Source: a virus | Taxonomy: Duplodnaviria; Heunggongvirae; Uroviricota; Caudoviricetes | Strand: one strand, 5' to 3' | Virus record (IMG/VR): IMGVR_UViG_2706794671_000011 | DNA: 3,977 bases | Shown here: piece by piece, positions 1 to 3,977 of the stretch | How the letters are laid out: every line of letters begins with the position of its first letter | How positions within the stretch are numbered: position 1 is the first letter of the stretch | The notes under the pieces: model-generated | Database searches by the model: none | Told to the model about the DNA's origin: nothing | The model's input: the letters and a program-made list of their open reading frames with translations, nothing else | Program-made: the position numbers and the translations under genes

Positions 1-33
1 TGTGCCCCCATCGCGCTGGTTAAGAAAACAAGC

Positions 34-1017
34 TCAGATTTTTTGTAAAGAATCTGTCACGCTAAAAGATGTCGAACAAAAATTAACCACAATCATCATC
101 TTTTTTGCATCAACTNNNNNNNNNNNNNNNNNNNNNNNNNNNNNNNNNNNNNNNNNNNNNNNNNNNNNNNNNNNNNNNNNNNNNNNNNNNNNNNNNNNNN
201 NNNNNNNNNNNNNNNNNNNNNNNNNNNNNNNNNNNNNNNNNNNNNNNNNNNNNNNNNNNNNNNNNNNNNNNNNNNNNNNNNNNNNNNNNNNNNNNNNNNN
301 NNNNNNNNNNNNNNNNNNNNNNNNNNNNNNNNNNNNNNNNNNNNNNNNNNNNNNNNNNNNNNNNNNNNNNNNNNNNNNGTCATTACCGTCAAGATAAGCC
401 ACCTCAATTGTGTCCGTTCCCTGTGCTGAAAGCATGTACCATTGCTTATCACTGACTTCATCAAGGCGGGGATCGACAATAATATCCAGTTGTTTGTGGT
501 ACGGGTTATATGAACCACTGTTTGTATCGGCACCGAAAGGCGTGGTTGAGTTAACCATTTGCAACGCTCTGTCTTCCAGAGCCGCAGGAACAAGAAGGAA
601 TTTTGGCACAATATTCAGCACCTCACCGTTTTCATCCCTCTGTGTGCGCATTGCACGGCGTGCAATGCCAAGCCCTGTAGTGCTGACTCCGTTATCAATA
701 TCATTTCCGTGTTTTTTGCTGAACAGCGGTATACCGTCAGAAAGCTTTGTGTTTCCTGTCAGCACCAGATGAACCAGATTACCCACCGTTCTGGCGGCTG
801 CTCGCCCCATTGCCTGTGGGATAACTGTTAACTGATTCAGGTCATCGTTAATAATCGCCTGTCGGGTAATGCTGAAAATATTTCCGTAAGTTGCCAGCGC
901 GATTGGTTCGCCACGGTCACTGGTGGTGATGTATTTATATTCCGCGCCTTCCGGCACTTTGTTTAATGTAGAGAAGCCATTCAGGCCAACACGACGTGCC
1001 TCATGGAAGTTTGACAA
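34..1017 (-). CDS. Putative phage major capsid protein; N-terminal ~213 aa visible (379-1017), middle masked by Ns, C-terminus uncertain
   Basis: Long minus-strand ORF directly downstream of the prohead protease gene, the canonical position of the major capsid gene. Codon usage is protein-like. The frame has no ATG or GTG for the first ~70 codons; the first possible start is TTG at 1015-1017 with AAGG 4 nt upstream. Frame continuity across the 263-nt N block (116-378) cannot be verified, so the stop at 34-36 is provisional. Confidence 0.55.
   Translation of the reverse strand: MSNFHEARRVGLNGFSTLNKVPEGAEYKYITTSDRGEPIALATYGNIFSITRQAIINDDLNQLTVIPQAMGRAAARTVGNLVHLVLTGNTKLSDGIPLFSKKHGNDIDNGVSTTGLGIARRAMRTQRDENGEVLNIVPKFLLVPAALEDRALQMVNSTTPFGADTNSGSYNPYHKQLDIIVDPRLDEVSDKQWYMLSAQGTDTIEVAYLDGNDXXXXXXXXXXXXXXXXXXXXXXXXXXXXXXXXXXXXXXXXXXXXXXXXXXXXXXXXXXXXXXXXXXXXXXXXXXXXXXXXXXXXXXXXVDAKKMMIVVNFCSTSFSVTDSLQKI
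116..378. other. N-masked block (263 nt) inside the capsid ORF
   Basis: Run of n characters; no sequence information available. Confidence 1.
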
Positions 1018-2126
1018 TGAACCTTTTTTCGTCCACTGGCGGAACGTTTCGCCGCTGTGTTCACGGATTTTTCAGCACCACCAGCAAGGATATAAGTAAA
1101 ATCGCTGCTGCTGTGGGTGAATGCCGCGTTTACTATCTGCGAGCGTGTGCTGTAGCTGCCTGTGCTTATGCCGCGATGGGTTAATGATGCCTGTGCCATA
1201 TCGAAAAGGCTCATCATGGCGTAAGGGTTGCCGCGTTCTGCCTGTTCATGTCCCAGACGCGCATTAAGCCCCTGACGCATTGCATCGCCGGTTATGTTGC
1301 CGTTATCCGTGTACGCGTAGTAAAGATTTGCGGGGGTGGTTTTGTTTGTCGGTGTCGATTCTTTACCCATAGTGAGTAAAAGGCGTTCGCGTGCATCCTC
1401 AACGCTACAGCCTGAATCAGCAAGACAACTTATAGCCAGGTCGTTATATCTTCCATTGAACGTGCCAAACAATTCACGTATCCCGTTGAGTCGTTCCTGT
1501 TCTCCGCTGCCAGTTTTCTGGCTGATCATGCTTTTAATATTTTCCGGCATATTCGAAAAATCTCCGATTCGTTTTGATTCAATTCTGGCCATTGCTGTAA
1601 TCGCGGGTATAACCTCATCTGCGAAGCCATTAGCCTTACACTCATTGCCATCCATCCAGGTTTCCGCCTCCATCATGGCGGTGATTTCCTGTTTGCTCCT
1701 GCCCGTTCTTCCGGCGTAGGTTTCCGCCATCGTGTCGCCCAGCTTGTCCATCAGGTCAGCAAAGCGGCGAACGTCGCCCGACACTCCGGCAGTAACACCA
1801 CGGGGGGCATGTATCATCATCATCGCGTTTTCAGGCATAACGATGTGATCGCCACACATGGCAATAAACGAGGCCATAGAAGCCGCCATGCCTTCAATGT
1901 GTACAATTTTCTTTGCCGGATGATTTTTCAGGGCGTTATAGATAGCCAGCCCTTCAAAGATGTCGCCACCAGGTGAATGGATGCGAAGATGGATTTCAGG
2001 CACATTACCGCACGCGTTGATCTCGTCAGTAAGTGCCGATGCTTTTACACCGTACCCGCCGATCTCGTCATAAATGCGTACATGTACAACATCAGCCATA
2101 GCCTTAATGGAAAACCATGTTTTCAT
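981..2126 (-). CDS. ClpP/S14-family prohead (head maturation) serine protease with ~190-aa C-terminal scaffold-like or capsid-N-terminal extension
   Basis: 381-aa ORF with ATG at 2124-2126 and a strong SD (AGGAG, 7-nt spacer). The N-terminal half has the ClpP-like core, including HSPGGDIFEGLAIYNAL and GMAASMASFIAMCGDHIVMPENAMMMIHAPRG, which resembles the ClpP active-site serine region (CMGQAASMGAFLL...VMIHQPLGG). The start overlaps the stop of the upstream small ORF as ATGA (2123-2126). Confidence 0.85.
   Translation of the reverse strand: MKTWFSIKAMADVVHVRIYDEIGGYGVKASALTDEINACGNVPEIHLRIHSPGGDIFEGLAIYNALKNHPAKKIVHIEGMAASMASFIAMCGDHIVMPENAMMMIHAPRGVTAGVSGDVRRFADLMDKLGDTMAETYAGRTGRSKQEITAMMEAETWMDGNECKANGFADEVIPAITAMARIESKRIGDFSNMPENIKSMISQKTGSGEQERLNGIRELFGTFNGRYNDLAISCLADSGCSVEDARERLLLTMGKESTPTNKTTPANLYYAYTDNGNITGDAMRQGLNARLGHEQAERGNPYAMMSLFDMAQASLTHRGISTGSYSTRSQIVNAAFTHSSSDFTYILAGGAEKSVNTAAKRSASGRKKVHCQTSMRHVVLA
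1023..1029 (-). other. A_AAA_AAG slippery heptamer in phase with the protease frame; candidate -1 programmed ribosomal frameshift site or indel-prone A6 homopolymer
   Basis: Minus-strand protease codons are CGA AAA AAG GTT (plus 1023-1031), so the heptamer is in X_XXY_YYZ phase. A -1 slip then reads GGT TCA TTG TCA AAC = G S L S N, which is exactly the capsid ORF frame. Confidence 0.35.
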
Positions 2127-2317
2127 AGCCAGGCTCCTAACGTTGCCCTGTACCAGTATTCAACCGCGCTTCTCGCAATCTGCCCTTTCGTGGGTACTGG
2201 CATTCCAGGGTGATGACTTTTAATGAACTGCTGATAGCGTTCGAGCTTCTCCATAGTTCCGGCGTCTATGTGCACTGTTGCACTTTTATCCGGTTTTCTG
2301 CTGTTGTTCTCTGGCAT
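2123..2317 (-). CDS. Small hypothetical protein (64 aa from ATG at 2315-2317; 75 aa if the upstream ATG at 2348-2350 is used), first gene of the head operon
   Basis: Minus-strand ORF. GGAGG (plus 2325-2329 as CCTCC) sits 7 nt upstream of the internal ATG, whereas the first ATG at 2350 has no SD. The stop overlaps the protease start (ATGA), implying translational coupling. No recognisable family by eye. Confidence 0.5.
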   Translation of the reverse strand: MPENNSRKPDKSATVHIDAGTMEKLERYQQFIKSHHPGMPVPTKGQIARSAVEYWYRATLGAWL

Positions 2318-2348
2318 AAGTCTGCCTCCGTTATGATTAACGGGCATC

Positions 2349-2420
2349 ATTATTGATCGATAAAACTGGTAAATAAATCATTTTCTATCTAAAAATCAGA
2401 TTATGTGTTTTCTGATTTTT
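2349..2420 (-). promoter_or_regulatory. Candidate activator-dependent promoter for the head operon: -10-like AATAAT (minus, plus coords 2349-2354), no convincing -35, with a perfect inverted repeat centred about 60 bp upstream
   Basis: On the minus strand AATAAT matches TATAAT 5/6. The -35 position (TTTATT) is poor. The perfect dyad AAAAATCAGA-N10-TCTGATTTTT (2391-2420) lies where class I / late-gene activators typically bind. Confidence 0.25.
2391..2420. repeat. Perfect 10-bp inverted repeat AAAAATCAGA / TCTGATTTTT with 10-nt spacer
   Basis: Read directly: 2391-2400 aaaaatcaga, 2411-2420 tctgattttt (exact reverse complement). It sits in the intergenic region between the SSB and head operons. 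The stem is AT-rich, so it is more likely a protein-binding operator than a strong terminator. Confidence 0.6.
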
Positions 2421-2438
2421 GTCATACCAGCAAAAGAA

Positions 2439-2467
2439 TTGACTAATTATTGCCAAGCCAGCACAAT
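2439..2467 (+). promoter_or_regulatory. Weak sigma70-like promoter candidate on the plus strand (TTGACT -17 bp- CACAAT)
   Basis: -35 TTGACT (2439-2444) matches 5/6, the spacer is 17 bp, and the -10 CACAAT (2462-2467) matches 4/6 with the conserved A2 and T6 present. It would initiate near 2474, about 40 nt upstream of the terminator hairpin. Confidence 0.25.
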
Positions 2468-2511
2468 TAAGACTCATCATTTCGGTAGTGGCAGTATCCT
2501 TTGTCGCTGAC

Positions 2512-2549
2512 AAAGCGCCTCCGGTGGCACCATCGGGGCGCTTTTTTTT
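2512..2549 (+). terminator. Intrinsic-terminator-like hairpin: AAAGCGCC stem, 17-nt loop, GGCGCTTT stem, followed by a T8 run (plus orientation); A-tract/stem/short U-tract in minus orientation
   Basis: 2512-2519 aaagcgcc pairs with 2537-2544 ggcgcttt, with Ts through 2549. A short 7-bp inverted repeat CTTTGTC-gct-GACAAAG (2499-2515) sits immediately upstream. Confidence 0.5.
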
Positions 2550-2559
2550 GCGCCTGTTT

Positions 2560-2831
2560 NNNNNNNNNNNNNNNNNNNNNNNNNNNNNNNNNNNNNNNNN
2601 NNNNNNNNNNNNNNNNNNNNNNNNNNNNNNNNNNNNNNNNNNNNNNNNNNNNNNNNNNNNNNNNNNNNNNNNNNNNNNNNNNNNNNNNNNNNNNNNNNNN
2701 NNNNNNNNNNNNNNNNNNNNNNNNNNNNNNNNNNNNNNNNNNNNNNNNNNNNNNNNNNNNNNNNNNNNNNNNNNNNNNNNNNNNNNNNNNNNNNNNNNNN
2801 NNNNNNNNNNNNNNNNNNNNNNNNNNNNNNN
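2560..2831. other. N-masked block (272 nt) covering the C-terminal part of the SSB-like gene and adjacent sequence
   Basis: Run of n characters; no sequence information available. Confidence 1.
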
Positions 2832-3150
2832 GTCGCGCCGTTCTGGCACTGATTACACTGTCTGCGATAACCTGCCAGCCCTGCCGCGTTTCTCCGTTCT
2901 GGCCTGTCCACTGGCTTACCTGCATGTTACCCGCCACGCTCACCAGCTCGCCTTTCTGGTGCTTTGCCAGTGCGTCAGCCTGTCTGCCAAACGCCAGGAC
3001 GGATAACCATATCGTCGCCGTTCCGTCATCTGCCTGGCTGCACGGCAGGGGAACCGCCATACTCGCCATCGTCATTTGCGTACCCTTGCTGGTGGTCTTT
3101 AACTGCGGGTCAGCCACCAGCCGCCCGTAAGCCGCTATCTGTGCTGTCAT
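2832..3150 (-). CDS. Single-stranded DNA-binding protein-like (OB-fold) protein, N-terminal ~106 aa visible; C-terminus lies inside the N-masked block
   Basis: ATG at 3148-3150 with GGAG upstream. The N-terminus MTAQIAAYGRLVADPQ...WLSVLAFGRQADALAKHQKGELVSVAGNMQVSQWTGQNGETRQGWQVIADSV aligns by eye with the SSB OB-fold pattern of E. coli SSB (GNLGQDPEVR...[50 protein letters not shown]). The ORF-track extension to 2467 passes through Ns and is not trusted. Confidence 0.65.
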
Positions 3151-3392
3151 GCTGTCTGCTCTCCGGTTTTAACGTTGATGGTTGTCACCTGTTCCGCTTC
3201 GGCAATCTCCCGTTCTGTCAGCGTGGCAAAGTTTGCCGCCGTCGTGGTCATGAATGCGCTTATCAGTTCGGGATGTGCTTTCGCGTATCCTTCCCCGGCG
3301 TTGCGGTCGATGATTTTTATCGCCACCCTCAGCCAGTGTTCTGTCAAATCAAGGGCGTGAGATTGTGGTTTTTTGGCGTGCTTCGTTGTCAC
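3147..3392 (-). CDS. Hypothetical 81-aa protein, GTG start, translationally coupled to the SSB-like gene
   Basis: GTG at 3390-3392 is preceded by GAGGT with a 7-nt spacer. The stop TGA overlaps the SSB ATG (ATGA at 3147-3150). An in-frame stop lies 13 codons upstream of the GTG, so the start is constrained. No family recognised. Confidence 0.5.
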   Translation of the reverse strand: MTTKHAKKPQSHALDLTEHWLRVAIKIIDRNAGEGYAKAHPELISAFMTTTAANFATLTEREIAEAEQVTTINVKTGEQTA

Positions 3393-3592
3393 AGGCTTTA
3401 CCTCACAGCAATAAAATAAAATTTTTGCATTTTAACCCTTCACCTGTTCACCTTTTGCAATTTTCCCTTTTTATTCATGATGTTAATGGGTTAACAGTTT
3501 CACAAAAACTATTCACCAACTGTTCACCACTGTTCACCCTTAAAGCTCAATAAAGAATCAAAAAGGTGAACAGTGAATAGTTTGGTGAACAG

Positions 3593-3619
3593 TTCATAAA
3601 TAACTGTTCACCCTATAAT
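3593..3619 (+). promoter_or_regulatory. Sigma70-like promoter candidate embedded in the origin (TTCATA -15 bp- TATAAT) with an iteron in the spacer
   Basis: Perfect -10 TATAAT at 3614-3619. Weak -35 TTCATA at 3593-3598 with a short 15-bp spacer. Iteron TGTTCACC (3605-3612) lies between them, so initiator binding would occlude it. It points antisense to the 93-aa ORF. Confidence 0.3.
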
Positions 3620-3643
3620 ATACTGATATAAAAGACATTTATT
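3613..3643. other. AT-rich core flanked by iterons; candidate DNA unwinding element of the origin
   Basis: cctataatatactgatataaaagacatttattg is markedly AT-rich and bracketed by the forward iteron at 3605 and the reverse iterons at 3648/3658. Confidence 0.35.
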
Positions 3644-3695
3644 GCAGGGTGAACAGTGGTGAACAGTTATTCCATAAGTTTAATTTTTTCCATCG

Positions 3696-3977
3696 TCATT
3701 TGTGACCTATTGCACATGATGGCATCCAGTCTTCTGAATCCTCTGTCAGGGTCACATTTGAACGCAAACCGTGCTTCGTTTTCCGTTTCATATACTCCCT
3801 GCCATATTCCGCCATTGCCCCCGGCATATCTTTACCGAAGCGCGTCAGTGTTACAGGTTTACCGAATCCGTGTGCCCTCATATATGCCAGATAGGCGTGA
3901 TAAAGATACCTGCGCGGACTGAACGGAATAATTTCGGCATTACCCACTAACAGACCATCACACATTACCGACGACAT
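3696..3977 (-). CDS. Hypothetical 93-aa protein immediately upstream (in transcription order) of the iteron array; possibly an iteron-binding replication protein or the C-terminal part of a larger one
   Basis: Minus-strand ORF with ATG exactly at the window edge (3975-3977) and stop TGA at 3696-3698, 30 bp from the first iteron. Whether the ORF extends beyond the window cannot be determined. No family recognised. Confidence 0.45.
   Translation of the reverse strand: MSSVMCDGLLVGNAEIIPFSPRRYLYHAYLAYMRAHGFGKPVTLTRFGKDMPGAMAEYGREYMKRKTKHGLRSNVTLTEDSEDWMPSCAIGHK

Follow-up and report, generated by a model that had tools for sequence, protein, structure and literature searches.

A cspD-clpS island of Shigella sonnei is very probably a decayed classical PICI carrying a protease–capsid fusion gene

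The 3,977-nucleotide stretch of DNA analyzed here (hereafter, the window) comes, with high confidence, from the EcCICFT073/EcCIIHE3034 family of classical Gram-negative phage-inducible chromosomal islands (PICIs) and makes up the right-hand part (half to two-thirds) of one such island, integrated between cspD and clpS in Shigella sonnei. Positions 2832-3977 align with S. sonnei Ss046 without a single differing base, and Fillol-Salom et al. (2018) include the Ss046 island (SSON_0868, 922309-936578, 14.3 kb) among the PICIs of their supplement. The same supplement gives cspD-clpS as a PICI att site with the core ATGATAGTTAT, which we found outside the window, in the spacer between the 93-aa ORF and clpS of L002. 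Prior knowledge extends to the family, to its architecture and to the place of this island in the published list, and not to the function of the capsid cassette described below. Since the family, the plan of pri-rep, iteron origin and capsid homologue, and this Shigella island are all in the literature, the discovery value is small, and the gain lies in annotation: the “cryptic P4-like prophage” of S. sonnei can be renamed a decayed PICI, in which the separate protease and capsid ORFs make up a single pseudogene. In the published PICI work that we examined, no chromosomal classical PICI is explicitly described as having a protease–capsid fusion cassette.

The complete element can be seen in eight cspD-clpS loci (L009-L016), all of which contain an island with int, alpA, a primase, an origin, an SSB gene, a capsid gene and a 93-aa ORF. 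The island is ~10 kb long, or 14.3 kb with IS insertions, and the repeats that flank it are ~9.9 kb apart in L013. A tyrosine integrase gene adjoins cspD in L009-L015, a Phage_AlpA gene comes next, and nearly every called island gene lies on one strand in the order int, (IS1), alpA, small ORFs, DUF4222 (a gene of the RgdR family; PMC3378721), IS-split primase, 81-aa ORF, SSB, fusion gene, 93-aa ORF and clpS; the genes of the window are on the minus strand throughout. The same island structure recurs at three different att sites. As in classical PICIs, the integrase stands at the end of the element at a specific att site that is not shared with prophages, alpA accompanies one-directional genes, pri-rep is followed by an iteron origin, and a capsid homologue is the sole structural or lysis-type gene within a length of ~10-15 kb. 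The first-pass annotation had read the window as satellite-like, not as a piece of a complete prophage, and the eight loci bear it out. The search of the flanks that it proposed recovered integrase, alpA and primase genes, and the gene lists of the complete islands at these loci contain no terminase, portal, connector, tail or lysis genes; the lack of tail and lysis genes had been predicted, whereas the small terminase, portal and head-tail connector genes that it had also named did not turn up. Its suggestion of a new hybrid satellite does not hold, the plan being that of published classical PICIs and the Ss046 island having been in print since the 2018 supplement.

The features of the window are collected in Table 1. 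The 93-aa primase remnant is the origin-binding end of the PICI Pri-Rep primase–helicase and is 51% identical to residues 690-771 of P4 alpha; the intact primase of L013 (596 aa) is 50% identical to alpha 320-771, the homology being confined to these residues and the N-terminus differing from that of alpha. What reads as a primase in the window is a remnant left by IS insertion. In the adjoining origin, the eight exact TGTTCACC iterons fall within 3445-3665 in both orientations (0.11 expected by chance; 0 of 200 shuffled sequences reached eight copies), with the two one-mismatch copies inside the same field. The iterons are clustered about AT-rich spacers (G+C of the field, 25-43%), and an alignment of six related islands shows the field almost unchanged. 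The earlier description of the iterons as P4-type was correct: the octamer is identical to the annotated “ori type 1 repeats” of P4, is present in both P4 crr and P4 ori, and in crr likewise lies directly downstream of alpha. The classical Gram-negative PICI plan places the origin directly 3' of pri-rep, with iteron sets around an AT-rich region (PMC6092414), and the origin of EcCICFT073, which is functional by experiment (PMC6092414), has the same layout and location with TGTCTACC/GGTAGAYA iterons instead.

Downstream of the origin, the 81-aa ORF belongs to the conserved backbone of PICIs; its stop codon overlaps the start of SSB, and it lies between primase and SSB in all eight of the loci shown. 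An exactly matching protein is recorded in 4612 collection blocks. The SSB scores 60.5 bits against TIGR00621 (cutoff, 53.95), and its unmasked Ss046 counterpart has 140 aa and the canonical C-terminal ..DNIPF, with a terminator following the stop codon (read in L015). The stop of the 75-aa ORF overlaps the protease start (ATGA), and gene calling in L010 and L012 gave the 64-aa version. This ORF is part of the capsid cassette, not of the backbone, and is unlike the small ORF that occupies the corresponding position in EcCICFT073. The last ORF of the island, of 93 aa, is conserved in the EcCICFT073-type islands (75% identity). Iteron origin and SSB lie upstream of protease and capsid sequences in one orientation, as originally reported (eight exact TGTTCACC, PF00436, Clp_protease and Phage_capsid_4, all on the minus strand), and terminase, portal, lysis and tail genes are indeed absent between them, although a masked cos-like site does intervene, as do two small ORFs, one of 81 aa and one of 75 aa.

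Table 1. Positions of the features discussed, counted from the first nucleotide of the window.
Feature	Position	Strand	Evidence or content
Element site	between cspD and clpS, Shigella sonnei		flanking host genes, integrase at far end
Primase C-terminal remnant, 93 aa	3696..3977	-	Pfam Pox_D5, E=2.6e-11
PICI replication origin	3440..3670	.	8 exact and 2 one-mismatch TGTTCACC octamers
81-aa ORF	3147..3392	-	phrog_1231, E=4.7e-49
SSB	2728..3150 (end approximate, 3' part in N mask)	-	PF00436, E=1.9e-16
N mask 1	2560..2831	-	in Ss046: SSB 3' end, terminator, cos-like site 1, core CACGGGGCGGGCGGTTCGCGGAAAAAGGCG
75-aa ORF (64 aa from internal ATG)	2123..2350	-	phrog_4934, E=1.3e-46
ClpP-like prohead protease / scaffold linker / HK97-fold major capsid fusion, pseudogene here	259..2126	-	Pfam, NCBIfam NF045540
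N mask 2	116..378	-	capsid 3' end, stop, terminator, cos-like site 2 (~240..135), core CACGGGGCGGGTCGGCGCGGAAAAAAGCG

The prohead protease and capsid had been described as separate genes; both domains are present, but they belong to a single NF045540-type fusion split by a 13-bp deletion. The protease part runs from 2126 downwards (Pfam CLP_protease [Clp_protease], E=3.7e-33) and the capsid part matches Phage_capsid_4 (E=1.5e-38). Intact counterparts are a 629-aa single ORF in E. coli S19-651 and 626-aa genes in L013 and L014; an intact relative scores 863 bits against NCBIfam NF045540 (“ClpP-like prohead protease/major capsid protein fusion”; cutoff, 475), and the intact relatives keep the ClpP Ser and His motifs GMAASMAS and MMIHAP. 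Over its full length, the fusion is 50.8-54% identical to the head genes of Stx1 phage CP-1639 and an O157 lambdoid prophage. The capsid homologue is under purifying selection in the family (dN/dS of 0.14 relative to the E. coli S19-651 copy). In the classical Gram-negative PICI plan, a capsid homologue is among the genes that follow pri-rep and the iteron origin (PMC6092414), and 21 of 29 reference PICIs have a capsid gene (PMC10111431). The lambda-type capsid gene of EcCICFT073, which is non-homologous to the fusion, is dispensable for transfer and interference, and the present gene points to the question of what PICI-borne capsid genes do.

In this copy, the deletion lies at ~1060-1062 (the gap relative to the 629-aa ORF of E. 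coli S19-651), after which the protease frame stops at 983..981 and the capsid part is read on in the -1 frame; the stop of that frame, at ~261..259, falls within the N mask (read in L002). The deletion junction is exact in S. sonnei-type loci and absent from the other loci, with the allele fixed across many independent assemblies of S. sonnei. An IS3-family element 6 nt past the window edge splits the primase gene (seen in L010 and L015, with the junction in the alignment), a 1-bp insertion (an extra A) turns the primase C-terminus ..SCA-stop into ..SCAIGHK-stop, and further ISs comprise IS1 near int and, in Ss046, IS21 inside the last ORF. Because the primase is split by an IS and the fusion gene is frameshifted, this copy is most likely a fossil, from which neither autonomous replication nor a fusion protein is expected. 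That the split gene is alive, with -1 slippage at A_AAA_AAG (1029..1023) giving a protease–scaffold product together with the full fusion, we regard as highly improbable: the slipped product would swap the invariant segment LAGWEHSGETFRQWT for unrelated residues, and the heptamer lacks conservation as a signal, since intact genes read ACG AAA AAA GGT, in a different frame, although the deletion places it in the zero frame (CGA AAA AAG) such that a -1 slip leads exactly into the capsid frame. Fixation of the allele across assemblies would suit a living gene, whereas the three IS insertions, in the primase, near int and in the last ORF of Ss046, form the usual picture of gene decay in Shigella.

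Two cos-like sites, which are masked in the window, were read from Ss046 and sister contigs. The first mask has 272 N in place of 330 nt in Ss046, being 58 nt shorter than the sequence it replaces, and the second, of 263 nt, equals L002 in length. At almost every base, cos-like site 1 can be aligned with the CP-1639 (Stx1 phage) cos region, and cos-like site 2 aligns with the cos of an O157:H7 lambdoid prophage that harbours an embedded copy of the same PICI type. The two copies are direct repeats of each other over 129 nt (71% identity), at a distance of 2530 nt; EcCICFT073 has two cos sites of lambda type. The EHEC lambdoid type of these sites points to the likely helper type, because the cos sequences match and the head gene of those phages is a homologous protease–capsid fusion.

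Several other identities were weighed against the classical PICI. The first-pass annotation likened the element to capsid-forming PICIs (cf-PICIs), which build their own small capsids, package themselves and take tails alone from the helper. We consider this highly unlikely: a cf-PICI is defined by capsid, protease, portal, head-tail connector, HNH, TerS and TerL genes (10.1101/2022.09.08.507074), whereas in the complete islands the protease–capsid fusion stands alone, followed by one 93-aa ORF and then att, with none of the portal, connector, HNH, TerS and TerL genes. The likeness is in the replication module adjoining the capsid gene, and it extends to the cf-PICI-like vB_KppS-Ant (LR881103; 16.5 kb), which has the same primase type and in which eight TGTTCACC iterons directly precede the capsid module.

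Assignment to the P4 family proper, with a P2-type helper, Sid/Psu control of capsid size and an optional plasmid state, is very unlikely. An alpha-type primase with 50% identity to alpha, the P4-type octamer and an iteron field right after the primase, like P4 crr, are all present, and an older annotation called the island “P4 phage remnants” (PMC3378721); however, no called island gene matches sid, psu, delta, epsilon or cI by Pfam or product name, the cos sites are of lambdoid and not P2/P4 type, the primase N-terminus is unlike that of alpha, and the authors who described the PICI family explicitly set these islands apart from P4 (PMC6092414). The host flanks cspD and clpS, the integrase at the far end, the ~10-kb size, the recurrence of the structure at three att sites and the absence of tail, lysis, portal and terminase genes make it exceedingly unlikely that the window is a rearranged fragment of a complete tailed lambdoid prophage, in which a head-gene region was joined to replication genes, even though the fusion has its closest phage counterparts among the head genes of complete lambdoid (Stx) phages.

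For an intact classical PICI of this type, the steps known from the published family suggest that a lambdoid helper phage would turn on alpA, after which Int would excise the ~10-kb island. The P4-alpha-like Pri-Rep would bind, through its C-terminal domain, the TGTTCACC iterons that immediately follow its own gene, open the AT-rich spacers and replicate the island, assisted by the island SSB, and the helper terminase would cut the concatemers at the island cos sites for packaging into helper-built particles. Helper dependence, cos use and the role of the fusion in this variant are read from relatives and from sequence similarity. Cos-like site 1, the 75-aa ORF, the protease–scaffold–capsid fusion and cos-like site 2 appear to form a helper-matched cassette. 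Sister islands with the same backbone carry lambda-type cos sites, lambda E/D-type capsid genes and an Rpp/TerS-like gene, and in O157:H7 H6437 the same PICI type lies inside terL of an EHEC-type lambdoid prophage; this is a clean case in which, on a single PICI backbone, the types of capsid gene and of cos site vary together with the type of helper presumed. A bolder proposal, to which we give a low probability, is that the cassette may swap as one unit matching the helper lineage and that the fusion might co-assemble with, or replace, the helper capsid protein on the helper portal, giving satellite-sized shells. If true, helper-portal shells with the island fusion would represent a step between classical and capsid-forming PICIs.

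Among known systems, EcCICFT073 and EcCIIHE3034 (Fillol-Salom et al. 2018 ISME J, PMC6092414; Fillol-Salom et al. 2019 Mol Cell, PMC6739421) have the same one-directional order of int, alpA, small ORFs, DUF4222, pri-rep, iteron origin, small ORF, SSB, capsid homologue, 93-aa ORF and att; EcCIIHE3034 also occupies the same att site, cspD-clpS, and the reference PICIs and this island have two cos sites each. The iterons differ (TGTTCACC here, TGTCTACC/GGTAGAYA in EcCICFT073), and whereas the two reference islands carry a lambda E-like capsid gene, a D-like decoration gene, an Rpp/TerS-like gene and lambda-type cos sites, the present island has the fusion cassette, EHEC-phage-type cos sites and no Rpp; this copy is also disrupted by ISs and a frameshift. 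P4 shares the TGTTCACC octamer, an iteron field directly 3' of the primase (crr) and 50% alpha identity in the helicase and origin-binding domains, but no called gene of the island matches sid, psu, delta or epsilon by Pfam or product name, and the island has lambdoid cos sites, a capsid homologue and a different primase N-terminal domain. The cf-PICI EcCIEDL933 (Alqurainy et al. 2023; preprint 10.1101/2022.09.08.507074) has a similar int/alpA/rep backbone with a capsid module after the replication module, although cf-PICIs have portal, connector, HNH, TerS and TerL genes and their own capsids, genes of a kind that this island does not carry. The fusion head genes of EHEC lambdoid phages (CP-1639 and O157 prophages; NF045540) share with the island gene the conserved ClpP Ser/His motifs and capsid core, whereas the island fusion has ~35 fewer linker residues between its protease and capsid parts and no portal or terminase neighbours. 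The helper-embedded PICI of O157:H7 H6437 (Mageeney et al. 2023, PMC10111431) has the same primase type, iterons, 81-aa ORF, SSB, fusion and 93-aa ORF; its copy lies in terL of the presumed helper prophage, whereas that of the window is chromosomal with a different integrase target, and the DNA of the two islands is ~89% identical over the capsid region.

Every coding feature of the window lies on the minus strand, and the layout described in the first-pass annotation, with a replication module beside protease and capsid genes, is real and, for the iterons, far beyond chance: the octamer TGTTCACC occurs 8 times against 0.11 expected, none of 200 shuffles reached 8, and the field also holds two copies with one mismatch. 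The 81-aa open reading frame (ORF) is recorded in thousands of assemblies. The 75-aa ORF had no match in Pfam or NCBIfam; by eye, it reads like a ribbon-helix-helix DNA-binding protein (..ATVHIDAGTMEKLERYQQFIK..). The content of the two N-masked stretches (116-378 and 2560-2831) was read from Shigella sonnei Ss046 and sister contigs.

Features of the window, and the cos-like copies read in related sequences
Feature	Position	Strand	Assignment or remark
Primase, last 93 codons	3977..3696	minus	Pfam Pox_D5, E = 2.6e-11
AT-rich iteron field	about 3670..3440		8 exact TGTTCACC octamers, both orientations; 25-43% G+C
81-aa ORF	3392..3147	minus	phrog_1231
SSB gene	from 3150	minus	PF00436, E = 1.9e-16; 3' end N-masked
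75-aa ORF	2350..2123	minus	phrog_4934; stop overlaps the next start, that of the protease, via ATGA
ClpP-type prohead protease	from 2126	minus	E = 3.7e-33
Phage_capsid_4 major capsid domain	downstream of protease	minus	E = 1.5e-38; frame other than that of the protease; enters second N mask
cos-like copies	Ss046 (L015) 10704-10810 and 13221-13327; sister contig L002 2110-2215		read outside the window

The protease and capsid ORFs are a single broken gene. Megablast against complete Escherichia coli genomes matched 379-2559 to 209 of them, with identity reaching 89%; there the gene is annotated as one [quoted passage not shown]. With NCBIfam NF045540 (cutoff 475), the score of the intact protein is 863 bits. 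Relative to the E. coli S19-651 gene (629 aa), 13 bp are missing from the window at about 1060-1062, which shifts the frame. The exact deletion junction recurs in eight fetched loci (L002-L004, L009, L010, L012, L015, and L016), one of which is S. sonnei Ss046, and is absent from the fetched relatives with an intact 626-aa gene. A heptamer, A_AAA_AAG, lies 30 nt downstream of the deletion (1023-1029, minus), where the zero frame after the deletion reads CGA AAA AAG; slipping by -1 at this point would lead back into the capsid frame. Programmed -1 frameshifting was nevertheless rejected, because the heptamer is in frame only through the deletion and the slipped product would drop invariant residues; its in-frame position is probably a coincidence.

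No base differs between the stretch 2832-3977 and S. sonnei Ss046 (CP000038.1), which share even a 1-bp insertion at the primase stop (3696-3712) that changes the C-terminus from ..SCA* to ..SCAIGHK*. The full island runs int, (IS1), alpA, small ORFs, a 99-aa DUF4222 ORF, primase, origin, 81-aa ORF, SSB, fusion gene, and a 93-aa ORF, followed by clpS; the DUF4222 protein is a member of the RgdR family (PMC3378721). All eight loci retrieved for the 81-aa ORF (L009-L016) adjoin clpS, those reaching the left flank start at cspD, and the flanking repeats of an intact relative (L013; CP179997.1) are about 9.9 kb apart. In Ss046, an IS3-family element starts six bases past the right edge of the window (3977) and splits the primase, so that the 93-codon primase "ORF" of the window is only a remnant. 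Further defects of the window-type copy are the IS1 between int and alpA, an IS21 that cuts the last ORF in Ss046, the 1-bp primase-stop insertion, and the 13-bp fusion-gene deletion. Such decay is usual in Shigella, and we read the S. sonnei copy as a fossil.

The first-pass annotation had likened the arrangement to a capsid-forming phage-inducible chromosomal island (cf-PICI) or a new hybrid satellite. The satellite part stands, with int, alpA, and primase all present in the full island next to cspD and clpS, but the element is a classical, catalogued PICI and neither of the two types proposed. Terminase, portal, connector, tail, and lysis genes are all lacking in the full island: the cf-PICI reading fails on the missing portal, connector, and terminase, and a prophage fragment was likewise rejected on gene content and flanks. 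A cf-PICI-like gene set (int, primase, capsid, portal, connectors, TerS, and TerL, with no tail set) was observed in a 16.5-kb sequence deposited as an induced phage ("Escherichia phage vB_KppS-Ant"; LR881103.1), which shares the primase end with the window (71.6% DNA identity) and carries 8 TGTTCACC iterons between primase and capsid module.

The iterons had also been called P4-type, correctly so: the annotated "ori type 1 repeats" of P4 are the same octamer, and the P4 crr iteron field directly follows the alpha gene. The primase end in the window shares 51% identity with the C-terminus of P4 alpha. For the intact primase of the lineage, identity to alpha is 50% over alpha residues 320-771, taken here as the helicase and origin-binding parts; the primase N-terminus differs. 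P4 proper was rejected on gene content and flanks, with no sid, psu, delta, or epsilon among the called genes of the island copies. In PICIs, the origin immediately follows the 3' end of pri-rep and consists of an AT-rich region between two iteron sets, and the origin of EcCICFT073, an experimentally studied Gram-negative PICI, has been shown to work (Fillol-Salom et al. 2018; PMC6092414). EcCICFT073 and the S19-651 island have the same layout as window-type islands with another octamer (TGTCTACC/GGTAGAYA). The P4-type iterons thus represent one among several Pri-Rep/iteron specificities found in PICIs rather than a mark of P4-family membership. An Rfam scan of a whole intact island gave only spurious plant-miRNA matches over the inverted iterons.

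Read in Ss046 and sister contigs, each masked stretch holds a copy of a 129-nt direct repeat; the copies are 71% identical and about 2.5 kb apart, one just after the SSB terminator and the other just after the capsid stop and its terminator. The repeat core, CACGGGGCGGG..CGCGGAAAAA(A/G)GCG, resembles lambda cosN, and three fetched lambdoid phages have the nonamer ACGGGGCGG at the cos position, immediately ahead of the packaging genes (terminase, or a DUF1441 ORF adjoining terL); every PICI examined has two copies of this nonamer. A MAFFT alignment that kept the lambda ends separate was uninformative for the two repeats; joining the ends as a cos junction and including phage cos regions resolved it, and a lambdoid prophage of CFT073 was a source of a lambda-type cos. 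In the resolved alignment, the window-type copies are of the EHEC lambdoid phage type, with hardly a base different from the cos regions of Stx1 phage CP-1639 and of an O157:H7 prophage, and the two copies of EcCICFT073 match lambda cos. Of the two window-type copies, the one after SSB is closer to the cos of CP-1639 and the one after the capsid gene to that of the O157 helper prophage, and a window-type island may be packageable by two helper lineages. The window-type cassette contains no Rpp/TerS-like gene, and the near-identity to phage cos suggests that the helper terminase recognises the island sites directly. The mask at 2560-2831 spans 272 nt, against 330 nt between the same anchors in Ss046, whereas the other (263 nt) matches exactly; the 58-nt difference reflects either masking without length preservation or a 58-nt deletion in the source.

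On the plus strand, antisense to all island genes, the spacer between the first cos-like copy and the capsid cassette bears a promoter-like site at 2439-2467 (TTGACT-17-CACAAT). Downstream of this site come two hairpins and a strong, U8-tailed terminator (2511-2550; -32 kcal/mol, z = -2.6); the terminator is kept in E. coli S19-651. The stretch 2439-2550, which had no Rfam match, may encode an antisense RNA of about 75 nt or else act as a bidirectional terminator.

The fusion gene is maintained by selection in intact islands, as judged from a dN/dS of 0.14 (one pair only, window 379-2126 versus S19-651 (L001) 13872-15761, deletion excluded) and from kept motifs: both ClpP motifs, that of Ser (GMAASMAS) and that of His (MMIHAP), and most residues of the capsid core are common to island and phage homologues, the island protein having about 35 fewer linker residues. 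In the same comparison, dS was 0.07 in the protease part versus 0.77 in the capsid part, and this mosaicism suggests recombination inside the gene. Among phages, the best full-length relatives are the CP-1639 head gene (50.8% over 99% of the length) and O157 lambdoid prophage head genes (54%). In E. coli O157:H7 H6437 (NZ_CP038339.1, 1881717-1905909), the same PICI type lies inside terL of a lambdoid prophage with its own homologous fusion gene (54% identical) and matching cos; this copy is a helper-embedded PICI. Fusion-gene relatives and cos matches follow the same pattern, and capsid-gene type and cos type thus co-vary with presumed helper type on one backbone. This co-variation recommends the subfamily for work on what the capsid genes of PICIs do, through intact relatives rather than the fossil copy.

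The family, its architecture, and this Ss046 island were already known. The supplement of Fillol-Salom et al. 2018 gives cspD-clpS as a PICI att site and lists "SSON_0868, Shigella sonnei Ss046, 922309-936578, 14.3 kb" as a PICI (PMC6092414), an interval that contains the window. Of 29 reference Gram-negative PICIs, 21 carry a capsid gene, and transfer does not depend on it (Mageeney et al. 2023; PMC10111431); EcCICFT073 codes for capsid and decoration proteins, and deletion of either left the interference with lambda in place (PMC6092414). EcCICFT073 shares the backbone order of the window-type island: int, alpA, ..., DUF4222, primase, a 290-bp iteron field, small ORF, SSB, PerC, small ORF, capsid, decoration protein, two more ORFs, and a 93-aa last ORF. 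We assigned the 93-aa ORF to the backbone because it is 75% identical to its EcCICFT073 counterpart, and the 75-aa ORF to the capsid cassette because it shows no similarity to the EcCICFT073 ORF in the corresponding position. The reference PICI EcCIIHE3034, which also occupies cspD-clpS, combines the backbone of the window-type island with a lambda-type capsid cassette.

Follow-up and report, generated by a model that had tools for sequence, protein, structure and literature searches.

A 13-nt deletion and a slippery A_AAA_AAG run in a probable protease–capsid pseudogene of a Shigella sonnei phage-inducible chromosomal island

Described systems and the island carrying the locus

Gram-negative phage-inducible chromosomal islands (PICIs) of the EcCICFT073 type have a characteristic gene order: int, alpA, small genes, DUF4222, primase and iteron origin, followed by an SSB/PerC region, a capsid-gene module and a terminal 93-aa gene (PMC6092414; PMC10111431). 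A phage-type capsid gene is usual in these elements (21 of the 29 reference PICIs; PMC10111431), and PICI capsid genes are reported to be unnecessary for PICI transfer (PMC10111431; PMC6092414). Fusions of the NCBIfam NF045540 family ('scaf_prot_MCP1') occur both in E. coli PICIs and in lambdoid/Stx prophages. Our literature search on experimentally characterised protease–capsid fusions returned nothing specific. With respect to translation, two kinds of site are the closest to the one described here. At dnaX and in the IS3/IS911-family transposases, A_AAA_AAG stands in zero-frame phase and is accompanied by stimulators. In the attB1 C-AAA-AAA of pDEST17 (PMC1851650) and in the 'savior indels' (PMC5009743), a frameshift mutation has a lysine-codon run downstream at which a -1 slip restores the frame, and the transframe product is proven.

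We analysed a stretch of 3,977 nt, hereafter the window, which was 100% identical to an S. sonnei contig over 2181 nt and had one mismatch to Ss046. The window belongs to an S. sonnei chromosomal island of the EcCICFT073 type. Gene maps of this island showed int, AlpA, DUF4222, a D5_N/DUF5906/Pox_D5 primase and SSB within ∼11.6 kb between cspD and clpS (loci L004 and L005), and GGTGAACAGT iterons were located at window positions 3443–3672. The island has the unidirectional int–alpA–primase arrangement, the iteron origin 3′ of the primase, the size of 10–20 kb and the site-specific location that mark the type, and its gene order agrees up to the terminal 93-aa gene. This gene shares 75% identity with its counterpart in the CFT073 island. 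Whether it corresponds to the structurally solved Rpp was checked against PDB sequences, with no match, and the Rpp paper names no gene number in its text. There are two differences. EcCICFT073 has a lambda E-like capsid and a decoration protein, whereas the S. sonnei island has a protease–capsid fusion; and the S. sonnei copy is broken both by IS elements and by a deletion. In Ss046, an IS1 lies between int and alpA, an IS3-family element interrupts the primase, and the right end carries an IS21. The split primase suggests that this copy is no longer mobile.

Reading frames around the heptamer

The first half of the locus is an ORF of 381 aa (981..2126, minus strand), and its product is the same as P0121 of S. 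sonnei Ss046, a 'putative protease/scaffold protein'. A ClpP-like prohead protease domain comes first, then a scaffold-like helical region and ∼25 residues from the start of the capsid domain; 26 out-of-frame codons (NTAAKRSASGRKKVHCQTSMRHVVLA) and a TGA at 983..981 close the ORF. The remaining capsid-coding frame (EHSGETFRQWTKKGSLSNF...; 259..1062, minus strand) remains open, with its 3′ end and stop codon hidden under an N mask (116–378); the stop at 259 was taken from the unmasked S. sonnei locus L004. Upstream of the protease gene is a small ORF of 64 aa (2123..2317, minus strand), the stop of which overlaps the protease ATG (ATGA); E. coli islands have conserved this ORF ahead of the fusion gene, and its O157:H7 counterpart is 92% identical.

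An earlier sequence-only reading had drawn attention to the slippery heptamer, and its description of the frames was partly borne out. The zero frame of the protease ORF reads GGA CGA AAA AAG GTT, where CGA AAA AAG occupies 1031..1023 and A_AAA_AAG occupies 1029..1023 on the minus strand. A -1 slip at this point leads into the capsid frame and would read ...SGRKK/GSLSNFHE. The capsid frame is open from 1071, as proposed, with a TGA at 1074..1072 just before it. The overlap of 37 nt between the two ORFs holds when it is counted from the TTG at 1017 to the protease stop at 983..981. The heptamer had been placed inside this overlap; it is, however, 6 nt upstream of the TTG, in a stretch of 91 nt where both frames are open. 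The capsid frame had also been said to lack ATG and GTG for ∼70 codons; the first ATG is indeed farther away (810, codon 88), but a GTG is in frame at 957 (codon 39). The motif AAAAAAG is not enriched in the window (3 occurrences versus 1.02 expected; at least 3 in 19 of 200 shuffles). It occurs once in the fusion gene, 33 nt past the deletion, and in the sole phase that restores the frame. This counts against the pseudogene reading given below: we estimate that such a placement and phase has roughly 1–2% chance a priori. The estimate is post hoc, since the coincidence is what got the window flagged.

The 13-nt deletion in a single fusion gene

Relatives of the gene are single ORFs. At ∼90% identity, 143 complete E. 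coli genomes matched 80% or more of the gene, and every match listed bore the single annotation 'ClpP-like prohead protease/major capsid protein fusion protein'. The full-length fusion was recovered as one tblastn piece in 80 phage records. Among the best 150 representatives of the 50%-identity clusters, ∼120 are at least 535 aa long; the homology always reaches the break, and the subject runs at least 32 residues further upstream. Homologues with a separate ATG-initiated capsid gene, which the sequence-only reading had named as evidence against a frameshift-made fusion, were not found, the homologues being fused.

Alignment to the intact E. coli genes showed a 13-nt gap in the window, while the A6 run was unchanged. 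The missing sequence is GCTTGCAGGCTGG, absent between T1063 and G1062 (junction 1062..1063, minus strand; its position is ambiguous by 1 nt); the A-run follows 33 nt downstream. When we put GCTTGCAGGCTGG back in silico into the Ss046 gene and tested the protein for identity with P0122, the intact 626-aa allele of S. sonnei, the two were identical. The 13-nt deletion is thus the actual cause of the frame break, and A6 is the ancestral length of the run. None of the 137 E. coli genomes matching the junction region had the deletion, every match being 13 nt longer than the query. The earlier suggestion that an indel had divided one original ORF was thus right in essence; in detail, the lesion is not A6 versus A7 but a 13-nt deletion 33 nt upstream. 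A homopolymer indel was rejected, since the run length does not differ between the window and the intact genes.

The deleted allele (P0121) was found in 2904 index blocks and on >1000 contigs, including the finished Ss046 chromosome, and the intact allele (P0122) on 113 contigs. Because thousands of S. sonnei assemblies, finished Ss046 among them, have the deleted allele, the deletion is a fixed, inherited mutation in this species and not the sequencing error that had been considered. The exact junction pattern had no hit in species-representative genomes and none in JGI metagenomes; these scans showed no spread of the deletion outside S. sonnei, although the collections may be free of S. sonnei. 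Past the break, the capsid frame is fully open with zero amino-acid changes relative to the intact allele. An unbroken frame of this kind fits a recent event, and it bears no positive sign of decay.

The window carries a disrupted (pseudogene) copy of an NF045540 family member. It has the N-terminal ClpP-related head maturation protease and the C-terminal HK97-fold major capsid domain of the family, and the profile match is contiguous across the break, with the capsid-frame fragment aligning to profile positions 385 to 614. Unlike the NF045540 fusions, the gene is split by the 13-nt deletion, and both fragments (442.7 and 314.7 bits, versus 888.9 for the intact protein) are under the family cut-off of 475 bits, so that one uninterrupted ORF above this score is absent. 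The break had been described as a protease/capsid junction, and this description failed: the Pfam Phage_capsid_4 domain starts at residue 330, with ∼25 of its residues preceding the break, and in an AlphaFold model (pLDDT 88.4, 80-sequence alignment) the break falls within the confidently modelled helix 343–360. The disordered linkers of the model (203–206 and 259–275) are away from it. An earlier model from a 13-sequence alignment (pLDDT 40.9) was discarded for this one, and a PDB sequence search gave no solved capsid relative. Among the residues lost or garbled by the break are G358, E364, W369 and T370, present in 78, 75, 72 and 70, respectively, of 80 family members.

We name an ordinary pseudogene as the very probable reading: in an S. 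sonnei PICI, a protease–capsid gene that is otherwise one ORF was disrupted by a 13-nt deletion. The normal gene encodes a ClpP-like prohead protease at the N-terminus, followed by a helical scaffold-like segment, and an HK97-fold major capsid protein at the C-terminus. The 13-nt loss in the major S. sonnei lineage took four codons and one base out of the N-terminal part of the capsid domain. Translation from the protease ATG is thereby shifted to the +1 frame against the capsid and ends 26 codons on at 983..981, while the capsid part stays open but orphaned. The A6G run consists of ancestral Lys-Lys-Gly codons that the deletion chanced to bring into X_XXY_YYZ phase. The gene is likely to be non-functional, a pseudogene in a decaying island.

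The heptamer as by-product or as recoding site

The heptamer owes its slippage phase to the deletion upstream of it. In the intact E. coli genes, the same nucleotides are read as ACG AAA AAA GGT (T-K-K-G), in the wrong phase for slippage, and the helper-phage-type gene has ACC CGT AAG GGA at the same site, with no A-run. The Lys-Lys codons are not conserved: of 80 diverse members of the family, 7 have K371 and 27 have K372. The sequence-only reading had offered a programmed -1 protease–scaffold–capsid fusion as one option, which these homologues do not support, being single ORFs with the A-run out of phase or absent and the lysine codons unconserved. A stimulatory structure was not found either. 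The downstream fold of 102 nt had z = -0.42, with 67 of 200 shuffles folding at least as well. The hairpin that had been proposed as a check was sought in 102 nt and in 30–80 nt past the heptamer, and nothing stood above the shuffles. Local hairpins within 40 nt of the heptamer reached -6.3 kcal/mol at best (the explicit search covered hairpins). On reading the upstream sequence GCGGCGAAACGTTCCGCCAGTGGACG, we saw no GGAGG-like element at the spacing of an SD-like stimulator (10–14 nt).

The window resembles the dnaX and IS3/IS911-family sites: the heptamer is identical and in zero-frame phase, and the -1 frame is coding and runs open to window position 259. Unlike them, it showed no downstream hairpin or pseudoknot in these folds, and it is without an upstream SD-like stimulator and a conserved heptamer and phase; its relatives are without the two-ORF layout; and its phase arose by recent deletion. 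We have little doubt, as part of the explanation given above, that the heptamer is a by-product and not a recoding signal.

Slippage could nevertheless occur adventitiously, at a low level. Compensatory -1 slippage would yield a 622-aa protease–scaffold–capsid fusion with VNTAAKRSASGRKK replacing VLAGWEHSGETFRQWTKK; this would make the locus a leaky 'pseudo-pseudogene' whose function is residual or altered. [quoted passage not shown] However, downstream structure (z = -0.42; -6.3 kcal/mol or weaker within 40 nt) and an upstream SD-like element are both absent. In a systematic E. coli assay, stimulator-less heptamers reached only 2–10 times the 0.055% background (PMC4066793). The product would lose or replace L356, G358, W359, E364, T365, F366, W369 and T370, which are invariant or nearly so and belong to a structured helix. 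The primase is split by an IS and the element is probably immobile, and the motif is older than the deletion and was therefore never selected for. The restored product, proven for pDEST17 and the 'savior indels', is only predicted for the window, and unlike theirs it would carry 13 wrong and 4 missing residues in a conserved segment. We consider this rescue very unlikely. If leaky rescue were true, a bacterial satellite would provide a natural case of compensatory frameshifting, which would be moderately interesting for work on recoding.

Still less probable, in our judgement, is that the fixed allele makes mostly free 381-aa protease–scaffold together with a small -1 fraction of 622-aa fusion having a rewritten capsid N-arm. 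If true, a single deletion would set the ratio of scaffold/protease to capsid by frameshift, and the products could interfere with, or co-assemble into, helper-phage heads.

Separate translation of the capsid domain from the TTG, giving a protease–scaffold and a capsid as two functional proteins, was another option of the sequence-only reading, and we regard it as highly improbable. A 252-aa 'capsid' ORF was called by the gene caller from this TTG (1015..1017, minus strand), a weak AAGG is 4 nt upstream, and protease and capsid are separate in many phages, with many protease-only matches in the phage tblastn search. But a TTG with a 4-nt SD remnant at short spacing is a weak start, and the codon corresponds to Leu375 of the intact fusion, so that the product would be without helix 343–360 and the next conserved block of the capsid domain, a conserved and structured N-terminal part. 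None of the best 150 cluster representatives starts at this position, their homology extending upstream, and the split arrangement was seen only in S. sonnei, derived from the intact fused allele.

An A6 homopolymer miscall or local misassembly is effectively refuted: homopolymers are error-prone on some platforms and the window has masked stretches, but the A-run and its intact counterparts are equally long, non-repetitive sequence surrounds the 13-nt deletion that forms the lesion, and the same 381-aa product recurs across the 2904 index blocks, the >1000 contigs and the finished Ss046 chromosome.

For annotation, the pseudogene reading means that the locus is a frameshifted pseudogene of a protease–capsid fusion gene and neither two genes nor a recoding site. 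It also defines a class of false positives in searches for slippery heptamers: a frameshift mutation just upstream of a Lys-Lys run (AAA AAA G) yields a perfectly phased A_AAA_AAG leading back to the original frame. In S. sonnei, the locus would be one more case of gene decay in Shigella mobile elements, and the decayed gene is a PICI capsid gene, already described in the literature as dispensable for PICI transfer.

Reading frames and the missing 13 nt

Every gene in the window is encoded on the minus strand. The first ORF runs from an ATG at 2126 to 981 (381 aa), and the second frame is open from 1071, past a TGA at 1074..1072, into an N mask. The A_AAA_AAG heptamer (1029..1023) lies in the zero-frame phase of the 381-aa ORF, with the codons GGA CGA AAA AAG GTT, and a -1 slip here leads into the second, capsid frame (GSLSNFHE...), as the sequence-only reading had described. 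The heptamer is not inside the 37-nt ORF overlap where it had been placed, as the TTG at 1017 comes 6 nt after it; the absence of ATG and GTG for ∼70 codons held for ATG (first at 810), not for GTG (in frame at 957, codon 39). AAAAAAG occurs three times in the window (1.0 expected), a count equalled by 19 of 200 shuffles.

The 381-aa ORF matched the ClpP-related head maturation protease model with 202.9 bits (cut-off 120 bits) and also the initial portion of NCBIfam NF045540 ('ClpP-like prohead protease/major capsid protein fusion protein'; 652 positions). The second frame matched positions 385-614 of NF045540 and Pfam Phage_capsid_4. In the intact Escherichia coli protein, Phage_capsid_4 starts at residue 330, ∼25 residues before the window's frames part, so that the site is not the protease/capsid domain junction it had been taken for.

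We aligned the window to two intact E. coli genes and observed that 13 nt, GCTTGCAGGCTGG, are missing from it between T1063 and G1062 of the minus strand; all three have A6 in the A-run. An indel splitting one ORF, among the explanations proposed earlier, was therefore the correct kind of event, but at another site and of another size than the 1 nt of the A-run. In the intact E. coli genes the A-run reads TGG ACG AAA AAA GGT (W-T-K-K-G), out of phase for tandem -1 slippage, and the helper-phage-type paralogue in O157:H7 reads TGG ACC CGT AAG GGA, without an A-run; compared with these, the deleted allele is alone in having X_XXY_YYZ in phase here. With these 13 nt gone, ribosomes read +1 relative to the capsid frame, and a -1 slip at any point within the following 26 codons would for this reason 'restore' it.

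We aligned family members in a close set (13) and a diverse set (80), and L356-K372, the residues that are lost or garbled, proved to be among the best conserved stretches of the family. In the diverse set, G358 is kept in 78/80, E364 in 75, W369 in 72, T370 in 70, T365 in 67 and L356 in 65; the A-run lysines are not conserved (K371 in 7/80, K372 in 27/80).

Intact relatives and origin of the deleted allele

In a megablast search of 5,426 complete E. coli genomes, 143 carried at least 80% of the region at ∼90% identity, and among the matches listed the annotation is always a single fusion protein of 629 aa. A 146-nt junction stretch had matches in 137 E. coli genomes, all in the 80-90% identity band; the subject was 13 nt longer than the query in every one among the matches listed, and the window's arrangement at the junction was found in 0 of the 137. 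The full-length fusion is also a single tblastn piece in 80 GenBank phage records, such as those of an Stx2a-converting phage and Citrobacter phage Chris1. About 120 of the best 150 cluster representatives (50% identity) related to the capsid frame are at least 535 aa long; for each of the 150 the alignment starts at query residue 3-10, the position of the break, and the subject extends at least 32 residues further upstream. Relatives thus have one fused ORF at this locus rather than two.

The 381-aa product is identical to P0121, the 'putative protease/scaffold protein' in Shigella sonnei Ss046. Over 2181 nt the window shows 100% identity to an S. sonnei contig, and it differs from Ss046 by one mismatch. 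P0121 is present in 2904 assembly-index blocks and on more than 1000 contigs, the finished Ss046 chromosome among them; the deletion is therefore inherited, and a sequencing error is ruled out. An intact S. sonnei allele, P0122 (626 aa), is found on 113 contigs. When the 13 nt were put back into the Ss046 gene, the encoded protein was identical to P0122 over all 626 residues, and we therefore concluded that the deletion is recent, within-species and derived, with no further amino-acid change. Scans of species-representative genomes and JGI metagenomes gave no hit for the deletion junction.

A third S. sonnei allele, P0129 (376 aa), is unbroken across the 13-nt site (...LAGWEHSGETFRQWTKKG) and terminates in EVA directly after the A-run. 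This ending may reflect the end of an IS or of a contig; if it is real, the same gene would have been disrupted independently.

Translation across the break

The heptamer is real, but these data make it very probable that it is incidental and that the locus holds a pseudogene, produced by the 13-nt deletion, of a known fusion-gene family within a known satellite type. It is a feature of an already known kind.

The only reading with some novelty, of moderate interest if true, is that leaky compensatory frameshifting yields a functional, altered fusion, predicted to be a 622-aa product with VNTAAKRSASGRKK in place of VLAGWEHSGETFRQWTKK. Slippage on lysine runs without programming can be far higher in some over-expression contexts, reaching 25–60% at C-AAA-AAA in pDEST17 (PMC1851650), and some accidental rescue could occur. 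However, heptamers without stimulators gave only 2–10 times the 0.055% background in a systematic E. coli study (PMC4066793), and we regard a functional fusion made in this way as very improbable.

For programmed -1 frameshifting, the supporting features were absent. The downstream hairpin looked for by folding was not found (z = -0.42 over 102 nt; local folds within 40 nt of the heptamer of -6.3 kcal/mol or weaker), inspection of the sequence revealed no SD-like element at the right distance, and motif, phase and two-frame layout were not conserved among the relatives compared. A capsid started independently at the TTG, predicted at 252 aa with Leu375 as first residue, would be without the conserved structured segment, and no relative begins there.

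The island carrying the probable pseudogene

The gene lies, in Ss046 as in other S. sonnei contigs, in an ∼11.6-kb island between cspD and clpS. Starting from the integrase, the island holds, in order, IS1, AlpA, small genes, DUF4222 and a D5_N/DUF5906 primase interrupted by an IS3-family element (5304-8373 on the island maps L004/L005). Next come the Pox_D5 fragment, with which the window ends on the right, an 81-aa gene, SSB, a 64-aa gene, the broken fusion gene and genes of 66 and 93 aa; Ss046 has an IS21 beyond the last of these. The ORF at the window's right edge (3977..3696, minus) is only the C-terminal Pox_D5 fragment of the primase. With the primase split, IS1 between int and alpA, and the IS21 at the end in Ss046, the S. 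sonnei island looks immobilised, judging from its gene map.

The AT-rich gap between this fragment and the 81-aa ORF (3392..3147, minus) holds about nine copies of the iterons GGTGAACAGT / ACTGTTCACC in both orientations (3443-3672), directly 3' of the primase. [quoted passage not shown] The N mask at 2570-2831 covers the 3' end of SSB together with an intergenic region that contains a terminator-like hairpin; its 262 nt correspond to 320 nt in S. sonnei contig L006, which is otherwise identical, and the mask is therefore not length-preserving. The mask at 116-378 is length-preserving and covers the capsid 3' end and stop (259).

The protease ORF shares an ATGA overlap (2123-2126) with the 64-aa ORF upstream of it, an arrangement suggesting that this small conserved gene and the fusion gene are translationally coupled. 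In the PICI EcCICFT073 a small gene of similar size abuts the capsid gene, although BLASTP found no similarity between the two. EcCICFT073 has a lambda-E-like capsid gene and a decoration gene at this position, whereas the island here has the fusion gene. The terminal 93-aa gene, encoding a basic protein (L004 12127-12408, downstream of window position 1; L008 3374-3655), shares 75% identity with the gene that ends EcCICFT073. This protein is conserved at 75–89% identity across the three islands (S. sonnei, O157:H7 and EcCICFT073), although their capsid modules differ; a PDB sequence search for a match to the Rpp packaging-redirection protein found none.

In an S. sonnei contig (L007, 4100-13161) and an O157:H7 locus (L002, 8380-13879), the island is directly followed by an N-terminally truncated terminase gpA, a portal and a second, phage-type ClpP/capsid fusion (675 and 659 aa, respectively). 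This configuration agrees with the one published as 'helper-embedded PICI'. Other S. sonnei contigs share 523 nt with L007 (99.4% identity), through and past the 93-aa gene, and then diverge to clpS.

Capsid genes are common in PICIs, occurring in 21 of 29 reference PICIs (PMC10111431), and are reported not to be required for PICI transfer (PMC10111431; PMC6092414). The setting in S. sonnei is a dispensable gene in an IS-riddled island, in a genome of a genus known for pseudogene accumulation, and this is the expected setting for a neutral frameshift.

Follow-up and report, generated by a model that had tools for sequence, protein, structure and literature searches.

The window analysed here, a 3,977-nucleotide stretch of viral DNA (IMG/VR record IMGVR_UViG_2706794671_000011), carries credible genes on the minus strand only: the C-terminal part of a primase, an 81-aa ORF, SSB, a 64-aa ORF and a ClpP-protease/major-capsid fusion, with iterons at 3430-3680. 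The homologues L001 and L002 were annotated as int, an HTH regulator, BRO-N, an Icd-like gene, primase, SSB, a small ORF and the ClpP/capsid fusion, and the gene order of the island is the Integration-Bro-Replication-Late layout reported for Gram-negative PICIs and helper-embedded PICIs (PMC10111431, PMC6092414). Membership of this family was defined by an integrase, an AlpA-type regulator, a Bro zone, a primase with its ori, a helper-like cos and a late zone with captured phage genes, and on this gene content the host element is a Gram-negative PICI-type phage satellite. The island of L001 is itself embedded within a prophage terminase gene, in the same orientation as that gene.

Between the capsid operon and ssb lies the subject of this report, a short unit with a promoter-like site and a terminator hairpin that both face the plus strand (Table 1). 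Part of the DNA to its right is masked in the window. Since the IMG/VR contig L043 is 99.95-100% identical to the window and has 330 nt in place of the 272 masked ones, the stretch could be read nonetheless. From left to right come a second T-run, a lambda-like cos region, the minus-strand ssb terminator (AGCCGGAGCAATCCGGC-T6) and the stop and 3' end of ssb. The cos region matches those of the lambdoid phages 1720a-02 (between Rz and terS) and mEp460 (at the genome end), and the putative cosN on the minus strand is ACG/GGGCGGGCGGTT/CGCGGAAAAAGGCG, to be set beside the lambda cosN, which we take to be ACG/GGGCGGCGACCT/CGCGGGTTTTCGC. In L043 and in the E. coli homologues, ssb ends some 180-235 nt to the right of the unit, beyond cos. 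The first-pass annotation had placed the candidate RNA opposite the 3' part of the ssb operon, as an antisense transcript, a placement that has to be given up: the ssb terminator and cos intervene, and the RNA would therefore overlap neither ssb nor its 3' end. By its position, the unit at 2439-2549 diverges from the capsid (late) operon and stands back-to-back with the promoter region of that operon.

Table 1. Features at and around the plus-strand unit, in window coordinates.
Feature	Position	Strand	Basis or remark
64-aa ORF, PHROG 4934 (function unknown)	2123-2317	-	First late-operon gene; ClpP-protease/major-capsid fusion gene next
Late (capsid) operon promoter-proximal region and 5' UTR	2318-2390	-	Sequence and scan
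Palindrome AAAAATCAGA-N10-TCTGATTTTT	2391-2420		Sequence; between plus-strand promoter-like site and capsid-operon promoter region
-35-like hexamer TTGACT	2439-2444	+	Consensus scan and direct reading of the sequence
-10-like hexamer CACAAT	2462-2467	+	Consensus scan; 17-nt spacer to -35
5' segment with pairing potential to helper gene U mRNA, codons ~108-117	2471-2499	+	Ungapped pairing count
Predicted transcript, ~76-78 nt	2472-2549	+	Inferred from sequence, scan and fold
Stem-loop 1, AGUGGCAG / UUGUCGCU, 8 bp, 6-nt loop	2487-2508	+	Single-sequence folds
Intrinsic terminator	2512-2549	+	AAA 2512-2514, GC-rich hairpin 2515-2541, T8 2542-2549; scan and folding
GCGCC repeat, then second T-run entering the masked stretch	2550-2559	+	Read from L043
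Masked stretch	2560-2831		Contents read from contigs identical on both flanks

The palindrome between the two divergent promoter regions is kept in all type A sequences, the type to which the window belongs, and was not found in the helper-like phages compared; it is a candidate for an operator shared by both promoters. On the capsid side, the block CATTATTGATCGATAAAA of the late-operon promoter region is common to all allele types, and in the 5' UTR of the operon a hairpin (2327-2344) overlaps the Shine-Dalgarno sequence GGAGG (2325-2329). In the left-hand island of L043, the same slot holds a plus-strand ORF of 180 aa with a HEPN domain, divergent from the capsid operon of that island, so plus-strand transcription out of this region would be normal for these islands. 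The middle of PICIs, next to and downstream of pri, is reported as an accessory and immune region that includes the Tai tail-assembly inhibitors (PMC11364771). Taken together with the HEPN gene, this means that the unit, judged by its context, occupies a mid-island accessory (cargo) slot between cos and the capsid operon.

The promoter-like site TTGACT-17-CACAAT, its spacing within the 16-18 nt looked for in a sigma-70 promoter, scores 9/12 consensus positions in the window, with a -10-like hexamer that by itself is a weak match (3-4/6 across haplotypes), and in the commonest haplotype, A2, the score is 8/12, below the scan threshold. Promoter-like matches of such quality show no enrichment and stand at chance level (3 found vs 4.8 expected in shuffles); the promoter match taken alone is no evidence, and its activity is a prediction. 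The hairpin at 2515-2541 with its T8 is the top terminator-like match in the window, so that the scan and the ORF list bear out the first-pass observation that the best terminator faces the plus strand and the credible genes the minus strand. Its stem of 11-12 bp is made of a 5' arm (2515-2526) and a 3' arm (2531-2541) around the loop GCAC (2527-2530), the core has a free energy of -18.6 kcal/mol on the plus strand, and U8 follows the GC-rich stem-loop directly, as befits an intrinsic terminator for that strand. The AAA in front of the stem is able to pair with the first three U of the U-run, which would lengthen the stem. Directly behind, GGCGC-T8-GCGCC forms a second small hairpin with T8 as its loop (-11.5 kcal/mol), and this hairpin with the second T-run, the counterpart of which in L001 is 6407-6425 together with GTTTTTTGTA, is a possible back-up terminator for the plus strand.

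The promoter-plus-terminator unit for an RNA of ~75 nt that had been proposed at first pass is thus present, and counting from the -10-like hexamer to the end of the T-run gives 76-78 nt. The RNA would start 5-8 nt past the -10-like hexamer and end within the T8 run, and the predicted transcript contains no AUG-initiated ORF. The stretch 2468-2549 folds at -32.3 kcal/mol, against a shuffle mean of -19.2 (z = -4.5), and 0/200 shuffles were as good. With a tail of U6-U9 and a partly conserved 5' end of which ~12 nt are unpaired, the predicted RNA has the build of an Hfq-type trans-acting sRNA.

Which strand the hairpin serves can be asked of the stem itself. Where the stem is imperfect, at two pairs, the plus strand has G-U and the minus strand A-C, so the hairpin is weaker on the minus strand (-14.5 vs -18.6 kcal/mol). 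The minus-strand tail is UUUGUC in haplotype A1, UUUUAC in A2 and UUUAGU in A3; that is, 3-4 U, below the scan rule of >=5 T in 8. The T8, the second hairpin with its T-run, the stem asymmetry and the short minus-strand U-tail favour a unit built for the plus strand, and a partial minus-strand stop by the same hairpin is plausible. The sister allele B carries at this slot a terminator of its own for the minus strand, a copy of the ssb type. Allele B' lacks the cos-bearing stretch of type A, and there the ssb terminator borders directly on the late-promoter region. Judging from these two alleles, a stop for minus-strand transcription immediately before the late promoter would seem to be something that the islands need in common.

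It is possible, if on the unlikely side, that such a need accounts for everything seen here, and that the hairpin is a terminator and nothing else: a two-way insulator between the replication/cos and late modules that blocks minus-strand read-through from ssb as well as stray plus-strand antisense transcription, with hexamers that are fortuitous or very weak and no functional RNA. The terminators of alleles B and B' are in line with this, as is the chance frequency of promoter-like matches, and the stem does lie between an A-tract and a U-tract whichever strand is read (plus, AAA...T8; minus, A8...UUU(G/U/A)). Bidirectional intrinsic terminators are built in this way, with a GC hairpin between an A-tract and a U-tract that stops transcription from both sides, but the candidate hairpin is asymmetric (T8 vs 3-4 U) and no convergent gene ends on its plus side. 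An insulator would also have a minus-strand tail that fails the scan criteria and a stem that is ~4 kcal/mol weaker on that strand, and it would stand where ssb already has its own strong terminator. Without plus-strand transcription, the T8 and the second T-run would be purposeless on the plus strand, and the conservation and low polymorphism of TTGAC, of the spacer length and of the 5' body, set out below, tell against it as well.

For the comparison between islands, 48 copies were gathered by anchoring on sequence outside the unit. They comprise 14 distinct sequences in three haplotypes: A1 (the window and four IMG/VR contigs), A2 (the commonest, with 42 sequences) and A3 (the contig L003, also found in two complete genomes), which differ from one another by 20-25% in the unit region. 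TTGAC is invariant in all 14 distinct sequences (the sixth base is T or G), whereas the six bases upstream vary. The 17-nt spacer is free of indels in every haplotype, and the -10-like hexamer, which elsewhere is CAATAT or CAGTAT, is invariant at positions 1, 2, 5 and 6 (CAnnAT). Downstream, the three haplotypes have in common the 5' sequence CUC(A/G)U(U)CAU, UUUGUCG, the stem, T6-T9, and the GCGCC repeat with another T-run, and the length of the RNA is constant at 76-77 nt in A1, A2 and A3 despite internal indels. Differences in the hairpin between haplotypes are confined to the loop, plus one G missing from the G-run; a single C-A stem mismatch occurs in one minor variant. In the fold of each haplotype, ~12 nt at the 5' end are left unpaired, a stem-loop follows in the middle, and the terminator comes last; A1 and A2 form different 8-bp middle stems onto the same conserved UUUGUCG 3' arm, and A3 a weaker stem. 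In the covariation analysis that the first-pass annotation had proposed, the RNAalifold consensus consists of the terminator hairpin without stem-loop 1, and the covariation term is +0.33, which amounts to no signal, with one pair double-changed, in a set of only three haplotypes that gives covariation almost no statistical power.

Polymorphism within A2 was measured over 41 copies. The fraction of variable sites is 0.048 in the RNA body and 0.062 in the terminator, as compared to 0.115 in the adjacent coding ORF and 0.15-0.25 in the late-promoter region, and no stretch of the locus varies less than the transcribed part, with 4/74 variable sites vs 45/330 in the left, capsid-side flank (Fisher p = 0.03). 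E. coli homologues (75-86% identity) were found in 144-149 of 5426 complete genomes and are always chromosomal; the unit was found in E. coli-type islands only. The 89-nt hairpin block occurs in 144 genomes, solely inside this cassette and never in another context, and the cassette was not found in any phage searched. Conservation of promoter and hairpin in related elements, which the first reading had made a condition of its proposal, is borne out for each related island that bears this allele, over three haplotypes, 48 sequences and 144 E. coli genomes. No new haplotype came out of a metagenome scan, which added 4 loci, out of further viral scans or out of an E. coli search based on A3, and a contig scan with an 18-mer anchor gave chance matches in unrelated taxa only. 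No variant was found where the same promoter drives a gene. Carriers of the cassette include O157:H7 3-5-1, O157:H7 clade 8 strains, O145:H28 RM13514, 2012C-4221 and O121:H19, and enterobacterial PICIs in general are widespread in Shiga-toxin-producing E. coli.

Protein-coding readings of the same DNA were considered on both strands. A minus-strand small protein across the promoter region, of 31-33 codons from an AUG at ~2482 to the UAG at 2385, or alternatively of 86 aa from an upstream UUG in L043, is hardly credible in either form: the frame is open in all three haplotypes, but A1 and A2 differ by 14 non-synonymous vs 2 synonymous changes in 31 codons (counted by eye), no usable Shine-Dalgarno sequence is present, and the conserved C-terminal part coincides with the palindrome. 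A plus-strand ORF of 35 aa (2403-2510) was rejected, as it has only 18 codons in the E. coli homologues, lacks a Shine-Dalgarno sequence and shows mostly non-synonymous differences.

Catalogues of known RNAs were also consulted. At the Rfam gathering score, no family, C4 and IsrK included, matched the window, L001, L007 or L043; with the island being of PICI type, the analogy to the immunity RNAs of P4 that had been drawn at first pass did not hold. With E up to 10, the window and L001 gave terminator look-alikes only, plus false miRNA matches on the iterons, and the best match over the unit was ctRNA_p42d (19.7-23 bits vs a threshold of 50), which covers the terminator only. Compared by short blastn with 50,697 phage records, the RNA body gave chance matches only. 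The candidate locus is absent from the sRNA catalogue of EHEC Sakai (Table S2, PMC4104026), a catalogue that cannot speak to the unit because no type A island was found in six Sakai chromosome stretches (~260 kb). The positions of EcOnc10/11/12 (HnrS) lie in lambdoid late regions and not at the unit locus. Sp7 of Sakai, a capsid-forming PICI, has nothing but the ssb-type terminator in common with the island.

Partners for the predicted RNA were sought by complementarity. Within the satellite, where the first-pass annotation had suggested looking, and in the Sakai prophages, a search for exact complements of 9-mer seeds gave none that the haplotypes have in common. A pairing between the RNA 5' end and the region where the small late ORF starts was discarded, at only 6-7 bp and lost in A2. 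In addition, the 5' 23 nt of each haplotype were scanned against phage 1720a-02, which has the cos of the island. There was one outlier, for A2, at -32.6 kcal/mol, when the best of five shuffled queries gave -23.6 to -28.1, and the site is on the sense strand of a gpU-like tail terminator gene. The same 17-nt site is present in the prophage in which the island of L001 is embedded, and in 64/77 gpU loci from IMG/VR.

Against the major gpU allele, the A1 segment 2471-2499 forms 26/29 ungapped pairs, of which 19 are Watson-Crick and 7 G-U, with 16 contiguous; A2 has 17 contiguous pairs with both gpU alleles, and A3 pairs poorly (10 contiguous plus a 1-nt bulge, with a score that is not significant). 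In statistics selected only after the match had been seen, the 26/29 pairs of A1 were reached by 0/500 shuffles and the 17-bp run of A2 by 1/500, and in 2.75 Mb of satellite and phage DNA gpU is the sole non-self site with >=26/29 pairs for A1 and the sole non-self run of >=16 for A2. All five differences between A1 and A2 in nt 1-17 are transitions that exchange a Watson-Crick pair and a G-U pair against the same target base, and since they lie opposite a target G or U the pairing is kept. In the real orientation, the pairing is 5-12 kcal/mol better than in the mirror orientation; a start of the RNA at 2474 would cost three of the gpU pairs. At the identity level the 17-mer is marginal (blastn-short E-value 0.51 in a 240-kb database), and in local alignment to gpU alone the score was reached by 208/2000 shuffles for A1, 16/2000 for A2 and 352/2000 for A3, so that at the DNA level the unit shows weak homology to gpU or none of significance. 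An anti-gpU function of the predicted RNA is a lead with marginal statistics, and we regard it as doubtful. Equally doubtful is its fuller form, in which the accessory-slot cassette would express a 77-nt antisense RNA that pairs with gene U and lowers the tail-gene expression of the helper or of a competing lambdoid phage. Silencing gene U would bring the satellite no obvious gain, because the satellite needs helper tails.

The resemblance to gpU could instead be read as history. The unit may be a relic, either the decayed cassette of an accessory gene, of which promoter, leader and terminator are left, or a captured fragment of gpU, or both, with no present function. The slot is a cargo hotspot with a plus-strand HEPN gene in the sister island, PICIs of this kind are reported to capture helper late genes, sometimes with their order rearranged (PMC10111431), and the gpU-like stretch at the unit, ~35-60 nt long, is oriented like the late genes. 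A relic is nevertheless unlikely, in that the transcribed part is less polymorphic than the adjacent coding ORF, architecture and length are the same in three divergent haplotypes, and the search for a variant with the same promoter in front of a gene came up empty. Against a captured fragment, too, the identity to gpU is weak, and the RNA-level pairing with G-U is better than identity predicts.

A regulatory RNA could also act on the island itself. Lambda OOP and P22 sar, phage RNAs of ~70-77 nt, each have a promoter of their own, end at a strong intrinsic terminator and run counter to the operon around them; they overlap, and act on, a convergent mRNA of their own genome. The candidate is like them in size, in its promoter-terminator build and in an orientation contrary to all genes of the window, and an RNA in the style of OOP and sar would pair perfectly with minus-strand read-through past the ssb terminator and cos, and by cleavage or termination of that read-through keep the late operon silent until induction. 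Discrete, strongly diverged and internally conserved alleles are typical of antisense systems, and hairpin and RNA together could form a minus-strand attenuator. However, the candidate overlaps no gene or known transcript: the unit is intergenic, the one minus-strand ORF across it is not coding-like, no minus-strand promoter or gene overlaps it, and the late promoter region seems to follow it in the minus-strand direction. With two terminators already between ssb and the unit, and with the preservation in A1 and A2 of pairing to an external site left unexplained, we consider such a cis-antisense role quite improbable.

The reading that we prefer is that of a plausible new satellite sRNA. That a real transcript is made appears to us about an even bet, and we put slightly short of even the combined reading in which a discrete ~77-nt RNA exists and the two modules are insulated by the hairpin as well; all the readings weighed here overlap in part. 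The plus-strand unit would then be self-contained cargo in the PICI accessory slot, between cos and the capsid operon, with a moderate sigma-70-type promoter (TTGACN-17-CAnnAT) firing away from the capsid operon. RNA polymerase would halt ~77 nt on, at the strong hairpin with U8, and the second U-run would serve as backup. The product would begin with a conserved single-stranded stretch, carry a stem-loop in its middle and end in the terminator hairpin and a long U-tail, the usual build of an Hfq-type sRNA, from which binding to Hfq is predicted. With 3-4 U on the other strand, the same hairpin may double as a partial minus-strand stop, and the cos and replication module would, we propose, thereby be insulated from the late module. 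The alternative named at first pass, a bidirectional terminator that insulates the two operons, is thus a live one and in part compatible with the sRNA reading. The best candidate target for regulation is the mRNA of the helper gene U (tail terminator), which would be paired by the first 17-29 nt of the RNA.

Proteins are the known means by which PICI-family satellites manipulate their helpers. To our knowledge, SviR of the unrelated Vibrio PLE stands alone among satellite sRNAs in having a demonstrated action on a helper, tail-assembly interference by satellites has so far been protein-based only, and we know of no PICI sRNA weapon that has been described. If true, a gene U antisense RNA would be an RNA form of tail-assembly interference and the first such weapon, and with a conserved RNA unit that is capped by a terminator, control by RNA would reach the very common enterobacterial PICIs. 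An RNA that is both made and directed at the tail terminator gene would offer a simple, testable case of sequence-programmed interference between satellite and helper. If the hairpin is an insulator only, it still marks the boundary between the cos/replication and late modules, and shows how these islands keep cos transcription-free.

Several known systems of phages and satellites invite comparison. RNAs of the P4 CI type (Rfam C4, IsrK) have been reported in the Bro zone of some PICIs (PMC10111431) and are, like the candidate, regulatory RNAs encoded by a satellite. P4 CI is processed from a leader transcript, belongs to the Bro zone and terminates via seqA/seqC pairing, whereas the candidate is at the cos/late boundary, has its own predicted promoter and matches neither C4 nor IsrK. 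The sRNAs AgvB, AsxR, HnrS and StxS of EHEC prophages, Hfq-associated RNAs of 51-74 nt that were horizontally acquired and have intrinsic terminators (PMC4104026, PMC13502914, PMC7547250), resemble the candidate as mobile-element cargo in the same STEC strains. They differ in being located in lambdoid prophage late regions and in having core-genome sRNA or mRNA targets, and none of them maps to a PICI. The Tai systems, cargo of the PICI accessory region downstream of pri (PMC11364771), are protein inhibitors of tail assembly, while the candidate would act as an antisense RNA on the tail terminator gene, with no homology to them. The nearest functional precedent is SviR of the PLE of Vibrio cholerae, a trans-acting satellite sRNA that pairs with helper transcripts and lowers the translation of a putative structural protein (bioRxiv 10.1101/2022.04.08.487710). 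PLE is not a PICI and has another host and another helper, no sequence relation is to be expected, and SviR is experimentally shown where the candidate RNA is predicted; the role of SviR is nonetheless the very role proposed for the candidate in the gpU lead.

A palindrome lies between the divergent promoter regions of the late operon and the plus-strand unit, which consists of a promoter-like site and a terminator hairpin predicted to yield a small RNA. This palindrome is kept in all islands that carry the unit (type A), is different in the sister type B islands and was not found in the helper-like phages searched, and it is a candidate operator for both the late operon and the plus-strand unit. 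On the late-operon side, a second element, a hairpin that overlaps a Shine-Dalgarno sequence, may regulate translation of the first gene in the late operon (see the table below).

Coordinates of features in the window and in homologous loci (L numbers)
Feature	Window	Other loci	Strand	Remark
ClpP-protease/major-capsid fusion gene	34-2126	L043 6227-8094	minus	two overlapping ORFs
Hairpin TCCGTTATGATTAACGGG	2327-2344			overlaps Shine-Dalgarno GGAGG of minus-strand 64-aa ORF
31-33 codon ORF	2385-2482		minus	open in all three haplotypes
Palindrome AAAAATCAGA-N10-TCTGATTTTT	2391-2420			between divergent promoter regions
Lambda-like cos site	2560-2831 (masked)	L043 8528-8857; L001 6454-6621		between ssb and terminator hairpin
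Iteron array, GGTGAACAG-type	3430-3680		both orientations	
Tandem PICI-like unit		L043 2890-3560		second unit, same contig
Prophage context of the island, O157:H7 strain 3-5-1		L001 1-3203 and L119		island lies inside lambdoid-prophage terminase gene
Sister alleles		L007 1575-1591; L053, L077, L099, L104		divergent at slot

The slot, the accessory position between the cos site and the capsid operon, differs in content among the sister alleles. In type B, the minus-strand terminator of the ssb type occurs there as a duplicate, along with an unrelated cassette of ~300 nt; in type B' the late-promoter region is joined directly to the ssb terminator, without the intervening stretch that bears cos in type A. 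Two A/B hybrids (L068 and L078) have their breakpoint within the shared block CATTATTGATCGATAAAA. The equivalent slot of the second unit on L043, the contig nearly or fully identical to the window, carries a plus-strand, AT-rich ORF of 180 aa in which Pfam detects a HEPN domain (E = 1e-4). PADLOC gave no match for this ORF, which is probably defence or toxin cargo.

Opposite the promoter-like site of the plus-strand unit, the 31-33 codon ORF differs between haplotypes A1 and A2 by 14 non-synonymous and 2 synonymous changes, and its N-terminal part is a stretch weakly like gpU, the helper tail terminator (EMMS vs EFMMW). Gene U of the prophage that embeds the O157:H7 3-5-1 island bears the predicted pairing site of the candidate RNA, ~10 kb downstream in the same late operon.

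The capsid fusion gene, a single intact gene of 629 aa in E. coli homologues, is broken in the window into overlapping ORFs (981-2126 and 34-1017) and is split likewise in L043, which would make it either a frameshifted pseudogene or a case of programmed shift.

The GGTGAACAG-type iterons, which together form a long imperfect palindrome and give rise to spurious Rfam matches to plant and animal miRNA, are presumably the replication origin of the island. At the cos site, the window may have a 58-nt deletion relative to L043, since the L043 stretch is 330 nt long versus 272 nt masked in the window. Compared with lambdoid phages (1720a-02, CP-1639, mEp460 and Stx phages), the site shows 73-91% identity to their cos region.

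Follow-up and report, generated by a model that had tools for sequence, protein, structure and literature searches.

An array of P4-type iterons beside a helicase gene as the probable replication origin of a Gram-negative phage-inducible chromosomal island

In the window, the whole 3,977-nucleotide stretch of DNA analysed here (virus record IMGVR_UViG_2706794671_000011), all genes lie on the minus strand and run from an initiator gene at the right edge through an 81-aa ORF, a single-stranded DNA-binding protein (SSB) gene and a 75-aa ORF to a ClpP-protease/major-capsid gene. The initiator gene passes the right edge, so that its last 93 codons are visible. Runs of N at 116-378 and 2560-2831 hide part of the capsid gene as well as the 3′ end of the SSB gene, and the ORFs listed across these two runs are artefacts. 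The 81-aa ORF stands next to the origin in all islands inspected, among them the phage-inducible chromosomal islands (PICIs) EcCICFT073 and EcCIIHE3034, an O157 element and the RepA-type EcCI11128, and is a conserved origin-adjacent gene irrespective of the type of initiator. The SSB gene is likewise syntenic among related PICIs, and its product is probably a replication accessory. Between the initiator gene and the 81-aa ORF lies an intergenic region of 303 bp (3393-3695) with a GC content of 32.7%, as against 48-53% in the flanking genes. It holds a dense array of one octamer, TGTTCACC, in both orientations (Table 1). The first iteron ends at 3665, 30 bp from the initiator stop codon at 3696, which places the array immediately 3′ of that gene.

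Table 1. Features of the array and the adjoining genes (positions in the window; a dot marks a feature without strand)
Feature	Position	Strand	Detail
Initiator C-terminus: SF3 helicase with C-terminal winged-helix origin-binding domain, last 93 codons	3696..3977	-	By homology
Initiator-proximal iteron pair (3658-3665, 3648-3655)	3648..3665	-	Two exact TGTTCACC, 10-bp phasing
AT-rich spacer, 35 bp, candidate DNA-unwinding element	3613..3647	.	GC 0.229
Single inverted iteron	3605..3612	+	Exact copy; counterpart of P4 ori 9353+
Iteron triplet	3565..3591	-	3584-3591 exact; 3572-3579 degenerate, TATTCACT; 3565-3572 exact
Second AT-rich spacer, 26 bp	3539..3564	.	GC 0.231
Distal iteron triplet	3510..3538	+	3531-3538 and 3521-3528 exact; 3510-3517 TATTCACC
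Degenerate iteron, point-mutated copy	3489..3496	-	TGTTAACC, 1 mismatch
Terminal iteron pair, 8-bp spacing	3437..3452	+	3445-3452 exact; 3437-3444 CCTTCACC
81-aa ORF, conserved neighbour directly after the origin	3147..3392	-	phrog_1231, 4.7e-49
SSB gene, 3′ part N-masked	2832..3150	-	Pfam SSB, 1.9e-16; phrog_44, 2.8e-33

Eight exact copies of the octamer fall between 3445 and 3665, and a scan of the rest of the window for exact TGTTCACC returned none. When the window was shuffled 200 times with dinucleotides preserved, the mean count, taken as the expectation, was 0.11; the shuffled sequences held one copy at most and never reached eight, which rules out chance or low-complexity repeats as the source of the array. 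Seven of the eight exact copies share an extended 10-mer form, ACTGTTCACC. Four further sites within the array are degenerate, with one mismatch at 3489 and 3510 and two at 3572 and 3437, and at all four positions related arrays carry an iteron, either exact or with a single mismatch. The site at 3489 is an exact TGTTCACC in two close relatives (L002 and L003). Neighbouring tandem copies are spaced by 10 bp (3521/3531 and 3648/3658) or 11 bp (3510/3521), and the region at 3510-3538 pairs with 3646-3681 as an imperfect inverted repeat of 36 nt with 83% complementarity. An earlier note on this DNA had counted eight exact and three degenerate copies; the first figure stands, and the second becomes four. 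The two orientations, the 10-bp tandem phasing and the AT-rich stretches between clusters that it described are all present, the two spacers having a GC content of 23%.

The C-terminal part of the initiator (ORF 3696-3977) matches the Pfam family Pox_D5 (2.6e-11) as well as PDB entry 1KA8 (E 1.5e-22), the winged-helix DNA-binding domain of the phage P4 α protein (PMC2777425), and is 51% identical to α residues 690-771. Over 89 aa, the ORF is 100% identical to the C terminus of a protein of 605 aa in E. coli 90-3040 that is annotated as “DNA primase family protein”. P4 α and the PICI initiators share a module of D5_N, SF3 helicase (DUF5906) and winged-helix (Pox_D5) domains, and the Rep protein of EcCICFT073 (L006, located through Table S1 of PMC6092414) is 41% identical to α residues 324-756. 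The Zn-ribbon and Toprim primase domains of α (Zn_Ribbon_Prim and Toprim_3 matches) were, in contrast, not found in the full-length initiators of L002, L003 and EcCICFT073, which match D5_N, DUF5906 and Pox_D5 only; for the window, which lacks the N terminus, this result is taken from relatives with 100% identity to it across the visible 89 aa. The N-terminal 150 aa of these relatives matched no Pfam family at E ≤ 0.001 and no NCBIfam model. The genes in question (L002 14301-16118, L003 14848-16653 and L006 5242-6996) are annotated as “DNA primase family protein” and encode no recognisable primase domain. Against TIGR01613, the model for the C-terminal domain of phage/plasmid primases of the P4 family, the L002 protein scores 97.5 bits (E 6e-28) relative to a curated cut-off of 108.7, a value that P4 α reaches exactly. 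AlphaFold2, run on the single sequence of the 93-aa fragment, gave a model with a pLDDT of 39.9, which was discarded.

The octamer is that of the P4 origin. The P4 record (GenBank X51522) labels TGTTCACC “ori type 1 repeat” in ori as well as in crr, which bears out the earlier note's identification of it as the P4 type I iteron. The record places six copies in ori and five in each 120-bp crr unit, sequences that we confirmed by scan, and a BLAST search with the array matched the annotated P4 origin. In P4 ori, six sites carrying the identical octamer are ordered, oriented and spaced around a 35-bp AT-rich spacer as they are in the window: measured from the lone inverted copy, they lie at -43/-33/-22/0/+43/+53 in P4 and at -40/-33/-21/0/+43/+53 in the window. 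Strand relative to the initiator gene is shared as well, and the two sequences align with a mean column identity of 79%. These matching offsets and the alignment indicate orthology between 3565-3665 and the P4 ori core, the 35-bp spacer included. The pair at 3648/3658 corresponds to the P4 ori pair 9396/9406 and recurs at the same offset in 51 related loci, and the triplet at 3565-3591 corresponds to the P4 triplet 9331/9320/9310. The 35-bp spacer itself is common to 35 arrays of the same iteron class (class A, below), P4 ori among them, at 69-89% AT, and its spacing is kept across iteron classes.

Beyond this core, the two systems differ in layout. P4 ori is without the second, opposed group of sites that the window has at 3510-3538, 3489 and 3437-3452. 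Iterons stand at the distal-triplet offsets in the closest relatives too, several with only one or two of the three, and relatives also have a pair at the offset of the terminal pair (for example, 245< and 253< in L013). P4 ori lies ~2.1 kb upstream of α, between ORF88 and sid and upstream of the left operon; it is P4 crr, 46 bp 3′ of α, that occupies the position of the window array. P4 crr further resembles the array in its octamer and in a ++ -- + sub-pattern over 84 bp, yet it consists of two 120-bp direct repeats of mostly degenerate sites and works with a distant ori, whereas the window array has neither the 120-bp duplication nor a second locus. Replication of P4 requires two separated iteron regions, ori and crr. 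In place of this split arrangement, the window has one longer array of ~12 sites at a crr-like position. A search for a second iteron cluster in the full related islands L002, L003 and L087 found none, giving one array per island; a lone exact TGTTCACC lies inside the helicase gene, ~590 bp upstream of the array (L002 14867, L003 15414 and L087 12937). Judging from these relatives and from EcCICFT073, a single array would be sufficient for replication.

The array can also be set beside the published origins of PICIs. Fillol-Salom et al. (2018) placed the PICI ori immediately 3′ of pri-rep, with two iteron sets flanking an AT-rich region (PMC6092414). In that work, a plasmid carrying EcCICFT073 rep and ori replicated, deletion of rep abolished colony formation and deletion of ori left significantly fewer colonies (PMC6092414). 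EcCICFT073 agrees with the window in the position of the array 3′ of pri-rep, in the iteron sets around an AT-rich region and in synteny (DUF4222, helicase, ori, small ORF, SSB and capsid genes), and the two arrays are collinear site for site. They differ in the octamer: the EcCICFT073 sites are all TGTCTACC or TATCTACC as opposed to TGTTCACC, exact copies of which are absent from the whole EcCICFT073 island, and the C-terminal domain of its initiator is only 35% identical to that of the window. EcCIIHE3034 has the same iteron class as EcCICFT073. The layout is similar in EcCI11128, which has a RepA-family helicase and AAGTGGGGAG iterons. Its origin (L088 6386-6586) comprises two opposed AAGTGGGGAG sets around an AT-rich centre, 3′ of the helicase gene, and thereby represents a different PICI origin type with the same layout and an unrelated initiator. 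The Rep-ori modules of SaPIs and other Gram-positive PICIs, as well as iteron plasmids, resemble the array in organisation only. A cos or pac site was considered for the array and rejected, the EcCICFT073 cos sites being described apart from ori (PMC6092414).

Gram-negative PICIs carry int, an AlpA-type regulator, pri-rep and capsid-morphogenesis or terS genes in ~8-12 kb with one direction of transcription (PMC6092414), and such a gene set defines them (PMC6092414, PMC10085698). P4-like satellites are recognised by a psu-delta-sid operon, epsilon and α (PMC10085698). We find the PICI gene content in L002, L003 and L087, which are 97-99% identical to the window over its origin part. The copies inspected are islands of ~10 kb with the order integrase, HTH regulator, Icd-like gene, small ORFs, DUF4222, helicase, array, small ORF, (SSB), capsid-type gene and (TerS). 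The genes that they carry include SSB, capsid or protease-capsid genes, with TerS in addition in L002 and L003. No sid, psu or delta gene is annotated in any of the three, and a P4-like element, which has these genes, was rejected on this ground. Going by the gene content of its relatives, the host element is a Gram-negative PICI and not a P4-like satellite. L003 occupies the lysR(abgR)-smrA site, the same as the published EcCIEC2733.1. The islands in L087 (6837-19389, E. coli O157:H7 3-5-1) and L002 (9313-19814, strain 90-3040) sit within a lambdoid-prophage terminase gene, with terminase fragments on both flanks. A more distant relative of the array (72% identity by BLAST) lies directly after a “DNA primase” gene in vB_KppS-Ant, an element of 16.5 kb that encodes a capsid and was deposited as an induced prophage.

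The earlier note had expected a P4-α-type origin, an α-like primase-helicase encoded nearby and a satellite-type element. An α-like initiator does adjoin the array, on the strength of the 1KA8 match and the 51% identity, although the primase domain is missing from its closest full-length relatives; the relatives are indeed ~10-kb satellite islands, with the PICI gene set instead of a P4-like one. The origin type itself agrees with P4 in octamer, spacing and cognate domain and departs from it in having a single array in place of the bipartite ori plus crr.

To place the array among its relatives, we queried a set of genomes, one for each species, with an alignment of four initiators and obtained 80 Enterobacterales loci from Escherichia, Klebsiella, Raoultella, Kluyvera, Citrobacter, Enterobacter, Pectobacterium, Serratia, Yersinia, Rahnella, Erwinia, Pantoea, Xenorhabdus and Photorhabdus, a sample dominated by Xenorhabdus relatives. 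Iterons were called as the most repeated 8-mers up to 420 bp 3′ of the helicase stop. Nearly all 80 loci have an iteron array within ~300 bp 3′ of that stop, five being weak or unclassified, and the octamers fall into four classes: TGTTCACC/TATTCACC (class A, 62 loci, P4 among them), TGTCTACC/TATCTACC (class B, 7 loci), TCTCCACC (class C, 5 loci) and TGTCCGCC/TGTCCACC (class D, 4 loci), where the counts include the comparison sequences P4, EcCICFT073 and L003. The layout, > > 43 bp < 21 bp > > > ~44 bp < < > < <, hardly differs between classes A and C, and classes B and D broadly resemble it. That it is kept from class to class indicates that all copies in one array switch together.

The iteron classes co-vary with the C-terminal domain of the initiator, which supports recognition of the iterons by that protein. 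Among pairs of loci with helicases more than 80% identical, the C-terminal domains are 87-90% identical when the iterons are of the same class and 63-64% identical when they are not. In Kluyvera ascorbata (L008, class A) and K. georgiana (L015, class B), for instance, the core is 98.5% identical and the C-terminal domain 63.6%, with different iterons; for E. ruysiae (L010, class B) and E. coli (L003, class A), the corresponding values are 93.2% and 64.6%. Class-specific indels and substitutions are concentrated in the segment aligned to α NYEKRHTKQGIQTN, where identity is 0.39 between classes and 0.56 within them at matched helicase divergence, compared with 0.58 and 0.60 in the remainder of the domain. 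Judged by the topology usual in winged-helix domains, the class-specific segment is probably the β-hairpin wing. EcCICFT073 and L086 have class-B iterons with a C-terminal domain lineage unlike that of the other class-B loci, so the code that relates domain to iteron is not one-to-one.

Taken together, the repeats and their statistical significance, the homology of the adjacent domain to α, the collinearity with the P4 and EcCICFT073 origins and the co-variation of iteron and domain make it very likely, on sequence grounds, that a Gram-negative PICI has its vegetative replication origin at 3437-3665, with ~12 putative initiator-binding sites of the form (A)CTGTTCACC. We found neither DnaA boxes nor GATC sites within 3393-3695, which fits an initiator-specific origin independent of the host initiator; the IHF-like matches in the same region each contain one mismatch and are uninformative. 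The mechanism that we infer, which covers binding by the initiator, the place of first melting, the succession of steps and the supply of primers, would begin with induction of the island and synthesis of the initiator, whose C-terminal domains would occupy the iterons. These sites form oppositely oriented groups on either side of the two AT-rich spacers, of which the 35-bp spacer at 3613-3647 is the likely site of first melting and loading. Helicase rings would then load and unwind the DNA, and priming would probably fall to the host primase (DnaG) or to the uncharacterised N-terminal domain, given that the closest full-length relatives have no counterpart of the Toprim primase of α.

An array at this position might instead act at a distance. 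P4 crr binds the initiator and loops to ori, and the array, immediately 3′ of the initiator gene, stands where crr does; its sites at 3521+, 3531+, 3565-, 3584- and 3605+ (relative positions 0, 10, 44, 63 and 84) resemble those of a crr unit (0, 9, 52, 70 and 84). If the array were such a cis enhancer, however, a separate origin would be expected elsewhere in the island, and L002, L003 and L087 offer only the lone copy inside the helicase gene. Moreover, the initiator-proximal half is collinear with P4 ori down to the 35-bp AT-rich spacer, and the EcCICFT073 construct still replicated with only rep and the putative ori site. The missing second cluster and the ori-type core within the array make an enhancer role of this kind very unlikely. 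A reading of the repeats as mainly operators, through which a regulator or initiator-repressor would control the 81-aa ORF, SSB and capsid genes with no origin function, draws on the fact that they fill the entire 303-bp region between co-directional genes and end ~50 bp upstream of the next start codon. Autoregulation is common among the iteron-binding initiators of plasmids, and a regulatory side-effect of initiator binding may exist beside the origin role. As their main function, though, control of transcription is highly improbable: a scan for promoters and terminators yielded no terminator and, on the gene (minus) strand, no sigma-70-like promoter, octamer and spacing alike match the origin annotated in the P4 record, and the repeats co-vary with the helicase C-terminal domain and not with any regulator.

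The long imperfect palindrome raises the further question of whether nucleic acid structure is what counts, as an RNA hairpin (a terminator or processing site) or a DNA cruciform in which the octamers would be incidental. Besides the 36-nt inverted repeat and its 83% complementarity, the region has a predicted RNA fold energy of -72.8 kcal/mol (z = -9.3) and sub-threshold matches to hairpin families in Rfam. The latter, however, are plant and animal miRNA families scoring 23-33 bits against gathering scores of 70-249, and both they and the strong fold are an automatic outcome of inverted iterons. A structural element would not require the same octamer in each arm, 10-bp tandem phasing or a concerted switch of octamer between classes, and no T-tract terminator was found, so that we consider this explanation extremely improbable and retain that of a replication origin.

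Binding of P4 type I iterons by α and the location of PICI origins 3′ of pri-rep, one of them tested, are already published. The array described here is, by its sequence, a further PICI origin that combines the P4 specificity class with a PICI scaffold. We found no statement in the literature that PICIs share the P4 octamer, the iterons in Figure 2a of PMC6092414 being illegible, and full-text matches to the bare octamer were unrelated primer lists only. The array would mark where replication starts in a PICI family that is frequent in E. coli and uses the recognition code of P4 α. Of 5,426 complete E. coli genomes, 649 contain its origin region (window 3380-3977), with a median of one and up to six copies per genome, so that several matching islands can coexist; an initiator induced from one of them might act on all those with a matching origin region. 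Such arrays could be used to annotate satellite origins and to predict which initiators replicate which islands, and the natural domain and iteron swaps provide a set for studying how winged-helix initiators read DNA.

Two more speculative proposals follow, which we advance as a pair and regard as doubtful when taken jointly. The octamer and spacing that a large subset of enterobacterial PICIs shares with P4, an unrelated satellite, and the 51%-identical domain make cross-firing possible, such that P4 α might activate PICI origins in trans, and P4 ori and crr might respond to the PICI helicase; the C-terminal domain with its iteron array, in turn, could behave as a swappable cassette, in four classes on one conserved scaffold. 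If true, the former would mean cross-activation or interference between two satellite families, and through the latter, swapping of domain and array may diversify islands into replication-specificity groups.

Elsewhere in the window, the segment at 2393-2549, between the masked 3′ end of the SSB gene and the 75-aa ORF, contains several hairpins: one with the arms AAAATCAGA...TCTGATTTT, one formed by the palindrome CTTTGTCGCTGACAAAG, and GCGCC...GGGGCGC, after which the plus strand has a T8 run. The segment resembles a bidirectional terminator; an Rfam scan gave no match in this segment. Window positions 379-2559 find their best match among complete E. coli genomes at only 89% identity. At 981-1120 (junction near 1062), we observe a 13-bp deletion relative to the “ClpP-like prohead protease/major capsid protein fusion” gene of O157:H7, and the resulting frameshift breaks the gene into the overlapping ORFs 981-2126 and ..-1017. 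The protease/capsid gene is probably a pseudogene, or else the deletion is an assembly error. Together with the point-mutated iteron at 3489, the frameshift may indicate that the copy of the island in the window is decaying.
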